Source: a virus. Taken from it: 64,000 bases of DNA. Positions 1 through 64,000 of the stretch are shown one piece after another. The notes beneath the pieces are model-generated. The model did no database searches and was not told the DNA's origin. It worked only from the letters and a program-made list of their open reading frames with translations. Within the stretch, counting starts at the first letter, position 1; every line of letters begins with the position of its first letter. The translations under genes were made by a program, and so were the position numbers. Where the stretch lies: positions 1 through 64,000 of the IMG/VR virus record IMGVR_UViG_3300032893_000004, one strand, 5' to 3'.

Positions 1-64
1 TCCATACGTTTAAACGTACGGGGGGCGACCGGTCGCCCGTCTCAGTTGCGTTCCCGACACCGCT

Positions 65-361
65 GTGCTACGATTAGACATGCTGTATGATTTCAAGCCG
101 AAAAAACCTAAGACCTTCCAACTCTTCCTGTCACCAGAGCAGATCGACATCGTGCTAGGATGGGTCGCCAAAGAAAAAGAGCAGGCGGATCTGTTTGGCC
201 AGACAGCCTCTCCCCGCGCCGGTCTAGTGGAAAACATTTACAAGAAGTTGATCAACATAAAGCACGCCGCCAAGCGCGCTGCGGACGGCGCAGCGAAGCT
301 GGCTCGCGGCGAATTCGACTCGAAACCAAACAAAGGGGAACAAAGTGGCACTTCTGTTTAA
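65..361 (+). CDS. hypothetical phage protein
   Basis: First ORF of an overlapping + strand run; true start may be ATG at 80. Confidence 0.65.
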   Translation: MLRLDMLYDFKPKKPKTFQLFLSPEQIDIVLGWVAKEKEQADLFGQTASPRAGLVENIYKKLINIKHAAKRAADGAAKLARGEFDSKPNKGEQSGTSV

Positions 362-635
362 GTTACCTTGGGGTAAAGTCTGCACGGAAGAAGTTCGTCA
401 GCACGACGAAAAAGGCAAGATCGTGGTTGCCACGGTCCCGTACTTCAAAGGTGATCCGGACAAATACGTCGACGCCTTGATGGCCCAGCACCACAACCCG
501 ACCAACTGTCTCCTATTGGTACTGACATGCGTTCAAGGGTCGGCGACGCCGGACCCGTTCTGGAACCACTGCAAAGCCATCCTCGAAAAGAAGATCAAGC
601 TGGAAGCGCTTGAAAAGGCTGGAAAAGCATCATGA
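345..635 (+). CDS. hypothetical protein
   Basis: Overlaps both neighbours (ATGA junction at 632-635). Confidence 0.7.
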   Translation: MALLFKLPWGKVCTEEVRQHDEKGKIVVATVPYFKGDPDKYVDALMAQHHNPTNCLLLVLTCVQGSATPDPFWNHCKAILEKKIKLEALEKAGKAS

Positions 636-877
636 GCCGAGAGATTCTGAGCATCCGCATCGTTCCTATCAGGACGGGGACGGCACTGACGCTCGCCTTC
701 TTCGCCGCTAAGATCTTCGGATACATCACCTGGAGCTGGTGGTGGGTCTTCGCGCCCATCTGGCTACCGTCTGCAGTTTTGCTGAGCGCTTTGGCAGTAT
801 TTGCGCTGTCCGCATCGGTGTTTTTGGCGACCGTTTTCCTGTGGGAGCTGGCTTCGTACAGAAAGTGGAGAAAATGA
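632..877 (+). CDS. small two-TM membrane protein
   Basis: Hydrophobic; ITWSWWWVFAPIWLP motif recurrent in phage membrane proteins. Confidence 0.75.
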   Translation: MSREILSIRIVPIRTGTALTLAFFAAKIFGYITWSWWWVFAPIWLPSAVLLSALAVFALSASVFLATVFLWELASYRKWRK

Positions 878-1089
878 GCAAGAAACAATATTCCATCGAA
901 CAGATCGTCAAGTCCCTTGAGCATCTCAAGAAGCAGCGAGCGCTAGCTGTAACGGTGAAGGTCGACGAGATGAATCGCCTCATCTTTGGCTACTACGACT
1001 CCGGTCTCCAGAGGGAAACGACCGTAACTGTCTTCTCGAACGATGTCACGAAGACGCCGGAAGTCAACGAGACTAAGAACCTGGAGTAA
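874..1089 (+). CDS. hypothetical protein
   Basis: ATGA overlap start at 874 (MSKKQYS). Confidence 0.7.
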   Translation: MSKKQYSIEQIVKSLEHLKKQRALAVTVKVDEMNRLIFGYYDSGLQRETTVTVFSNDVTKTPEVNETKNLE

Positions 1090-1091
1090 AC

Positions 1092-1457
1092 ATGAAGAAA
1101 CTGTACAAAGTCACCAAGATCTTCGACAAGAAAACTTCGAAGGTGGTCTACGATACTCGAATGTGCGGGCAGCCGGCCTTCGCGTTCGTACCTAACCTGC
1201 GTACCCAGCGTATTCTGAGAACCGGCACGAAGGCCGAGATCGAGAAGTATGCCGCAGACACGCCGTTCGATGAGACGTGGCTCGCGCAGGATACGCTCGA
1301 ACCGGTGATCGGATTCCCCATGTACTTCTCTTCGGTGAAGTTCGACGCCGGATTCTACCGGTCTAGCAAGGTGTATGAAGTGGCCGCCAACTGGAACAAG
1401 ACTAGATTCGTTGTCCAGACGGAAATGTCGGTCCTGTACATCGAGGAGGATGTTTGA
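1092..1457 (+). CDS. hypothetical protein
   Basis: GGAG SD, operon packing. Confidence 0.75.
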   Translation: MKKLYKVTKIFDKKTSKVVYDTRMCGQPAFAFVPNLRTQRILRTGTKAEIEKYAADTPFDETWLAQDTLEPVIGFPMYFSSVKFDAGFYRSSKVYEVAANWNKTRFVVQTEMSVLYIEEDV

Positions 1458-1762
1458 GCATTCCGTGGTCAGAAATTGAATTCGGCGCACAGTCCAAGTA
1501 CATGCGACGTACCATGAAGGCGCTCCGTTGGCTCGCGTCCGGAGCGCAACTTACGTTCCCGGCCAGGACGATCGCTCTGACGACTACAGAGCACGGCGGC
1601 CCGTACTTCGTATTCAAGGCAACTCTCAATCCTGGACCGACGCAGGAATTCGTTGCCTTAGGTGCCGACCCAGACCTCAATATTTTGTTCAGTATGATCA
1701 AAGAAACGACCGACGACGTGTGGGAAAAACTCGAATCAGAGGTGGAGAAGTATGGCTACTGA
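1454..1762 (+). CDS. hypothetical protein
   Basis: TTG start overlapping previous stop, GGAGG SD. Confidence 0.65.
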   Translation: MSIPWSEIEFGAQSKYMRRTMKALRWLASGAQLTFPARTIALTTTEHGGPYFVFKATLNPGPTQEFVALGADPDLNILFSMIKETTDDVWEKLESEVEKYGY

Positions 1763-2015
1763 GCAAGAGCTGATAGACGAGGTCATGGACTGTTTCGAGT
1801 TCGAACGGGTTCACAAGACTATGGTGGCTCTCGATTGGAAATGGTCTATCGTCGACGGCGTTCCGCAGCTGCACGAGATCAAGAAGGCTGCGCGCAAGCA
1901 TCTTCGGAATGCCTTAGAAGAAGGCATGTCGTGGTCCGGCGGATTCCGAGCTACCTACAAAGACGACGTCCTAGAATTGCTGTTCGTAGTAGAGGACTGG
2001 GACACCTCGAGGTGA
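1752..2015 (+). CDS. conserved-looking phage hypothetical protein
   Basis: GGAG SD; FERVHKTMVALDWKW...SGGF pattern. Confidence 0.75.
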   Translation: MATEQELIDEVMDCFEFERVHKTMVALDWKWSIVDGVPQLHEIKKAARKHLRNALEEGMSWSGGFRATYKDDVLELLFVVEDWDTSR

Positions 2016-2314
2016 AGCATCTCCCCGACAAAACCGGATTCTGGGAGCCTATCGAGCTGCAGCAGCTGGTAGACGACACAAGAGAACATCCGCCGAAAGA
2101 CGAGAAATATCGATACTGGGCCGAATGTCGTTTAGCAGAACTATGCGTTGTGATAGAGCGATTGATGCCTTTCGGATCTATCCAGATTGAACGGCCGCAG
2201 CCAGCAGTGATGTGGGCTCTCGTGTACCGCGAAAACGGCAAGCGTAAAGTCTCCATCTCGTTCGACGGTCCGCCATCAGATGCGTACGTAAAACTGATCA
2301 AGGAGGAGTTATGA
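2012..2314 (+). CDS. hypothetical protein
   Basis: GTGA overlap start at 2012 (track ORF extends to 1835). Confidence 0.6.
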   Translation: MKHLPDKTGFWEPIELQQLVDDTREHPPKDEKYRYWAECRLAELCVVIERLMPFGSIQIERPQPAVMWALVYRENGKRKVSISFDGPPSDAYVKLIKEEL

Positions 2315-2568
2315 TCGATACGATCAACTCGGCATTCGAAGGATTCGCAGCGTTCGCTGTTGCAAACCACTGTCGCGTCATACTGAAGCACAAAGAAGTC
2401 AAGGGTACGAGTATCCTGTCGACCGCCTTCTTCACAGCGTGGGGCTTCTGGAACATGTACTACTATCCCGTTCTGGGACAGATGTTCAGCTTCTGGGCTG
2501 GATGCGCTGTATGCGCCGTCAACGCGACGTATGTCTATTTACTTTACAAGTACCGGCCTAAGCGGTAG
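2311..2568 (+). CDS. three-TM membrane protein, PQ-loop/SemiSWEET-like size and topology
   Basis: 85 aa, three hydrophobic helices, K-EVKGTS motif, C-terminal N...KY. Confidence 0.55.
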   Translation: MIDTINSAFEGFAAFAVANHCRVILKHKEVKGTSILSTAFFTAWGFWNMYYYPVLGQMFSFWAGCAVCAVNATYVYLLYKYRPKR

Positions 2569-2597
2569 ACTATCCTAACCCAAAGTTGGAGGAAACG

Positions 2598-2786
2598 ATG
2601 AAGACTTTGAGCCCGCACAATAACCTGAGAATGTTCCGCCGCAAGCGCGTGATCGAACGTCTGGAGAAGACTCTCAAATTCTCAGATAAAAAGCTAGCAG
2701 CCATGTCGACTTCTGGGGCGACTGGTTCGGACCAGCGTAAAAGAATCATCGCCGAATTGGAAACTCTCAAGAAGCGCGTTATATGA
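2598..2786 (+). CDS. basic hypothetical protein
   Basis: GGAGG SD before ATG 2598. Confidence 0.7.
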   Translation: MKTLSPHNNLRMFRRKRVIERLEKTLKFSDKKLAAMSTSGATGSDQRKRIIAELETLKKRVI

Positions 2787-3028
2787 AGAAATCTCTGTTT
2801 AACGAAAAAGACGAAACGTTCACCGACGCGGCCACAGAGCTGGACTCCCGTGCCTCCGAAACTCTGACACCTCTGTTCAACGAATTCCTGATGCGCGGGT
2901 ACCCTGCTCGCGAGATCGAAAACGTCCTAGGCGAGCTGGTCATGGAGATCAGCTTGGAAGCGCGCCTGAACAAGCGCGACCCGCTCGAAGGAGAAGGGCC
3001 GGCAGGCTTCGGAAAGAAGGCGCCTTGA
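2783..3028 (+). CDS. hypothetical protein
   Basis: ATGA overlap. Confidence 0.7.
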   Translation: MKKSLFNEKDETFTDAATELDSRASETLTPLFNEFLMRGYPAREIENVLGELVMEISLEARLNKRDPLEGEGPAGFGKKAP

Positions 3029-3237
3029 CCGAGGTGATGGTGGTTTCGCCGTTCGAAGCGTTCATCTATTTGCCGATAGCAAATAAGTCGGTAAGGCTGA
3101 CCTGCGACACCGGAATGGTTCACGTACTCATAGAAGGATTCCTGAGCCCTCTCGGACCGGACATCGGCCCGCCCATCAATTTTAAATTGCTCGACATGGA
3201 TTACTCTGATACAGTGATTCTGACCGACGTGGCATAG
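3025..3237 (+). CDS. hypothetical protein
   Basis: Fills operon gap, TTGA overlap. Confidence 0.55.
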   Translation: MTEVMVVSPFEAFIYLPIANKSVRLTCDTGMVHVLIEGFLSPLGPDIGPPINFKLLDMDYSDTVILTDVA

Positions 3238-3245
3238 GAGGTCAG

Positions 3246-3629
3246 ATGCTCAGAATCACAGTCGAGCTGGTTCCTTTCGGGGACGAAAGTCAAGCTCGTA
3301 AGCTAGTAGAGATGCTGATCGCCAACGACGGAAACGGAAACGGGGACGGTACACACTGCGACTACGAAGGTTGGATCTCTTCCGACACGTGGACGAAGGA
3401 CGGTCCTAGATACGGCAAGGTTACTGAGCACGACCGTAGGCAGTCGGTGTGGACCTTGATCGCCAAGATGAGCGAAGCGTGCCTTCCTAGATTCACGCCT
3501 AGCCGGTCGTCTGATTCTTTGGCCGAACGCCTTCGGCGCCGCTTGTCAGAATTCGCGGAGACAGTCTCCCAAGATCTTAAGACGGAAACGGAACGTCCCA
3601 AAGGGCGTCGGACGCCACCGCGAAGATGA
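3246..3629 (+). CDS. hypothetical protein
   Basis: GGAGG SD; MLRITVELVPFG...IANDG N-terminus. Confidence 0.75.
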   Translation: MLRITVELVPFGDESQARKLVEMLIANDGNGNGDGTHCDYEGWISSDTWTKDGPRYGKVTEHDRRQSVWTLIAKMSEACLPRFTPSRSSDSLAERLRRRLSEFAETVSQDLKTETERPKGRRTPPRR

Positions 3630-4180
3630 GATGGATTTTACTTCCCCTACTTCTCGCGGCGTGCACTACGCCTAACGTCAAGCCGTACGGGCCAGCTGAA
3701 CCGACGCTTCAAGATCACGTGCGTTACTTCGAGGCTTTGTACGAGACGAACGTGATTATTCCGGTAACTGCAGAGATCATGGACATACACTTCCTCGGAA
3801 CGGCCGAGGAGTGCGACACGAAGGGTATCAGGATCAGCTATATTCTGTACAAGTATGGTCCAGTTGACACTGTCGAGGAAGTGGTCTTTCACGAACTTGG
3901 ACACTGCTTCTTCGGCCGCCGGCACGTCAAGCCGACGTACTTCAAGAATGGGCCCATGAAGGGGTGTGTGACTTCGATCATGGCCTACAGTCACATGGCG
4001 GTTGACCATCAATGCTGGCAACTCTTCAAGCCGTATTATATCAAAGAACTGGCCACTCCGGGTCTATGCGAAAAAGACTTTGCTTACCACGGGAATTGTG
4101 ATAGACACTACAATGCGAATCCGAATTATTTTCCATCGCGGCCGCCTGTGATGCGGTTCACGTACGGAGGCAAGAAGTGA
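3626..4180 (+). CDS. lipoprotein zinc metallopeptidase (metzincin-like)
   Basis: Lipobox LAAC; HELGHCFFGRRH zinc motif; SIM Met-turn. Confidence 0.75.
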   Translation: MRWILLPLLLAACTTPNVKPYGPAEPTLQDHVRYFEALYETNVIIPVTAEIMDIHFLGTAEECDTKGIRISYILYKYGPVDTVEEVVFHELGHCFFGRRHVKPTYFKNGPMKGCVTSIMAYSHMAVDHQCWQLFKPYYIKELATPGLCEKDFAYHGNCDRHYNANPNYFPSRPPVMRFTYGGKK

Positions 4181-4731
4181 AAGTTGAACTGAACATCGAT
4201 GCGTCGAATATTGGCGAAACGGTTATCGATCTTTTTAAGAATCTGAGCGAAGATCAAAAGCGAGATATTACGCTTGGAATCATCAAGAATTGGTTCGACA
4301 TGCCATACGGAGCCGAACGAGAGTTGAAAGAACAGCAGGCTATAGCCGAATACCGCAGAAAGAATCCAAGTCAAGCGGACGCTCCTGATTATAGGATCAA
4401 AGATAACTGGGAGATCAAATCAATCATGGGGAAATTTCGTGGTGCCCGCGAACAGTTTCTCTTCGAAGCCAACAAGCAAGTCGTGGAGCTTGTCAAAGCC
4501 GGGGTAACAGAACGACTGAAAGTTGATCCGGAAATCCAGAAGATGGTCGATTCAGTTACAGAAGAGGTCAAAAAGGATTTTCCGAAATTTGTACACGATG
4601 CCATGATCGCTTGGTTCTGCGGCAACATGCACGCAATGGCTGGCGGTATCAGCCAAGCTTTGATGCAATCCAGAGACGCCGAGAATATCAGCAAGAGCGT
4701 GTACGAACGTATAACTGGTCAACAATATTAA
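4177..4731 (+). CDS. hypothetical protein
   Basis: GGAGG SD, GTGA overlap. Confidence 0.75.
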   Translation: MKVELNIDASNIGETVIDLFKNLSEDQKRDITLGIIKNWFDMPYGAERELKEQQAIAEYRRKNPSQADAPDYRIKDNWEIKSIMGKFRGAREQFLFEANKQVVELVKAGVTERLKVDPEIQKMVDSVTEEVKKDFPKFVHDAMIAWFCGNMHAMAGGISQALMQSRDAENISKSVYERITGQQY

Positions 4732-4741
4732 GGAGGTTTTT

Positions 4742-5119
4742 ATGCCGAAGAAGACAAACAAACCGGCGGCTAAGGCCGTCACCGAATTGCCTGTAGAGCA
4801 GGCTGCCCAACCGACTCCGGCGCCAGCCGAAAAAGCGCAGCCGACTGTCGCGGAAACGATCGTAGCCCTTCAGGAAAAAGGTCTGGCGGCTCCAGCCGAG
4901 TGGATCCGATTCACCGAAGGCACGTTCCGACTGCTTCCTGGCGGCGTGGTGCGCTTCCTTCACAAGGAGCCGAAAGCCGAGAAGCCGCTGCTGCGCGAGG
5001 GAAAGATCAAGGAACTGTTCGGCAAGAACTATATGACCTTCGTGAAGGTCACAGATCTCGCGGACGGCACCGAACGAGACGTGATGCTTCAGTCCATCGT
5101 CGAAGTGCAGCGTGTCTAA
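4742..5119 (+). CDS. hypothetical protein with Pro/Ala-rich N-terminus
   Basis: AAGGAGG SD. Confidence 0.8.
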   Translation: MPKKTNKPAAKAVTELPVEQAAQPTPAPAEKAQPTVAETIVALQEKGLAAPAEWIRFTEGTFRLLPGGVVRFLHKEPKAEKPLLREGKIKELFGKNYMTFVKVTDLADGTERDVMLQSIVEVQRV

Positions 5120-5387
5120 CGAGCTTAAGCTTCCGAAACTCGATCCAGGGACGCGCCCAGATCGGAAGCATCTCTACGATGAGGTCAATCTATCTTTCAT
5201 ATCGAGCGAAGAAGATCAATCGATAGGCACAGCCATGCTTCTGAAACCAGACGTGCGTTCCAACTGGGAGCTTCATCTCACCGCCTCCGAACTGGACGCG
5301 TTCAAGGGTCTGGAAGTAGTCGTACAACTTCAAATCAACTTAGCGGTCGATCCGTTCGAAGCGCTGTGGAAAATAATCGGCGGATAA
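5112..5387 (+). CDS. hypothetical protein
   Basis: Operon packing. Confidence 0.65.
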   Translation: MSNELKLPKLDPGTRPDRKHLYDEVNLSFISSEEDQSIGTAMLLKPDVRSNWELHLTASELDAFKGLEVVVQLQINLAVDPFEALWKIIGG

Positions 5388-5408
5388 CGTCGTATCATAT
5401 CGAGACTA

Positions 5409-5438
5409 TTGACATTCTAGCGACTCTCGTGCTATATT
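5409..5438 (+). promoter_or_regulatory. sigma70-type promoter
   Basis: TTGACA-18nt-TATATT with TGn extended -10, upstream of 5473. Confidence 0.7.
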
Positions 5439-5472
5439 GTGATCTCATAATCACCCTTGAAAGGGGAGTCAT

Positions 5473-6156
5473 ATGAAGCGATACTTTAGTCTGATTATCA
5501 TTTCGGTCGCGCTCGCAGCGTGCCAGAACTTCACGGGCGATCAAGGTCCGGTCGGTCCAGCTGGTCCGCAAGGCCCTTCGGCTCCAAGTCCGGCGCCGAC
5601 AGCCATCCAGCAGATCGTCGATTCCGAGAACTCGTATCGAGCAACACAAGGCGAAGCTCCTCTGACGCCAGGCTTATCCTGTCAAGTGGTCGCAATCGCC
5701 TCCGGCACGTACCTCTCGTCGGCTTCACCCGGATACACAGCGGCAGAGGCTATCGTGACGACCGGTACCACCTACTCGTACCTACTGTCGACGTCGATCG
5801 ACCAAGCGAACGTCGCCGGCACGGCCGGGAACAGTCTCATCGATCCTGGAATCGCGTCGATGTTCCTGACGAACAATTATCGGATCATCTGCACCGGAGT
5901 CCTCGTGGTCACGGAAGACGGGTGGCATAGCTTCTCGACTTCGTCCGACGACGGATCTCTCCTCTACATCGACGGAGCGCTGGTCGTCGACAATGATGGT
6001 GCCCACGGCGTTCAAACCGTGACAGGAACAAAGTCTCTGCAAAGTTCCTTAACTCACACGTTTCAGCTCGACTACGCTCAGAGCGCGGGCGGCAACATCG
6101 CGATGATCTTGGAGATGGACGGTTCAGTTCTTCCGGCCGCCAACCTGTATCACTAG
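5473..6156 (+). CDS. lipoprotein with short collagen-like repeat and PA14 domain
   Basis: Lipobox LAAC; GDQGPVGPAGPQGP; FSTSSDDGSLLYIDGALVVDNDGAHG PA14 signature. Confidence 0.8.
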   Translation: MKRYFSLIIISVALAACQNFTGDQGPVGPAGPQGPSAPSPAPTAIQQIVDSENSYRATQGEAPLTPGLSCQVVAIASGTYLSSASPGYTAAEAIVTTGTTYSYLLSTSIDQANVAGTAGNSLIDPGIASMFLTNNYRIICTGVLVVTEDGWHSFSTSSDDGSLLYIDGALVVDNDGAHGVQTVTGTKSLQSSLTHTFQLDYAQSAGGNIAMILEMDGSVLPAANLYH

Positions 6157-6246
6157 ATGGTTCTCATGATCTATGCGGGCAGCCTGATGTTCTTCGGGCT
6201 GCTCGTTTGGTTAGCGAGCGACGATTCCGGAAGTGCCTTGTAACTA

Positions 6247-6726
6247 TCAGCAAGCATCCCAGGAAGACACGAACATATCCTTGTGATAGTAGATTTCGTC
6301 GTACCTTTCGGCGTGAATCAATGCTCGATCGCGACGTCTCCGCTCTCGATGATCTCGTGTTTTCAAGTAGCGCCGGCACTTGCACCAGGTACGGTGCTTC
6401 GACTGGTCCCTCGCGAAGCCCTTGCGCTCGCGCCAATCCTCGCGTGCCTGCTCTGCATCGTCTGTTTCTTTTTTAGCATAGCCAGACTGCACGAAGCGGC
6501 TCTCGCCCGATGTTGATATGTCCCACGGGCGGAGATACGGTTTCTGGGTACCACAGCGGCCGCGTCGACGGTTGCGTCTGAGTGGACGAAGATGAGGGTA
6601 GAGATAGCCGATCTCTTCGGCGACGGATATGTACCGCTGCCACGGTCGCGGACGTAGCATCCAATAGGTCTGTTGCTCCCACCAGTGACGGTACGACTCT
6701 CGCGCATCTGGTAAAATATATGACAT
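6247..6726 (-). CDS. Arg/Trp-rich basic protein
   Basis: AGGAGG SD; highly basic; ends SSWDAC. Confidence 0.7.
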   Translation of the reverse strand: MSYILPDARESYRHWWEQQTYWMLRPRPWQRYISVAEEIGYLYPHLRPLRRNRRRGRCGTQKPYLRPWDISTSGESRFVQSGYAKKETDDAEQAREDWRERKGFARDQSKHRTWCKCRRYLKTRDHRERRRRDRALIHAERYDEIYYHKDMFVSSWDAC

Positions 6727-6745
6727 GAAATGCCTCCTGTTAAGG

Positions 6746-6763
6746 TCACATAATCACTGTCAT
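6746..6763 (-). CDS. putative leader peptide MTVIM
   Basis: Own GGGAGG SD; ATG ACA GTG ATT ATG TGA ending just before the SD of the 6726 gene. Confidence 0.5.
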   Translation of the reverse strand: MTVIM

Positions 6764-6787
6764 ATAGCCTCCCGTGGTTAGCAGTGG

Positions 6788-6796
6788 GAGATTAGG
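6788..6796 (-). promoter_or_regulatory. putative late promoter motif CCTAATCTC
   Basis: Recurrent motif, 25 nt upstream of leader ATG. Confidence 0.6.
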
Positions 6797-6804
6797 CTTT
6801 CATT

Positions 6805-7299
6805 TTAGACGGCGCCGCAGGGTGTCTTCTTGGCTTCCAACATCTTGATGGCTTGATCGATCTGGGCGGCTTCTACCTGCTCGGACAGAGGTAGACCGAT
6901 GAAGCAGATGCCGCCGGCATCGGTGACCGTATCTCGGAGAGATTCCATCTTGTCGGCCCAGATATCGTCGCTGTGAAGGAACAGAACCTTGTCGCGCAGG
7001 TCGAGAGCTTGGACGGACCCACGAGTGATGAAGTTGCTCTCGTCGATGATGTTTATCCTGCCGGCAGCGGTTGCTACTGATTGAACCTGAGCCTTACCTG
7101 TCAGATTCGGCTCGGACGGCTTCAAGGTTTCGGAATAATACTCCAAGCTGTCCTTCGTCAGAACGATGGCGATAGGACATACCTTGCCGGCGTACAGGAA
7201 GGCCAGCGCCAAGTTTTCGATCGCTTCTTGGACGGACATGATCCGGGAACCATATTCTTCGAACAGATTGTCTAAATCATTTTTCTGATTCATTCGCAA
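6805..7299 (-). CDS. hypothetical protein
   Basis: GGAGG SD, overlaps upstream ORF. Confidence 0.75.
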   Translation of the reverse strand: MRMNQKNDLDNLFEEYGSRIMSVQEAIENLALAFLYAGKVCPIAIVLTKDSLEYYSETLKPSEPNLTGKAQVQSVATAAGRINIIDESNFITRGSVQALDLRDKVLFLHSDDIWADKMESLRDTVTDAGGICFIGLPLSEQVEAAQIDQAIKMLEAKKTPCGAV

Positions 7300-7750
7300 C
7301 CTCCAGCTTCTTTCGCGGCACCAGCAGATCGCACTCTATTAAATCGACTTCGTTTAAAGAGATCATCCAACCGTACCCAGCGTCGCATAGTGCTATGCGA
7401 TCTCTCTTGCGAACAAAGTTGGATCGGTATTCGCTCAAGATATGAAGTTTCATGCATTCTATCGCAGGTGTCACCATGCTTGCCTGAAATGTGACCCTAA
7501 ACATCTGCGGTATCAAGGCGATCGGCTCCAGAACTTGATACAGATACGAAATTTCGAGATCAGTGATCGGCATCTGAGCGTAGTGAACTTTGATCCTATC
7601 CGTCTTCGTAATCTTCAGAGATGTTCCTACTGTAGGCGGAGGCAGCTCTTCCACCTTCTTGATGAGATTTTCTAACGCGTCGATGTCGCCTGGATTTTCT
7701 GAAACTGTATGCGCGGCTTGCGCGAACTGTTCTGATTTATCTTCTGGCAT
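7277..7750 (-). CDS. hypothetical protein
   Basis: AGGAGG SD. Confidence 0.75.
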   Translation of the reverse strand: MPEDKSEQFAQAAHTVSENPGDIDALENLIKKVEELPPPTVGTSLKITKTDRIKVHYAQMPITDLEISYLYQVLEPIALIPQMFRVTFQASMVTPAIECMKLHILSEYRSNFVRKRDRIALCDAGYGWMISLNEVDLIECDLLVPRKKLEVANESEK

Positions 7751-7908
7751 ATAGCCTCCTCTTACAAAATAGTGTGACAGCGGCGCAAAATGCCGAAAGA
7801 ATGTACATGCAAACGAGCTGGCTTATGCGTTGCATGCAGGGATTCTTTCTAACCTAGAGCCAACCAGGCGCATAGCGAATCGCGGACCGTTCTTTAGGTA
7901 TGAACGCT

Positions 7909-8289
7909 TCAGCCGAAGCTGAGTCTTAACCTGTCGAATCCGTGTTTGCACCGCTGCCACACATTATTATACCAAGAATTGAGACCGGTCGCGATGACTC
8001 TAGGGCTATAATTCGACAGAGTGTAGATCGCGAGGTGCTTACCGCCCGCGATCATATTGGTCGGTCTTACTTTCTTCCGTAGCTTGACGTTAGCCTTGAC
8101 GATGACTTGGGCATACATCTTCAGCGTTACCCTCGCGACTTCCTTCGCGTTACACTCGTACGTTATCTCATAGCATCCTCCAAGCGGTTTACCGTCTAAA
8201 GTCACCAGAGTGTTTGCTCCTGTCGATATACCTGCGGCGCCACGTCGCGGTTGGATGACGAGCTGCGGTATATGTCTTTTCTTGGCCAT
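7909..8289 (-). CDS. hypothetical protein
   Basis: AAGGAGG SD. Confidence 0.75.
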   Translation of the reverse strand: MAKKRHIPQLVIQPRRGAAGISTGANTLVTLDGKPLGGCYEITYECNAKEVARVTLKMYAQVIVKANVKLRKKVRPTNMIAGGKHLAIYTLSNYSPRVIATGLNSWYNNVWQRCKHGFDRLRLSFG

Positions 8290-8320
8290 GAGGCCTCCTT
8301 CCCGGCTGCGGCCGGATTGT

Positions 8321-8380
8321 AAAAATTTGTAAAATTACGCAAAAATGCGTAAAATCATTCAAAATTGTTCAAAATTGTTC
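8321..8380. repeat. six 10-bp phased A-tract units
   Basis: aaaaatttgt aaaattacgc aaaaatgcgt aaaatcattc aaaattgttc aaaattgttc. Confidence 0.9.
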
Positions 8381-8606
8381 AGTTCTTTTTATCTTGGTCC
8401 GGGTCTTCGATCGGATCAGGCCGATAATCGATGCCGTAGAATCTGGCCAGCTTCATGTTCTTTACGCGCTTGAATCGGCGCCGCGCGGCGACTCTTTCCG
8501 GTCGAGTCCGAGTCAATTCCTTGAGATTCTTCCGAGCCAGGTAGGCTCCTAGAGCCCAGGCCGATGCCAGACAACCTATCGCGATAATCGCTTGAATGTC
8601 CATCAA
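8379..8606 (-). CDS. small protein with N-terminal TM anchor
   Basis: Hydrophobic N-terminus, basic C-terminus. Confidence 0.65.
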   Translation of the reverse strand: MMDIQAIIAIGCLASAWALGAYLARKNLKELTRTRPERVAARRRFKRVKNMKLARFYGIDYRPDPIEDPDQDKKN

Positions 8607-9328
8607 AAACCTATGGTGAAGTCCTTCTTCAATCGAAAACCGTTTCGCATGACGTCGCGAGGACGGACTACTTTAGTAGGCTGAAACTGCGTAAGATCCA
8701 GATCACCGACACCTTTAGTAGCCTGACCTGCCAGCACGTCATACTTACCGAGAGATTCTATGCCGAGCGGTGACAAGTCAACCTTCTCGCGAGCGGAATC
8801 GATTGCGCTCTGGATAAACGGCAGGAACTTCCCGTCGTTCATGATCAGACTGGCGTGCTCGATCGCTTCGTGCCGATATTCGTCACCGTCTGTAAACCGC
8901 TTGAACAACTCGTCCGGTCCGGAGGCATCTTCCGCCATCCGGTACGAAACGATCGCCCGAGCAGCCCACGTGCGAGCCGTCTTGCGCTGGATCTCCGCCA
9001 GAGATTCTTTGCCGAGTTCCGCGCGAGCCTTGTCGATGTCCAGAGCTTCGTTCTTCCGGAACGGCATCTCGGATGCGGCCAGCTTCTGAGGAATGCCCTT
9101 GACCCGTGCCATCTTAGCATGCGAGCCGGCCCAGTTGGACAGACGCTTGGCGTGCTGAATGGCGAATTCATCGTCGAACGTCCCGTGAGAAGTCATCATC
9201 TTCTTGGCGCGGGACACGAGCTGATGCGCTGCTTCCGCGTGATCCTGAGCATCCAGATGCTTGTTGCCGGGATGGGCTGCGTCGCCAAAGAACGATTTTC
9301 CGTTCGGAAGCTTCCCGGCTGGTTTCAT
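8603..9328 (-). CDS. hypothetical protein, possibly virion-associated
   Basis: ATG at 9328 overlaps the TAA of the fibre gene (TAATG); His/Ala-rich helices. Confidence 0.75.
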   Translation of the reverse strand: MKPAGKLPNGKSFFGDAAHPGNKHLDAQDHAEAAHQLVSRAKKMMTSHGTFDDEFAIQHAKRLSNWAGSHAKMARVKGIPQKLAASEMPFRKNEALDIDKARAELGKESLAEIQRKTARTWAARAIVSYRMAEDASGPDELFKRFTDGDEYRHEAIEHASLIMNDGKFLPFIQSAIDSAREKVDLSPLGIESLGKYDVLAGQATKGVGDLDLTQFQPTKVVRPRDVMRNGFRLKKDFTIGF

Positions 9329-12300
9329 TACGGAGTCGAAACGGCCTGGGTCTCGATCGCGAGCACCCACTGAACCGTAGCTCCTACAGAACCGTACACA
9401 ACTGCCATCACTTGGTTGCCTGAAACGGCGAAAACTATCGCGTAGTTCGCGCCGTCGCCGTCGAAACCGTTGACCCACGACAGCGGCTGTCCGGCTGCGG
9501 TAGCCACACCGCTCGATAGATAGAAGGTACCTTCCAAGCCGAACGAAGCGACTCCTAGAGGACCGTCCGACCGATACGCTGTCGCGTCGATCTTGATCCT
9601 ATAAGCTGTGTTGGCGTTGAGCGTAATCTGGCTGCCGGGCGAAGTAGGAGACGAAGTGATGATCGCGCCGGCCGCGCCGGTGACGACCTGCGCCGTCGTG
9701 AACTTCTGAACAGCCGAACCGGCGTGGTCGGTATGCGTCTTGACCGAGTGATAGCCGGACCAGATCGACTTAGGTTTATTCGTCTCGCTGCCGATCACGA
9801 AGCCTTGGTCCTGACCCGTGATATTGTAGATTCCGCCGAGCTGCGATGAACCGCCGTTGATGTAGATAGATCCGTTTACGACCAGGGCTGCGCTACCTAG
9901 CGGGACAGAGTCGGACGTGATCGAGACAGGCGTACCTGGCGCGATCTGGATAGAGTTACCAGCGTTGTACGCGGACTGAAGAGTCACGTCGGAAGACTTG
10001 GATACGACAGCCGAGCCGAACGCAGCTAAGTTCCTGAACCTTATGCGAGTGTTCGGCGGTGCCCACCGAATCATCTGGATCTTCGCCTTCGGACCGCCGA
10101 ACGTCTCGGTGTAGTCGACGTTTCCTTCGCGGATACCGTCGTTCCAGATCACGAGAAGTTCCTCGCCTGACAGAGAGGCATTAGCGTCCTGCTTGTAGTA
10201 GGAGTGATTCCCAAACACGACGAAGCCGCCGCCGCCGGTGACCTGCGTGCGCCGGTTCGGAGGCAGAACCATCTCGATACCGCCGCCGACCGAGTCTCCG
10301 TATATCGACGGAGCCGTGAAGGCGGGGTTGCCTGGGTTGTTGATGGTGAAGCCGGTGGCGGCGCCGTTCTGGAAGACGCCGGTGCCGTCGCTGAACGCTC
10401 CGAACACGATGTGAGCTAGGATACCGTTCGGACCAGGACCGTTAGGATTACCGCCAGGCATCACGATAGCGACGCCTTCGATGGTTTCCGATACGGCCGC
10501 TGTCCCATGCAAAACCCAGGCAAGGGCTGTGGGATTATACTGGGAACCTTGGTACATGTACGAGCCGGATCTGACGAGGCCGGAACCAGTCAGGTTGATC
10601 TGCTGAACGAACACAGATTCATCGTATACCGGCGTCATGAGAGCGGTGTTTACCTGACCGGCTTCTCGGTCTTCCTTCCGGAGAGCGAGTGTCAGGTTGT
10701 CCGTATCTTCGATGAACTGGTTCTCTCGGTAGTAAGTGACGGTCTGCGATGCAGCCAGCACGTTCGTGGCTTGCTGCATGATGACTGTTCTGGAAGTGAT
10801 GACGTTCTGGATCGTGAAGTAGTACATCGTCGTACCGTTGTAGTACGAGATCTGATCACCCTGCTGCATGATGTTGCCGGCGTCGGTCGTGAACGTGACC
10901 ATCTGAGTCAGGTTGTCGACAGCCTGTATCGTAAGCGACTGCGTGAACTGGTACGGGCCGGAAACTTGCGAGACGGAGTAGTTTGGATTGACGGCGCCTT
11001 CGGTGTTTGCTCCGGTATATATGAGAAGGTTATTGTCCACGCCGTCGTTGACGTTCCGAACCTCACCCGGCGACAGTTCCAGATCGCGGAAGTACACCTT
11101 AGGCAGCCCACCGTTGTCGCGGCGGACGGCGAGCCAGTACACGTCTGCGGTCGTATCCACGAGATCGTGCAGCTTCACGTATACTTTCGGATACGAGCCT
11201 TTAGAATACAGCATCGGACCGGTCGCGGCCGGCCTCTGGATAATCGTAGGAGCTTGTCCGCGATCGGTTACCAGAGTCACGGTCGTGGCGTTGATCGTCG
11301 CAATCTTGAGCCAGTAGTTGTCTGCCTCTCCAACGAACTTGATGAAGTCGCCGGGAACCAGAGCGTTTCCTTCCGCGTCGGTCATGATCGATGCAGTCGA
11401 GATGATTGACGATCCGCCGGCTGTCGTGAAGATCGTAGTGCCGGAGACGGGCTCGTTTCTCTCAAGGATAACGTACAGGACTTCTCCGTCCTGAACGTAA
11501 GCGGTACCTGTCTGACCGTTCACGTTGAACTGGTTAGCTGCCGGATCGACGTTCGGATCAGAAGTCTGCACGGTAGCTGTCTGTGGGATCGTGAAGGACA
11601 GGTCCCCGATTATCGACTTCACGACGATGTCGGAAGACCACTGAACCGGACCGGCGTACGGGTTGTTCGCGAAGTAGATGAACGTGTTGTCCAGACCGCC
11701 GACGTTGGTGTACGATTCGACCGATACTATGCCGGTACCCGTGATCTCGAAGGTATCCGCACCGGTCACCACGATTCCTACGTTGATGTATGACCGGATG
11801 TACTGGGACAACGAACTGTTGCCGTAGATCGTGAAGGACTGCGGACCGCCGGTGATCAAGTTGTGCGGAGAGAACGTAGTAACTGTCAGGTTGCCGGCGC
11901 CGTCGTTGGTGATGGTGGACACTCTCACCGGATTCAGAACCGTCGAGAGCGCCACTACGCCGTCTAGCTGGTACGCACCCGAGGCGATCGGCACGGAAGG
12001 CAACGTGGACGGACCTATCACGAACTGAACCTGATCGTTTCCGATACCGAACGCTTGCTGGTTGTCGACGTTGTACGCCGCCGGGAGTGCCTGAGTGATC
12101 GACAGCGTGAACTGGTAGTAGAACATGTCCGCGTTAGCACCTGCGGCGACTGCCGGGCTAGTGATCGCGCCGGGAGTACTTATCGTAACCTGATTGCCCG
12201 AAACCGCCTGAACGACGTGGACGCCGTCTAGCTGCTGCGACGTGAAGCCCGTAGCTTGCAAACCTTGAACGAGAATTTCCTGCTGCACGTCGAAGACAGC

Positions 12301-14145
12301 TGCCGACGCGTTCGCGGTCGACTGAGCCGACATCGTGAGAGTCGTACCTGATATGCCGATGACGTGAGCGAATCCGGCCGCGAAGTTCGAAGACGTGACG
12401 CGAGAACCCAGAAATACCTGCGACGTGCTGGACACCGCCGTGATCTGATCCGACGACATCGTGAAGTTACCGGTCAACGATACGGGCGCCAGGAACGAGT
12501 GGTTCGGGATCGTCAGAACGCCCGTGCTACCGATGCCGGCCGCGAACGACGTGATTGGCAGGTAAGGATTGTACGGCTGGCGAGTAGACGAGTCGAGCGA
12601 GCAGTTGTTCGTACCGGAAACGGTCGACGTCCCGGAACACGGCTGGACGGTAGCGAAAGTCAGCGATGTCGTGGACGGAGTGGAAGCTATCCTGAACACG
12701 CCGTTCGGCGGCGTACCAGAAGACAGAAGACCAGAGATGTTAACCCACTGACCTGGGTTCAGTCCGTGAGCGGTCGATGTGTTTACGGTAACGATCGACC
12801 ATACGGCCTGCGAGTTCGCGGTTCCGTCGTCGTTCGTAGTGAAGGACCAAGACGAGATGATGTTATTCGGAGTAGGATTGAGCGCCGACACTCTCTGCAG
12901 AGCTGCCCAGGTAGACGTATCGTCCACGAACGACTGAAGCATCCACTGGCTCGGGCTCGGGCGATACAGCCTTCGCTCAAACAGAGGCTCGTTGAATATG
13001 AACCCGTTATTGGACGTGATCGAGTTGATCAGGAGCGTTCCGCCGTTGAAGGCGGTTAGATCTGCGGCTACGCCGGAAGTTTGTCCCACGACGTACTCGT
13101 CGCCGGCCAAAGCAGTCGGATCTGTAGCGGATGACTGGAACGCACCGTACGTGACCGGCCCAGCCTGAAGAACGAGGTTGAACGAGATCTGACCGGCTCC
13201 GGTCATCACGGAACCGATCGAGTCGAGATACAGATCGTAGAGATTCAAGCCGACAGATGTGCCCGGAGTTGGTCCGTTGCCGGACGGTCCGCCTGTCCCG
13301 AAGTTGGAATCCATGTACCAGTAGACCGAGTTCGTGATCTCCTTGAAGCGCGTGTCCATCGCGTCGAGCTTATCTTTCAAAGTCTTGATGCTGAAGTCGC
13401 CGTAGAAGAACGCGTTCGGATCATCGCCGGGCTGAACCGTGAGAGGGTTGTATCCGGCGACGGTGGATATCCACTCGCGTCTGCCGGCAGCACCGGCTTG
13501 GGTATTCGTCAGGCCGCCCCACTGAAAAGAATTGTAGGGATTCGGATCTGCTCCGCCGGTGCCTAAGCGCCAGAAGTCGGTCGTGCACTTGGTTATGTAC
13601 TGGACAGCTCCGGTGTTGGTGGTAGACACGATCCACAGAGGCAGATACGTCGAGAAGCCGGAAGTCGAGATGTGATACTGATACTGAAGAATGTTCCCGA
13701 TCGGAACAGTCCTCTGGAACTCCAGCTGCTGAGAAGGCGACCAGCCGGCCGTCTGATCTGTCGTAGTCGGATCCGTGATGCGGGTGTAGTCCAGACCTAC
13801 GTAGTTGAGAGTGCCTGCCTGAAACGATCCGATCACGTTTGGATTGGACGGATTCAAGATGTCCGGCGGGGTAGTCGTCGGCACGCTGAGGATAGTACCG
13901 GACTGGGTGGCCGAGCTGTGAAGAAGAGTGGAGCCGGCTACGTTGACCTGAAGTTCCGAAGCGTTGATGGCTGCGTTAGGGATAACGATATCGAATCCGT
14001 TGATTAGATACGGCTGATTGACGCCGGTCATCATCCCGCGAAGTAACATATCGAAGTCGTAAGATACCGCAGATTCGATGGACCGCAAGTGCGGAAAATC
14101 TAATCTCATGCCGCTATAGCCTACTAAACGTCTATCAACGGCCAT
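9328..14145 (-). CDS. large baseplate/tail-fibre-like structural protein (1605 aa)
   Basis: Thr/Ser/Gly beta-rich; repeated T..HGL..G..V.I.G (E1-FCCH-like) modules; in tail module. Confidence 0.8.
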   Translation of the reverse strand: MAVDRRLVGYSGMRLDFPHLRSIESAVSYDFDMLLRGMMTGVNQPYLINGFDIVIPNAAINASELQVNVAGSTLLHSSATQSGTILSVPTTTPPDILNPSNPNVIGSFQAGTLNYVGLDYTRITDPTTTDQTAGWSPSQQLEFQRTVPIGNILQYQYHISTSGFSTYLPLWIVSTTNTGAVQYITKCTTDFWRLGTGGADPNPYNSFQWGGLTNTQAGAAGRREWISTVAGYNPLTVQPGDDPNAFFYGDFSIKTLKDKLDAMDTRFKEITNSVYWYMDSNFGTGGPSGNGPTPGTSVGLNLYDLYLDSIGSVMTGAGQISFNLVLQAGPVTYGAFQSSATDPTALAGDEYVVGQTSGVAADLTAFNGGTLLINSITSNNGFIFNEPLFERRLYRPSPSQWMLQSFVDDTSTWAALQRVSALNPTPNNIISSWSFTTNDDGTANSQAVWSIVTVNTSTAHGLNPGQWVNISGLLSSGTPPNGVFRIASTPSTTSLTFATVQPCSGTSTVSGTNNCSLDSSTRQPYNPYLPITSFAAGIGSTGVLTIPNHSFLAPVSLTGNFTMSSDQITAVSSTSQVFLGSRVTSSNFAAGFAHVIGISGTTLTMSAQSTANASAAVFDVQQEILVQGLQATGFTSQQLDGVHVVQAVSGNQVTISTPGAITSPAVAAGANADMFYYQFTLSITQALPAAYNVDNQQAFGIGNDQVQFVIGPSTLPSVPIASGAYQLDGVVALSTVLNPVRVSTITNDGAGNLTVTTFSPHNLITGGPQSFTIYGNSSLSQYIRSYINVGIVVTGADTFEITGTGIVSVESYTNVGGLDNTFIYFANNPYAGPVQWSSDIVVKSIIGDLSFTIPQTATVQTSDPNVDPAANQFNVNGQTGTAYVQDGEVLYVILERNEPVSGTTIFTTAGGSSIISTASIMTDAEGNALVPGDFIKFVGEADNYWLKIATINATTVTLVTDRGQAPTIIQRPAATGPMLYSKGSYPKVYVKLHDLVDTTADVYWLAVRRDNGGLPKVYFRDLELSPGEVRNVNDGVDNNLLIYTGANTEGAVNPNYSVSQVSGPYQFTQSLTIQAVDNLTQMVTFTTDAGNIMQQGDQISYYNGTTMYYFTIQNVITSRTVIMQQATNVLAASQTVTYYRENQFIEDTDNLTLALRKEDREAGQVNTALMTPVYDESVFVQQINLTGSGLVRSGSYMYQGSQYNPTALAWVLHGTAAVSETIEGVAIVMPGGNPNGPGPNGILAHIVFGAFSDGTGVFQNGAATGFTINNPGNPAFTAPSIYGDSVGGGIEMVLPPNRRTQVTGGGGFVVFGNHSYYKQDANASLSGEELLVIWNDGIREGNVDYTETFGGPKAKIQMIRWAPPNTRIRFRNLAAFGSAVVSKSSDVTLQSAYNAGNSIQIAPGTPVSITSDSVPLGSAALVVNGSIYINGGSSQLGGIYNITGQDQGFVIGSETNKPKSIWSGYHSVKTHTDHAGSAVQKFTTAQVVTGAAGAIITSSPTSPGSQITLNANTAYRIKIDATAYRSDGPLGVASFGLEGTFYLSSGVATAAGQPLSWVNGFDGDGANYAIVFAVSGNQVMAVVYGSVGATVQWVLAIETQAVSTP

Positions 14146-14626
14146 TGGAATATCTCCCGTGAATACGACGAGTCTTCCCGCTTTTCAGCTTAGATTCGTG
14201 ATTGTTTATCAGATGATAATTGGCTAATCCGACTTTTCTCAAAAGCTCTTTATGTTCAGGTCGAGCATGTAATCTTTTCGAGGCTTCCGATATCTTCCGT
14301 TTCGTCTCTTCGGAGTGTTTACCGTGAGAAAATCCGCCGTCCATCAAATTATATCCTTTGGAAGGATCAGTTGTTTCGAAGATGCGAACTGCATTTTTCT
14401 CCACCGCGTCTAATTCTTCGCGGGAATTGCAACGGTCTAGGATTATCTCTTCGAATTCTGACATACCATACTTTCGTAATGCATTGTAAAATGGGCGATT
14501 CAAGATCTTTTTGAAAGCATTCTGCTTGTGATCGCGCCGACGGTGCGACATCGGCTGCGTAGTCTGCCCGATGTACATCTTCATGTTTTGCCTGTTGACG
14601 TAGGCATAAACGATACCGTAATTCAT
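14135..14626 (-). CDS. GIY-YIG homing endonuclease with NUMOD3
   Basis: GIVY...YIGQT, GYN, KHSEETKRKISEA; AT-richer than flanks. Confidence 0.9.
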   Translation of the reverse strand: MNYGIVYAYVNRQNMKMYIGQTTQPMSHRRRDHKQNAFKKILNRPFYNALRKYGMSEFEEIILDRCNSREELDAVEKNAVRIFETTDPSKGYNLMDGGFSHGKHSEETKRKISEASKRLHARPEHKELLRKVGLANYHLINNHESKLKSGKTRRIHGRYSNGR

Positions 14627-14644
14627 ATGTCCTCGTTAGATATG

Positions 14645-14653
14645 AAGATTAGG
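14645..14653 (-). promoter_or_regulatory. putative late promoter motif CCTAATCTT
   Basis: Intergenic, 19 nt upstream of ATG 14626. Confidence 0.65.
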
Positions 14654-14657
14654 CTCG

Positions 14658-15113
14658 TCACAGCGTTAGACCTGGGGTCATCTGGAGCCCGTCGAACTGG
14701 AGATCTACCTGTACGATTCCCCGCGCGGGCACCGAGATCGTGTAGGTGCCGACCTTGCAGTACTCGCATGCGTACACGAGATTTAACGTGGCACGGTCCA
14801 GAATCTGAAACGAGAGGTATTTTGACTGGGTGGCTATGTAAGATCCGTCCGTATCTATGCGATATGAGACGAGTCCGAGTGATTCCGGAGTGGTTCCTTT
14901 CGGAAGATAAACCGTCAGCGACCCTTTCACGAACTGAGGAGCAGCTCCCTGGGCGATCTCGGCCGGAATCGGACTGTCGACCACGAACGTCTGCTTCTGC
15001 CCTTGGGAAACGGTAGAGGTAAAGTTGCGGGCGTATCCGATCGTCTTGGACGTACCGTCGTCGTAGCCAACTTTGAGCAGGAGGCTCGCTCCTGTATGCA
15101 GAAGACTTTTCAT
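14658..15113 (-). CDS. tail tube-like protein
   Basis: 151 aa, HTGA...IGYA...VDSPIPAEI...beta pattern resembling myophage tube-fold proteins. Confidence 0.55.
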   Translation of the reverse strand: MKSLLHTGASLLLKVGYDDGTSKTIGYARNFTSTVSQGQKQTFVVDSPIPAEIAQGAAPQFVKGSLTVYLPKGTTPESLGLVSYRIDTDGSYIATQSKYLSFQILDRATLNLVYACEYCKVGTYTISVPARGIVQVDLQFDGLQMTPGLTL

Positions 15114-15223
15114 CTAGAAGTGGATTCCTCCGGATATGACGAAGCCTAGAAACGCGACTTTGTCGGCTCCAAGCATATTCACGAAATTCTGAACTTCGAT
15201 TGCAAAAATGTAAATACGTGTTT

Positions 15224-15490
15224 TCATTGCACCTTCTTACACCACTGCGGATCGAAGAGCAGATGCGGCAGCTGGAATGTCGTTCCGAACTTTTTGTTCG
15301 CGATCTTGACGACCATCTTGAGCTTGTCATACGCCGCTCGCAGACGCGTCTGCGCTCGGATGAGTTCTTCCCGTTCCGGAAGCTTGTGCTCAAGATAGAG
15401 GTCCACGGCTTGCTCGCATGCCGCGACGTAGTCTTCCATCGCTTCGGCGTGAAATGATACTGCGAGTTCTTTCTGACCGTGAAACATCAC
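15224..15490 (-). CDS. hypothetical protein
   Basis: GTGA overlap. Confidence 0.65.
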   Translation of the reverse strand: MMFHGQKELAVSFHAEAMEDYVAACEQAVDLYLEHKLPEREELIRAQTRLRAAYDKLKMVVKIANKKFGTTFQLPHLLFDPQWCKKVQ

Positions 15491-15858
15491 GACCTCGAAA
15501 TGGTGCCGAGAGGGGCGACGAAGAAAGAGTTAGTCTTAGGAACCTCAGCGCGAGTAACGGTGGTTTCGTCTATTGACGCGGAAGTGGTGGTTATCACGCC
15601 GCTGGTCGCAGTGATCGTGGTGATAATCTCCGGCTGTCCGCAGATCTTACAGTGCCGCATCAAGGCAGACGTTCCGATCGGATCGTAAGCGCAAGGACCT
15701 GGATTGCAGCGAACCTGCCACACCGAAGGGATATAGATGGGTGCCGGACCGAACCCGATCGTCTGAGAATAGGCTGGCCGCTTCTCAAGTTCTGCGATCA
15801 GTTTTCGCTGAGTTTCGAGAAGCTCCTGCATCAGCTTCATCTCTCTGGACTTTTTCAT
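15487..15858 (-). CDS. hypothetical protein (coiled coil plus Cys cluster)
   Basis: GAGGAGG SD. Confidence 0.7.
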   Translation of the reverse strand: MKKSREMKLMQELLETQRKLIAELEKRPAYSQTIGFGPAPIYIPSVWQVRCNPGPCAYDPIGTSALMRHCKICGQPEIITTITATSGVITTTSASIDETTVTRAEVPKTNSFFVAPLGTISRS

Positions 15859-16000
15859 GTTTTCCTCCTCTTATTAGTATCATACCATGATTCATGCGAC
15901 GCCTGAGATCGCTTACTCTGCAGCGTTCCCCGGAAGAGTGAATCAGCTTGACCGGTCTCATCCCCATCGCTCGCATGAAGAGATCTACCAGCCACTTCAC
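15785..16000 (-). CDS. possible small protein
   Basis: GTGA overlap with 15997 stop, but overlaps next gene. Confidence 0.4.
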   Translation of the reverse strand: MKWLVDLFMRAMGMRPVKLIHSSGERCRVSDLRRRMNHGMILIRGGKHEKVQRDEADAGASRNSAKTDRRT

Positions 16001-18249
16001 GACGGATCCGGCCCGTAGATGTAGACCACGTCGGACTGCGGCGACGCGTTCGGAAGCGTGGAATCTCCGGCGTTACCCCAACCTTCGTCGTTCGGGTAGA
16101 TTATGATGATCTCGACGTTGACTCCGGCTGCGATGATCGACTCGATGATCTGCTGAGCATAGATCCTGCCGTTCGCGGTGCCGGTCACGAAGAAGCTGTA
16201 GTCCGATCCGTCGAGCGCTGGGGTGTAAGCCTGCGTAGCCGATATCAGAGTCACATCCTCGCCGATCTCGTGGTCGAACTGAAACCGATAAGCCGTATCC
16301 ATGATGAGCGTCGTGATCGTGCCGGCTACGATCGGCGTCGACAGGCCGGTCGTCTCGAACGCTATCTGCGATGTCGTATTGTTGAAGGTGTACACGTTCA
16401 GCGATGGTGTAGAAGTTACGGTCCACGAGCCGTTGAAGTGCAGCGTCCCGGTGATGAATACTTCCTGTCCTACTACAAGACCGTGCGGTCCGTCCGTCGT
16501 GACTGTCGCGGTGTTTCCGTTCTGGGAGATGGTCTCGATGATGACCGCTTCAGCCGAAGTCGAAGACTGAGCGGCTAGGTACGTCACCGGCGATTCCTGG
16601 TTGTCGCCGTTGAGCGAGAACAGCAGCTGTCCTTCCGCGTTCGGGAGCTGGCCCTGCACCTGGAGGGTCGACAGATTCTGGCCTGCTACGATCGCCTGTC
16701 GAAGCGTGACGTACTGAGACGTGAGAGTGTAGTTCGCGGTCGGATCCACCATGTACGCGCCCAGAAACGGGTTAACCGGGTCGTCTTCCAGCAAGATTCC
16801 TACCACCACGCCGACAACTTGAGTACTGAATACCTGACCAAATTGGTTAGGTACTCCGGTGATGCCGTGAGGAGTGGTCGTCTGAACGGTCGTAAACCCT
16901 TGTTCCCTGAAGATATCCTGGATCGTGAACGTGTTCGACCCGACAGTCAGCGTACCGCCCGAGCCGGACACGTCGTACCCGTCCTGAGCGTACCTGATCG
17001 TGAGAGGGTTCACCACTTGGATCTGAGCCGACGGGACAGTAACCGAGCCGAACGATCCGTTCAGCTCCTGCGACGTGTAGAGAAGGTGAGTGTGAGCTGA
17101 CCCGATCAGGCTGCGCTCTACTACCTGAGTAGACGCGGGCATGTATATCTTCAGCACGCCGTCGGCCGGCTCGAAGGCCAGAGCGTATCTCACCTGAGAA
17201 TACGCTGTGTTCTTGTACGGTAGGAAGAACTTCAGATCGGAGTACAACGCCTGCGTCAGCGTGATAGAGTAGTATGTCGGCGGCGAATTGGCTGGAGGAG
17301 TTGTGTTCGGCGGTATCGAAGCTAGCTGGATCGGACCTGCGAACTCAGGCACTTGTATCTCGAAGTATCCAGCCGAGGGGTTCGGAGTCGGCTGGCACGG
17401 CGAGGCTGCTGTGACGGTGAACGTCCCGTAGAAGCCGGCGTCCTGGAACTGCTCGCCGTAGATCATGACTGAGTCGCCGGGCAACACGAACGACAGAAGC
17501 GGCTGCGGACCGCCGTTCCACGAGAACCGGTACGTGTCGCCGAGATTTCGCGTGATCTGCCATACCGTCGTGTTCGAAGGCAGCATGGTCGGGCGTATGG
17601 TCGGGAACTCAAGCTCGTTCTGGATCGTCCCGCCGACTATCTCGACCAGCGAGTACGGCCCGCGAGCGCCACCGAAGATCTGAACGTACTCGTCGCCGGT
17701 GTCGAAGTCGGTGTACACCTGCGCGTACCCGTCGGATCCGAGAGATGCTATGTAGCGAGAGATCACGTCGACGATCTCTTCGGCGGTCGCCGCCGACGGA
17801 TCCAGAAACTCGTCTCCTACCAGTGTCAAGATATTGGTCACACCATTTTCCAGCACGAATCGGAGGTCGTCGCCTGCCTTGAACGAGTACGGCGCAGCTA
17901 CGCCGGAGATGGTGGTAGCTCGGGTTGCCTGGTCGCCGTAGAAGGCTGCAAGCACGGCGTGGATCGCATCCGTGATCAGCTTCTCTTGGACGATCGTGAT
18001 ACCCATCTCGCTGAACGCGAAGTCGGCCATGCCTAAGTCGCCAGGTCTGACGACGCCCTTCGCGGCGAGCAGCTGGTCTAGGTAGACGCCGGAGCTGGTC
18101 GAGATCGTCAGCTGGTCGGTGACGGCTACGGACAGCTGATCCTGCGCTTCGAGCTGGTCAGAGATGGATTCGAAGAATGCCTGCGCGTTCGGCCCGTCTA
18201 CGAAATCAGAGATAAATTGTCGGAATTGTTGATATCTTGAGAGAGCCAC
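15997..18249 (-). CDS. baseplate wedge protein, P2 gpI-like N-terminus (750 aa)
   Basis: STSSGVYLDQL..KGVVRP..D N-terminal motif, AAGV C-terminal motif, FCCH-like repeats. Confidence 0.7.
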   Translation of the reverse strand: MALSRYQQFRQFISDFVDGPNAQAFFESISDQLEAQDQLSVAVTDQLTISTSSGVYLDQLLAAKGVVRPGDLGMADFAFSEMGITIVQEKLITDAIHAVLAAFYGDQATRATTISGVAAPYSFKAGDDLRFVLENGVTNILTLVGDEFLDPSAATAEEIVDVISRYIASLGSDGYAQVYTDFDTGDEYVQIFGGARGPYSLVEIVGGTIQNELEFPTIRPTMLPSNTTVWQITRNLGDTYRFSWNGGPQPLLSFVLPGDSVMIYGEQFQDAGFYGTFTVTAASPCQPTPNPSAGYFEIQVPEFAGPIQLASIPPNTTPPANSPPTYYSITLTQALYSDLKFFLPYKNTAYSQVRYALAFEPADGVLKIYMPASTQVVERSLIGSAHTHLLYTSQELNGSFGSVTVPSAQIQVVNPLTIRYAQDGYDVSGSGGTLTVGSNTFTIQDIFREQGFTTVQTTTPHGITGVPNQFGQVFSTQVVGVVVGILLEDDPVNPFLGAYMVDPTANYTLTSQYVTLRQAIVAGQNLSTLQVQGQLPNAEGQLLFSLNGDNQESPVTYLAAQSSTSAEAVIIETISQNGNTATVTTDGPHGLVVGQEVFITGTLHFNGSWTVTSTPSLNVYTFNNTTSQIAFETTGLSTPIVAGTITTLIMDTAYRFQFDHEIGEDVTLISATQAYTPALDGSDYSFFVTGTANGRIYAQQIIESIIAAGVNVEIIIIYPNDEGWGNAGDSTLPNASPQSDVVYIYGPDPS

Positions 18250-18264
18250 TGTTCACCTATTAGA

Positions 18265-18391
18265 GGCGAGACCGGCTGGACTACCCAACACCTCCGCTAA
18301 CCCGGTTTCTTGGCGGGCTCTGCCGCGCCTGGATCGATCGGCACCGGACGGGCGGTAGCCTCTCCAGAACGGGCTATTGAGCTACGGTCTC
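18265..18391 (-). ncRNA. remodelled tRNA-like RNA (127 nt)
   Basis: Acceptor GAGACCG/CGGTCTC+G+CC; TA; D-stem GCTC/GAGC with large two-hairpin insert; T-stem GTTGG/CCAGC with 5-nt loop. Confidence 0.7.
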
Positions 18392-18399
18392 TTTAATTG

Positions 18400-18408
18400 A
18401 AGATTAGG
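18400..18408 (-). promoter_or_regulatory. putative late promoter motif CCTAATCTT
   Basis: 8 nt upstream of the 5' G of the tRNA-like RNA. Confidence 0.7.
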
Positions 18409-18410
18409 GT

Positions 18411-18476
18411 CCGACTCCGACCGTGTGAACCCGCTGTGTACAGCGTTTTTAAGATTCAAGCCCCAGTCGGAGTCGG
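18411..18476 (-). ncRNA. end-paired hairpin RNA candidate
   Basis: 11-bp perfect terminal IR CCGACTCCGAC/GTCGGAGTCGG plus internal stems. Confidence 0.45.
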
Positions 18477-18490
18477 CGTAAAAGATAAAA

Positions 18491-18605
18491 ATAGTTGAGG
18501 ACCCATACAAAACTCGGTCGACGTACCGTTTACGAAAAAAGGGACTCGCCGGACATGGCACTACCCAATCGTCTACCTGGGCTATAAGAGCGTCACCTCA
18601 ACTAT
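18491..18605 (-). ncRNA. end-paired multi-stem RNA candidate
   Basis: 10-bp terminal IR ATAGTTGAGG/CCTCAACTAT; internal GCTC..TAGCCC..GGGTA..GAGT. Confidence 0.5.
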
Positions 18606-18618
18606 CCAAAACCAAAAA

Positions 18619-19048
18619 TGGTGGAACTGGCGGGAATCGAACCCGCGTCCATAAGAAGCTCCGATGCCAGTCTACACGCGTAGCCCTGCATATTTATCGT
18701 CTCCGGGCTAAGACTAGGGCGACCGGCTAAGGTCACCTCCACCACCCCGTATTTTTCAACGACTACGGGAAAGAGCCGGACTGCCGTTTTTCGTTCCCAG
18801 TTCGGCGACTGGGTTCCGCCTGATTTATCGTGGTGCGGCTGCGCTTCCACTATCGCATCTGGGTTACAGTCTGCTGCGAGAGACCGCCGATTCTGCCTTC
18901 TGGACTTCCTCGGTCCTTACCGCCGTTTTTAGGCAGCGGCTTGGAATTCGTATTCGTTGTCGAATACTGTTTGGGCTTTTTACGTGGCCAGCCCACCACG
19001 GCGTGCGTAACATCTTCGCTGATCCCATGTCGAAGCCAGATCAGTCCC
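18619..19048 (-). ncRNA. ssrA: tmRNA (430 nt), tag peptide (A)DNEYEFQAAA at 18961-18929
   Basis: 5' GGGACTGATCTGGCTTCGAC; 3' GACGCGGGTTCGATTCCCGCCAGTTCCACCA; G3-U wobble; tag ORF ending Ala-Ala-Ala-TAA. Confidence 0.95.
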
Positions 19049-19054
19049 ATCTAA

Positions 19055-19063
19055 GAGATTAGG
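19055..19063 (-). promoter_or_regulatory. putative late promoter motif CCTAATCTC
   Basis: 6 nt upstream of tmRNA 5' end. Confidence 0.7.
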
Positions 19064-19080
19064 CTAGAATGTGAAAGTTG

Positions 19081-19314
19081 TCAACCGAGAATATCGTCCA
19101 TCGCGTCGGCAACCTTGGGAAGATCGTCGTAGTAGACCTCCTCGTACACGGCTCCGGAAAGCTTGTCGAGCTTGGCGACCAGATCGCCCTCGGCGATGAC
19201 CTTGACCTTCACACCGTTGACTCCGCCTTTAGTATGAGCGTCCGTGATCCATTTCGGATACTCGGGCGTCTGAATCTCGACTACTAGAGTAACTATTCTA
19301 CCGACGTTGCTCAT
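19081..19314 (-). CDS. hypothetical protein
   Basis: ATGA overlap chain. Confidence 0.7.
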   Translation of the reverse strand: MSNVGRIVTLVVEIQTPEYPKWITDAHTKGGVNGVKVKVIAEGDLVAKLDKLSGAVYEEVYYDDLPKVADAMDDILG

Positions 19315-19550
19315 GACCGTTCGCTCGGATATTCTTCTTTGATGGTCTGTAAAACAGACTCAAGCGACAAAACCAGGACCTCGTAGTTGAGATTCCGGGC
19401 GTACTGGAGGGCGTCGTAGATCCTGCCTTGCTGGAGATACTCGATCAACTTCGGATCGTACGGACCGGATCGGACGCAGTAGTCGATTATCGGCTTGCCG
19501 AGTTCTACCCCGCGAGCGACCTTCTCCTTGATGATGCGTGCGTAGCTCAC
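19311..19550 (-). CDS. hypothetical protein
   Basis: GTGA overlap chain. Confidence 0.7.
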   Translation of the reverse strand: MSYARIIKEKVARGVELGKPIIDYCVRSGPYDPKLIEYLQQGRIYDALQYARNLNYEVLVLSLESVLQTIKEEYPSERS

Positions 19551-19819
19551 TTGCGATCTCGCTCTTCGTTACAGATCTCGATCATGAAGCGGATAGCCAT
19601 GGCGGCTACCTGCTTTGCTTCTTTGCGAAGATCTTCCAGGTTCCGATTCTTCTGTTTCTGGAACACGATGGCTTCTAGTTCGCGAAACTCTTCGGCGATA
19701 ACTCCGTATCCCTCGTGAGCAGAGTTCATAGGAGGCCAGTTCTTCATGGCATTGTCGAGTTCGGATTCCACATCCCGAAGAGCTAGCGTCTTAAGTGTCG
19801 GTAATTTTATAGTACTCAT
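19547..19819 (-). CDS. MazG-like all-alpha NTP pyrophosphohydrolase-family protein
   Basis: SAHEGYGVIAEEFREL...LRKEAKQVAAMAIRF. Confidence 0.65.
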   Translation of the reverse strand: MSTIKLPTLKTLALRDVESELDNAMKNWPPMNSAHEGYGVIAEEFRELEAIVFQKQKNRNLEDLRKEAKQVAAMAIRFMIEICNEERDRK

Positions 19820-20088
19820 CGGATATACCTCTCTACTTGTTTGTACCAGCCGAACAGCACAGCTGGTACGGTTACTCGTTCCACATCTAGTTCGAAGTAG
19901 ATGGGCATCATCTCGGCCGTAACTGTGACGTGCTCGGGCGCGAACTTCTGATCCGTTTCTATCTTGACGCGGTAGTAGTTTAGGATCGAGTCGTATTCTC
20001 GGACCACGGCCGGAGTCTTAGCGTACACGTCGTGCTTGTCTCGGAAAGCAGGCGTGGTTAGAAGTCTGGTCCCCACAGCGTACTTCAT
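19816..20088 (-). CDS. hypothetical protein
   Basis: ATGA overlap. Confidence 0.7.
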   Translation of the reverse strand: MKYAVGTRLLTTPAFRDKHDVYAKTPAVVREYDSILNYYRVKIETDQKFAPEHVTVTAEMMPIYFELDVERVTVPAVLFGWYKQVERYIR

Positions 20089-20375
20089 TCCATCTCCTTC
20101 AGCGCGTCGTTCGATGATTTGACCAGCGAGTAAAAGGATATCGCAGCGTTTTCACCTACGTCGAAGCTTGTGTGATGAACCCCGTCTTCGTCCACGGCTC
20201 GGATCTGATAGATTCCTTCGTCGATCTTAACCACTTCTGTAACTGTCTTGGTGCCGTACGAATCTCGGCCGAACGCACCGCACAGGTAGCCGTACAGTTC
20301 GGCACCAGGCGAAACCTGCTCTCGGGCGCATGATTCCGTCGAATATTTTGCCTCCCGCTGCATCAGTTTAATCAC
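20085..20375 (-). CDS. hypothetical protein
   Basis: LYGYLCGAFGRDSYG motif; overlap chain. Confidence 0.7.
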   Translation of the reverse strand: MIKLMQREAKYSTESCAREQVSPGAELYGYLCGAFGRDSYGTKTVTEVVKIDEGIYQIRAVDEDGVHHTSFDVGENAAISFYSLVKSSNDALKEME

Positions 20376-20689
20376 ACTTCAACCACCGGGACATCTACCC
20401 ACTCGGACACAGGATTGCCGCCGTTGCCGGGAACGGTGAAGATCTCGTCCGTCTCTACGACTTCCTGCTGGAGAGTGTCGATCTTATAGGACATGCCGTC
20501 GCCGTCGTAGTCGGTGACAGTCTGTCGCTTGATGCGGAAGTTGTTCGTCTTCGTCTTGATGCGGTTAGGCTTAGCTGCCGGTCCGTTGACGGTCATTGCG
20601 ATATCTCCGTCACCATCTGTGAATATACCCTCGCCCATGTATCCTCCTGGGAATGTGTGTAAGCTACCATCGAAACGGCAACCCGTCAA
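20372..20689 (-). CDS. hypothetical protein
   Basis: Operon packing; start may be the ATG after AGGAGG. Confidence 0.65.
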   Translation of the reverse strand: MTGCRFDGSLHTFPGGYMGEGIFTDGDGDIAMTVNGPAAKPNRIKTKTNNFRIKRQTVTDYDGDGMSYKIDTLQQEVVETDEIFTVPGNGGNPVSEWVDVPVVEV

Positions 20690-20690
20690 G

Positions 20691-21191
20691 CTACTGCGAT
20701 CGCGTCGTACCTTCGACCGAGAAGTGCGTCAGGCCTCTGGCAGATGGATAGACTTTCTCGAACGCGTCGATCGCTTCCTGGTTCGAAGATAGCAGGAATG
20801 TAACTTCTACGTCCATCATGTCCGAGAATACCCGCTTGTACGCCGCGAGACGGTGGTTACCGTCGATCACGACCCAGCAGTGCTTCGTCCAGTCCCACAT
20901 CACCTTGATAGGATCCAGAGGAATGCCTTCGGCGTTGTAGATCGCGATCTTAGCTTCGAGTTCGTCCACCCAACCGGGGTAGTTGATGTCATGCGACGGC
21001 TTGATCAGGCCGAGCTGGAGCCTTCCATTGATGGCGGTCAGCTTGTACTCGGTCGTTATATGGGCGATGTGCATGATGTCACGGCGGTAGGCAACATCCC
21101 AGAAGAATCGGCTGATCGCGTAGTACTTTCGTTTGTGCACTTCCCGACGGGCCGACCGGTACCACCATTGAAAGAACTTGGCGTACCTCAC
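20691..21191 (-). CDS. ParB/sulfiredoxin-like domain protein
   Basis: PIKV...VVIDGNHRLAAY motif. Confidence 0.75.
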   Translation of the reverse strand: MRYAKFFQWWYRSARREVHKRKYYAISRFFWDVAYRRDIMHIAHITTEYKLTAINGRLQLGLIKPSHDINYPGWVDELEAKIAIYNAEGIPLDPIKVMWDWTKHCWVVIDGNHRLAAYKRVFSDMMDVEVTFLLSSNQEAIDAFEKVYPSARGLTHFSVEGTTRSQ

Positions 21192-21415
21192 TCAGGTCTT
21201 CCTTCGAAAGCTGGCGCAGCGTATATAGTTGCGATCTTGTATCCTCCGACGAATTTAAGCATTTCTTTTCGGCCAGCGTAGAATGTTTCGAGACTTGTTC
21301 GGTCTTTTAGAAAAATTTTCACTTCCATCTGGCTGTGGCCGATATCTTTGAGATGAATCATGCTTATGTGATCCGCATCGATGAACAAGTTGTTCGGTAC
21401 CTCGATTAAACGCAT
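21188..21415 (-). CDS. hypothetical protein
   Basis: AAGGAG SD before ATG 21415. Confidence 0.7.
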   Translation of the reverse strand: MRLIEVPNNLFIDADHISMIHLKDIGHSQMEVKIFLKDRTSLETFYAGRKEMLKFVGGYKIATIYAAPAFEGRPE

Positions 21416-21431
21416 TTCTTCTCCTTGTGTG

Positions 21432-21567
21432 AACTTCTGGACGGTTTTAGGGTTCCGGTGTGTTCGCACATCGTCAGGCCACAACGCCCGCTAGTCGCCT
21501 ACAATCCTCGGTATTTGTGCCTCCCGAGGGTATGTCCGGATTCTGTGTTCCGGTCCGCCCATCAGTT
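21432..21567 (-). ncRNA. structured leader RNA candidate (about 136 nt)
   Basis: Ends pair (AACT-GA-TGGGCGG / CCGTCCA-GA-AGTT) around four hairpins; begins at predicted TSS. Confidence 0.5.
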
Positions 21568-21574
21568 CTAAGAT

Positions 21575-21603
21575 AAGCTACCTGTTCGGTTAGGCCTTGT
21601 CAA
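21575..21603 (-). promoter_or_regulatory. sigma70-type promoter
   Basis: TTGACA-17nt-TAGCTT at divergence point. Confidence 0.65.
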
Positions 21604-21641
21604 GCGTTTCAGAATAGCGCACATTTGACTGGTCGACCGCG

Positions 21642-21989
21642 ATGCGGTACAGTGACGTGATGAGAGTTCCTTTCGGATTGAAATTCTGGCGTAAGACCCC
21701 GTTCGAGGTTGACAGCGGCGGCATCTATACGGTACCTGTGGCGGGTAAATATCAAGTAAAATCCGAGAGTTACAGGTACCGTGCTACCGGCAAGTTCGAG
21801 GTCATACCGAACCCGAAGCACAGCTTCTGGATGCCGTGGCGACCTAAGACGATCACCCGCGAGATATTCGAAGAGATCAAAGAGCGCGAGATCGGCGAGA
21901 TCAGGCTCTACAAGGCCGGCGAATCGATCAATCTGGAAGATTTCGACAATAAAGTAAAACCAGGAGAAGACGATGGCAGCGGACAATAA
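21642..21989 (+). CDS. hypothetical protein
   Basis: First ORF of + strand block. Confidence 0.65.
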   Translation: MRYSDVMRVPFGLKFWRKTPFEVDSGGIYTVPVAGKYQVKSESYRYRATGKFEVIPNPKHSFWMPWRPKTITREIFEEIKEREIGEIRLYKAGESINLEDFDNKVKPGEDDGSGQ

Positions 21990-22158
21990 GTTGATTACAC
22001 TGACGAAACACCTCGAACAGGTTAGATCGCGGCTCACGTCCGGCTTGGTTCCAGATCGACAGAAGAACCGGGCCGCCGCGTACCGGGAGTGGCTCAAGCT
22101 TGAAGTAAAGCGGACCGAGAAGAAGTTCGAAGGTCTCAAACCCGGAGGCGTCAAATGA
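21973..22158 (+). CDS. hypothetical protein
   Basis: AGGAG SD. Confidence 0.7.
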   Translation: MAADNKLITLTKHLEQVRSRLTSGLVPDRQKNRAAAYREWLKLEVKRTEKKFEGLKPGGVK

Positions 22159-22373
22159 AGCTCTACACGTTCAACTTCCCAGGCCTTGCTCTGGGCGGAG
22201 TAGTCAAGATAATCGCCGGGAACGAAGCGGCCGCCAGAAGACTGGCTATCAAAGAAATCGTAAACGATAAGTCTTTCTACTCGGCCATTCCGGACGAGCA
22301 GATCGAATTGGTTTTCGTGCAGGACGCTCCGCCTCGGGCGTTCGTAGTCCACTACGATAACGGAGATTATTAG
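22155..22373 (+). CDS. hypothetical protein
   Basis: GGAGG SD; ends DNGDY. Confidence 0.75.
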   Translation: MKLYTFNFPGLALGGVVKIIAGNEAAARRLAIKEIVNDKSFYSAIPDEQIELVFVQDAPPRAFVVHYDNGDY

Positions 22374-22601
22374 ATGGAAAACCTCGCTTTAGAGCCCATG
22401 CTGCGCGACTTCTTGCTAGGATCGATATGGATCTGCCTGATGCTCGGCCTCTGCCAAGGGGCTGATGTGGTCAAATTCCTAGACTGGTACCGGCACCGGA
22501 CGATATCCCGAGACTCGCGCAAGCTCGAACGGAAGAGAAGGAAGTTCGCTCTCAGAGCCGCAAAACTCGCAGAGAGAAAGGCGGCGCGGCTTGGCAAATG
22601 A
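22374..22601 (+). CDS. small TM-anchored basic protein
   Basis: One hydrophobic helix and basic tail. Confidence 0.65.
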   Translation: MENLALEPMLRDFLLGSIWICLMLGLCQGADVVKFLDWYRHRTISRDSRKLERKRRKFALRAAKLAERKAARLGK

Positions 22602-22809
22602 AATTAAGTTCTGGGTATTCTTGGAGATGAAGAGTGGCACGCGCCACAAGATCAAAGTCAACGCTTCCGCTGACGATCTCGGCCGTGCGCTAAGCGGTAT
22701 CGACCAAACCTGGAGAGATCCTGCAGCAGTCGGCTATGTGATGTTCGGAGGCAAGTACTTCAGTTCTGGCGACGTGGCTGCGTACTGGACCAAGAAGAGA
22801 TGGTTCTGA
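22591..22809 (+). CDS. hypothetical protein
   Basis: Operon packing. Confidence 0.6.
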   Translation: MANEIKFWVFLEMKSGTRHKIKVNASADDLGRALSGIDQTWRDPAAVGYVMFGGKYFSSGDVAAYWTKKRWF

Positions 22810-22813
22810 TCTA

Positions 22814-22843
22814 TTGACGGAACAGTATCACAAGTGATATGCT
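22814..22843 (+). promoter_or_regulatory. sigma70-type promoter
   Basis: TTGACG-18nt-TATGCT with TGn, before 22855. Confidence 0.55.
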
Positions 22844-22854
22844 AGGGAGGCGTC

Positions 22855-23058
22855 GTGGACAGTTATCAGTTTCGAGACACAGTCAAAGCTTTTGTGGCGG
22901 CCGGCGACCTGCGCGACAAGGTTCTCGCAGAGGAGTTCGAAGTCGCGGAATCCACCGTAGCCAGGTGGGCGACCGGACACGCTCGTCCTAACTGGCGTGT
23001 GATGCGCGAAATCGTCGCTTTCATCGAGAGGTACGTCGATGCCCTCGAACAGTCGTAA
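22855..23058 (+). CDS. XRE-like helix-turn-helix protein
   Basis: LAEEFEVAESTVARWATGHARP. Confidence 0.75.
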   Translation: MDSYQFRDTVKAFVAAGDLRDKVLAEEFEVAESTVARWATGHARPNWRVMREIVAFIERYVDALEQS

Positions 23059-23341
23059 GCCGTTACCTTACCCGTGTCCCTACTGCGACAAGGATGTGAT
23101 GCTCTGGGAGCACATCGGGCGCTGCAACGCGGCCATGATCGAACTCGATCCGAACCTGAAGGAGCAGGCCGACCACCTCAAAGCTCTCCCTGACTCCGAA
23201 GTAGAAGGCATGATCGACTACACGATGCGAGTATACGAGAAGATCTTCGAAGCTAAAACGGGCCGGCGTCCGAACATCGAGGAGCTGGATCACATTCGCA
23301 GTCAAGTGACCGACAACCTTAAAAGAATTCGAGGAAGATGA
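23039..23341 (+). CDS. zinc-finger-containing protein
   Basis: CPYC...HIGRC. Confidence 0.65.
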   Translation: MPSNSRKPLPYPCPYCDKDVMLWEHIGRCNAAMIELDPNLKEQADHLKALPDSEVEGMIDYTMRVYEKIFEAKTGRRPNIEELDHIRSQVTDNLKRIRGR

Positions 23342-23562
23342 TGCGCAAACCTTGCAAGACCCGACGATCGATACTGCTGCACTTGACCAAGCGAATCAAG
23401 CGGCTGAAGGAGAAGCACTCCAACACGGCGAAGCTGATACGATCCCGACAGGCCGACGGCTTACGCGTCGCCGGTCTGATCGAATGGCAAGGTCGAATCG
23501 CAGCGTGCCTGGTAGAGGTTTGGCGCCTGAAGCGACAGATCGAAGGCAAGGCTCCGCGATGA
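23338..23562 (+). CDS. basic hypothetical protein
   Basis: ATGA overlap. Confidence 0.6.
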   Translation: MMRKPCKTRRSILLHLTKRIKRLKEKHSNTAKLIRSRQADGLRVAGLIEWQGRIAACLVEVWRLKRQIEGKAPR

Positions 23563-24149
23563 GACCGCTCCTGTTCCTTCTGCTGACGTCGTGTGCGTTC
23601 CAACCTAGCCAGGACCCGAGAACCATCGTCGGCGTAGATCCGGCGGCAGCACCGTACGTGGCCTCATTCGAGTCGGCACTCGGCTCCTCGATAGGCGATA
23701 TCCCGGTTGCACTCACGACGGACATCCAGTCTGCTCCAGGAGTGACCTCAAGCGACGTGGTAGGCGTCTGCGAGGCTTGGATCACGTCATCGGGCACCTA
23801 CAAGGAAGTGCTATTGGACTACGACTTCTTCACGAATTCTAACGATGCGGGCCGAACCGCCCTGGTCTGGCACGAACTTGGCCACTGCGTGCTCAACCGC
23901 GCCCACAACTTAGAAGCCACCAACTCGTCCTCGTGCGTGCCGGCGCAGTCGCTGCCGATGTCTTGGATGTACCCGTACGTGTTCTTCACCGAAGACGCTT
24001 ACGTGACCGCACCTGCTGACAGCTGCATGGAGCCGTACTACGAAGGCGAGATGTTTACCACTTCGGACTGGATTCCGTGGCTGACAGATGATATGGTGAT
24101 AGCCAGAGCAGCCGGCGATCCGGACTGGGTAGTGCATGACATCAGATAA
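23559..24149 (+). CDS. lipoprotein zinc metallopeptidase (probable paralogue of 3626-4180)
   Basis: Start 23559, lipobox LTSC; HELGHCVLNRAH; SWMYP Met-turn. Confidence 0.75.
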   Translation: MRPLLFLLLTSCAFQPSQDPRTIVGVDPAAAPYVASFESALGSSIGDIPVALTTDIQSAPGVTSSDVVGVCEAWITSSGTYKEVLLDYDFFTNSNDAGRTALVWHELGHCVLNRAHNLEATNSSSCVPAQSLPMSWMYPYVFFTEDAYVTAPADSCMEPYYEGEMFTTSDWIPWLTDDMVIARAAGDPDWVVHDIR

Positions 24150-24480
24150 AACGAAAGCGATCACGATCAACGTGACCAAGCTGTTCCTGACGACCGATCG
24201 GGTAGCGTTCAAATCTTCTCCGACGTCGTGCCCGAGACGCACCAAGTACACAGCCGTGCCGCAGAAGGTCTACGTCGCGAAGTTGAAGCCGTTGGCCAAG
24301 CAACAGCAGTTCGCGATGAAGAAATTTTCGCTTATCACGAAGAAGCTACGCGAGAACTGTCACCATCCGAAGAGCGCTCGCAAGCGATATGTGGAAGTTA
24401 TTCAGTCAGGTATCTTAGGCATGTACGAGTCCGAGATAACGCACGAGTTCTGCGGCCACTACATCGGAGACATCCCGTGA
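24136..24480 (+). CDS. hypothetical protein
   Basis: Operon packing. Confidence 0.6.
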   Translation: MTSDKTKAITINVTKLFLTTDRVAFKSSPTSCPRRTKYTAVPQKVYVAKLKPLAKQQQFAMKKFSLITKKLRENCHHPKSARKRYVEVIQSGILGMYESEITHEFCGHYIGDIP

Positions 24481-24734
24481 AAGCCGTTCTAATTGCTGCC
24501 GCGAAGTTCGCCAAAGAATACGTTTTCGTGCCCAACGAGAAGATGCGTGCTCAGTTGTACCACGTCTTCAAATCCGGCTGGAACGCTGGAATCCGAGAGA
24601 GCGAGGAAGTTCAGGATCTGCTGAAGGCATTGGAATTGATACGTTCTCCGACCATGGATCCGAAATGGCCAGCGTACGGCGCGATCAGCATCGCGAACAA
24701 GGCCTTGGCCGCTTATAAAAAGAGTATTGAATGA
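24477..24734 (+). CDS. hypothetical protein
   Basis: GTGA overlap start. Confidence 0.65.
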   Translation: MKAVLIAAAKFAKEYVFVPNEKMRAQLYHVFKSGWNAGIRESEEVQDLLKALELIRSPTMDPKWPAYGAISIANKALAAYKKSIE

Positions 24735-25201
24735 AGCTACTCTGTCACGAGTGCGGCGCTTCTTGCGCTACCGAGATCCCTAAGAATTCGGTTATACGAG
24801 CGTACGTGATCTGCGGCGACTGCATGAACAAGGTGCCGGAGTATCTCTGGCAGAACATGATCGCTGCGATCCACTCGGACGGATCGAAGCGGTTCCAGGA
24901 AACGCCGGACGATGGTATGTTTGCGGGCTACGAGGAAGGATCGTCTAGAACTATCGATTTGAAAGGCGTCCCGATGACCGCCGAGAGTATCAAGGAATCA
25001 ATCGACACCGCCTTAGCCAAGGAAAGTATCCTACCGGCAATCAACTGTCCCGTCATCGCACTGGCGAATCTCTCCAAGAACGACCGCAGGGAATACAGAC
25101 TCTTCTTGCGTTACCTGAAACTACGTGATAAGTACGGTGATGCGGTGCTACTAACCCGCCCGTTCTGGCGGAAATACCTGCTGGGAGAAAACGAAGGATG
25201 A
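24731..25201 (+). CDS. zinc-ribbon protein
   Basis: CHEC...CGDC. Confidence 0.7.
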   Translation: MKLLCHECGASCATEIPKNSVIRAYVICGDCMNKVPEYLWQNMIAAIHSDGSKRFQETPDDGMFAGYEEGSSRTIDLKGVPMTAESIKESIDTALAKESILPAINCPVIALANLSKNDRREYRLFLRYLKLRDKYGDAVLLTRPFWRKYLLGENEG

Positions 25202-25473
25202 GCGACATCATAACACGAGAAAAACAGCTCCTGGACGTCTTACGTCAGATCCGCGACGCCCGCGAAGTCCTTGTTCGCGGAGGCTTGACCTACCAGGAAA
25301 TCGAATCCTTGATTCTGTCTGGAAAGACCATAGTTGGCAACTTGCCGACAGTCGAAGCTCAACTCACCGTGTATGACAAGCTGACCCATCTTGGCTTGAC
25401 GGTGACTTCCGGGCGCAGGTCGATCTGGACGGACGAAGAAAAGTGTGAGTATTACCTGGATGTGTCGCTGTGA
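25198..25473 (+). CDS. hypothetical protein
   Basis: ATGA overlap. Confidence 0.7.
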   Translation: MSDIITREKQLLDVLRQIRDAREVLVRGGLTYQEIESLILSGKTIVGNLPTVEAQLTVYDKLTHLGLTVTSGRRSIWTDEEKCEYYLDVSL

Positions 25474-25649
25474 AGACACATCAGTTGATCCTGTTCTTGA
25501 TCGTGGCACTAGGCTGCACTTCGTGTGACGGCAGCTACGAGTTCGCCAAGCGAGAATGCGCAGCCAGAAAGTCTCAGCTCAAGAACTGGATTCGCGATTT
25601 TACCGGCGGATCTTTCTCGTGCGAAGACGGGTTTCGGTACAATGAGTAA
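25470..25649 (+). CDS. small lipoprotein (59 aa, not in ORF track)
   Basis: MKTHQLILFLIVALGCTSC lipobox; GTGA overlap. Confidence 0.6.
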   Translation: MKTHQLILFLIVALGCTSCDGSYEFAKRECAARKSQLKNWIRDFTGGSFSCEDGFRYNE

Positions 25650-25857
25650 AGAATACGGCATCCTGATTTCCACCGAACCGACCTGGCAGGACCGAGCGAT
25701 GGATCTGATCCACCAGCTCAAAGCCGAGTGCGATCGGCTCCAGGAGATCGTGGACGCTCAGGACAAGATCATCCACCTGCAGAAGTCTCAGATGGAATTA
25801 GCTAAAGACCTGGTAAACGCGCTGAATGTGCGTATGCCGCTATCCGGGAGGTTCTGA
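25642..25857 (+). CDS. coiled-coil protein
   Basis: ATG 25642, heptad pattern. Confidence 0.6.
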   Translation: MSKEYGILISTEPTWQDRAMDLIHQLKAECDRLQEIVDAQDKIIHLQKSQMELAKDLVNALNVRMPLSGRF

Positions 25858-26063
25858 TGATCATTACAGCCGATCAAGTTAAGAAGCTGGTCGACGAGAC
25901 CGGCTGCGGCATGCAAGTAGCCGCTCTAGCCCTGGAAAAGCGAGAGGGCGATCATGTCCTTGCGCGGGAGTTCGTTCAGAGGTATAATCTGGCTGCAGTC
26001 ATGTCCGATGCCAGCCGGTTCCCGCTGTGGCATCGGCACCTGCAAGCGAAGGAGAAGAAGTGA
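25857..26063 (+). CDS. stand-alone EF-Ts N-terminal (UBA-like) domain protein
   Basis: ITADQVKKLVDETGCGMQVAALALEKREGDHVLAREFV resembles EF-Ts IT...VK.LR..TGAGM..CK.AL....GD...A...L. Confidence 0.7.
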   Translation: MIITADQVKKLVDETGCGMQVAALALEKREGDHVLAREFVQRYNLAAVMSDASRFPLWHRHLQAKEKK

Positions 26064-26350
26064 AATATCAAGGAGTAAAGATCCCGAAACCGAACGGCAG
26101 GCCGCAGCTCTGGACGAGAGCCAGCTTTCATACGGACTGCTTCAATCACACCAGTCTACGAATCATCTACCCGGACGGTCACGTCGCGTGGCATTCGATC
26201 GGCAGTTCTTATAGCGCTGATCCTAGCAGATGGGATTCGAAAGGTTGTACTTCGGAATCGACCCAGCTAAAAGCGATCAAGCGCTGCATCGACTACGATT
26301 CTGACAACGGCAAGAGTCATCGCAGACCGTGGTTTCTGGGGTACCTATGA
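26060..26350 (+). CDS. hypothetical protein
   Basis: GTGA overlap, AGGAG SD. Confidence 0.65.
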   Translation: MKYQGVKIPKPNGRPQLWTRASFHTDCFNHTSLRIIYPDGHVAWHSIGSSYSADPSRWDSKGCTSESTQLKAIKRCIDYDSDNGKSHRRPWFLGYL

Positions 26351-26895
26351 ACGAATACAAAGGATTTCTCTCGGGTGACCCGCTAGGACTGAACGGCAAG
26401 CCTTCTTCATACCAGCGTAACCTGAACGTGTCCAAAGCTAACTACATGTCGCTCTACGTCAGCTCAATCGACGAACTCGCGCCGGACGCGGTCCCGCGCC
26501 TGATCGAGCGCATCGATCAGATTCTGCTGACGGCCAACGGTTACATCTTGGTCGGGCAGACTCAAGACGTGCAGAAGTACATAGACGATCACCGTATGGA
26601 GATATTCGCGATGATCCAAGGCTACAAGAACGCAGAACGGGAGGCAGTCGTGACGAAAGAGCTAGATCAACAGACTCAGCATACTCGGGCTGCGTACGCC
26701 AAGGAATTTCTGGTTGCGCTGATCAACACGCCGCCGGTGTTCCGCGTCAATCCGCCGGTTGGAGCCGCGAGAGAGGGTACGTACGATTACCGCGAGCAGG
26801 TCACGCTCGATCCAGATCCCGCTAAGCTCGCGCCGCTTGCGGTCCGATTCGCAGACGAGTTGATCAAAGCTTTGAACCAAGGAGGAAACGTATGA
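26347..26895 (+). CDS. hypothetical protein
   Basis: ATGA overlap; C-terminal AVRFADELIKAL motif. Confidence 0.75.
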   Translation: MNEYKGFLSGDPLGLNGKPSSYQRNLNVSKANYMSLYVSSIDELAPDAVPRLIERIDQILLTANGYILVGQTQDVQKYIDDHRMEIFAMIQGYKNAEREAVVTKELDQQTQHTRAAYAKEFLVALINTPPVFRVNPPVGAAREGTYDYREQVTLDPDPAKLAPLAVRFADELIKALNQGGNV

Positions 26896-27191
26896 GAGCA
26901 TGTATAATCGAGTTCGCGGAGATGACGGCAGAACACCTGGCGGACATCATAGCCCAGCTACCTCCGTACACGAAGATCAAGCCGTGGTCGTACAAAACTT
27001 TCAAAGACGAGGGGATGTACAGAGAGCCGATCGAAGTGTCATGCCTGATCCTGGAATCGTCTGCGTTCAAGGAGCTTCAGGAAGGTGCGTTCCCGCCGAA
27101 GTTGAAGTACGAACTGGGCGTCGGTTCGGTCACCAGGAGACCTTCCGTCAAGCTGTTCCTGAGCAGCGAGATACTCGAACAGTTTCCGTGA
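26892..27191 (+). CDS. hypothetical protein
   Basis: GGAGG SD. Confidence 0.7.
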   Translation: MRACIIEFAEMTAEHLADIIAQLPPYTKIKPWSYKTFKDEGMYREPIEVSCLILESSAFKELQEGAFPPKLKYELGVGSVTRRPSVKLFLSSEILEQFP

Positions 27192-27208
27192 TCCCAAAGG
27201 AGGATAAG

Positions 27209-27433
27209 ATGGTGTACGCTACGAAGTTCCGAGAAAAGGGCGAGAAGAAGTATAAGACCTGTTTTATCGTAGCCAAAGACTACGAGGAATACCGCGAGGG
27301 ACTGCTTGATTTCTTGAAAGACGAGGCGTACGACGTCGACAAGCGAACTCTCCAGTGCGCCGGTGGTTCCGTCCCGTTTATGACGGGCACGAGACCAGAA
27401 GTGATCGACGTTGACTTGGACGAAGTGAGCTGA
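27209..27433 (+). CDS. hypothetical protein
   Basis: AAGGAGG SD before ATG 27209. Confidence 0.7.
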   Translation: MVYATKFREKGEKKYKTCFIVAKDYEEYREGLLDFLKDEAYDVDKRTLQCAGGSVPFMTGTRPEVIDVDLDEVS

Positions 27434-27561
27434 TAGCATGGACAAGCTGCATCTGATCCTCGCGATCGTGTTCTCGGTGGCTCTCTGGTTCACGGCCGGC
27501 GTGCTGGTCGGCTACAGAACAGTCACCATAAACTATCGCGTGCAACAGTTGGAGAATTTAC

Positions 27562-27810
27562 ATGGCAAGTAAGAGCAAGAAGATCGAAGTGTACTACGCA
27601 GGCAAGTCGAAGAACTTGTACCTGATTCTCCCGAATGGAGACTCGTACTACGTCACCAACGGCGGCGCGGTAGGTAAGACGATTGGCAACCGCAACGTTC
27701 GAGTGTGGAATAAACCAGGCCGACTCGGCAACTCGAACTTTGAGAACGCGAAGCTGGTCTGCGAGCTGACGCCTAAGATGATCCGGCAGATTCGCAAGAT
27801 CGTGGAGTAA
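27562..27810 (+). CDS. hypothetical protein
   Basis: GGAG SD. Confidence 0.7.
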   Translation: MASKSKKIEVYYAGKSKNLYLILPNGDSYYVTNGGAVGKTIGNRNVRVWNKPGRLGNSNFENAKLVCELTPKMIRQIRKIVE

Positions 27811-27820
27811 GGAGAAACTT

Positions 27821-28075
27821 GTGAGTGACCAAAAACAATTCCTGTACGAGATCTTAGATGTGCGAAAAGTTCAAGGAGGAAACGGAGAAGAATCGACTCT
27901 GTTGCTATCACTATCTGGTCCGCTGAAAAGTATGCTCTCGGTAGCGCCCGTGAAAGCTTCCGAGAAAGAGGGCTTGCCGGACTTCACAGAATACGAGTAT
28001 GTCCAAGTTCACAACGGTGCTGTCGTCGGTGCGTTCGAGAAGGGTAAGATCCTTCGGCTCGACCGAGAGTTGTAA
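27821..28075 (+). CDS. hypothetical protein
   Basis: AAGGAG SD. Confidence 0.7.
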   Translation: MSDQKQFLYEILDVRKVQGGNGEESTLLLSLSGPLKSMLSVAPVKASEKEGLPDFTEYEYVQVHNGAVVGAFEKGKILRLDREL

Positions 28076-28081
28076 GCGGCT

Positions 28082-28291
28082 ATGGCGTTTAAAGGCTTCG
28101 ACAAGAACGAGTATGGGGCGAAGATCTCGAAGCACGTCTGCGACTCGTGTGGCGTCGAGTTTACTGTGTGCCCAGGCACAGAACGGTTCGACAATTGTCT
28201 CGGAACGAGCTGCCCGTCTTACGACGAGAAGTACGACGTTGACAAGATGCTCTCGGAAGGTCTAGAATTGAATTGCGAGCCGATACACTGA
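28082..28291 (+). CDS. small zinc-binding protein
   Basis: CDSC...CP...CLGTSC. Confidence 0.7.
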   Translation: MAFKGFDKNEYGAKISKHVCDSCGVEFTVCPGTERFDNCLGTSCPSYDEKYDVDKMLSEGLELNCEPIH

Positions 28292-28292
28292 G

Positions 28293-28757
28293 GTGTCTAT
28301 GACCGCCAAGATCCACTCCTGCAAGAAGAACGGCGAGAAGATAGATCTAGGCGTGAAAGAGGATAAGTACATCCTAGTCAAAGTCACGGCTGGCGACCAC
28401 CTCGAATGGATCGAGAAACCGGGCAAGTATGAAATCAAGAGAAGCACTCTGATGCCGAAGAGCGGCATCTTCGACCTTAAGTCAAATACGTTTCTGGACG
28501 AAGATGCCGTCTTCGATCAGTTCCAGTCCGTAGATCGGTGCGATTTCCCCAAAATTACTGCTCCCAGAGAACGCATCCAATACGTCGAAGGTATTCGCGA
28601 CAGCCACAACGCTTTCCATGAAGGAATCGTTACGGTGCCGCAAGATGGCTGGTATCTGTACCAGCACAAAGGGCAACCTATCCGACGTGCATGGTTCCGA
28701 GCTGGCAGCACGCTGTGGGATCTGGTTCTTCTGATCGACACGACGGAGCCGCTATGA
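28293..28757 (+). CDS. hypothetical protein
   Basis: GAGG SD. Confidence 0.7.
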   Translation: MSMTAKIHSCKKNGEKIDLGVKEDKYILVKVTAGDHLEWIEKPGKYEIKRSTLMPKSGIFDLKSNTFLDEDAVFDQFQSVDRCDFPKITAPRERIQYVEGIRDSHNAFHEGIVTVPQDGWYLYQHKGQPIRRAWFRAGSTLWDLVLLIDTTEPL

Positions 28758-29032
28758 GTACCATGGTACGGGTCTTCAAGAAGACGTTCGACAGAGTGAT
28801 GAAAGCTCAACCGTACGTGACGGGCCATACGACGATGATCTGCGAGCCGCCTATCACGTTCTACTGGAACACCGAAGCTGCGGAAGGCGAAGACAGGTCG
28901 TTCGGCCAAAACGCGTTCGCTAAGATCGTGAGAGACTACGAGATAGTCGGCAGGCCGCCTGCGGGCAAGAGCGGCGCCGTAAAAATAAAAGATAAGCTTG
29001 CGTACTATCTGCGACAGGATATGTTAAAATGA
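28754..29032 (+). CDS. hypothetical protein
   Basis: ATGA overlap start. Confidence 0.7.
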   Translation: MSTMVRVFKKTFDRVMKAQPYVTGHTTMICEPPITFYWNTEAAEGEDRSFGQNAFAKIVRDYEIVGRPPAGKSGAVKIKDKLAYYLRQDMLK

Positions 29033-29292
29033 AGACGAACCAGTTCAGGCGAGTCTGTGACTGGATAAGAGCCCGCAGGTCCTTCACGCGGAAGCAGTTC
29101 GGGCGACGGTTCGGCTACGGGTTAACCACGCCCAATGTTTACCTGGCAGCTCTCAAGAAGGCTGGCCTCGTCGAGAACCCAGCTCGGGGCGTGTGGGTTC
29201 GGACATGCTCTAAGAGACGACTGGACAAACTGACCATCACCTACGTGAAGGCGAACGACATGACCGATCGGGATCCGAAGAGAACTGAATGA
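29029..29292 (+). CDS. winged-helix DNA-binding protein
   Basis: TPNVYLAALKKAGLVENPARGVW wing motif. Confidence 0.65.
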   Translation: MKTNQFRRVCDWIRARRSFTRKQFGRRFGYGLTTPNVYLAALKKAGLVENPARGVWVRTCSKRRLDKLTITYVKANDMTDRDPKRTE

Positions 29293-29513
29293 AGATTAGA
29301 GGAGTCATCGATTATCTCAGGGACAAGTATGGCGAGACGTGGCAGTACGACCGCAGGGCATACCAGTGGCGGCAGATCGACGGGACTCTCTACGCCCATA
29401 AAGTTTTGACCGGGAAAGACTTCGAAGGCGAATATACCGGCCAGTGGACGATGTGCCTCTACGACAGTTCTAACGAGCGGCCGCCCGAGTGGCTTCCGTT
29501 CAGCGGCGGATAG
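29289..29513 (+). CDS. hypothetical protein
   Basis: ATGA overlap. Confidence 0.7.
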   Translation: MKIRGVIDYLRDKYGETWQYDRRAYQWRQIDGTLYAHKVLTGKDFEGEYTGQWTMCLYDSSNERPPEWLPFSGG

Positions 29514-29514
29514 C

Positions 29515-29697
29515 GTGACAATAGACCAAGCGTTCGTGAGATGGGAAAAGCGATCGCCCGAAAGATGGGCCGCCTGGTGCGCGTACATGGCACGATACAT
29601 GCGGCAGTATCGTACAACTTCGAGAGGCAAGCGCGTCGTCCGTAAGGCAAATCGAAACTACTACATCAAGAAGCCGAACGTTATCGTAAGGAAGTAA
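29515..29697 (+). CDS. small basic protein
   Basis: Operon packing. Confidence 0.55.
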   Translation: MTIDQAFVRWEKRSPERWAAWCAYMARYMRQYRTTSRGKRVVRKANRNYYIKKPNVIVRK

Positions 29698-29703
29698 GAC
29701 ATT

Positions 29704-30090
29704 ATGGATATTAAATTGAGAGAGTCTTTGCCTGAGATCACCACCATGACCACGTACGACACGCAGGATCTGCTGGATCAGTCGAAGGGCGTCGTAGAAG
29801 TCAATACTCCTCCGCCGGTAAGCGGTCGCTTCAAGTGCTGCGGCGGCAACGACGACCCGGAACCGTATAAGACGCACTGCCAGGACTGCCCTGACTTGTG
29901 CTTGTTTTACTCGCCGGAACTTGATATGATCAACATCTGTACGAGGAGCGACGGCTTCATGTTCAAAGACGCAGACGGTGAGTTTCATCTGAACTACCTG
30001 CTGAACGATCGAGAACATCCGTTCAAGACGTATCGCTTCGACTTCATCGGCGAATTAGGTCCGACTTCGGACGAGGATGACGCGGCGTGA
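29704..30090 (+). CDS. Cys-rich hypothetical protein
   Basis: Operon packing. Confidence 0.7.
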   Translation: MDIKLRESLPEITTMTTYDTQDLLDQSKGVVEVNTPPPVSGRFKCCGGNDDPEPYKTHCQDCPDLCLFYSPELDMINICTRSDGFMFKDADGEFHLNYLLNDREHPFKTYRFDFIGELGPTSDEDDAA

Positions 30091-30329
30091 TACTGTTCGG
30101 CTGGTTCTTCGACTTCGCTGCTATCGTTAACACGCACGGCTTCGGACTAGGCTTCGACGTGGAATATCCGCACATCGAATCGTTGCCAGAAGACCTGGCC
30201 GACCCGGAAGGTGCTAGGCTCAACTTGCCGTTCCCCGGCGCGATCGAGGTGCAGCTCGGTCCGATCACACTGAAGTTAACGATTCTTAAACTAGAATACA
30301 AGCCCGAGGATAAGGTGCCTCGTGGGTGA
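30087..30329 (+). CDS. hypothetical protein
   Basis: GTGA overlap. Confidence 0.6.
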   Translation: MILFGWFFDFAAIVNTHGFGLGFDVEYPHIESLPEDLADPEGARLNLPFPGAIEVQLGPITLKLTILKLEYKPEDKVPRG

Positions 30330-30645
30330 GCAGCTTTTCAAGCCAGGCCAGCGCGTGACTGTAAAGGGCGACGACCGGCTGTTCTTCGTGCCTGATGCGG
30401 ATTACTGGAAGCGAGAACGCAAGGACTGGCTCAAGATCCCGTACTACGCGAAGCTGACTGAGGATGAGTTCGTGGCCGAAAAGATGCGGACCGCCACCAA
30501 CCGCTGCATCGAGTGCTTCTCTTCCGCCGATCCCGACAGGACCTCGTGTAGAGAATACCTGCTCGTGGAGTTGGACGCGCTCGGCTGCGAGACCGGCGAG
30601 ATCGATACCCACATATGCGAGAAGACGATAAGGTTGGCTAAGTAA
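30322..30645 (+). CDS. hypothetical protein
   Basis: FKPGQRVTV SH3-like start. Confidence 0.7.
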   Translation: MGEQLFKPGQRVTVKGDDRLFFVPDADYWKRERKDWLKIPYYAKLTEDEFVAEKMRTATNRCIECFSSADPDRTSCREYLLVELDALGCETGEIDTHICEKTIRLAK

Positions 30646-30673
30646 CTGAAACTATTGCAGGAGAAGTTAAGCA

Positions 30674-31075
30674 ATGGATCTCGAAAAGATGCGGCAAAAA
30701 GTACGGGCGGACGACGAAAAACTGCAGATTATGGATAAGCTTTCCAAGTTCGAAGACGGCATGGTCGTCGACGAGTACTGTTCCGAGTGGAGTTATCTGG
30801 ATTCCTCTCCATATATAAGAGTCGGCAGCATATACGCACACACAGAGACCGATGCCGAAGAAAAGATCAAGATAGTAAAGCAGTTGACCAAAGGTTTGAT
30901 TACCGGTACAGTTGGCGGATATTCCAGCTGCGACGATTCGTCGGACTGGGCGGAACTCAAGGTTCGCCTAGAAGATACTTCGGACAAAACTCTGCGGGCA
31001 ACTGTCAAGAAGCTTCGCAAGTATTGCCCCGCACTGAAAGTCAAATTTAAGCGAGTGACAGAGATAGATCTGTGA
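30674..31075 (+). CDS. hypothetical protein
   Basis: AGGAG SD. Confidence 0.75.
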   Translation: MDLEKMRQKVRADDEKLQIMDKLSKFEDGMVVDEYCSEWSYLDSSPYIRVGSIYAHTETDAEEKIKIVKQLTKGLITGTVGGYSSCDDSSDWAELKVRLEDTSDKTLRATVKKLRKYCPALKVKFKRVTEIDL

Positions 31076-31094
31076 GAGTAACAGGAGAAAGTAA

Positions 31095-31526
31095 ATGAAT
31101 AACGAGATGATCACCACTGACGGCGAGAAAGTTACCCAGATAACGGCTGAGATGGCGGCGTTAGTGTCCGACCACGCAAGAGAGAATTACACGGCCGCCG
31201 ACCACGTGAAGGCAGATATCATGCAGATGATCGAACGGAAAATGCGCGTTGGTCAAGAATCGATCTGGTACCGCCCGCCTCCCGGAGTCCAGCTGGACCG
31301 GTCCACGATCAAGTATCTGGTCGGCCTGGGCTATCTCGTCTGGCACCACGAGCCGTTGCTGATGAGTGAGATGAAGCCGCTCGAATATAACTACACCATC
31401 TTCTGGCGCTTTCCAGACGGCGTGGAACTCGCGGACGGCGTGAAGCCGTTCGCGCCCGGCGAGCGCTACTGGGACCAGCGCGAGCAGAAGGAGCAACCCG
31501 GTGAGAGTACACCTCCGGAGACTTGA
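31095..31526 (+). CDS. hypothetical protein
   Basis: AGGAG SD. Confidence 0.75.
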   Translation: MNNEMITTDGEKVTQITAEMAALVSDHARENYTAADHVKADIMQMIERKMRVGQESIWYRPPPGVQLDRSTIKYLVGLGYLVWHHEPLLMSEMKPLEYNYTIFWRFPDGVELADGVKPFAPGERYWDQREQKEQPGESTPPET

Positions 31527-31824
31527 CGTCCGCACGTACGAGTGCTGGGTAGAAGTAGGCTTCGACGTCGTGGCCGAATCGAAGGCTGTTGACGTGGGCG
31601 GCTGCCTTCTGATAACCTGGATCGGTACGGAAATAGGTCACAAGCGTAAGGGCTACGCTTCCGCTATAATGGCGCGGTACCGAAAGCACTTCGACGAGGT
31701 GTGGCCTCACGGCGTGCTACCTTCCGGGCGGGTGTTCTGGGACAAGCACTGTCCTGGGTGGCACAAGCGGGCGGACTGCAATCCGGACCTACCAGAAGAG
31801 GCTTTCATGGGGAGCGGAAGATGA
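31501..31824 (+). CDS. GNAT-like acetyltransferase
   Basis: HKRKGYASAIM acetyl-CoA motif A; GRVFW motif. Confidence 0.55.
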   Translation: MRVHLRRLDVRTYECWVEVGFDVVAESKAVDVGGCLLITWIGTEIGHKRKGYASAIMARYRKHFDEVWPHGVLPSGRVFWDKHCPGWHKRADCNPDLPEEAFMGSGR

Positions 31825-32003
31825 TCACGATCGCAACGGGGCGCAAGACCCACATCTACGTGGACGCATGCCGTGTAACTGGTAAGAAGTTCTCGTTCTA
31901 CCGCTGGCGCGGTACAGGCGAGTTCGCAGGCAGATGGTCTGTGACGGTCGTGTTCTTCGGGCTTCTCGTGATAGTCGGCAGCGGCCGAGAGAACGAGGCG
32001 TAG
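31821..32003 (+). CDS. small hypothetical protein
   Basis: GGAG SD, ATGA overlap. Confidence 0.55.
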   Translation: MITIATGRKTHIYVDACRVTGKKFSFYRWRGTGEFAGRWSVTVVFFGLLVIVGSGRENEA

Positions 32004-32004
32004 C

Positions 32005-32211
32005 GTGTGTACAACGTGCGTAGAAATCATACGAGGCCGGATAACCGTCAAGGACGCTCTGTCTGCAGCCGCTTCCGAGCTGGCAGCTATGGAGAAAGAT
32101 CCGCCAGATGTTGAGCACCTAAGAGACATCCTCGAAGCTGACGCAGCCGGCGACGTGGACAAGGTAAAACGTCTGATCGACGCCGGATATCGGAAGGAAC
32201 GCTGGCTGTGA
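32005..32211 (+). CDS. hypothetical protein with N-terminal CxxC
   Basis: MCTTCV, GAGG SD. Confidence 0.65.
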   Translation: MCTTCVEIIRGRITVKDALSAAASELAAMEKDPPDVEHLRDILEADAAGDVDKVKRLIDAGYRKERWL

Positions 32212-32356
32212 ACGAAATCTTGATGATCCTGATGGTTGTCTCCGTCTTGATGATGCTGCGCCGACCGCCGAGACGTCTGGAGCGCAACGGTTCGTTTCGT
32301 CCGCGCGTATCGAAGGACCTGCTTGAATCCAAGCCGACTTCCACTCCGAGGAAACG

Positions 32357-32704
32357 GTGAACTGGTTCAAATCCCTACTGCAACTGATCGCGTTCCAGAC
32401 CGACCGCTGCACGGCTTGCTGGCGTCCGCTTAGGACCAAAGCTATCCACCAAGATTACCTCGACGGCCATACGCTGCTCGAATCGACACACGTCTGCATC
32501 TACTGCGGGTCGGTGGAAGACCAGTTCGCTTACGGCAATTATGCGCGAGAGTACTGGCAGTACGAAGACGAGAAGGCTCATCCGATCTACATGCGGCTGA
32601 TCAGGTTACCAGATAAAGTTTACATGGCTACGCGGAGGCTCCTCAACCCGTCCGAGCCAGCAGTCCCGGTCAAGCCGGGTGACCGAGACGAGACGTCCCA
32701 CTAA
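32357..32704 (+). CDS. zinc-ribbon protein
   Basis: CTAC...CIYCG...YAYG-like motif. Confidence 0.7.
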   Translation: MNWFKSLLQLIAFQTDRCTACWRPLRTKAIHQDYLDGHTLLESTHVCIYCGSVEDQFAYGNYAREYWQYEDEKAHPIYMRLIRLPDKVYMATRRLLNPSEPAVPVKPGDRDETSH

Positions 32705-32708
32705 AAAC

Positions 32709-32742
32709 AAGAGGCCGGGTGCCTTACAGCTCCCAGCCTCTT
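32709..32742. terminator. hairpin between convergent genes
   Basis: AAGAGGCCGGG...CCCAGCCTCTT; gives a U-run on the minus strand. Confidence 0.55.
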
Positions 32743-32808
32743 GCCCATCCGTCGCGCCGGCTGATCAGCGTCCGGCACTTTCAGATGTAATCGATTTCTA
32801 TTTGCCTA

Positions 32809-33252
32809 TTACGGCATAAAGCACATGGACATAGCAGTCGTCTTGCTGTGACCAGGGGTGCCAGTAGGACTCGGCGAGTTGAAGGATCCTTTGAGGGGAG
32901 CTTCGGCCGTTTCGGTGATCGAGAGCCAGAGCGTGCCGGAGGTGCTGCAGGCCTGGGAGTACAAGCTGTCCGTTCGCTCGCCCGCCACGATCGTGCTCTG
33001 GAGAACCCATCCGCCGGTAGGAGTGCCGGAAGCGGTCGGGATCGCGCACATGGCTTCTGCGTAGAGACGCATGCGCTTAGCGCCCGGAGGAGTTGTGTTC
33101 GGGTTGAACGATCCGGTGGGACCGTCTTCCTGGTGGAGAACCGTCTCGCGCCAGATCACGCCGTCGGTTACGGAAGCGGAGTAGCTCTGGCGAACCTTGC
33201 GGCCGTCGGGCGACTGCGTTTGCGCGGCTAGAGTCCAAGTGGTAGCTGTCAT
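32809..33252 (-). CDS. hypothetical protein, solitary gene preceded by the late motif
   Basis: GGGAGG SD; CCTAATCT motif upstream. Confidence 0.75.
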   Translation of the reverse strand: MTATTWTLAAQTQSPDGRKVRQSYSASVTDGVIWRETVLHQEDGPTGSFNPNTTPPGAKRMRLYAEAMCAIPTASGTPTGGWVLQSTIVAGERTDSLYSQACSTSGTLWLSITETAEAPLKGSFNSPSPTGTPGHSKTTAMSMCFMP

Positions 33253-33287
33253 GGTTTGTTCCTCCCATGGCTTAATGTTCAGGTAGT

Positions 33288-33296
33288 CAGATTAGG
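33288..33296 (-). promoter_or_regulatory. putative late promoter motif CCTAATCTG
   Basis: 36 nt upstream of ATG 33252. Confidence 0.55.
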
Positions 33297-33299
33297 ATA

Positions 33300-33500
33300 T
33301 CGTTGGTAGTCACTCTGTATACCAGCGCGTCAGCGGTATACCGGTATACCGACTCAGAATGACCATTTATTAATTATTACCAAGATGGGTCACTAATAAT
33401 TAATCCTACGAATCCAATGATTACGCGTAGATAGCGCGAGCTGGTATCAGAAAATATCAACAAAATGCTGCTATCAAGTTATATCAAGTCGATACTTGAC
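33300..33500. other. AT-rich palindrome-dense divergent intergenic region
   Basis: 18-bp palindrome 33334-33351; 11-bp IR 33369-33379/33394-33404. Confidence 0.7.
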
Positions 33501-33543
33501 CATTTTGGTGGACTATGAGAAAATATTTTGAGTGGAGGTGGAT

Positions 33544-33975
33544 ATGTTCGGCAATCACGTCTTGGACGGCTTCGAGTACAAGGGCTACACGTACCGCTAC
33601 GACCTGGAAGTCTCGGACGACAACTGCAAGACCTACCATATGGCTTATCGGGACGGCAAGGAACGTCACTTCGACTGGTCGCCCTACTCCAACCCAACCG
33701 AGTCGGACTTCAAGCTGTGGGTAGATCTGGACATGCCAGAGCGCATCACGAACGGTCCGCTCGACAGGGCAGACCTCGAACGAATTCAAACAGAAAGGCT
33801 GAAGACATATCGCTGTCTGATCTCGTTCGTGAACGGCTTCGGCGAAGAAGTCGAGCGTCTCATCCGTATCACCTGCGCGACCTACCAAAGCGCTATAACC
33901 GAAGTACAATCGAGTTGGCCGACCGCCAAGATTATCCATCTTCAGCAGGACAGACTGCGAGCGAACCATGGCTGA
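33544..33975 (+). CDS. hypothetical protein
   Basis: GGAGGTG SD before ATG 33544. Confidence 0.75.
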   Translation: MFGNHVLDGFEYKGYTYRYDLEVSDDNCKTYHMAYRDGKERHFDWSPYSNPTESDFKLWVDLDMPERITNGPLDRADLERIQTERLKTYRCLISFVNGFGEEVERLIRITCATYQSAITEVQSSWPTAKIIHLQQDRLRANHG

Positions 33976-34159
33976 CCAATGGACACCTCCGGTACACCGC
34001 GAAGAGATCTTCGGGTGGACCGGCTTGAGCACGGACGAACTCCGCGATATGATCTTGGCAGTAGCCAGGGCCTGCGGATTCCGGGTCGTGAGAGTAACCG
34101 ACACGAAGTGGCCGGAAGGTCACCCGGACCGCGTCACGTTCGAGGTGGAGGAGATATGA
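33968..34159 (+). CDS. hypothetical protein
   Basis: Operon packing. Confidence 0.65.
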   Translation: MADQWTPPVHREEIFGWTGLSTDELRDMILAVARACGFRVVRVTDTKWPEGHPDRVTFEVEEI

Positions 34160-34377
34160 GATATCCGCAGTACAAACCCGGCGCGAGATGGCAGGTCCGG
34201 CGCGAGTTCAGTCCTCTTCGCGACTTCGACTTCGTGATAATCGGTCCGGGCTCCAAACCGCGATACAAGCTGTGCAGCGTGCGTTTCTTGCATCCGAACG
34301 ACACCGATCGTAAAGATTTCTTAGCAGAATACCCTACCTGGCATCTGCAAGAACACGCCACGTATGTCGGTGAGTGA
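34156..34377 (+). CDS. hypothetical protein
   Basis: GGAGG SD, ATGA overlap. Confidence 0.65.
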   Translation: MRYPQYKPGARWQVRREFSPLRDFDFVIIGPGSKPRYKLCSVRFLHPNDTDRKDFLAEYPTWHLQEHATYVGE

Positions 34378-34441
34378 CTGTAAATTATATTTTAATTTAT
34401 CGCGACTTGATGTAAACTATAGTTTATAAAAGGACGGGGAC

Positions 34442-34825
34442 ATGGCCAAGATCTCGAACAAGAAGGAATCGATAGCGGATTTGAACTACGCCCTCGGGTA
34501 TCTCCACCAAGTCCAGCCTGGACTCGACAATACAGTCGTACTTGAACGCGCGAAGGGATTGATAAGGCGTGTTCTGCATCGTATGGCTGGACCCGACTTA
34601 AACGCAGGCAAGCATGTCGGCCGAACCTATACCGACACCAGGAAAGCAGCTGTTCTTGCGACGGCTACCGATCGATCGACCTATTCCGGAGCCATACTGG
34701 CGGATATGACTCGCGCCCGTCTCAGCGACCTGTACGACAAGGTGGTGGCTGACCACGAAAATTGGGACGGCGAAGAGGTTTCGATTGACCGTATTCTGGC
34801 GCTAATGCTAGGATGCGGAAAATGA
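34442..34825 (+). CDS. hypothetical protein
   Basis: AT-rich promoter-like stretch upstream; GGGG SD. Confidence 0.7.
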   Translation: MAKISNKKESIADLNYALGYLHQVQPGLDNTVVLERAKGLIRRVLHRMAGPDLNAGKHVGRTYTDTRKAAVLATATDRSTYSGAILADMTRARLSDLYDKVVADHENWDGEEVSIDRILALMLGCGK

Positions 34826-35142
34826 GCGCTATCGAAGCGGCCGAGCATCGGATAGAAGAGCTGACTACCCAGAGAGATCGCCTCCTGGCTGAAGTGGAAG
34901 ACCTCAAGCGACTTCTCACGCCCGAAGGGCTCAAAATCCAGTCCGTAAACTACGCCCAGTGGGAAGCCGCAACTTCGGCCATGGAACTAATGAAGACCGA
35001 GCTTCAGGCAGCCGCTGACGCGCTCAAACCGCCGTTCTTGGCGCTACCAGAACAGTTTACATCAGAGATGCTGGCGTACCGTCGCGGGGCGCGAGACGCG
35101 TATCTGGCTGTCGTCAGAGCCTTCAAGGAGCTGAAGCGATGA
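34822..35142 (+). CDS. coiled-coil protein
   Basis: ATGA overlap. Confidence 0.7.
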   Translation: MSAIEAAEHRIEELTTQRDRLLAEVEDLKRLLTPEGLKIQSVNYAQWEAATSAMELMKTELQAAADALKPPFLALPEQFTSEMLAYRRGARDAYLAVVRAFKELKR

Positions 35143-35152
35143 AGGAGACCTT

Positions 35153-35458
35153 ATGACGTCGTTAGACGGCTTACGCACCTTCCTGGAGTACGCGGACGAG
35201 ATGCGTTTCGAGATCCACGACACCGGCGGCAGCTACCTGACAGACGTCGTGTTCTGCGAGTTCATGCGCAAAGCCAAGGACGCGCTAGGTAAAACAGACT
35301 ACGAGCTTGCCGAGATGCTCGACGTGTCCACTCACGTTGTCAAGCGCTGGTTGGACGGAAGCAACTCGCCACACCGGTTCATGCAGCTCGGGGCCGTAAA
35401 CGAACTTATCAAGGCAGCTCGCATCGAAGAGCAGACGAGGAGTATCGCTTGGCCGTGA
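35153..35458 (+). CDS. XRE-like helix-turn-helix protein
   Basis: ELAEMLDVSTHVVKRWLDGSNSPH. Confidence 0.75.
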   Translation: MTSLDGLRTFLEYADEMRFEIHDTGGSYLTDVVFCEFMRKAKDALGKTDYELAEMLDVSTHVVKRWLDGSNSPHRFMQLGAVNELIKAARIEEQTRSIAWP

Positions 35459-35748
35459 ACTGGCGCAAAATCAAGAAAGGTTCGGTCTATATCATCGAAT
35501 TCAAAGGGATATTCACCGGAATACACGCCGGCAACATTCCTTTCAACGACGCGGAGCTGTACGTCCTCTACAAAGGTCAGCTGATCCACGCGTGGCTGAT
35601 CGGTAGCGAAACCGATCTGTTCTACGAGCGCCTCCACCCGACCGCCCGATCGATCAAGGGTATGGTCGCCAAGTATCGACGAGACGCTGAGAGCTTCGGG
35701 GTAGTGAAAGACTTCGAAGTGGTTGCGACCAAGGTAGGTAACTTGTGA
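35449..35748 (+). CDS. hypothetical protein
   Basis: GAGGAG SD. Confidence 0.7.
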   Translation: MAVNWRKIKKGSVYIIEFKGIFTGIHAGNIPFNDAELYVLYKGQLIHAWLIGSETDLFYERLHPTARSIKGMVAKYRRDAESFGVVKDFEVVATKVGNL

Positions 35749-35999
35749 ACGACCATGTCGACCACCTCTCTCACTGCGTATCAGCCCTCGCGACGGACGA
35801 AGCTCGCAAGATAGACCGGTTCATGGTAGGATGGAATACCCACGCCGAAGACTTGATCATGCCTGATTCTAAGTACGACGAGAAGCTTGACCGATTCGTG
35901 ACGTGGAAAGAAGTAGTTGCCGGCCTGACGCTGTTCGAGTGCCGAGCAGCCGGCGAACGATTCGGGCGAGAATACGCCGATAGCGTAGGTGGAAAATGA
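35745..35999 (+). CDS. hypothetical protein
   Basis: GTGA overlap. Confidence 0.7.
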   Translation: MNDHVDHLSHCVSALATDEARKIDRFMVGWNTHAEDLIMPDSKYDEKLDRFVTWKEVVAGLTLFECRAAGERFGREYADSVGGK

Positions 36000-36244
36000 A
36001 TTCGTATTCCGAGATATCACTCACCAAAGTTAAGAGCGGTCGCAAGGAATACCGCTGCGAGTGGTGCGACCAGAAGATCCTGACAGGAGAAGAGCATGTT
36101 CGGCGTGTCTACAAGATGGAAGGTGATATACGAAATGAGAGAATGCATCCTGAATGCTACGTGGCAATGGAGCGGTCCGACCACGCTATGATCTCGGAAG
36201 GCTGGATGCCGGGTGATCCTACTAGAGGGCGGCCGCTCAGGTGA
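35996..36244 (+). CDS. zinc-finger protein
   Basis: RKEYRCEWC...HPEC. Confidence 0.75.
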   Translation: MNSYSEISLTKVKSGRKEYRCEWCDQKILTGEEHVRRVYKMEGDIRNERMHPECYVAMERSDHAMISEGWMPGDPTRGRPLR

Positions 36245-36353
36245 GTTCTGTGCTTATCTTAGTACAAGATTTCGCTGTACTCAATTGATCACACAACGAA
36301 GAAATCGCGCTTTCGACGCAGCTGTGCCCTGTAAAGGTTAGGTAATAGTTGAC

Positions 36354-36857
36354 CTAAAAGGTGGACTTATCGCCGGCTAGGGTAAAAAGCCACTTTTTGA
36401 AGGGTTCGCTGCTCGTCTCGCTCGTATAGCATCTGGCTACAGCCTCATCCAGCGAGCAGCAGAACGACCTGCGGATATCTTCCACTGCCTTGAAGTACTT
36501 CTGCTCCAGCTCATCTTGCATTAATAGTCCACCGTTTTGGTCGACTACTACCTTCCGATCGCCCACCACATCGTAGTCTGCGAACGTATGGTCGGAGGTG
36601 CATCCCTTGTGGCCCATAGCACAGTGGTGCGGTATGTTGTCGACCATGGTCTTTAAGGCGTCCGAGCGTTCATGAGATACTCGATAAAATGCTGCTGGCA
36701 CGATATCGTTGTCCACAGCGTATCTCTCGCCGGCCGTCATCCTGTTTGGGTTCCGAGCATCACGCGCCCACCAGCAGTCCTTGCACATGATATACTGGTC
36801 GGCTTCGACAGATTTGTGGCAGTGTAGGCACTTCTTAGGACCGGCTGATGTGTTCAT
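36354..36857 (-). CDS. Cys/His-rich hypothetical protein
   Basis: Likely start ATG 36857; CLHC..CKDC. Confidence 0.7.
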   Translation of the reverse strand: MNTSAGPKKCLHCHKSVEADQYIMCKDCWWARDARNPNRMTAGERYAVDNDIVPAAFYRVSHERSDALKTMVDNIPHHCAMGHKGCTSDHTFADYDVVGDRKVVVDQNGGLLMQDELEQKYFKAVEDIRRSFCCSLDEAVARCYTSETSSEPFKKWLFTLAGDKSTF

Positions 36858-37023
36858 AGGCCGAACACCTTCGGGTTGTGCGATATCGACCGATCCATCA
36901 GGTATCCGAGGTCGTCCCATCTGTCGGGAGAATCCGTGCAGCCGATCCAAGCCGGCGACTTGAGCATCCAGCGCAGCTTCGAGAGCAGTTCCTCGGCTTG
37001 GGCTATCAGGCGATCGGTCTCGC

Positions 37024-37410
37024 TCACAGCTTTGGATCCTTAGACGGCTCGTCGCACTTAAGGTACTTCAGGCGCTCTTCCCAGTTCGCCAGCATGGCCT
37101 TCATAGTTACCTCGTCTTCCCTGGACATCTGGGTTATCCACTCCTCGATCGAGATATTGGCCTTGTGGATAGCGGGATCGAACCCTTTCAGAGACATGAG
37201 CCACTTGATCTCGCCTACCCAGTCGCCGGTGTTCACTCCGTGTAGGAGGTAGCCCGAGTGGATAAGCTCCAGCAGCCAGAGCAAATTGTCGTGCTGGTAG
37301 CGGTTGAGAGTGATCGTGACCGAGCTGGGGTCGAGCAGCTTCAGGTCGTTCTGCCTCACCACGTTCATGGCCCGGAAGATCAGCCTCAGCCGATAGAGTA
37401 ACTTCTTCAT
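37024..37410 (-). CDS. hypothetical protein
   Basis: AGGAG SD, ATGA overlap. Confidence 0.75.
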   Translation of the reverse strand: MKKLLYRLRLIFRAMNVVRQNDLKLLDPSSVTITLNRYQHDNLLWLLELIHSGYLLHGVNTGDWVGEIKWLMSLKGFDPAIHKANISIEEWITQMSREDEVTMKAMLANWEERLKYLKCDEPSKDPKL

Positions 37411-37766
37411 ACTACGACTCCTGCCTTGATCAGAAGCAGCGCGTTCATGATGCGAGTCTTGGGCGACGAGCCTAGTTGCTTAGTGTTGCATCTGATGTTT
37501 TCGACAGCCGCTCGGCCGGCTTCTAGAGGATCGGAGCCGTCGTTGACCTGAGCTGGTCCTACCGCCGGAGCGTTGAGGAACAAAATACGCAAAGCTGCTC
37601 TTTCAGAAGCCTCGTCGGTGCCGTTAAGGTCGACACCGTCCGAGCAGTGACCTAGAGCGCAGGCTTTTGAGCCGTCGCGTGTCCGGTAAGTGCCCATATG
37701 CCACTTTCTGGCCGGAATTCTGCTGAACTTCTCTATGAAATAATCAACGTCGTACGTCATACCCAC
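37407..37766 (-). CDS. phage hypothetical protein
   Basis: YFIEKF..IP..KW..G...CALGHC...VND pattern. Confidence 0.75.
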   Translation of the reverse strand: MGMTYDVDYFIEKFSRIPARKWHMGTYRTRDGSKACALGHCSDGVDLNGTDEASERAALRILFLNAPAVGPAQVNDGSDPLEAGRAAVENIRCNTKQLGSSPKTRIMNALLLIKAGVVV

Positions 37767-38023
37767 CCCACCTTCATTATAACGGTTTTTGCCATAGGAT
37801 CGAACTTGTCGTCTGAAACGCTGAATCCTCGGACTGTCAGGAGGGCCGCCAGCTTCTCGCGTGCAGGCTGTTCGAGGTGAGATACGTCCATCATGACCGA
37901 CCCGAAGCCTTCGGTAGCCTTGTCTTCTATGATGGCAAGCGCCTTGCTGAGATCCTTGGATTTTGCCTCCAGCATGTGCTGCTTGGCCAGCTCAGCCGTC
38001 AGATGCATGAATTTCAGATTCAT
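37757..38023 (-). CDS. hypothetical protein
   Basis: GAGGG SD. Confidence 0.7.
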   Translation of the reverse strand: MNLKFMHLTAELAKQHMLEAKSKDLSKALAIIEDKATEGFGSVMMDVSHLEQPAREKLAALLTVRGFSVSDDKFDPMAKTVIMKVGWV

Positions 38024-38077
38024 TCGTCCCTCTTGCCGGAGGCTTTATTTTGAATTGTAAGATACCACTCCCGAGGC

Positions 38078-38284
38078 TTATCTGCGCTCATGGTTTGGCC
38101 CTTTCGCAGTCGCAACGATCTTGCTGTCGAGAATGTAGATCTTCCCGAATAACTGCTTTACGGTCAGCATGCACGAACGGTCGAGCGCCCCGAAGTCGTA
38201 GCTGTAGTGCGGTTTCCGGAACAGCAGCAGGAAGCGGATGTACCACGGGAAAGGCTTGACCTTCGGGAAGGAACTATAGCTCAT
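38078..38284 (-). CDS. hypothetical protein
   Basis: Likely start ATG 38284. Confidence 0.55.
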   Translation of the reverse strand: MSYSSFPKVKPFPWYIRFLLLFRKPHYSYDFGALDRSCMLTVKQLFGKIYILDSKIVATAKGPNHERR

Positions 38285-38624
38285 CTTCCACCAGCATGAG
38301 AGTATCGTCAGGCGCCAGAACGAGTATAATAGCGTTGGACCGCGCTTCAAGTTTATCGCGACCGACCATCGACTCGATCAGCTTGCGCTCGTTGTCGGAG
38401 TAGAGCCAGCTCGACGGTACCCGCAGGACGTATTCTCGGCACGTCCAGTGCGTCCGGAATACGAAGTCAGACGTGAGATCTGCGTTGCGAGTGAACGAGA
38501 CGACCTTGCCGACTAAGACTGTTTCGTAGCTGTTAGATTTTCCTAACGATTCGCTTTCTTCGAGCTGCCCTCCTGCGACTGCGGCGTCGAACTGCGCATG
38601 TTGTTCTCTCACTTTTAAGCTCAT
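38274..38624 (-). CDS. hypothetical protein
   Basis: GAGGAG SD. Confidence 0.7.
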   Translation of the reverse strand: MSLKVREQHAQFDAAVAGGQLEESESLGKSNSYETVLVGKVVSFTRNADLTSDFVFRTHWTCREYVLRVPSSWLYSDNERKLIESMVGRDKLEARSNAIILVLAPDDTLMLVEDEL

Positions 38625-38852
38625 GTTATCTCCTCAGTTAAAACGGGATAAATCTCGGAACATCACGCTCATGCGTGGCAAAGTTCTATCTTCCAGATCT
38701 ACCTGATAGAGCGATTCGAAGTATGCCAACAGTGGCGCGACCACCTCGAAGCCGACTGCGTCTGAAACAGATTCCCAGTCTACCATCTCGCGGCCGCCAC
38801 AATCATCACGATCAATATCAAGTTCGCTAATACGATGTAACGCATACGTCTC

Positions 38853-39143
38853 CTAAGCGACCCGTCTCGGGTACCGCTGCCATTCCGTCTTTCGAAGATC
38901 CTGGTCAGTCTGAGGATAGACCACGTGCAGCCACTTGTTAAGGTCAGCCGCGCGGATGTCGAAGCGCGTGTACAGAGCGGTTCCTCGCGGGCCATTAGAA
39001 CATCTCCAGTGGGTGCCGTCGTAGCCTATCGTGATCCAGTAGCCCGAAACGCGAATCTCCAGACCTAGATCGGAGACGTAGTCGACTTCGAACGCAACGT
39101 CGACGTTCCTCTCGTGCTTTATGATGTCACCGTTCTGGATCAT
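38853..39143 (-). CDS. hypothetical protein
   Basis: ATGA overlap start 39143. Confidence 0.7.
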   Translation of the reverse strand: MIQNGDIIKHERNVDVAFEVDYVSDLGLEIRVSGYWITIGYDGTHWRCSNGPRGTALYTRFDIRAADLNKWLHVVYPQTDQDLRKTEWQRYPRRVA

Positions 39144-39520
39144 GTCAGCTTCTTCCTGTACGTACATTTAGTACAGAATTCTTCCTTTGTCCAGCCCGAA
39201 TCGTACATCTCGATGTTGTGATCGCACGTTGTTCCAGACAAGTTCCTGACCTTCGCAGGACTTCGCACGTCAGCTGACGCCCAGCGTGTCTCCACATGCG
39301 CCCTTTCTACGAAGTGGCACGCGCCGTTCATGTCGGTAATCCTATATTCTTCTGTCTTTCCAGAAGCTGTAACCTTGGTGACCCAAGCATCGACTGTTCC
39401 TAGAACCCAGATCGTATTGGATCGACCGCCCACTTTTTCACCGATCTTGAACTTCCAATCTACAGGCTTTTCCTGTTCGTTTTCGACCTCAAATCCAGAT
39501 ACGATCTTGCCTATCAACAA
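39140..39520 (-). CDS. SH3-like barrel plus zinc-ribbon protein
   Basis: KFKIGEKV; CDH...CTKC; start uncertain. Confidence 0.6.
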   Translation of the reverse strand: MLIGKIVSGFEVENEQEKPVDWKFKIGEKVGGRSNTIWVLGTVDAWVTKVTASGKTEEYRITDMNGACHFVERAHVETRWASADVRSPAKVRNLSGTTCDHNIEMYDSGWTKEEFCTKCTYRKKLT

Positions 39521-39631
39521 GTTTCGCCATCCAGTCTTCTGGGCGGATGCCGAAGCATTGTTCGATCCAGTACTTCATAGACTCGACGTCGTTGAACGCT
39601 TCTGAAGGCAGTACATTGTGCTTGATCTTCT

Positions 39632-39847
39632 TCATATGACCTTCCATTCCCTCTCGACAAGCTCGGCGGGATACACTCCGTCCGAGTGGGCGGCCACCGA
39701 GCCGTCCCAGAGTATCTGATAGAATCGTCGACCTTCCTTGTTGATCAAGGTGCCTACGATCGTACCGGTGTGGACGTTGAACACCGAGTCCGGACCTTCG
39801 AAGCAGTCCACGCGAGTACCTTTCTTGAATTTGAACTGCTCAGTCAT
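39632..39847 (-). CDS. SH3-like small protein
   Basis: FKKGTRV...GTI...YQILWD. Confidence 0.65.
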   Translation of the reverse strand: MTEQFKFKKGTRVDCFEGPDSVFNVHTGTIVGTLINKEGRRFYQILWDGSVAAHSDGVYPAELVEREWKVI

Positions 39848-40052
39848 TCTTGAAGAACTCCGCGTTGGGTCGTGCGAGTCGTACAAGCTCTTCCTCGCCG
39901 TGCCACCACTTGATCAGGTGATACGAGATGAAGTTCATCTTCGTCGTGAACGTGCCGAGATAGCGGTATGTCCGGCCGTCGAAGACGTTTGTCTGGGCTC
40001 GGTATATGAGCCCTCTACGTGTCCAAGGATTTTTCAGTTGCTGTTTAGGCAT
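39840..40052 (-). CDS. hypothetical protein
   Basis: Likely start ATG 40052. Confidence 0.55.
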   Translation of the reverse strand: MPKQQLKNPWTRRGLIYRAQTNVFDGRTYRYLGTFTTKMNFISYHLIKWWHGEEELVRLARPNAEFFKND

Positions 40053-40348
40053 TCGTAATCCTTGGTGCACTTCGCTTCGAGTGTCTTGCACGTACCGATG
40101 AATTCCATAACTTCAGCCGTAGGAGCTGTCCCGGTAAGCACAGATGCAACACACTTCGAGTACGAGCGATAACACTCCGTACATTGCTTGGCTTCCTCGT
40201 AGGTCAAGATCAATCCGCCGCCGAGAGGTATCGCAACTGGAGGTTTATCGGCTCGAGCCAGACGCGCCATCAAGCAGACCGCTGCCGCGATTCCGACTAG
40301 GATGAGGTACCGTATTACGACTTTCTTGACCAGATCGCGATCGTTCAT
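40034..40348 (-). CDS. secreted Cys-rich protein
   Basis: GGAGG SD; signal peptide ending ARA; spaced Cys. Confidence 0.65.
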   Translation of the reverse strand: MNDRDLVKKVVIRYLILVGIAAAVCLMARLARADKPPVAIPLGGGLILTYEEAKQCTECYRSYSKCVASVLTGTAPTAEVMEFIGTCKTLEAKCTKDYECLNSN

Positions 40349-40542
40349 TTTTGCCTCCGGAAAGCGATGGCGCAGACCAGCGGAAGCCACGCGACTACGA
40401 AGAGAATCATGACGAGAGGGGTCTTCACGCCGTTCTTCCGCATCAGATCCATCGCGAGCGACCAGTTGCGGAACAGAAGGAGTGCCCACAGCAAGACGCC
40501 GACTTGTAAGTAACCAAATACGATTTCTGCTTGAGTAGTCAT
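40345..40542 (-). CDS. two-TM membrane protein, probably leaderless
   Basis: Two hydrophobic helices; ATG 6 nt after -10 box. Confidence 0.7.
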   Translation of the reverse strand: MTTQAEIVFGYLQVGVLLWALLLFRNWSLAMDLMRKNGVKTPLVMILFVVAWLPLVCAIAFRRQK

Positions 40543-40548
40543 GGCGAT

Positions 40549-40577
40549 ATTCTATCGCGTAGACAAGGATAGGTCAA
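40549..40577 (-). promoter_or_regulatory. sigma70-type promoter
   Basis: TTGACC-17nt-TAGAAT. Confidence 0.75.
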
Positions 40578-40598
40578 GCGTCTCGGTTCGAGACGCTA

Positions 40599-43500
40599 TC
40601 AGGTAAGCAGTGTGATGGTTATATCCGTGGTTGGATTAATAACATACGCCTGTTCGTTGGCGTTGACCGCGATCAGATCGCTCGAAGAGCTGAACGTAGG
40701 CGACGTGACCGTCACAGACGTGACGCCTGGAATAGTCGATGCAGCTGCGATCATAGCCGAGATCGATACCGACTCGCCGACGTCTAAGTTGTTCACGTAG
40801 CCCGCGATAGCGGACTGGACGACGTCTATGATGTCTGTAAAAGGCACGCCGGAAGCGATCCTGATAGCGAACGACGCCTTGATCGACAGCAGCGTAGCCG
40901 GTACGATGTTGATCGGGCTACCTGATGCGCGCCAACCTGGGAAGTTGATGCGGTCGTACGGAACGCCGTAGATCGTGTTCGTGATCAGCTGGATCAGACC
41001 GATGTAGTACTTGTACGCGTCGATGCCGAGGTTGATGTTCGTGTTCATGTTGAGTTTCGACGTGGCTATTGCCTGCGCGGACAGAGACGACGTAATACGT
41101 TCGGTCAGATTCGGACTATCCACTATGATGTTGGTAGTATTACCGTTGCCGGGACCCATAGCTAGGATACGCTTCCAGAGGCTGAGAGGATTCGCTTCCT
41201 GCACGTTGACCAAGCTGAATTCGCCCCCGAGTGTGACCGGCGAGGACGGATTCGTGATAGTCGGCGTCAGCCAGATAGCCGTGGAAGTCGGAAAAGAGTA
41301 TCCCACGCCGAACGTGTTGTCTACCACCGTGTATCGGCCGATGTTGGCTGTTCCGAGCACGTTCGTGGTTACTATGAGCACGTCGCCCGGCATGACGGAG
41401 TCGTACGAATAGAACGACATGTTGGCCACGTTGCCGAGAGTGACTATCTCCTCGACCGGGTTGGCGTTCACGATCCAGAACGTGTCGTTTCCGAATATGC
41501 GAACTACCTGAAAGACGCCTGTGTTGGAAGCGTTGAACTCCTGCACCTGCCAGAACGAAGGCGATGTGTCTGGCTCGTTGTTGGTATTCGAGTTCTGGAT
41601 AGATGTATAGTTCGACCCGCCGTAGTACACCCGAGCACCGGATGCGTACGTAGTCGTAGATACCCAAGGCGTTTCCTGGGTGTCATACAAGCGTACCCAG
41701 TCGCCTTCCTGCACGCCGTTGGTCAGCAGATCCATCGACGGACCGCCTACGCCGACGACGGCCACGAACGCGCCGTGCTTCTCGATCTTGAGCTGAGTAG
41801 CAGCCGTGTAATTGACAGCTCGCTTGGTCTGGAACGATCCGGTACCGCCCGTGATCTGAAGAGTAGTCGCGTTCAGCTGGACGGTAGTCGTCTCCGAGAA
41901 TCCGAGCTGCTTGTTCTGGGTGATGTTGTTGATCAGGTTGACCCATTGACCGACCACGAAACCTTTGTGTAGAGCGCTCGGAACGGAGAAGTATCCTTCC
42001 TTCGTAGTAGGTTCCTCGCCCGAGCCGACCAGTGCGACTTCGAGGGAGTTAGCCGTTCCGCCCGTGATCTGAACAGATCCCGAACCGCCGAATGTCTGAG
42101 TCGACAGCTGAATCTCTCTGCCATACCTGGTCAGTTCGACTTCGCCTACGTTGCTGAAACCGGTTACGACCAGTTCGTTCCAGAAGCGTACGAGCTGTTC
42201 GTTCGTGGTCGCGACCAATCTAAGCTGTTCACCGACTGTCGGTACGGAGGTCCACGCATTCTTAGCCGTGAACATCGGGAACGTGGCCGGCGCCTGGAGG
42301 TTGCTGGAAAGAACCTCGTTCTCGCCATCGTATAGCATCAGCATCGGCAGCGAACCGGTAGCTGTTCCGCCAGGAGTGTAGACTGTGGACGCGGACGCTA
42401 GAGCAGGCAGTTGGATGACAGATACCATGTAGCCGAGTCCGGTGTCGAGGTACGTATCTATGACCACGTACGTTCCGTTGTAGTTGTTGCCGCCCATAGT
42501 CGACATGCCGGACAAGGTTATTGTCGAACCCGCAGGCGCGGCGATCGACAGCTGGACCTTCGCTCGTCTAGACGTCAGGAACGTCTGGAACGAAGTTACG
42601 GTAGCAGTGTAGTAGTTCGAAGACAAGCCATTATCCTGAGTGGACGACGTGATAGGCGCGTTAGGAGTGGCGTTGTTCACGGCAGCGACCAGAAGCGTCG
42701 GGATGTTCTGTGAGATGTAGTCGACTACCTGCTGCGCGGTCGTGGATACTACCCCGAACTGAAGATTCTCGTTCGTAGATCCGCCGATGGCGCGGGCCAT
42801 GGAACCGGACGGGATCAGCTCGGTGGACGTACCGCCAGTGCCAGCCGTGTTCGTGCCGATAGAAGCTTGATAATAGTAGGTGAACTGACTCGTGGTAGGA
42901 GTCGAGTTGACGACGAACGTACCGGACAAGTTCAGCGTCGTAATAGTCCACCAAGTTGGTGAAGTATTCGGCGTGTTACCCGTGTTGGCTGTCTGAGTCG
43001 AAATGTAGTTGTTGCCGAGGTACGAGACGATGTCTCCTACCCCGTAGGTCGTACCGGACGCGTAAGCGCTGATCGATATGCCGGCAACCGTGGTGATGTC
43101 TCCGGGGTTAAGTCCGTGCAAGGAAGAAGTGTTGACAGTGATCAGAGTCCCGGAAGCTGTGACGATCGCGATCGACACAGGCGCAGTAGGCAGGTAGGAC
43201 TGGAAGTCCACTCGACCGATGGCTACGGAGGCGGCCGAACCTGAGCGAACGTACTGGAACTGATTCGAAGCAGTCACAGCCGATATAGCAGCCAACCCGT
43301 TGTACGACAGGCCTGCGCCTGATATCAGCACCACGTCGCCGACTTGAAGACCGTGATTGGTCTGAGTTGTCACGGTGACGATGTTCGAAACCAGAGAAGC
43401 TGACGCGATCAGGCTGTCCGGTACGCTGTTAGGCGTTGGTACGGTGAACGTATTCGTACCCGTGACTGTTACCACGTAGGTGGTGTTGAACGGATAGGTC

Positions 43501-46500
43501 GCTCCTCCATCAGGAGAAGCCGTCCCGTAGAAACCGATCCGCTGGCCGGAAACTAGCCCGTGAGCCGAAGGAGTCGTTACCGAAACGACGTTGTTCTGGT
43601 TCAGGATGTTCGAGAATGAGATAGCGTCTGAGGTGTACGCGCCGAGTGGGACGGTAACCGTAAAAGACGTGTTCGTCACAGCGACGACTTTCGCTTGAAA
43701 ACCTTGATTCTGCGGTAGGAAGTAGCCCGTAGAAGACAAGAACACTACGTCGCCTACGCCGACGGACGCGCCGCCTATACCGGATCCGAAGTTCGGCTGA
43801 GTACCTGCTTCCCACGTGTACGTGAGAGTCTGAGCCCCGCCGACCGGCGCGCCGACCGATACCGTGAAGGAAGTAGTGAAGTCCCAGTTCGGAGTACGAA
43901 CAGTCGTGACTGGCAGGTAGATCTGAGCGTCGATCACGTCCGATATACCGAAGTTGCTCGATATGGAAGTCTGATTCACGTTAGGCGGGTAGAACAGCCC
44001 GACTCTTATCGTATTCCCGGAAGGTCCGTAATCCGCCGACTTGACCAGTATCGAGTACGTACCGTTCGTGAGAGTAGCCTGCGCCTGTCTGTGGATCTTG
44101 AAGTTCGAAAAGTCGAAGTCGTAGAACGACGACACGGACGAGAGAGCCAGAGACGACTGGTTGTCCGTGGCGGAGAAGTCCTGGTTGGATGGTGTAGAGT
44201 AGCTCGACACGATCAGCTGGCGAGATATCGGCAAAGCGTACGATTCGGTAGAGGCGTTACCGTCGACTATGACGGTCGACTGGTCGTCGGAGTAGAACTT
44301 GTAAGACGATCGCATGAAGAATCGGTCAGTCGCGTTCATGACTGCTTGTCCAGTCTGCATATAGAGCGGTACGTCGAGAGTCATATAGGTCGTAGCTGGA
44401 TCATAGAACGTGACGAGAGAGCGATTGGTCTTGTTCGTTTCCGGTACGATCGCGAGAGGCGACGAGGTGAACCGTTCTAGAATTTCCAGGAAATCGCTGG
44501 TAGACGATCCTAGAGCTTCGAAGTCAGGCTGATCGAAGATGTTGTCCGAAACGGCTGTCCCGAGAGCGCTCCACGTGAAGTTCGGTATGCCCGCCTCGGC
44601 GTCGGTTTCCGACACGAATCCGTAGAAGGCAGGAGTGTTCGCAAACGCCTCGCCTACCGTAAGACCGAGTACGGATCCGTTCATGTCCACTGCAGCCACG
44701 TAGAACTGCCCGTCGGAGTCGAACGTAGCGGTAGATATCCTGACTGATGATCCTTCGATGTCCGAGATAGTGCCTGTCAGCTGCGACTGCACTTCTCCCA
44801 GGAAGGTGGTCAGAGGATTGATGTCAAATGAGAGAAGCTGCACCGGCGCCGCTGACTTGACGAATACGATTCTGGTGGAAGTTGGGATGATCGACGTGTT
44901 AAGGTTCATCCGGTTGATAGGACCGTCGTCCACCGTGACCACTCCGGTAGTCACCGACAGAACGCGCCAGAAGCCTTGGTTGGATTGCAACGGAGCTGGA
45001 TCGGTCGGATTCGCCCAGACGATTAGCCAGTCACCTACGGAGACGTCATCGAATCCCTGCGGCTGTAAGGAAGGTGTCAGTCCAGATATCGTGAGAATAG
45101 TCCCCGTCTTCGAGAATGTTATGGATGTATTCGGAGACAGACCGTTAGGAACAGACTCGGCCGCGCCGTCCGTGATGATCCACGCGCGGCCCGCGACACC
45201 TGGACCGTCCGGCATGGGAGACGTCAGATCGTTGCCACGAGTGTACTGCGAGCCGGCTGTGATCTTATCTCCTGGCTGCAAGGACACTGCTAATCCTATC
45301 TGACCTGTCCACTTGTTGAGCGTGTAATCCGACGTCGTACCAGTCGCTTCCAGCGGTGCTTCGAGATCGAATATCTGGCTGAGAAGCGTTCCGCCTATGA
45401 AGCTTATAGCCGCAGCAGTATTCGCGCCGCGAGCGGAAGCGAAGGTAAGCACGTTACCGTTGACGGTAGTGATCACTCCAGGCATAAGGGAGTTGCACAC
45501 GGCGGCCCAGATCGTCAGAGACGTAGACGCCGAGACGATCGCACCCTGCTGGACAGCTTGGAACGCGGCCGTCGTGAATGTGGCGGTCACCGGTGGAGTA
45601 TTATCCACTTGATAGATCAATGTGTTGCCGGTGGCGATGGAAGACGCCCAGGTAGCTTGCTCTCGCGAGTTTATAGAAGCTACCACGCCGTCTTCGTATA
45701 GCGGTAGGTCGTTCTTGAACAGACGAATAGTCACATCCGGATTCAGAGGAAAGCCCAGCGCCACATTGGCGTCTACTCCGCTGGGAGCGACGACGACTGC
45801 GATCTGATTCAGAGATACGTTTGTCGGATACACGACTACGTTCGCGCCGTTGTTAGCGGTCGAAGCGGACCACCCGATGTTAATGTCGCCGTTGATGGAA
45901 GCTGCGATTTCCTGGGCAGTAGCCGAGGACGGTACAAGAAAGTCAGATGCCAGGAACTGGTGGGTGGTCTGCACGCCTTCTACAATGCACGACAGGAACG
46001 ATCCAGCCGTGATCGCGTACGGTCCAGTAAACGTGTTCTCGATGCGAGCCTGAGCTACCGGTACCTGCCTCAACTGGAGGTTTATCTCGCCGCCGACGGC
46101 GCTGTCGACTACGGTCTCGAACGGGGCGCCGAGGAAGTTCGGTTCGTACGCTTGCCCATCAGAGAATACGAGGGAAGCGGTGTTATCGGCGTTCGTGATG
46201 ACGTTGGCGGAAGATACCTTCTTCAGTTCGTCGAGAGCGACCAGTCCTTTTACGGCAGTTTCGATGGCCTGATCAGTTCCCTTAGACTTAGCGATCTCGT
46301 ACGCCTGGATGCGATCCTGGATGTCTTGATCGGTGTCAGCATCCACGCCGTTCGTGAACGCCAACGGATTGTTGACCGTGGCCGTAAACGCTACGCCGAC
46401 GATCTCGGAGATGGCTCCGATCGATACGTTGCCGATCGTGCCTGGGGTCTGGCAGATCACGGGCACGCCGTCGACTTGCACTTCCCCGTCCGGTATCGTC

Positions 46501-47153
46501 GCGCCAGCGGTTGTGCTGAAGGAGACAGCTAAGATCGACGCACCTTGAGCGGTCTGGACCGTGGTATTCGAAGGGATGAACCGGTTACCGCCTTGGGCTA
46601 GCACGACAGTTTCGCCGATGTTGTGGAACTTGGTGGTAGGGCTCGTACCAGCTAGGGTGATGGCCCAGTACGCACCGCCCGCAACCGTCGCGACCGACGT
46701 ATATGTGAGCGGACCTTCTACGTTGGTGGTACCTCGGCCCACGTAGATCTGTCCGCCGCCAGATGGGAACAGAGTCGCATCCGGGACGTAGATTACTAGC
46801 GAGCCAGAAACCGGAGCTGGCTGACCGGCGTACACGTTGGTCGAGATCTTAGTGAAAGACTGATCGATGATAGATACTTGACCGTATGACGAAAAAGCCG
46901 AGTATATCGGTACGTTAGCGTCGTTCGCTTGTCGCTGCAGCGCTTCGCCGGTAGCGCGATTGGCGTTCAAGGCGTCGATCATAGTAATGATGTCGGCCGA
47001 ACTCTTGAACAGGCCTTGAGAGATCGCTTCGGTGATCTGCGTGAAGACGCTACCGTCGTTCAAATCAATATCTTTTCTCAAGCGCGAGCGGATCGCGTCG
47101 ATCAGATTACCATTGATCTGCTCTTTTGAAAGCAATACTGGAATATCAGCCAT
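40599..47153 (-). CDS. giant baseplate J-like protein (2184 aa) with FCCH-like and CBM5/12-like inserts
   Basis: N-terminal ATGEAL...GTIGNV..GAI...AFTNGVDADTDQDI Baseplate_J motifs; C-terminal YVNNLDVGESV...IPGV; two Y..G..V.Y.G..Y...P.TSP..W modules. Confidence 0.85.
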   Translation of the reverse strand: MADIPVLLSKEQINGNLIDAIRSRLRKDIDLNDGSVFTQITEAISQGLFKSSADIITMIDALNANRATGEALQRQANDANVPIYSAFSSYGQVSIIDQSFTKISTNVYAGQPAPVSGSLVIYVPDATLFPSGGGQIYVGRGTTNVEGPLTYTSVATVAGGAYWAITLAGTSPTTKFHNIGETVVLAQGGNRFIPSNTTVQTAQGASILAVSFSTTAGATIPDGEVQVDGVPVICQTPGTIGNVSIGAISEIVGVAFTATVNNPLAFTNGVDADTDQDIQDRIQAYEIAKSKGTDQAIETAVKGLVALDELKKVSSANVITNADNTASLVFSDGQAYEPNFLGAPFETVVDSAVGGEINLQLRQVPVAQARIENTFTGPYAITAGSFLSCIVEGVQTTHQFLASDFLVPSSATAQEIAASINGDINIGWSASTANNGANVVVYPTNVSLNQIAVVVAPSGVDANVALGFPLNPDVTIRLFKNDLPLYEDGVVASINSREQATWASSIATGNTLIYQVDNTPPVTATFTTAAFQAVQQGAIVSASTSLTIWAAVCNSLMPGVITTVNGNVLTFASARGANTAAAISFIGGTLLSQIFDLEAPLEATGTTSDYTLNKWTGQIGLAVSLQPGDKITAGSQYTRGNDLTSPMPDGPGVAGRAWIITDGAAESVPNGLSPNTSITFSKTGTILTISGLTPSLQPQGFDDVSVGDWLIVWANPTDPAPLQSNQGFWRVLSVTTGVVTVDDGPINRMNLNTSIIPTSTRIVFVKSAAPVQLLSFDINPLTTFLGEVQSQLTGTISDIEGSSVRISTATFDSDGQFYVAAVDMNGSVLGLTVGEAFANTPAFYGFVSETDAEAGIPNFTWSALGTAVSDNIFDQPDFEALGSSTSDFLEILERFTSSPLAIVPETNKTNRSLVTFYDPATTYMTLDVPLYMQTGQAVMNATDRFFMRSSYKFYSDDQSTVIVDGNASTESYALPISRQLIVSSYSTPSNQDFSATDNQSSLALSSVSSFYDFDFSNFKIHRQAQATLTNGTYSILVKSADYGPSGNTIRVGLFYPPNVNQTSISSNFGISDVIDAQIYLPVTTVRTPNWDFTTSFTVSVGAPVGGAQTLTYTWEAGTQPNFGSGIGGASVGVGDVVFLSSTGYFLPQNQGFQAKVVAVTNTSFTVTVPLGAYTSDAISFSNILNQNNVVSVTTPSAHGLVSGQRIGFYGTASPDGGATYPFNTTYVVTVTGTNTFTVPTPNSVPDSLIASASLVSNIVTVTTQTNHGLQVGDVVLISGAGLSYNGLAAISAVTASNQFQYVRSGSAASVAIGRVDFQSYLPTAPVSIAIVTASGTLITVNTSSLHGLNPGDITTVAGISISAYASGTTYGVGDIVSYLGNNYISTQTANTGNTPNTSPTWWTITTLNLSGTFVVNSTPTTSQFTYYYQASIGTNTAGTGGTSTELIPSGSMARAIGGSTNENLQFGVVSTTAQQVVDYISQNIPTLLVAAVNNATPNAPITSSTQDNGLSSNYYTATVTSFQTFLTSRRAKVQLSIAAPAGSTITLSGMSTMGGNNYNGTYVVIDTYLDTGLGYMVSVIQLPALASASTVYTPGGTATGSLPMLMLYDGENEVLSSNLQAPATFPMFTAKNAWTSVPTVGEQLRLVATTNEQLVRFWNELVVTGFSNVGEVELTRYGREIQLSTQTFGGSGSVQITGGTANSLEVALVGSGEEPTTKEGYFSVPSALHKGFVVGQWVNLINNITQNKQLGFSETTTVQLNATTLQITGGTGSFQTKRAVNYTAATQLKIEKHGAFVAVVGVGGPSMDLLTNGVQEGDWVRLYDTQETPWVSTTTYASGARVYYGGSNYTSIQNSNTNNEPDTSPSFWQVQEFNASNTGVFQVVRIFGNDTFWIVNANPVEEIVTLGNVANMSFYSYDSVMPGDVLIVTTNVLGTANIGRYTVVDNTFGVGYSFPTSTAIWLTPTITNPSSPVTLGGEFSLVNVQEANPLSLWKRILAMGPGNGNTTNIIVDSPNLTERITSSLSAQAIATSKLNMNTNINLGIDAYKYYIGLIQLITNTIYGVPYDRINFPGWRASGSPINIVPATLLSIKASFAIRIASGVPFTDIIDVVQSAIAGYVNNLDVGESVSISAMIAAASTIPGVTSVTVTSPTFSSSSDLIAVNANEQAYVINPTTDITITLLT

Positions 47154-47176
47154 TTGAGTCCTTGCGAGATGCCCTA

Positions 47177-47185
47177 AAGATTAGG
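47177..47185 (-). promoter_or_regulatory. putative late promoter motif CCTAATCTT
   Basis: Intergenic, 24 nt upstream of baseplate J start. Confidence 0.7.
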
Positions 47186-47186
47186 C

Positions 47187-49778
47187 TCATCTCGGCAGTG
47201 CCGCACGCACGGGAAGCGTTATATTCGTATCCGCGATCTTGATCAGGAGGCTCACCACTACCGCCGGCCCCGTGATCTGAACCTCGCCGGCTAGAAGCCC
47301 GCCGAAGCGCGGATCCTGCTTAAAGGCCAGATTCAGAGCATTCAAAACGTCCTGCGCCGATATGTCGGCTGTCGAGATACCAGCGTCTAGCGGGTTGCCG
47401 TACGAAGGCAGCTGAAGCAGGCTGTTGACCTTCGTCTGGATCTTGATCGTCGCCGCTTGAAGCAGATTCGTGTATCCATAGGACAAGGACACGTCGCCGC
47501 CTCCAGTTATCACGAGATCTCCGGTCTGATCGAGGAGCAGGTCCACCTTAGCCATCTGCGCTATGCCGTCCAGCTCTGCTATTTCCGGAGAAGTCTTGAA
47601 GTTCGTGTTGAACGTCGGCGGCGTAGTCGAAGGGATCGCTATCAGCATGCCGGGAGACACCGTGTCCGGAGCGTAGGCTAGTATGAACGCACCTTCGGTA
47701 GGCTGGTAGGTCGTCAGGTCGGTGTTAGACGCCGCGAAGGTCACGATAGTTTGCGTGTTCGAGACCACGTCGATCGAGATGATCTTCTGCTGAGTATCTG
47801 TCACCGTCGGAGATTGAACGTACACGATTTGCCCGATGTAGAGCTGCATGCGGTCGGCGATGATCAGGCTGTTTCCGCCCGGACTACCTATGATGGGTAT
47901 CTGATAACCTACCTCGTCGACGTACGGTTGCTTCAGCGCGTTCAAAGCTGCGATCTCGATCCAGCGCTCCGGTGCTCCGAGGTACTGTGTTGCCAGCTGC
48001 TCAAGGGATCCGTCCATAGGAAACGGTACGAAGAAGCGCGAGATATTGTTGTTGTCGAAGCGTAGGCCTTGAGTGATCGCGTAATCCGAGTAGAACTGAT
48101 AGTAGTCTTGGACGTTGTTGGCCTCATTCAGATCCATCATCGCGATGAAGCTGTCGATCTGCGTCAGAATATCGTTGATATTGTTGAGCAGAATGATGTC
48201 CGTGACAGTCAGCTTCTTGTAGTTCACCGGCGGCGGTGGCAGTCCTTTGATGGCGTTGTATGTGGCTGATCCGCCGCCCAGTGCGGTAGAGATGGAAGTG
48301 GCATAGTCCTGAATCGAGTTCCTCATGTTGATCAGGTCCTTCGCCTTGAACTGCAACGTAGTCTGCGTGATGGAGTTGAGCTGGTTTGTTATCGCGTTCG
48401 ACAGACCCATATCTTCTATCGGAAAGTTCGAGAACACCTGAGGATAGTTCGCCGGGTTAGCGAACAGAACGTTGAGCGGGTCAGACGAATCACCAGAGTA
48501 CTGGAACTGATCCGCTAAGCCGGAATTCAGCTGAGCCTGAGCCGACGTGTTCATCGCAGAGATAGGCTTACCGCCAGCAGTGACGCCGCCGACCAGTCCA
48601 ACCGTTCCTATCTGGGCGATCGTAGCTGCCACCTGCTGCATCGCAGGCGAGTTCTTGTTGGCCGTGAAGTACGAATTGAAGTCTGCTTTCATGGCGCTGA
48701 GGGTGCTTCCGCTGAAGGCGAAGTCGTACATATTCGTAGCGAGTCCTACGAGATCCTTGCCGAGGAGGACTATCTGCCCGATCGGCGCGGTGAAGGAATC
48801 GTTGATGTCGTTCCGGATACCGCTCATGACGTTGTTCGACTGCGCCACCAGCGTCCTAGCCTGATTGATGCCATTGATGATATTCGATAAGGTGTTGGAA
48901 GTGGCCGACGCGTTGATCTTGCTCTTTAAGTTGTTCGAACCAGGACTCAATCCGGGCAAGGTCGGCTCGCGGCGATAAGCCGTCAAATTTATCGTATACT
49001 GATACTCCACCGTGCCGGCAGCCTTGTTGATCGTCCAATTGCCGAGGCTGCAGGCGTAGTACTTCTTGTCCTTATTCATGATGAAGTACAGGCGCCAGCC
49101 CTTGTTAAGGGCCTGCTTCTTGCCTGCTTGGTAGAAGTCGAGGAACCGGTCGAGATCGTTAATTGACTGATAGCCGGTCAGCATGTTGACGATGTTGTCG
49201 TTCGTGAAGTTGAGCGGTCCCGTGAACTGCTGCGTAGCGCCCGTGAAAGCGCTGACGGTCTTCGCAGCCTGGTTGACTACTCCGTTGACGGCTGAGATCG
49301 TATTCTTGAAAGCGTACTCCAGAGAACGGACGATGTCGCCAGGCACGTTTGCCGTGGCGTTCGACTGAGTATTAAGAGTCGGGGCCGTTCCGGTCGTTCC
49401 GGAAATAACGATCGGGCGAAAAGGCGAGCCGTTGTGAGTTTCGTAGATTCCTTTCATCGTAGCTTCGAGCACGTTCGCGGACGGATTCTGTATAGAAATA
49501 TTCTGCGGATTGATCGGGAACACGTACTTCGCGATGGTATTGTCGGTCACCACATCTCTGATCCAGAGTTCGTATCCGTACGACTTGTTGAAGTCCATTT
49601 GATTGAGCTGGACGAACCGGAAGAACAGGTCTTGAGAATCGAGAGTTTTGGAAATATCAGTCGAAGCGTTCAGTACCATCTCTGGTGTGGTAGCCTGAGA
49701 GACGCCTGGCTGCCGAGTCAGGTCCGCAGGCGAGCTGCCGAGCGCGTTGTTTATGACCTGGGTAAGATCGAAGCTCAC
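47187..49778 (-). CDS. baseplate protein: tube-initiator-like + LysM-like + gp25-like domains
   Basis: FPINPQNISI; SLEQLATQYLGAPERWIEIAALN; GDVSLSYGYTNLLQA...PSYG...QDPRF. Confidence 0.7.
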   Translation of the reverse strand: MSFDLTQVINNALGSSPADLTRQPGVSQATTPEMVLNASTDISKTLDSQDLFFRFVQLNQMDFNKSYGYELWIRDVVTDNTIAKYVFPINPQNISIQNPSANVLEATMKGIYETHNGSPFRPIVISGTTGTAPTLNTQSNATANVPGDIVRSLEYAFKNTISAVNGVVNQAAKTVSAFTGATQQFTGPLNFTNDNIVNMLTGYQSINDLDRFLDFYQAGKKQALNKGWRLYFIMNKDKKYYACSLGNWTINKAAGTVEYQYTINLTAYRREPTLPGLSPGSNNLKSKINASATSNTLSNIINGINQARTLVAQSNNVMSGIRNDINDSFTAPIGQIVLLGKDLVGLATNMYDFAFSGSTLSAMKADFNSYFTANKNSPAMQQVAATIAQIGTVGLVGGVTAGGKPISAMNTSAQAQLNSGLADQFQYSGDSSDPLNVLFANPANYPQVFSNFPIEDMGLSNAITNQLNSITQTTLQFKAKDLINMRNSIQDYATSISTALGGGSATYNAIKGLPPPPVNYKKLTVTDIILLNNINDILTQIDSFIAMMDLNEANNVQDYYQFYSDYAITQGLRFDNNNISRFFVPFPMDGSLEQLATQYLGAPERWIEIAALNALKQPYVDEVGYQIPIIGSPGGNSLIIADRMQLYIGQIVYVQSPTVTDTQQKIISIDVVSNTQTIVTFAASNTDLTTYQPTEGAFILAYAPDTVSPGMLIAIPSTTPPTFNTNFKTSPEIAELDGIAQMAKVDLLLDQTGDLVITGGGDVSLSYGYTNLLQAATIKIQTKVNSLLQLPSYGNPLDAGISTADISAQDVLNALNLAFKQDPRFGGLLAGEVQITGPAVVVSLLIKIADTNITLPVRAALPR

Positions 49779-50380
49779 GATATTTCTCCTCGGCCAGCGC
49801 CGGATCCTGCACCGGGTGTCGGTACGTCGGGGCTACCAACGATCGTTAAGACGCCGGTTCCTTGAGTCAAGATGCCGAAAGATACCCCAGCTGCTACCGC
49901 AGCCGCGAAGTCCATGCGATGGTTACCTTTCCCGGACAGAGAGTTGTAGATGTTGGTCGCCATCTCCGATTCTGAAACCGTAATCGAGCCGACAACTATC
50001 TCGCCTTCGCCGGCGTATACAGGCGTATCGACCGATACGAGCTGTGCCGATGACATCAGATGCTGGACGGTAGCCTGCATGATAGCATCCGCCGTACGCT
50101 TCGCATTCTTCCCTAGCGAGCGTGACGGATCCTTGAGTTGCATCTGCATCTTCGCGAGAGTAACCTTAGTCATGCTGTCTGGGTCCATACCGGTTATCCC
50201 GACTCCTGTACCGGCGCCTGTGCCGGGAACACCGCCGATATCGATGGTCGTAAACGACTTCCCTACGATGCTCATAGCTATCCCGGACGCGATCTCGTTC
50301 GCGAACTTGCCTGCGTTCTTGCCGGAAGCGTTCATGTTGGATCTGATCAAGCTAGCGAGCGTGTCAGCGTTGATGCTCAT
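49775..50380 (-). CDS. baseplate-associated protein with two internal repeats
   Basis: Start ATG 50380; Gly-rich GTGAG/GAGRG ends; position after spike gene. Confidence 0.65.
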   Translation of the reverse strand: MSINADTLASLIRSNMNASGKNAGKFANEIASGIAMSIVGKSFTTIDIGGVPGTGAGTGVGITGMDPDSMTKVTLAKMQMQLKDPSRSLGKNAKRTADAIMQATVQHLMSSAQLVSVDTPVYAGEGEIVVGSITVSESEMATNIYNSLSGKGNHRMDFAAAVAAGVSFGILTQGTGVLTIVGSPDVPTPGAGSGAGRGEIS

Positions 50381-51009
50381 AGATTTATCCCCAGCTCTTC
50401 CAAGCCTCTTCTGTCTAACAGTTTCAAAGGTATCATCGCAGAAGCTTCGGTGAACTTCTGCTCGGCATCCTTGCGGAAATAGCCTTTGATCTCTACGTAG
50501 GTCTTCCATTCTGGAACATAAAAATCTGGAGTATAAAATCCGACGGACGTTTCGAAAGCTTCCGGCTCATACGACCAACTGATGCCAAGATCGTTTAGAT
50601 ATTTCGCGAAAGCGACTTCCCACGATGACCGGAATCTCGTACCTTCGTATTCGATGCGTTTTACGCCAGGATTATTGAATTTATGCCGACACTTGTTGGA
50701 ACAATATTTTGCGGTTTGTGCGCGATATTTGTTAACCGAAAAAGTTTGACCGCATTTACACTGTATTTCTATGCGTCCCTTAAAATTGGGATTGTTCGAA
50801 CCGTCGAACGAAGGTCTAGCGGCAACTATCTTGGCAGCCACTGATTTTCTCTCAGGAGAAGATTGGTAACAGTCTTTGCACATGCCGTAGACATTTCTTA
50901 AAGCGGAAAGCTTACGAATTCTGCTATCAGTGTGACACGCATTGCACTGGAATAATACGGTCACATATCCTTTTGAACGGTCGTACTGTTCGGTATTCGA
51001 TATAATCAT
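50377..51009 (-). CDS. putative homing endonuclease, zinc ribbons + PD-(D/E)xK domain
   Basis: CxxC pairs; FRSSWE...YEPEAF...YTPDFY...VEIKGY; AT-rich. Confidence 0.8.
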   Translation of the reverse strand: MIISNTEQYDRSKGYVTVLFQCNACHTDSRIRKLSALRNVYGMCKDCYQSSPERKSVAAKIVAARPSFDGSNNPNFKGRIEIQCKCGQTFSVNKYRAQTAKYCSNKCRHKFNNPGVKRIEYEGTRFRSSWEVAFAKYLNDLGISWSYEPEAFETSVGFYTPDFYVPEWKTYVEIKGYFRKDAEQKFTEASAMIPLKLLDRRGLEELGINL

Positions 51010-51010
51010 A

Positions 51011-51715
51011 TCAACCAGCCACCACCGTCGGCACACCAACCGAGGGCTCTCCGTAGATACTATCAATTACGTCCATAGTCACCGTAGTCAGCACTTGTCC
51101 CGAATCGCCGTTCAGCTGTATCATGCCGCCTTGAATGACCACGTTACCTGAGGCATTCACGTTTGCGTTGGCGGCTTTCACGTCAGCATCTCCCGATATC
51201 TGAAAAGTAGCGTTGCCCTGCACGTTGACCGTAAACGTATTCGCGTTGATCGTGATCGTCTTAGCGGTCTTATCTATCGTGATACTCTCGCCGGAAGCAT
51301 CGTCTAGTATGATCGTGCTGGTATTTATCTGAAGATTAGGACCTGCGTCGGACGTCACAGAGTAGTTGAAGTTCTGATCGATGTACTGGACGACCTTGTT
51401 GAATCGCCGCCGCCAGTGCCTGCCGAGACTCGGATTCTGAGGAACCACGTAGTTTCTGGTACTCTCGGTTATCACTCCGAGCGATCTGTCGCCTCGCGGG
51501 AACTTAACCATCACCTTGTCGGATACCTGCATTATCATGTCGTCGAAGTCGTCTCGCGATCCGAACTCATCCTTGCGGATACATCTGCACGGTATGGAAG
51601 CGTAGCCGTCGCCCGTGACTACGACCTGGTACTCGTATTGGGTTTTACCTACGTTCCGGATGTCGGTCGGAGGGTACACTTCTGATATCATACCGAAGTA
51701 GTAGCCGTGCATCAT
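51011..51715 (-). CDS. baseplate central spike (gpV/gp5-like)
   Basis: OB-fold-like N-terminus, beta-helix repeats (VNVQGNATFQISGDADVKA), IQLN motif. Confidence 0.75.
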   Translation of the reverse strand: MMHGYYFGMISEVYPPTDIRNVGKTQYEYQVVVTGDGYASIPCRCIRKDEFGSRDDFDDMIMQVSDKVMVKFPRGDRSLGVITESTRNYVVPQNPSLGRHWRRRFNKVVQYIDQNFNYSVTSDAGPNLQINTSTIILDDASGESITIDKTAKTITINANTFTVNVQGNATFQISGDADVKAANANVNASGNVVIQGGMIQLNGDSGQVLTTVTMDVIDSIYGEPSVGVPTVVAG

Positions 51716-53904
51716 GTGGAATCACCGTCGCGTTTCTTGGAGTCGCCCGTGGGAGCACGGTCTTTCCGGGCGCCTGTATTCTCCACGTCCGTAAATCCGG
51801 GCAGTTTTTGGATGTTGACGTTCTTGTCGGTTGTATCGAGTTCGGCGTTGCCAACCGGGTACGTCGGAATACCCTTCTTGGTATCCAGCGACGAAGCGAC
51901 GATACCATTTGAAAGAGTAAGCGTAGTCGTGAAAGACTTCTGACCGTTTGGGCTCAGAGAGCCGGAATGACTTACAGATTCGATGTGAAACAGAACTCCG
52001 CGAATCTGACAGTTGTCACCTTCGACTATCGGTTCCTGCACGCCTTGGAGAGTCACTGTTCCGTAGAGCTTGAGATGACCGTTGAATAGCCAGTCCGCTC
52101 TCTGGCGGCACAGTATCGGCGTGATCGTACCGAGATTGTTCGATACAACATCGTAGTTCGTCTCGGTGATATCGGCTCGGAGTCCGTGGCGGTGTATATC
52201 CTTGTTGTCTGCCACATAGTTCGGAGCTGAGAACTGAGCGATCTTGAGTATCTCCTGAGATACGTTCAGGTTGTTCATCTCAAGGCCGACTGACCTACCC
52301 CACACCTGCACGAAGTTGATCCTTCGACTCTCGGAAGGCGATACGTTCAAAGTTTTTATCACGGAATCGTCTATGATCCAGCGAGGCAAGTTATTGAACA
52401 TCGTACGAGACGCGATTTCAGGAGCTGTCGAGAGAATGCTGTCGTAGTCTTTGCCATACGTGAGAGCGTCCGAATCTTGGACAGACAGATTTTTTCGTAT
52501 AGAAGATACGCCGGCCGACTCCTGATTTCCTTGATCGGTCGACACCGTGAACTGCGGAGCAGTCTTGTACAGATAGTTGAACAGATTCGTGCTGAACGGC
52601 TTTTCCCGCACGATCAGAGCCGGGAGGATGAACCCGTCTCTGTTGATACGAAGAGCTGTGTACATCTCGTTCACGACCGGATTCAAGAACTGGCTGAAGA
52701 TGTTCCAGTAACTGTTGTTGTCCCATATCGGAGGGACCAGGAACGGAACGAATCCTTTGCAGCGCGTGTCTGTCCGGTAGATGTTGGAACCGACGACTTG
52801 CGTCTCCGGGGTGAAGTTGGAAGGCGAGAAGTCGCGCCACACCCTGTGTCCGCTGGAAGCGTACTTCTGGAGACCTAGGTACAGGTTGTATATCTGCCAG
52901 AGCTTCGAAGCTCTCAGACCCAGGATCGTAGACACGCTCTTAGGAATCGCTATGGCGTCCGAGAACGTTCCTTGCGCGTTCGGTATGGCTTGTCCTACTG
53001 ATCCGTTAGCCTGAGGATTCAGGAAATTCTTGTTCGTGTCAACTCCCATCAGCAAGATGAACAGTAAACCTATGATCGCTTCCGGAGAAGTACTCTGTAT
53101 CTGCTCTTTGCCGTCGATCGTGCGGTAGAAGTTAAGGAACGCCTTGGACAGGTTCGTGAGAGCCGCTTCGAGTCCGCTCGATACCCCATCCGGCGGCGCA
53201 GAGGTGGGCCGAGCAAGAGTATTGTCAGCTGATATGGAATCGATCTCTCGGGTATAGAAGCTCTCGGCGGCGGCCGCCTGCGACAGGGCTCCCTCTGCTG
53301 TCACGATCGTCTGAGATACGAACGTATAATATACGGAGGTAGCCAGCTCGACGAATGCCTGACACGAGATCGTCTGTCCTAGTACTCGCTGTCCGCCGGC
53401 CGTGATCAAGTCGGCTGACGGAACAGCCATGACGCGGCCGACGAACTTGAGGCCGGACTGCCAGGTATTCATGCCTCGATTCTGGCTCGTGTTCGTGGCA
53501 GTAAGATATCGCGGTACGCCGCCTTCTGTTCCGAGTAGCTGATCGAGTATGTTGTCTATGTCGTCCTGGTAGTTGGCCATCCACACGAATACCCAGTCAC
53601 CTGGAGCAACCGCATTCTGGTAATAGATCTCGCCTATCTTCATCTGGATATCGCACATCTTGCCTAGGGAAGACTTCTCGTTCGAGACCGTGACGTTCAC
53701 GCAGTCGTTCTCTACCACCAAGATCTTTCTCTCTGCCATAGGATCATCTTGCGGTTGTATGAACATCGCGCCCGGCGTCTTGAACCTCACGAAAGCCACG
53801 CACCACGACGGATTTCGATCTTTCTTCGGAAGAGCCGTGTCGGCATTCCACGAGCCGTTGGCGGTATCCACCGCCGTGATCACGTACTTCGGCGTACTCA
53901 TCAT
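51712..53904 (-). CDS. baseplate hub protein (gp27-like)
   Basis: Between tape measure and spike; C-terminal GTVTLQG...FHIESVSHS...TTTLTL. Confidence 0.7.
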   Translation of the reverse strand: MMSTPKYVITAVDTANGSWNADTALPKKDRNPSWCVAFVRFKTPGAMFIQPQDDPMAERKILVVENDCVNVTVSNEKSSLGKMCDIQMKIGEIYYQNAVAPGDWVFVWMANYQDDIDNILDQLLGTEGGVPRYLTATNTSQNRGMNTWQSGLKFVGRVMAVPSADLITAGGQRVLGQTISCQAFVELATSVYYTFVSQTIVTAEGALSQAAAAESFYTREIDSISADNTLARPTSAPPDGVSSGLEAALTNLSKAFLNFYRTIDGKEQIQSTSPEAIIGLLFILLMGVDTNKNFLNPQANGSVGQAIPNAQGTFSDAIAIPKSVSTILGLRASKLWQIYNLYLGLQKYASSGHRVWRDFSPSNFTPETQVVGSNIYRTDTRCKGFVPFLVPPIWDNNSYWNIFSQFLNPVVNEMYTALRINRDGFILPALIVREKPFSTNLFNYLYKTAPQFTVSTDQGNQESAGVSSIRKNLSVQDSDALTYGKDYDSILSTAPEIASRTMFNNLPRWIIDDSVIKTLNVSPSESRRINFVQVWGRSVGLEMNNLNVSQEILKIAQFSAPNYVADNKDIHRHGLRADITETNYDVVSNNLGTITPILCRQRADWLFNGHLKLYGTVTLQGVQEPIVEGDNCQIRGVLFHIESVSHSGSLSPNGQKSFTTTLTLSNGIVASSLDTKKGIPTYPVGNAELDTTDKNVNIQKLPGFTDVENTGARKDRAPTGDSKKRDGDST

Positions 53905-56135
53905 CCACCGCCGCGCGAGAAAGTGTCAACCTTAGTGCCTGTAAACGGCTTGGACCTGGTAGAAGTCTTATCTTCAGTGATGCGGTCACCCGCGCTCTTA
54001 ACCTCGTCGGCCATCTGCTGAAATCCTTTCACTATCGCGCCTGTGAGAGCATCCGTGACAGTCTTCCCGGTACCTTCCAGAACAGTCTTCAAAGACTCGT
54101 CGATCTGCCTCTGCTGGGCAGCCTGCGCTTGATCTTTTATGTCAGCTCTGGTGGGAGCACCCGCCTGAACATCGTTGATCGAACCAGCTGTAGCTCCGCC
54201 GAGCTTGGCTTCGAGAGATTGGGAGAACGTCGCTCCACCTGCGGCGGTATTATCGAAGGCTCTGAGACCTGACTGAAGCAGAGTGATCTGATCTCCGCCG
54301 GTCGCCTTGTTGAATCGAGCGACTTCATCTTTACCGAGGACTGACGTCATCATGTTGGAGTATGATACAGCTGAATCAGCTAAAGCTTTCTTGACTATGC
54401 CGACATCTTTTCCGATGTAGTTCGCGATCGCCTGCTGGGTTCGAGGGTTGTCGACGCCCATCTTGATGAAGGAATCGATGGCTACTGCGTTGGTGACGCC
54501 GAGAGAACGAAGCTTAGATACGAGCACCATATCCAACCCAGATGAACCTGAACTGATCAAACTATCCGCTCTCTGAGAATTTATGATGCCTTGCTGAACG
54601 CCTTCCGTCTTGTTGAAGCCAGGCGCGTTAGCGCTGATCGCGGCCGATACACCGGCGCCAACGGTACCGAAGTCTTGGCCGGCTCCTCGGTTAGCCATCT
54701 GTCCGGCAACGAAGTCGCCTAAAGCAGCACGCGCGGGCATCGTGTCCGCGCCTGTGAGTCCCGCCGTAGCAAAGTTCTGAAGTATTCCTGCCTGCGTTCC
54801 GCCAAGAGATCCGTTTCCGATCGCAGCCGCCCTTATAAGCTGGCTCTGAGCTGATTCGGTGATACCGAATCGCGGAGCACCTCTAGCGAACGCGCCTAGC
54901 ACGTCCGGACTCACGGCGTTGGGATTCATTCCGTTTGCGATCAGCATCTGCATCAGTGGATTTCCTCGGTCCATCGACACGCCTTGACCAGCCAAGTTGT
55001 TGACAGCTTGGTGCACTGCCGCCATACCGAACATCCTCTGACCCATGTCGAGGTCCTGAGACTCGCGAATAAAGTTGTCGCCGCCGCCTTTACCCAAGAT
55101 ACCGTAGAGTTCTATGTCTCGGGCGCGGAGTTCGGCGCGCTGCTCGGATTCTATCTGAGCGTAGGATCTGTTACGGGCAGTCGTGAACCCGCCGATACCG
55201 CCTATGATAGCTCCGCCTATGTTGCCTATGATAGGAACGGCTGATCCAGCTAGAAAACCTGCACCGGCGCCCGCAAGCGCTCGTATGATCGGATTGTCCG
55301 AGAGATAGGTACCCGTAAGCTTGGCTTGCGTCCACGCGCTGTCCATAGCTTTCTTCTCTATGCCAGCGCCTGTCTCGCTGAGAAGAGAAAGAGTCGTATC
55401 GCCTTGCTGTCCCATCTGAGCAGCTTGCCTGCGTAGGCGAGCGGCTGCCAGGTAAGCGTCAGTCTCTCGGGTGTAGCCGTACTGGAGACCTGCGGCGCCC
55501 ACGCCTTGCAGCATCTCCGCGCCTGCGCCCAGAGCAGCCGCAGCCACCGGAATACCTCTGATGAAAGATCCGACCGTGGCATACTGACCGAGACCTATCG
55601 CGCTCATCGGACCGGCAAGACCGGGCATCTGCTGCTGCATGAAGACTTGGCGCTGCATCTCGTACTGCTGGTTACGCATCGCGACAGCCTGCGCAGTGAC
55701 GTTGGCCGTCTCTTGCTGACGAGAAACGATTCCGGCTTGATATTCCTTCTCGTCCATCGACCCTCGACGGGACTTGAAGTTCTCAAGCTCGCGTTCGGCC
55801 TCGATTACCTTGTTCTTGATCTTGTCAACTTCGCCTTCGAACGACTTGACTTCGGCCTTCATGCTGTCGACGATGCCTTTGTAAGACTTTCCGAGGAAGT
55901 CGTTGGCTTTCTTGTTCAGCTCGTCGAACGATTTGAACAGTCCTCCCATGCCGGCTTGGGACTTCGTGATCGTCTCGAGCGACATAGTGAATTCTTTCAT
56001 TCGATCGGACACGCCGCCGAGTGAGTAGGATCCGACGCGGCCAAGATCGTTCATCTGGGACTCGGCACGCTTGAGCATTTCAAGGACCTGGTCCATTCCT
56101 TGCATTCGTGCCTCAAAGGTCAAGCGAGCTGGCAT
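53901..56135 (-). CDS. tail tape measure protein
   Basis: 744 aa Ala/Gly/Gln-rich helical; GAGAGFLAG..IIGNIGGAIIGG glycine zipper; synteny. Confidence 0.8.
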   Translation of the reverse strand: MPARLTFEARMQGMDQVLEMLKRAESQMNDLGRVGSYSLGGVSDRMKEFTMSLETITKSQAGMGGLFKSFDELNKKANDFLGKSYKGIVDSMKAEVKSFEGEVDKIKNKVIEAERELENFKSRRGSMDEKEYQAGIVSRQQETANVTAQAVAMRNQQYEMQRQVFMQQQMPGLAGPMSAIGLGQYATVGSFIRGIPVAAAALGAGAEMLQGVGAAGLQYGYTRETDAYLAAARLRRQAAQMGQQGDTTLSLLSETGAGIEKKAMDSAWTQAKLTGTYLSDNPIIRALAGAGAGFLAGSAVPIIGNIGGAIIGGIGGFTTARNRSYAQIESEQRAELRARDIELYGILGKGGGDNFIRESQDLDMGQRMFGMAAVHQAVNNLAGQGVSMDRGNPLMQMLIANGMNPNAVSPDVLGAFARGAPRFGITESAQSQLIRAAAIGNGSLGGTQAGILQNFATAGLTGADTMPARAALGDFVAGQMANRGAGQDFGTVGAGVSAAISANAPGFNKTEGVQQGIINSQRADSLISSGSSGLDMVLVSKLRSLGVTNAVAIDSFIKMGVDNPRTQQAIANYIGKDVGIVKKALADSAVSYSNMMTSVLGKDEVARFNKATGGDQITLLQSGLRAFDNTAAGGATFSQSLEAKLGGATAGSINDVQAGAPTRADIKDQAQAAQQRQIDESLKTVLEGTGKTVTDALTGAIVKGFQQMADEVKSAGDRITEDKTSTRSKPFTGTKVDTFSRGGG

Positions 56136-57098
56136 TTAATTATTCCTCAATAGAAAATCATTAATCTTTTGCAAACAATTGTGCCTGTTCGTTGTCCATT
56201 CTGATTCCCAGATTTCTAAATAAGGAATTCCAAGGTCAGCGAAAAACAGATGTTTGGCAATGTGGTATTCTTCAGGAGTTTGAGCAAAAGGTTTCGCCCT
56301 GAATCCTTTCCCATGCCAATAGTCGCCGTTGAATTCTATTCCGCAGTTTAATTCCGGCACATACACATCAAGCTCAAAACATGTGCCCGATTTGCCCCAC
56401 ACACGTTTGCCAAATTTTCTTTTCACAGCTGTAGGAAATTTTCTTTGAACATACTCGCGAATAAAAACTTCTGGCTTCGATACCCAAGGCTTCATGTGGC
56501 CACAACAATCTTCCAGCCAATCATTCTTGCGAGCAATATGGTAGGCTCTGGCGAAAGAGCTTTGTTGCCAGTCACTAACCGTCTCAAACTGACGTGCAAT
56601 CTGAACAATATCTTTCTTGCTAGCATTTTCCCAAGATCGTTTTGTCTTGGTAAAATGCATTTTCGCTTCTTTCAATACTCCGAATCTGTGCGCAGCCTTG
56701 TACGATCCTCTGTCGGCCGAATACCATTCCTTGAACGTCTTGTATTTTCTAGCGGATATCAAGACAGATTCCGCCGTATACTCTTTATTATGTACTTCCG
56801 GCCGTATCATATGCACGCAAGCATCTTCTAGCCATCCGTGCGTCCAAGCAGCTTTATATGCCGAGTTTGACTTTCTTTGCCATTCTTTACGTGAGGTAAA
56901 CCGCCTTGCATCTTCCAGAACGGTCTCTTTGTCCCACTTTTTTGACCACCTCGGGATCATATGCGCAGCTGCTTCTTTGGTCCAGCCCATCTTATACGCT
57001 GTATCGCACGCAGAGCTGTTGGCACTCCAATCCGACATGCACGAATACTTCTGCGCATCGGCTATAACCAGCTCTTTAGTCCATCTAACGATACTCAC
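56136..57098 (-). CDS. putative homing endonuclease, four ~50-aa repeats + Vsr/DUF559-like nuclease
   Basis: W.KE....A.K(Y/F)...W....AY..A...GWL repeats; ELDVYVP...IEFNGDYWH...IWESEW; AT-rich. Confidence 0.8.
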   Translation of the reverse strand: MSIVRWTKELVIADAQKYSCMSDWSANSSACDTAYKMGWTKEAAAHMIPRWSKKWDKETVLEDARRFTSRKEWQRKSNSAYKAAWTHGWLEDACVHMIRPEVHNKEYTAESVLISARKYKTFKEWYSADRGSYKAAHRFGVLKEAKMHFTKTKRSWENASKKDIVQIARQFETVSDWQQSSFARAYHIARKNDWLEDCCGHMKPWVSKPEVFIREYVQRKFPTAVKRKFGKRVWGKSGTCFELDVYVPELNCGIEFNGDYWHGKGFRAKPFAQTPEEYHIAKHLFFADLGIPYLEIWESEWTTNRHNCLQKINDFLLRNN

Positions 57099-57100
57099 GT

Positions 57101-57598
57101 CTATAGTCCTTCGTCGTCGGGAATCGGATCATCAACTTCGACGGTTTTGTTCAAGGCTTGATCTATGCTAAGATTAGGGTCATCGATGAGTATCCCATCC
57201 AGACGACCCGCATTGTTTTCCTTAGATTTTTCAGCAGCTTGCTCTTTGAGCTGCTTGTCGTACGCGGCCAGTTCCGCTGCGTACCACGCGTCATCTTCTT
57301 CTTGCATCGTCTCCAGATCGGATTTAACCTGCGGCGATTCTTCCGATAGGACCTCGAAAACGATCTCGTCGAACTTGTCCTTCTGCTCCTTGGTTCCCGA
57401 ATTGAGACGCCAGAAGATATCTTCGTACCAGGTACGAATGACGGTTTCCTCAGCCATGTCCTCTACTTGCGGAAGCGGAGTGTGAAATTCGCGAGAGTAC
57501 CAGCGGCACAAGGACTTGTACCAAGCTGGGAATAGCTTCTCGTCGGCCTCGTTCAAAGCTATTACCCGCAACGCTCTTAGCACGTTGGGGCTAATCAT
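57101..57598 (-). CDS. tail assembly chaperone-like protein 2
   Basis: Acidic; RWYSREFHTPL; precedes tape measure. Confidence 0.6.
   Translation of the reverse strand: MISPNVLRALRVIALNEADEKLFPAWYKSLCRWYSREFHTPLPQVEDMAEETVIRTWYEDIFWRLNSGTKEQKDKFDEIVFEVLSEESPQVKSDLETMQEEDDAWYAAELAAYDKQLKEQAAEKSKENNAGRLDGILIDDPNLSIDQALNKTVEVDDPIPDDEGL
57170..57178 (-). promoter_or_regulatory. putative late promoter motif CCTAATCTT
   Basis: 72 nt upstream of 57098, inside 3' end of chaperone gene. Confidence 0.5.
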
Positions 57599-57604
57599 GT
57601 GAGA

Positions 57605-58021
57605 TTACTCTGTTTTTTCGATCGGTTCGGTGCTAAGCTTTCTCGCTGATTTGGTCAACTTTTCGACAGCGACTTTGCTTTCCTTCGTCAGTTCGTCGAC
57701 CGAGCCGGTCACTGTTAGGTCGACCAGGCGGTACAATTCTCCGATGACGTTCTCGTCTTCAAGTTCCAAACCGCCGTCAGAATCCTTCCACCACTTAGGT
57801 CCGTCCATAATGCGTACGAACAATTGGCCAAGCATATAAGCTTCGCCGTTAAGCGAGGGGGCGACTCCGAGCGGGTTGGTTCCGACTATCATCCTGCGAC
57901 GCTCGTCGGCGATGAAATTCTCGCGCCTCGTGAGAATCGTCTTGATCAGGAACTTCCCGGTATACGGGTTACCCGTACGCTGGCCTACCACGTCTATCGT
58001 GATCGGAACAGTAGTATCCAT
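57605..58021 (-). CDS. tail assembly chaperone-like protein 1
   Basis: AAGGAGG SD; YTGKF...PKWW...D.NVI.ELY; synteny. Confidence 0.65.
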   Translation of the reverse strand: MDTTVPITIDVVGQRTGNPYTGKFLIKTILTRRENFIADERRRMIVGTNPLGVAPSLNGEAYMLGQLFVRIMDGPKWWKDSDGGLELEDENVIGELYRLVDLTVTGSVDELTKESKVAVEKLTKSARKLSTEPIEKTE

Positions 58022-58130
58022 AACTTATGCCTCCTTTGCAGAGCATCGCGCGGAGCGAAATGCCTTCCAAAGACATTATACGCAACTTCTGGAATGCGGG
58101 GATTTACTTGAAGTTTAGGATTCTGATGGT

Positions 58131-58589
58131 ATGATGTTCCGAATGAATAACGACCGACGCGTACACGTCCTGGGTCTCAATCCCCGCGAGCAGTTTCTGC
58201 TGAAGCTGATTCTGTCCAACCTGGTGGCAGGATATATCGATAAATCCGTCCAGGAATCCATGCTTTTCAAGACCGGCACCGCCGTCGAGCAGCGCGCGTC
58301 TATGGCCAACGGGCTGTTCTGGAGGTACGTCGATTTCTGCGACCTGCTGTGTCCCGAATCCATGCTAGGCCGTGGTCGTCCGAAAGTGCTCATCATCGAG
58401 CAGCGGATGATGAAGTATGTGGTCCAAGCCGTGAACGGCTACGACCCTCACGACTGCCTGCTGTCCGAGAGGCATCGCGGGTTCCTCTCCAACGGATTCG
58501 AAGAACTTCAGAAAAAGGTTGTGGAATCGTCTCAGTTTCTATACAATCAGCTGGAAATAGATCGAGCCAGGAATTCTGGCCAAAGTTAG
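58131..58589 (+). CDS. hypothetical protein
   Basis: First ORF of divergent + block. Confidence 0.7.
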   Translation: MMFRMNNDRRVHVLGLNPREQFLLKLILSNLVAGYIDKSVQESMLFKTGTAVEQRASMANGLFWRYVDFCDLLCPESMLGRGRPKVLIIEQRMMKYVVQAVNGYDPHDCLLSERHRGFLSNGFEELQKKVVESSQFLYNQLEIDRARNSGQS

Positions 58590-58596
58590 GAGTTTC

Positions 58597-59490
58597 ATGA
58601 GTCTATTCATTTTTGACGTGTCGAATATTTTTTACCGTGCCTTCTACGGAAACGAAGCTCTCTGCACTTCCTACGGACTGCCGACGCAAGGTCTGTACGG
58701 ATTCGTGAGAACGGTCTCTTCCGTGATCCGCGAGCACAGACCCGATCACGTGGCGTTCGTCATGGAAGGCGAAGGCGAGTCACCCAGGAAGGCCATCGAG
58801 CCGCTCTACAAGGCGAACCGCTCCGCTCCGCCTGAAGATCTTGTAACCCAGAAGAAGATGCTGCCCGAGCTTATGTATGTGATGGGATACCCGACGTTCT
58901 CTTATCCCGGATTCGAAGCAGACGACACGATAGCCACCCTCGCCAACGAGGCGGTCAAGTCGCTCTTCGACGTCGTCATCGTATCGGCAGACAAGGATTT
59001 CAATCAGATCATCTGTCCGGGAATCAAGAAGCTCGATCCGGCCAAGAACGCGATAATCGACGAGCAGGAAGTGGTTCTGCGGTACGGCATCTCGCCTGCC
59101 CAGTTCTTGGACTACCTCTCGATCGTCGGAGACACTTCCGATAACATCAAGGGCGTGAAGGGTATAGGCGAAAAAGGCGCGATGGAGCTGATCAAGATGT
59201 ACGGTTCTCTAGACGGGATCTACCGGAATCTGAACTTTATCAAAGGTGCCAAGAAAGATAAGCTGATCTCTTCGAAAGAAGACGTCTACAAGGCTAGGCA
59301 GCTGATCTCGTTCCTGCCGGCTCCTCTCCCGGCAGAGTTAGACATCAACACGTGGTGTCGGTACGGAGGTCCACGCGTCGCGGAGGCCCGCACCTTGTTC
59401 CGCAAGCTAGAATTCCGAGAGCTGGAGATGGCGCTTATCCCTTCTAATACCGTATCCGTCGGCGGTGTCGACATAGGAGTACGCAAGTGA
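58597..59490 (+). CDS. 5'-3' exonuclease / flap endonuclease (PolI N-terminal, T4 RNase H-like)
   Basis: YRAFY, YKANR, EADDTIA, SADKD, GDTSDNIKGVKGIGEKGA. Confidence 0.95.
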   Translation: MSLFIFDVSNIFYRAFYGNEALCTSYGLPTQGLYGFVRTVSSVIREHRPDHVAFVMEGEGESPRKAIEPLYKANRSAPPEDLVTQKKMLPELMYVMGYPTFSYPGFEADDTIATLANEAVKSLFDVVIVSADKDFNQIICPGIKKLDPAKNAIIDEQEVVLRYGISPAQFLDYLSIVGDTSDNIKGVKGIGEKGAMELIKMYGSLDGIYRNLNFIKGAKKDKLISSKEDVYKARQLISFLPAPLPAELDINTWCRYGGPRVAEARTLFRKLEFRELEMALIPSNTVSVGGVDIGVRK

Positions 59491-59972
59491 ACAACGTGGT
59501 GATCACCAAGAATCCGCTGATAAAGGAGCTTTCCGGCTCTCGCATCGAGTTCTATCACCCGCGACCGAGTGCGTCGATGTCTGTGGACACATTGTCTACA
59601 CAGTACGTAACCCTCGTCGGAGCAAAAGCGAACCGAGTTGTCATACCGTTTGCCGTGAACGTCGTGGGCGGCAGTCTACTCGATCTGGATTTCAAGATAT
59701 CAGAACAGCTGGCGGCGGTAGGCGTCAACCTGACCGGTGCTTACTGGGACGGAGAGCAGGTAACCGCGTACGTCATGCCGCTCGACGGCACAGACGTGCA
59801 GGTGGATCTTTCGACGCCCATACTGGTCGGGACACTGGTTCAGGTAGTGAACTACCGGCAAGTATCCGACAAACTGATCGGCGCTAAGTCTCTCGGTACC
59901 ACGAACGGTGTTCTGAATCTGGAACTGACCTCCGACAAGAGGAAGCGGGCTATTCGCAACAGAAAGAGATAG
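59487..59972 (+). CDS. degenerate trimeric dUTPase-like protein
   Basis: Spacing and hydrophobic pattern recall dUTPase, but catalytic motifs are eroded. Confidence 0.4.
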   Translation: MNNVVITKNPLIKELSGSRIEFYHPRPSASMSVDTLSTQYVTLVGAKANRVVIPFAVNVVGGSLLDLDFKISEQLAAVGVNLTGAYWDGEQVTAYVMPLDGTDVQVDLSTPILVGTLVQVVNYRQVSDKLIGAKSLGTTNGVLNLELTSDKRKRAIRNRKR

Positions 59973-59975
59973 TTT

Positions 59976-60566
59976 GTGGATCACAAGCCAATATTTCTAA
60001 CCGCTGATTGGCACTTGGGCCACGAAAAGTCTATCGAGTACGATAAGCGCCCTTTCCGAAACGTCGATCACATGGCCGAAGTTCTCGTTACGAGATACAA
60101 TTCTACCGTGCCCGAGAACGGCGTGTGCTTCTTCGTCGGCGACATCGGTAATCGTCCGGACGACATGAAGAAAGTCATCCAGCGATTGAATGGCACGAAG
60201 TGTCTCTTTCTAGGAAACCACGATAAAGGCATGGGAACGATGTACAACTGCGGCTTCGACGTGGTACTATGGGGAGGAGTGCTTTACATCGGCGACATCA
60301 AAGTGACCATCTCGCATTGTCCTTTGATCGGTGTGTGGCGGGAAGATACGTCGAAGATGAAGAATCCCGACGAGAAGTGGCACGGCGAGCTGCGCGAGAA
60401 ACACCTCATGAGTGCCACAAAGGATGACGGCCAGTTCCATCTGCACGGTCATATCCATTCTCGGCCAGACAAAGCCCAGAGCACCAAGATACTCGGTAAG
60501 CAGTATGACGTTGGTGTTTGCGCCAACAACTACACTCCGGTATCGCTCCCGACAATCACGTCGTAG
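59976..60566 (+). CDS. calcineurin-like metallophosphoesterase
   Basis: ADWHLGH, VGD, GNHD, SHCP, HGHIH. Confidence 0.92.
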   Translation: MDHKPIFLTADWHLGHEKSIEYDKRPFRNVDHMAEVLVTRYNSTVPENGVCFFVGDIGNRPDDMKKVIQRLNGTKCLFLGNHDKGMGTMYNCGFDVVLWGGVLYIGDIKVTISHCPLIGVWREDTSKMKNPDEKWHGELREKHLMSATKDDGQFHLHGHIHSRPDKAQSTKILGKQYDVGVCANNYTPVSLPTITS

Positions 60567-60595
60567 GTAATGAAGTATGCGAACGGAGAGAAGAA

Positions 60596-60850
60596 GTGAA
60601 GGATTATTACAGAGAGAACATCCTAGAAGGCGATGAAGTATTTCCGATGGAAGACTTCGAAGGATTGAACGCGAACGTGTCCTACAAAGTTTTGAGCTTT
60701 TCGGAAGAAAACAAGAGTGGATACGGAATGATCGAGGTGGTCAATGAACTCGGAGTGCGCAGGGCGTACAATTCAGCGGCTTTCGTGATCAATCCGGCTG
60801 GCCGGATGTTCAAGAACGAGGTTAAATCTGGAAACGAAGACGTGCAGTAA
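60596..60850 (+). CDS. hypothetical protein
   Basis: GTG 60596 with GGAG SD. Confidence 0.65.
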   Translation: MKDYYRENILEGDEVFPMEDFEGLNANVSYKVLSFSEENKSGYGMIEVVNELGVRRAYNSAAFVINPAGRMFKNEVKSGNEDVQ

Positions 60851-61301
60851 ATGTAAGACTCCCAAGCCCAAGACACGATTTGGAAAACATAAGCAGACCA
60901 AAGACCGGTTGGATTCGTGGTGCAGGGATTGCCGGAATGTCGCCAGGTTACAACCGCACAGAGTCGCAAGCGCTTACGCGGCCAGACGTAAATTAATAGA
61001 TTCAAATCCGGACAAACACAGAGACAAAGTGCTGAAATATAAATTCGGAATAGTCATCGCTGAGTACAACACTATTCTGGAAGCTCAGAACGGCGTGTGC
61101 GCTATATGCAAACAACCAGAGACGGCGAAGGACATGCGACGCGGTAAGGTAAAATCTTTGGCCGTTGATCATAATCATAAGACTGGCAAGATACGCGGGC
61201 TGTTATGCGATCGGTGCAATACTTCGATAGGCAAGTTTAATGATGATCCGAATCTAATAGAGAAGGCTGTCGAGTATTTGAGAATTAAGGACGAGGAATA
61301 G
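60828..61301 (+). CDS. endonuclease VII-family HNH (putative homing) endonuclease
   Basis: QNGVCAIC...LAVDHNH..GKIRGLLCDRCN; N-terminal CSKC/CRDC finger from CTG 60828. Confidence 0.88.
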   Translation: METKTCSKCKTPKPKTRFGKHKQTKDRLDSWCRDCRNVARLQPHRVASAYAARRKLIDSNPDKHRDKVLKYKFGIVIAEYNTILEAQNGVCAICKQPETAKDMRRGKVKSLAVDHNHKTGKIRGLLCDRCNTSIGKFNDDPNLIEKAVEYLRIKDEE

Positions 61302-61554
61302 TAGACTGTTCTTCTGCACTGGTCACGGAACTATTCGCGCTCTTGACTTCTATGTTTTTCTGAAATGTTTTTCCGCCAAAACTTGCGGCCAAGAATGTTC
61401 CCACCAACATAGATAGTCCGGATAGATCAGATCCTTTCTGCAGTCCGACGACGGCTATATACCCAGCAAGAAACAGCGCAATAAGCGACATCAAACGCAT
61501 GCAGCTGATCGGTGATTTCTCCGACAGAATTTCGCGTATAAGTTTGAATTCCAT
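61285..61554 (-). CDS. holin-like two-TM protein
   Basis: ISCMRLM..., two TM helices, GGK..QK..E. Confidence 0.6.
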   Translation of the reverse strand: MEFKLIREILSEKSPISCMRLMSLIALFLAGYIAVVGLQKGSDLSGLSMLVGTFLAASFGGKTFQKNIEVKSANSSVTSAEEQSTIPRP

Positions 61555-61555
61555 A

Positions 61556-61960
61556 TTAGATAATCTTTAGCAGTTTGATCACTGCCAGGATTCCGGAGGC
61601 GGCGCCGCCGATCCAGAGTACATATTTTGCGGTACTTTTTGCCCAAAGAATCGGCTTCTCTGCGATCTCAAGTCTCTTGCCCATCATCTCGTCTCTCTGG
61701 GCAATTTCCGTTCGCATCAATCGATTCTGCTCTTTCAGTTCCATCACGCCCGCGATATGGACGGCTAGCTCTTTGTTGTACTCAGCGACGTTTTTGTTCA
61801 TGGCTGCCATTTCATGTACTATGCGATCGAATTGTACGTTATGAGCTTCTAACATGACTTGTTGTTTTGCGACTGAAACTTCTATCGCGCCCAACTTATC
61901 AGTCTGTGCATCCTGCTTGTGGTGCAGCTTCGATAACTGTTCCTTTACGCTGAATGCCAT
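61556..61960 (-). CDS. coiled-coil protein with C-terminal TM (holin/XhlA-like)
   Basis: Heptads plus C-terminal hydrophobic helix. Confidence 0.6.
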   Translation of the reverse strand: MAFSVKEQLSKLHHKQDAQTDKLGAIEVSVAKQQVMLEAHNVQFDRIVHEMAAMNKNVAEYNKELAVHIAGVMELKEQNRLMRTEIAQRDEMMGKRLEIAEKPILWAKSTAKYVLWIGGAASGILAVIKLLKII

Positions 61961-61980
61961 ATGAACCTCATTGGATATAA

Positions 61981-61989
61981 AAGATTAGG
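61981..61989 (-). promoter_or_regulatory. putative late promoter motif CCTAATCTT
   Basis: 21 nt upstream of ATG 61960. Confidence 0.65.
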
Positions 61990-62515
61990 TTTGCGCTTTA
62001 GCTGTCCAAGTAGTTGGTAGGCTTTTGATCAGTGGGAGAAGGTCGATAGGGGTCATGTCGTTCAAATTCTCCTTTGTTTGCAACTCGTTGACATTTTCGA
62101 GGATGGCCGCAACGAAGGCGCTACACCAATACGTTTGCCCTATCTCCTTGAAAGGATTGTGTATTTTGATATGGACGAATTTGGCCAATTGTACGATAGC
62201 CAGTCCACATATACCGAGCACTCCGTACGGAATTCCTAACGTTCGGAGAGCAAACGCCTTGGCATTTTTCGCTATAGAATCATCCACGTTGAATGTAAAA
62301 GAGAATACAATTTGTTCCTGAGTCAACCAAGTTGCTTCGGTCATGGCGTTTACTTGGGTATGCGAGGCTTGATAATACATCATCTCGCCGGACTCGTCGT
62401 CGAGCATTTTGATCGCCACATGCGAGAAAGGCGTGCCTTCGGCCCACATGATGAGCCATGAAAAGATCGGGAAGAACGTGATTGCCTTTGAAAATGTGAT
62501 CGTTATATTTTTCAT
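61985..62515 (-). CDS. permuted papain-like (NlpC/P60, YiiX-like) amidase
   Basis: FSHVAI before PYG and WCSAFV (His-then-Cys order). Confidence 0.8.
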   Translation of the reverse strand: MKNITITFSKAITFFPIFSWLIMWAEGTPFSHVAIKMLDDESGEMMYYQASHTQVNAMTEATWLTQEQIVFSFTFNVDDSIAKNAKAFALRTLGIPYGVLGICGLAIVQLAKFVHIKIHNPFKEIGQTYWCSAFVAAILENVNELQTKENLNDMTPIDLLPLIKSLPTTWTAKAQT

Positions 62516-62850
62516 GGCAAACCGGCTATCGCAGCTTGAAGTTGATTCTTCATCCAGTTAACGCGGGCTGTAGTCAAAAACGGCGCCATCTCTTCCGTGA
62601 CTACAACTTGGTTGAGAGCATTGAGAGCTTCCCATAGGGAGCCGCTCGTACCGAAGTACATTACTTGCTGAAGTGTTTGAGCGATCAAACCTGTCTTGCC
62701 GCTATTCGTAATGCCCATGATCACGTTCTCAGCAGCGAATGCCACTACTAGAGTATTAAAGGACATCTGCGCAGCTATCACGAGCTGTGCAACCGCTTGC
62801 ATTTCAGCCTGCGGTATGTTCGGATTGAACGTTGGATAATGTGTTGCCAT
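62512..62850 (-). CDS. hypothetical protein
   Basis: Overlap chain in late module. Confidence 0.7.
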   Translation of the reverse strand: MATHYPTFNPNIPQAEMQAVAQLVIAAQMSFNTLVVAFAAENVIMGITNSGKTGLIAQTLQQVMYFGTSGSLWEALNALNQVVVTEEMAPFLTTARVNWMKNQLQAAIAGLP

Positions 62851-63024
62851 TTATTCCGCCGTCACCATGGCTTGAATACTCTGCTGACCGTCTTGAACAT
62901 CGTTGGTAACTGTTTCGCAAGAGCAATTCGCTTGGTATTCTTCGATATCTTCTTGGGTGATCTGCGACTTTACCGCAACCGCCAAAACCTGTCCGCAAAT
63001 TTGGCATGCTACTGTTAACTTCAT
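62851..63024 (-). CDS. 57-aa Cys-containing protein (not in ORF track)
   Basis: AGGAGGAG SD; MKLTVACQICG...CSCE; stop abuts next ATG. Confidence 0.7.
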   Translation of the reverse strand: MKLTVACQICGQVLAVAVKSQITQEDIEEYQANCSCETVTNDVQDGQQSIQAMVTAE

Positions 63025-63033
63025 ATCTCCTCC

Positions 63034-64000
63034 TTACAAGGACGCAGTTAAAGTTCCGTTGAACCCACCGTTACCGCCGATGGTTGGCGTCTCGGTCGCT
63101 GGAGCCGTACCGATTAGTTCTGGACTGTATATGGTACTATTCACTCCGCCTACTAGATTTGTCGATGCGCCAGTAGGCACATTGAAGAAATTGATTCTTC
63201 CGCCAGTCCCAGAGTTACCGCCGTTGCCGCCTGCGCCGCCGCCGAAACCATTACCGCCTGCTCCACCGTTACCGCCGTTGACTTGCACCAATCCACTGAC
63301 GGTCGGACCGAAGAGATAGTTGTACGCAATGTAAACCCATCCGCCCGATCCGCCTCCGCCGCCGCCGCCGCCTTGGGTCACTCCGCTTGTAGCGTTTGAA
63401 CCTGTGCCGCCTACTCCACCATTCGCTTGAATCACTCCGCTCGGAGTAGAAGAGCTTTTTAGAATAGAGTTAATGTAGAGTGCAACTAAGCCGCCGCCGG
63501 AGCCGCCTGCGCCAGCTCCCCCTCCTGCATTAACTCCGTCTCCACCGCCACCGCCACCTCCTGCTCCGCCGGCGCCTCCAGACAATAAGACAGCACCGAA
63601 TATGAACGATGCTTCAAATCTACTGAAGGGATTGTTTATGGTGGGGCTACGACCAGCGCCACCGGAACCTCCGGAAGATCCGCCGCCTCCGCCGGAACCA
63701 CCGTTAGCCGTTCCAGTATTGGGAGCTGCCGTTCCGTTACCGCCGCCTGCCGTATTCCCGGTACCCCCTGCACCGCCGACGGCTATCGGACCAACAGTTC
63801 CGCCCGATTGAGTTGACGCAGCTGAACCGCCGGTAGAACCAGATCCGTTACCACCGGCTAGACCGTTCCACTGGATGGCACCAGCTTGAGCAGCGGTTAT
63901 ATCGAGATATCCTTTTACGAATACTTTATATCCATTCGTATTCAGAATTCCCGTTCCGTTGAGAATTAAATTGTTGTAGTACATGTCGCGCGACAGACTC
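63034..64000 (-). CDS. glycine-rich tail fibre-like protein (5' truncated by window)
   Basis: Long GGxGG runs, ANGGVGG, YNNLIL; frame open to window edge. Confidence 0.75.
   Translation of the reverse strand, partial: SLSRDMYYNNLILNGTGILNTNGYKVFVKGYLDITAAQAGAIQWNGLAGGNGSGSTGGSAASTQSGGTVGPIAVGGAGGTGNTAGGGNGTAAPNTGTANGGSGGGGGSSGGSGGAGRSPTINNPFSRFEASFIFGAVLLSGGAGGAGGGGGGGDGVNAGGGAGAGGSGGGLVALYINSILKSSSTPSGVIQANGGVGGTGSNATSGVTQGGGGGGGGSGGWVYIAYNYLFGPTVSGLVQVNGGNGGAGGNGFGGGAGGNGGNSGTGGRINFFNVPTGASTNLVGGVNSTIYSPELIGTAPATETPTIGGNGGFNGTLTASL

Follow-up and report, generated by a model that had tools for sequence, protein, structure and literature searches.

A conserved RNA of probable tRNA descent in a late-gene leader of an uncultured ~155-kb phage

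The tRNA genes of phages are as a rule regarded as codon supplements or as substitutes for tRNAs that are cut by host defences. The M3 RNA induced by phage phi80 is said to be a classical RNase P substrate, and YrlA, reportedly a tRNA-like domain carried on a Ro-binding stem, is said to be known from some phages too. RNA species I and II of phage T4, which are non-tRNA stable RNAs, are placed in its tRNA gene region by a map legend (PMC2330249). In mascRNA/MEN-beta (Rfam family RF01684) and in the tRNA-like units of murid herpesvirus 68, a tRNA-shaped module sits in a longer transcript and tRNA-processing enzymes set the ends of both products; modules of the mascRNA type are CCA-ended and non-aminoacylated.

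The window analysed here, a stretch of 64,000 nucleotides, opens an IMG/VR virus record with a length of 155,057 bp and a completeness of 96%. Its minus strand carries, at positions 18265-18391, a tRNA-like element of 127 nt (counting G73-CC), which can be likened to T4 species I and II and to phi80 M3 by description, there being no Rfam family for them. All are phage-encoded, have tRNA-like paired ends and do no decoding, and all presumably mature through host tRNA enzymes, but the present element forms part of a late structural gene's leader, not of a tRNA cluster, and bears an arm of ~53 nt in its D loop. Its likeness to the mascRNA and herpesvirus modules is one of proposed mechanism only. 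Those modules are eukaryotic or belong to an animal virus, stand at the 3' end of non-coding products or upstream of them and have a normal T loop, unlike the element. YrlA is likewise a non-coding RNA that mimics tRNA, but its T and D loops are canonical and the element has no long Ro-binding stem.

The letters of the element and its division in tRNA register, as given in a preliminary description made from the DNA alone (acceptor stem, TA link, D stem, arm with a 9-nt loop, T stem and G-CC end), agree with our reading. In the list below, which follows the direction of transcription, the 87% and 64% relatives are the two related phages introduced further on.

18619-19048, minus strand: neighbouring tmRNA gene (called by ARAGORN; Rfam score 128.5 bits), with a promoter TTGACA-17-TAATCT at 19056-19084
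18424-18429, minus strand: -35-like hexamer TTCACA (5/6 match), 17 nt upstream of TAATCT
18400-18408, minus strand: promoter motif CCTAATCTT, which includes the -10-like TAATCT, 8 nt upstream of the element
18385-18391, minus strand: 5' strand of the acceptor stem, GAGACCG, paired with 18268-18274 (7/7 pairs Watson-Crick)
18382-18379 and 18320-18317, minus strand: D stem, GCTC with GAGC, preceded by a 2-nt TA
18322-18374, minus strand: extra arm inside the D loop, ~53 nt (element nt 18-70), missing from the homologue in the 64% relative
18355-18374, minus strand: hypervariable 20 nt within the extra arm (element nt 18-37), 6/20 identical between the window and the 87% relative
18294-18316, minus strand: former anticodon arm, CCGCCAA-GAAACCGGG-TTAGCGG, in which a loop of 9 nt, GAAACCGGG, is closed by a 7-bp stem that has one mismatch
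18275-18289, minus strand: T arm, GTTGG-GTAGT-CCAGC, a 5-bp stem and a 5-nt loop without the T-loop consensus, 100% identical in the 87% relative
18265-18274, minus strand: 3' strand of the acceptor stem, CGGTCTC (18274-18268), with G73 at 18267 and CC at 18266-18265
18247-18258, minus strand: Shine-Dalgarno (SD) sequence AGGTGA and GTG start of the late gene (15997-18249; 750-aa product)

The former anticodon arm and the T arm are separated by a variable loop, AGGT. The GTG start (18249) lies 15 nt 3' of the element, and the distance from element to SD is 7-8 nt in all three phages that carry the element. No terminator-like site was found on the same strand between the element and the 750-aa gene, which counts for the element being part of the leader of a late transcript. 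The 750-aa product matches nothing in Pfam or PHROG; the gene is assigned to the late tail module by context only, and its earlier designation as a baseplate gene goes further than this. Two more structured stretches, neither of which matches Rfam, occupy the gap between the tmRNA and the element (18411-18618, minus strand). The first is a branched RNA with a closing stem of ~12 bp at about 18491-18607, and the second is a 13-bp hairpin at about 18411-18476, which abuts the promoter of the element and includes its -35-like hexamer.

The element is uncatalogued and belongs to no Rfam family. On the window and the whole genome, ARAGORN makes a single call, the tmRNA at 18619-19048, and passes over the element. 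Rfam yields no match to the element at gathering thresholds, nor at E<=10 on a 181-nt slice (18240-18420), and the Rfam tRNA model, run genome-wide at E<=1, touches only the end of the tmRNA. Such a weak or absent database signal had been foreseen. With at least 29 bits (the curated threshold of RF00005) or a call by a tRNA finder as the mark of a tRNA, neither the element nor its homologue in the 64% relative, at 23.3 bits, qualifies.

The element shares with canonical tRNA (RF00005) the register of the cloverleaf, namely a 7-bp acceptor stem, the 2-nt U8-A9 link, a 4-bp D stem, a 5-bp T stem and N73-CC(A). The 3' end reads CCT in the window and CCA in both relatives, so that N73-CCA is encoded in two of the three carriers and CC in all three. 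It differs from canonical tRNA in its loops and in the added 53-nt arm. The elbow nucleotides (T54-Psi55-C56 and A58 in the T loop, G18-G19 in the D loop) are absent, the T loop being GUAGU in the window and GUUGGCAA in the 64% relative. In place of a 7-nt anticodon loop there is one of 9 nt, which reads GAAACCGGG in the window (A at position 33) and GUAACCGGG in the 87% relative (U at that position); a 7-nt loop with U33 is present solely in the 64% relative (CUUGUAA). The preliminary description was thus right that the T-loop consensus is missing and that no anticodon can be assigned.

Other classes of RNA do not account for the element either. The tmRNA families (RF00023 and the permuted RF04321) do not cover it, and sub-threshold matches to permuted tmRNA stop at 18455. 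YrlA gives no Rfam match at E<=10, and there is no Ro60/TROVE gene in the genome. The mascRNA family RF01684 does not match the element; its one match, of 16.5 bits and at chance level, falls on the tRNA-like domain of the tmRNA. An attP site is not indicated, for the element has no match to the 3' segment of a host tRNA. A search of the genome for genes of Ro60, a CCA-adding enzyme, RtcB and an integrase found none. The 19-mer of the T arm was sought as an exact match in IMG/VR and in 185,579 species genomes; it gave chance matches only, in an unrelated AT-rich contig and, for the species genomes, two in coding-like sequence. A scan of IMG/VR for a pattern joining the promoter and the D arm returned four matches, all by chance, and BLAST with the element as query detected no second copy and no significant complementary target, either in its own genome or in any of the loci compared. 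Elements of this kind are overlooked by standard annotation (ARAGORN, Rfam) and come to light when gene order and conservation are compared.

The comparison is based on the 750-aa protein, which has a graded series of homologues. The closest relative, L002, is identical in DNA to L007 and L027, and its downstream protein is 87% identical in amino acids to that of the window. Its contig begins at nt 6 of the element, and the first 5 nt and the promoter are therefore missing. Both the JGI and the ENA assemblies of this relative (L002:1, L007:1, L027:1) break at this same nucleotide, and the upstream RNA island may be polymorphic or repeated in its population.

At four-fold degenerate sites of the adjacent gene, 58.5% (202/345) differ between the window and the 87% relative, and the next intergenic region is scarcely alignable and contains a 51-nt indel. 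The element, set against this background, is identical at 98 of 122 positions, at 92 of 102 when the hypervariable 20-nt stretch is left out, and at all of the final 29 (29/29). Such conservation next to a gene so changed and a scrambled intergenic region argues for strong purifying selection, and the uneven pattern of identity (6/20, 92/102, 29/29) is incompatible with a decaying pseudogene. In the former anticodon arm, the segment AACCGGG of the loop and the TTAGC that follows it are unchanged, and pair 2 of the stem, C-G in the window, is U-A in the relative; several G-C pairs of the window become G-U. The scrambled intergenic region 3' of the 750-aa gene has a conserved island of its own, TGAAT.ATGGTATGATA.TAATAAGAGGAGG (15859-15900, minus strand, in the window; L002:2540-2576), which resembles a sigma-70-type -10 box with an SD for the next gene and is unlike the CCTAATCT type of promoter described below.

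The more distant relative, L003 (64% amino-acid identity), has an 81-nt sequence between the same promoter motif and the AGGTGA-start of the orthologous gene. The minimum-energy fold of this short form is a perfect cloverleaf. In its anticodon arm a stem of 5 bp closes the 7-nt loop CUUGUAA (anticodon UGU), with U33 and R37, and A73-CCA is encoded; the D loop is 13 nt long and has no GG, and the T loop has 8 nt. The short form aligns across the whole Rfam tRNA model with 23.3 bits (E=0.005). The homology of the element in the window to this form, which BLAST does not link to it, rests on position, on architecture and on two short identical blocks, GTAGCTCAA and GGTGTTGG; MAFFT misaligned the short and long forms.

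When the 21 stem pairs of the window are set against the short form, 12 are identical, one is changed on one side and eight on both, and all 21 are paired in the 64% relative. Three of the double changes are in the acceptor stem, which has one pair changed on one side as well and in which all changed pairs still pair; two are in the T stem and two in the anticodon stem, one of the latter filling the mismatch of the window's stem. The eighth, also in the anticodon stem, replaces G-C by U.G. Pairs that persist through double changes indicate that the structure is maintained and not decaying, so the earlier judgement that this is no decaying tRNA holds on two counts, purifying selection in the closer relative and retained pairing in the more distant one. 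The acceptor, T and D stems and the CCA are common to the short and long forms and the anticodon arm is not shared, which fits a role in processing better than that of an anticodon-directed decoy.

Folding by itself says less. The z-score of the element is -1.9, and a relaxed scan for cloverleaves gives 25 matches in 463 kb, nine of them in this genome, counting the element and one overlapping pair. The cloverleaf shape is thus barely beyond chance, and it is the conservation in relatives that leads us to accept the element as real. The minimum-energy fold of the element in the window is a rod (-55.8 kcal/mol, compared with -45.4 to -50.5 kcal/mol for the cloverleaf); as eight of its pairs are broken in the 87% relative, the rod is not conserved and was rejected.

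With the cloverleaf core enforced, the insert in the D loop folds into one long irregular arm in both the window (-50.5 kcal/mol) and the 87% relative. The two hairpins drawn for this insert in the preliminary description amount to -45.4 kcal/mol in the window, the first of them is broken in the 87% relative, and the drawing was given up in favour of the better-folding single arm. The pair that closes the arm is G-C in the window and A-U in the relative. In these models no single wiring of the arm carries over cleanly from one phage to the other, because the 5' strand of the arm is the hypervariable stretch; the TAGCCC motif, considered as a conserved feature, falls in this stretch and was discarded. 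The hypervariable segment (18355-18374, minus strand) has diverged at a neutral-like rate within an RNA that is otherwise 90% identical, and its length is kept. It is most simply a fast-evolving strand of a helix, and possibly a segment that determines specificity. A further model has CGGG of the 9-nt loop, which may pair with CCCG at the tip of the arm over 4 bp, a match at chance level by itself. Deletion of the insert in silico, which was claimed to restore a canonical D arm, gave zero ARAGORN calls over 96 combinations of boundaries, relaxed threshold included.

The promoter motif 8 nt upstream of the element is genuine and genome-wide. CCTAATCT occurs nine times in the window, always on the minus strand (1.2 copies expected), and 17 exact copies are found in the genome, all on the coding strand and most of them 1-39 nt ahead of start codons. 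Throughout the phage group, AT-rich members included, this motif stands ahead of the orthologous gene. In relatives without the element (L004, L005, L008/L019, L020 and L021) it is found 9-11 nt from the ATG. A quick maximum-likelihood tree unites the three carriers in a single clade (99% SH-aLRT). Since the carriers are monophyletic and the element-free relatives keep the promoter directly before the start, the simplest history suggested by these sequences is one insertion of a tRNA gene into the late leader in the common ancestor of the three. An insertion into the leader would mean that the promoter belongs to the downstream gene, so the motif once described as the element's own is not private to it and is that gene's late promoter. 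Among the 17 CCTAATCT sites, only those of the element (TTCACA, 5/6) and of the tmRNA (TTGACA, 6/6) have a -35-like hexamer at 16-18 nt, and the other 15 score 3/6 or less. In both composite promoters (tmRNA, 19056-19084; element, 18401-18429; minus strand) the hexamer is followed by a 17-nt spacer and by TAATCT inside CCTAATCT, which suggests that these two can also be read by unmodified host polymerase. In relatives, a sigma-r4-like gene occurs close to the locus; no ortholog of it was detected in this genome.

Relatives show a hot spot for RNA genes in the slot that precedes the orthologous late gene. A 224-nt RNA at L019:1760-1983, flanked by two CCTAATCT motifs, has no Rfam match, and further RNAs lie in the slot at L020:about 1870-1965, L021:1306-1390 and L021:416-806. 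The types met with in relatives include a four-way junction with a 12-bp closing stem behind a TATAAT box, a hairpin RNA of ~85 nt and a tmRNA with the tag GNEYQERMAA; the RNAs other than the tmRNA have no Rfam match. Two relatives at ~50% have odd, initiator-like tRNA-Met genes (L010:38-125 and L040:595-673, both plus strand) in both of which the anticodon loop is CUCAUAA, 1x72 is a mismatch, the end is A73-CCA and the T loop departs from the consensus. At this locus, the gene of L010 comes directly after CCTAATCT, and ARAGORN finds it at relaxed threshold only; that of L040 scores 30.6 bits on the Rfam tRNA model. The canonical tRNAs of relatives (Met, Asn, Ala) are located elsewhere and have no late promoter motif ahead of them; none of them qualifies as a Thr progenitor of the element.

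We have little doubt that the element is a real, conserved, tRNA-derived and non-decoding RNA in a late leader. Judged from a comparison of three distinct element sequences, one of which (that of the 87% relative) is missing its first 5 nt and promoter, it is most likely a non-decoding, tRNA-derived processing cassette or small RNA. That this maintained element is excised from the late transcript by host tRNA-processing enzymes is a fuller statement, to which, taken as a whole, we would give an even chance. The option of a processing or regulatory leader, one of several offered in the preliminary description, fits the comparative anatomy best, the promoter of element-free relatives being directly before the start codon.

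The course of events could have been as follows. A tRNA gene would have inserted once, in the common ancestor of three related uncultured phages of ~155 kb, downstream of the late promoter CCTAATCTT and ahead of the ribosome-binding site of the gene that opens a late tail module. The sister lineage would have kept an 81-nt near-tRNA with its UGU anticodon loop and encoded A-CCA. In the lineage of the window, the D loop would have gained the arm of ~53 nt, and the anticodon arm would have turned into a 7-bp stem with a 9-nt loop. Transcription probably starts a few nucleotides from the first acceptor base, so that the element would form the 5' end of the late transcript. The 12-bp helix of acceptor and T stems, ending in N73-CC(A), would then be handled by the host enzymes of tRNA maturation, with RNase P acting on any 5' leader and an endonuclease, trimming and CCA repair following at the 3' side. 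This would yield two products, a small tRNA-like RNA that is stable and CCA-ended and an mRNA whose short leader is about that of the element-free relatives. The elbow nucleotides of tRNA are a normal point of contact for RNase P, RNase Z and the CCA-adding enzyme, and since the T and D loops of the element have none of these nucleotides, its efficient processing is not guaranteed. Moreover, a plain processing signal needs no loops that are 100% conserved, which implies an added, sequence-specific function in the lineage of the window. Loops conserved this perfectly point to a specific partner that the released RNA, or an uncleaved leader, may also bind.

Two alternatives deserve attention, although we consider both doubtful. 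In the first, which overlaps with excision by host enzymes and differs from it in the target of selection, the mature RNA is itself the selected product and processing merely its route. It would act in trans as a tRNA mimic, being a decoy or inhibitor of a host tRNA-directed defence nuclease or sensor, or a ligand of a tRNA-binding protein. The preliminary description leaned towards this kind of role and named EF-Tu or a synthetase as the protein that might be bound. The complete conservation of the loop and distal-arm sequences, well past the needs of a signal made of helices only, speaks for such a role, as do the retention of CCA or CC, an RNA-gene-type promoter with a -35-like hexamer that only the tmRNA shares, the position in an RNA-gene island adjoining the tmRNA, and the other small structured RNAs at this locus in relatives. 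On the other hand, no target can be identified, the genome has none of the genes for Ro60, RtcB or a CCA-adding enzyme, and the family is tiny, with three phages. The anticodon-like loop resembles that of no tRNA and is wholly different between the lineages (a UGU loop in the 64% relative, 9 nt here), which makes a decoy for a single anticodon nuclease unlikely as the shared function. An extension of this first alternative, which we regard as less probable still, would make the excised RNA a new class of phage-made, CCA-ended tRNA mimic that acts in trans, alongside the phage tmRNA, on host tRNA-directed defence or on the translation and rescue machinery. Its invariant 'anticodon' and distal-arm loops would kiss (CGGG with CCCG) or grip a host factor, and the 20-nt segment would tune specificity.

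The second alternative, on a par with a trans-acting mimic, is that the element is not excised and works in cis as a 5' leader. Its paired 5' end, from about +1, would shield the late mRNA from 5'-end-dependent decay, or the structure would tune the loading of ribosomes at the SD 7-8 nt downstream. The spacing of the promoter, which predicts a start a few nucleotides from the paired 5' end, is consistent with this, and so are the constant distance between element and SD in 3/3 phages and the strong AGGTGA SD of the carriers, several element-free relatives being almost leaderless. However, a 5' hairpin would suffice for such a task, and the cloverleaf, with its 7+5-bp coaxial helix and an N73-CCA retained across long divergence, and the invariant loops would all be superfluous. 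Furthermore, inspection revealed no pairing of the element with the SD or start that is conserved.

That the element is an eccentric tRNA which does work, overlooked by standard finders, is very unlikely. The case for it comes from the 64% relative, with its canonical 5-bp/7-nt arm, U33, UGU, R37, A73-CCA and 23.3 bits, and from the odd tRNAs of other relatives (the relaxed-threshold tRNA-Met of L010 and that of L040 at 30.6 bits). The element in the window has instead a 9-nt loop, an unconserved U33, a 5-nt T loop and a 53-nt arm in the D loop; it obtains no Rfam tRNA score and no ARAGORN call, even with the insert removed, and the form of the 64% relative likewise has no G18/G19 and no T-loop consensus. 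Least likely of all is a decaying tRNA pseudogene or a leftover attP copy of the 3' end of a host tRNA, an idea suggested by a tRNA-like yet scoreless sequence in which, as attP cores would have it, the 3' half is the better conserved of the two, but contradicted by conservation well above neutral, by pairs kept through double changes, by an acceptor stem that is complete and not a mere 3' half, by the lack of an integrase in the genome and by a T-arm 19-mer that is not in 185,579 species genomes except for the two chance coding matches.

The locus presents the case of a tRNA gene, taken up into a late-gene leader, that has been under strong selection while shedding every decoding feature and growing a new arm. 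If the element is excised, it would be an example from a bacterial virus of tRNA punctuation, in which the shape of a tRNA sets the ends of an mRNA and of a small RNA, and the 81-nt and 127-nt forms would represent two stages along one path of remodelling.
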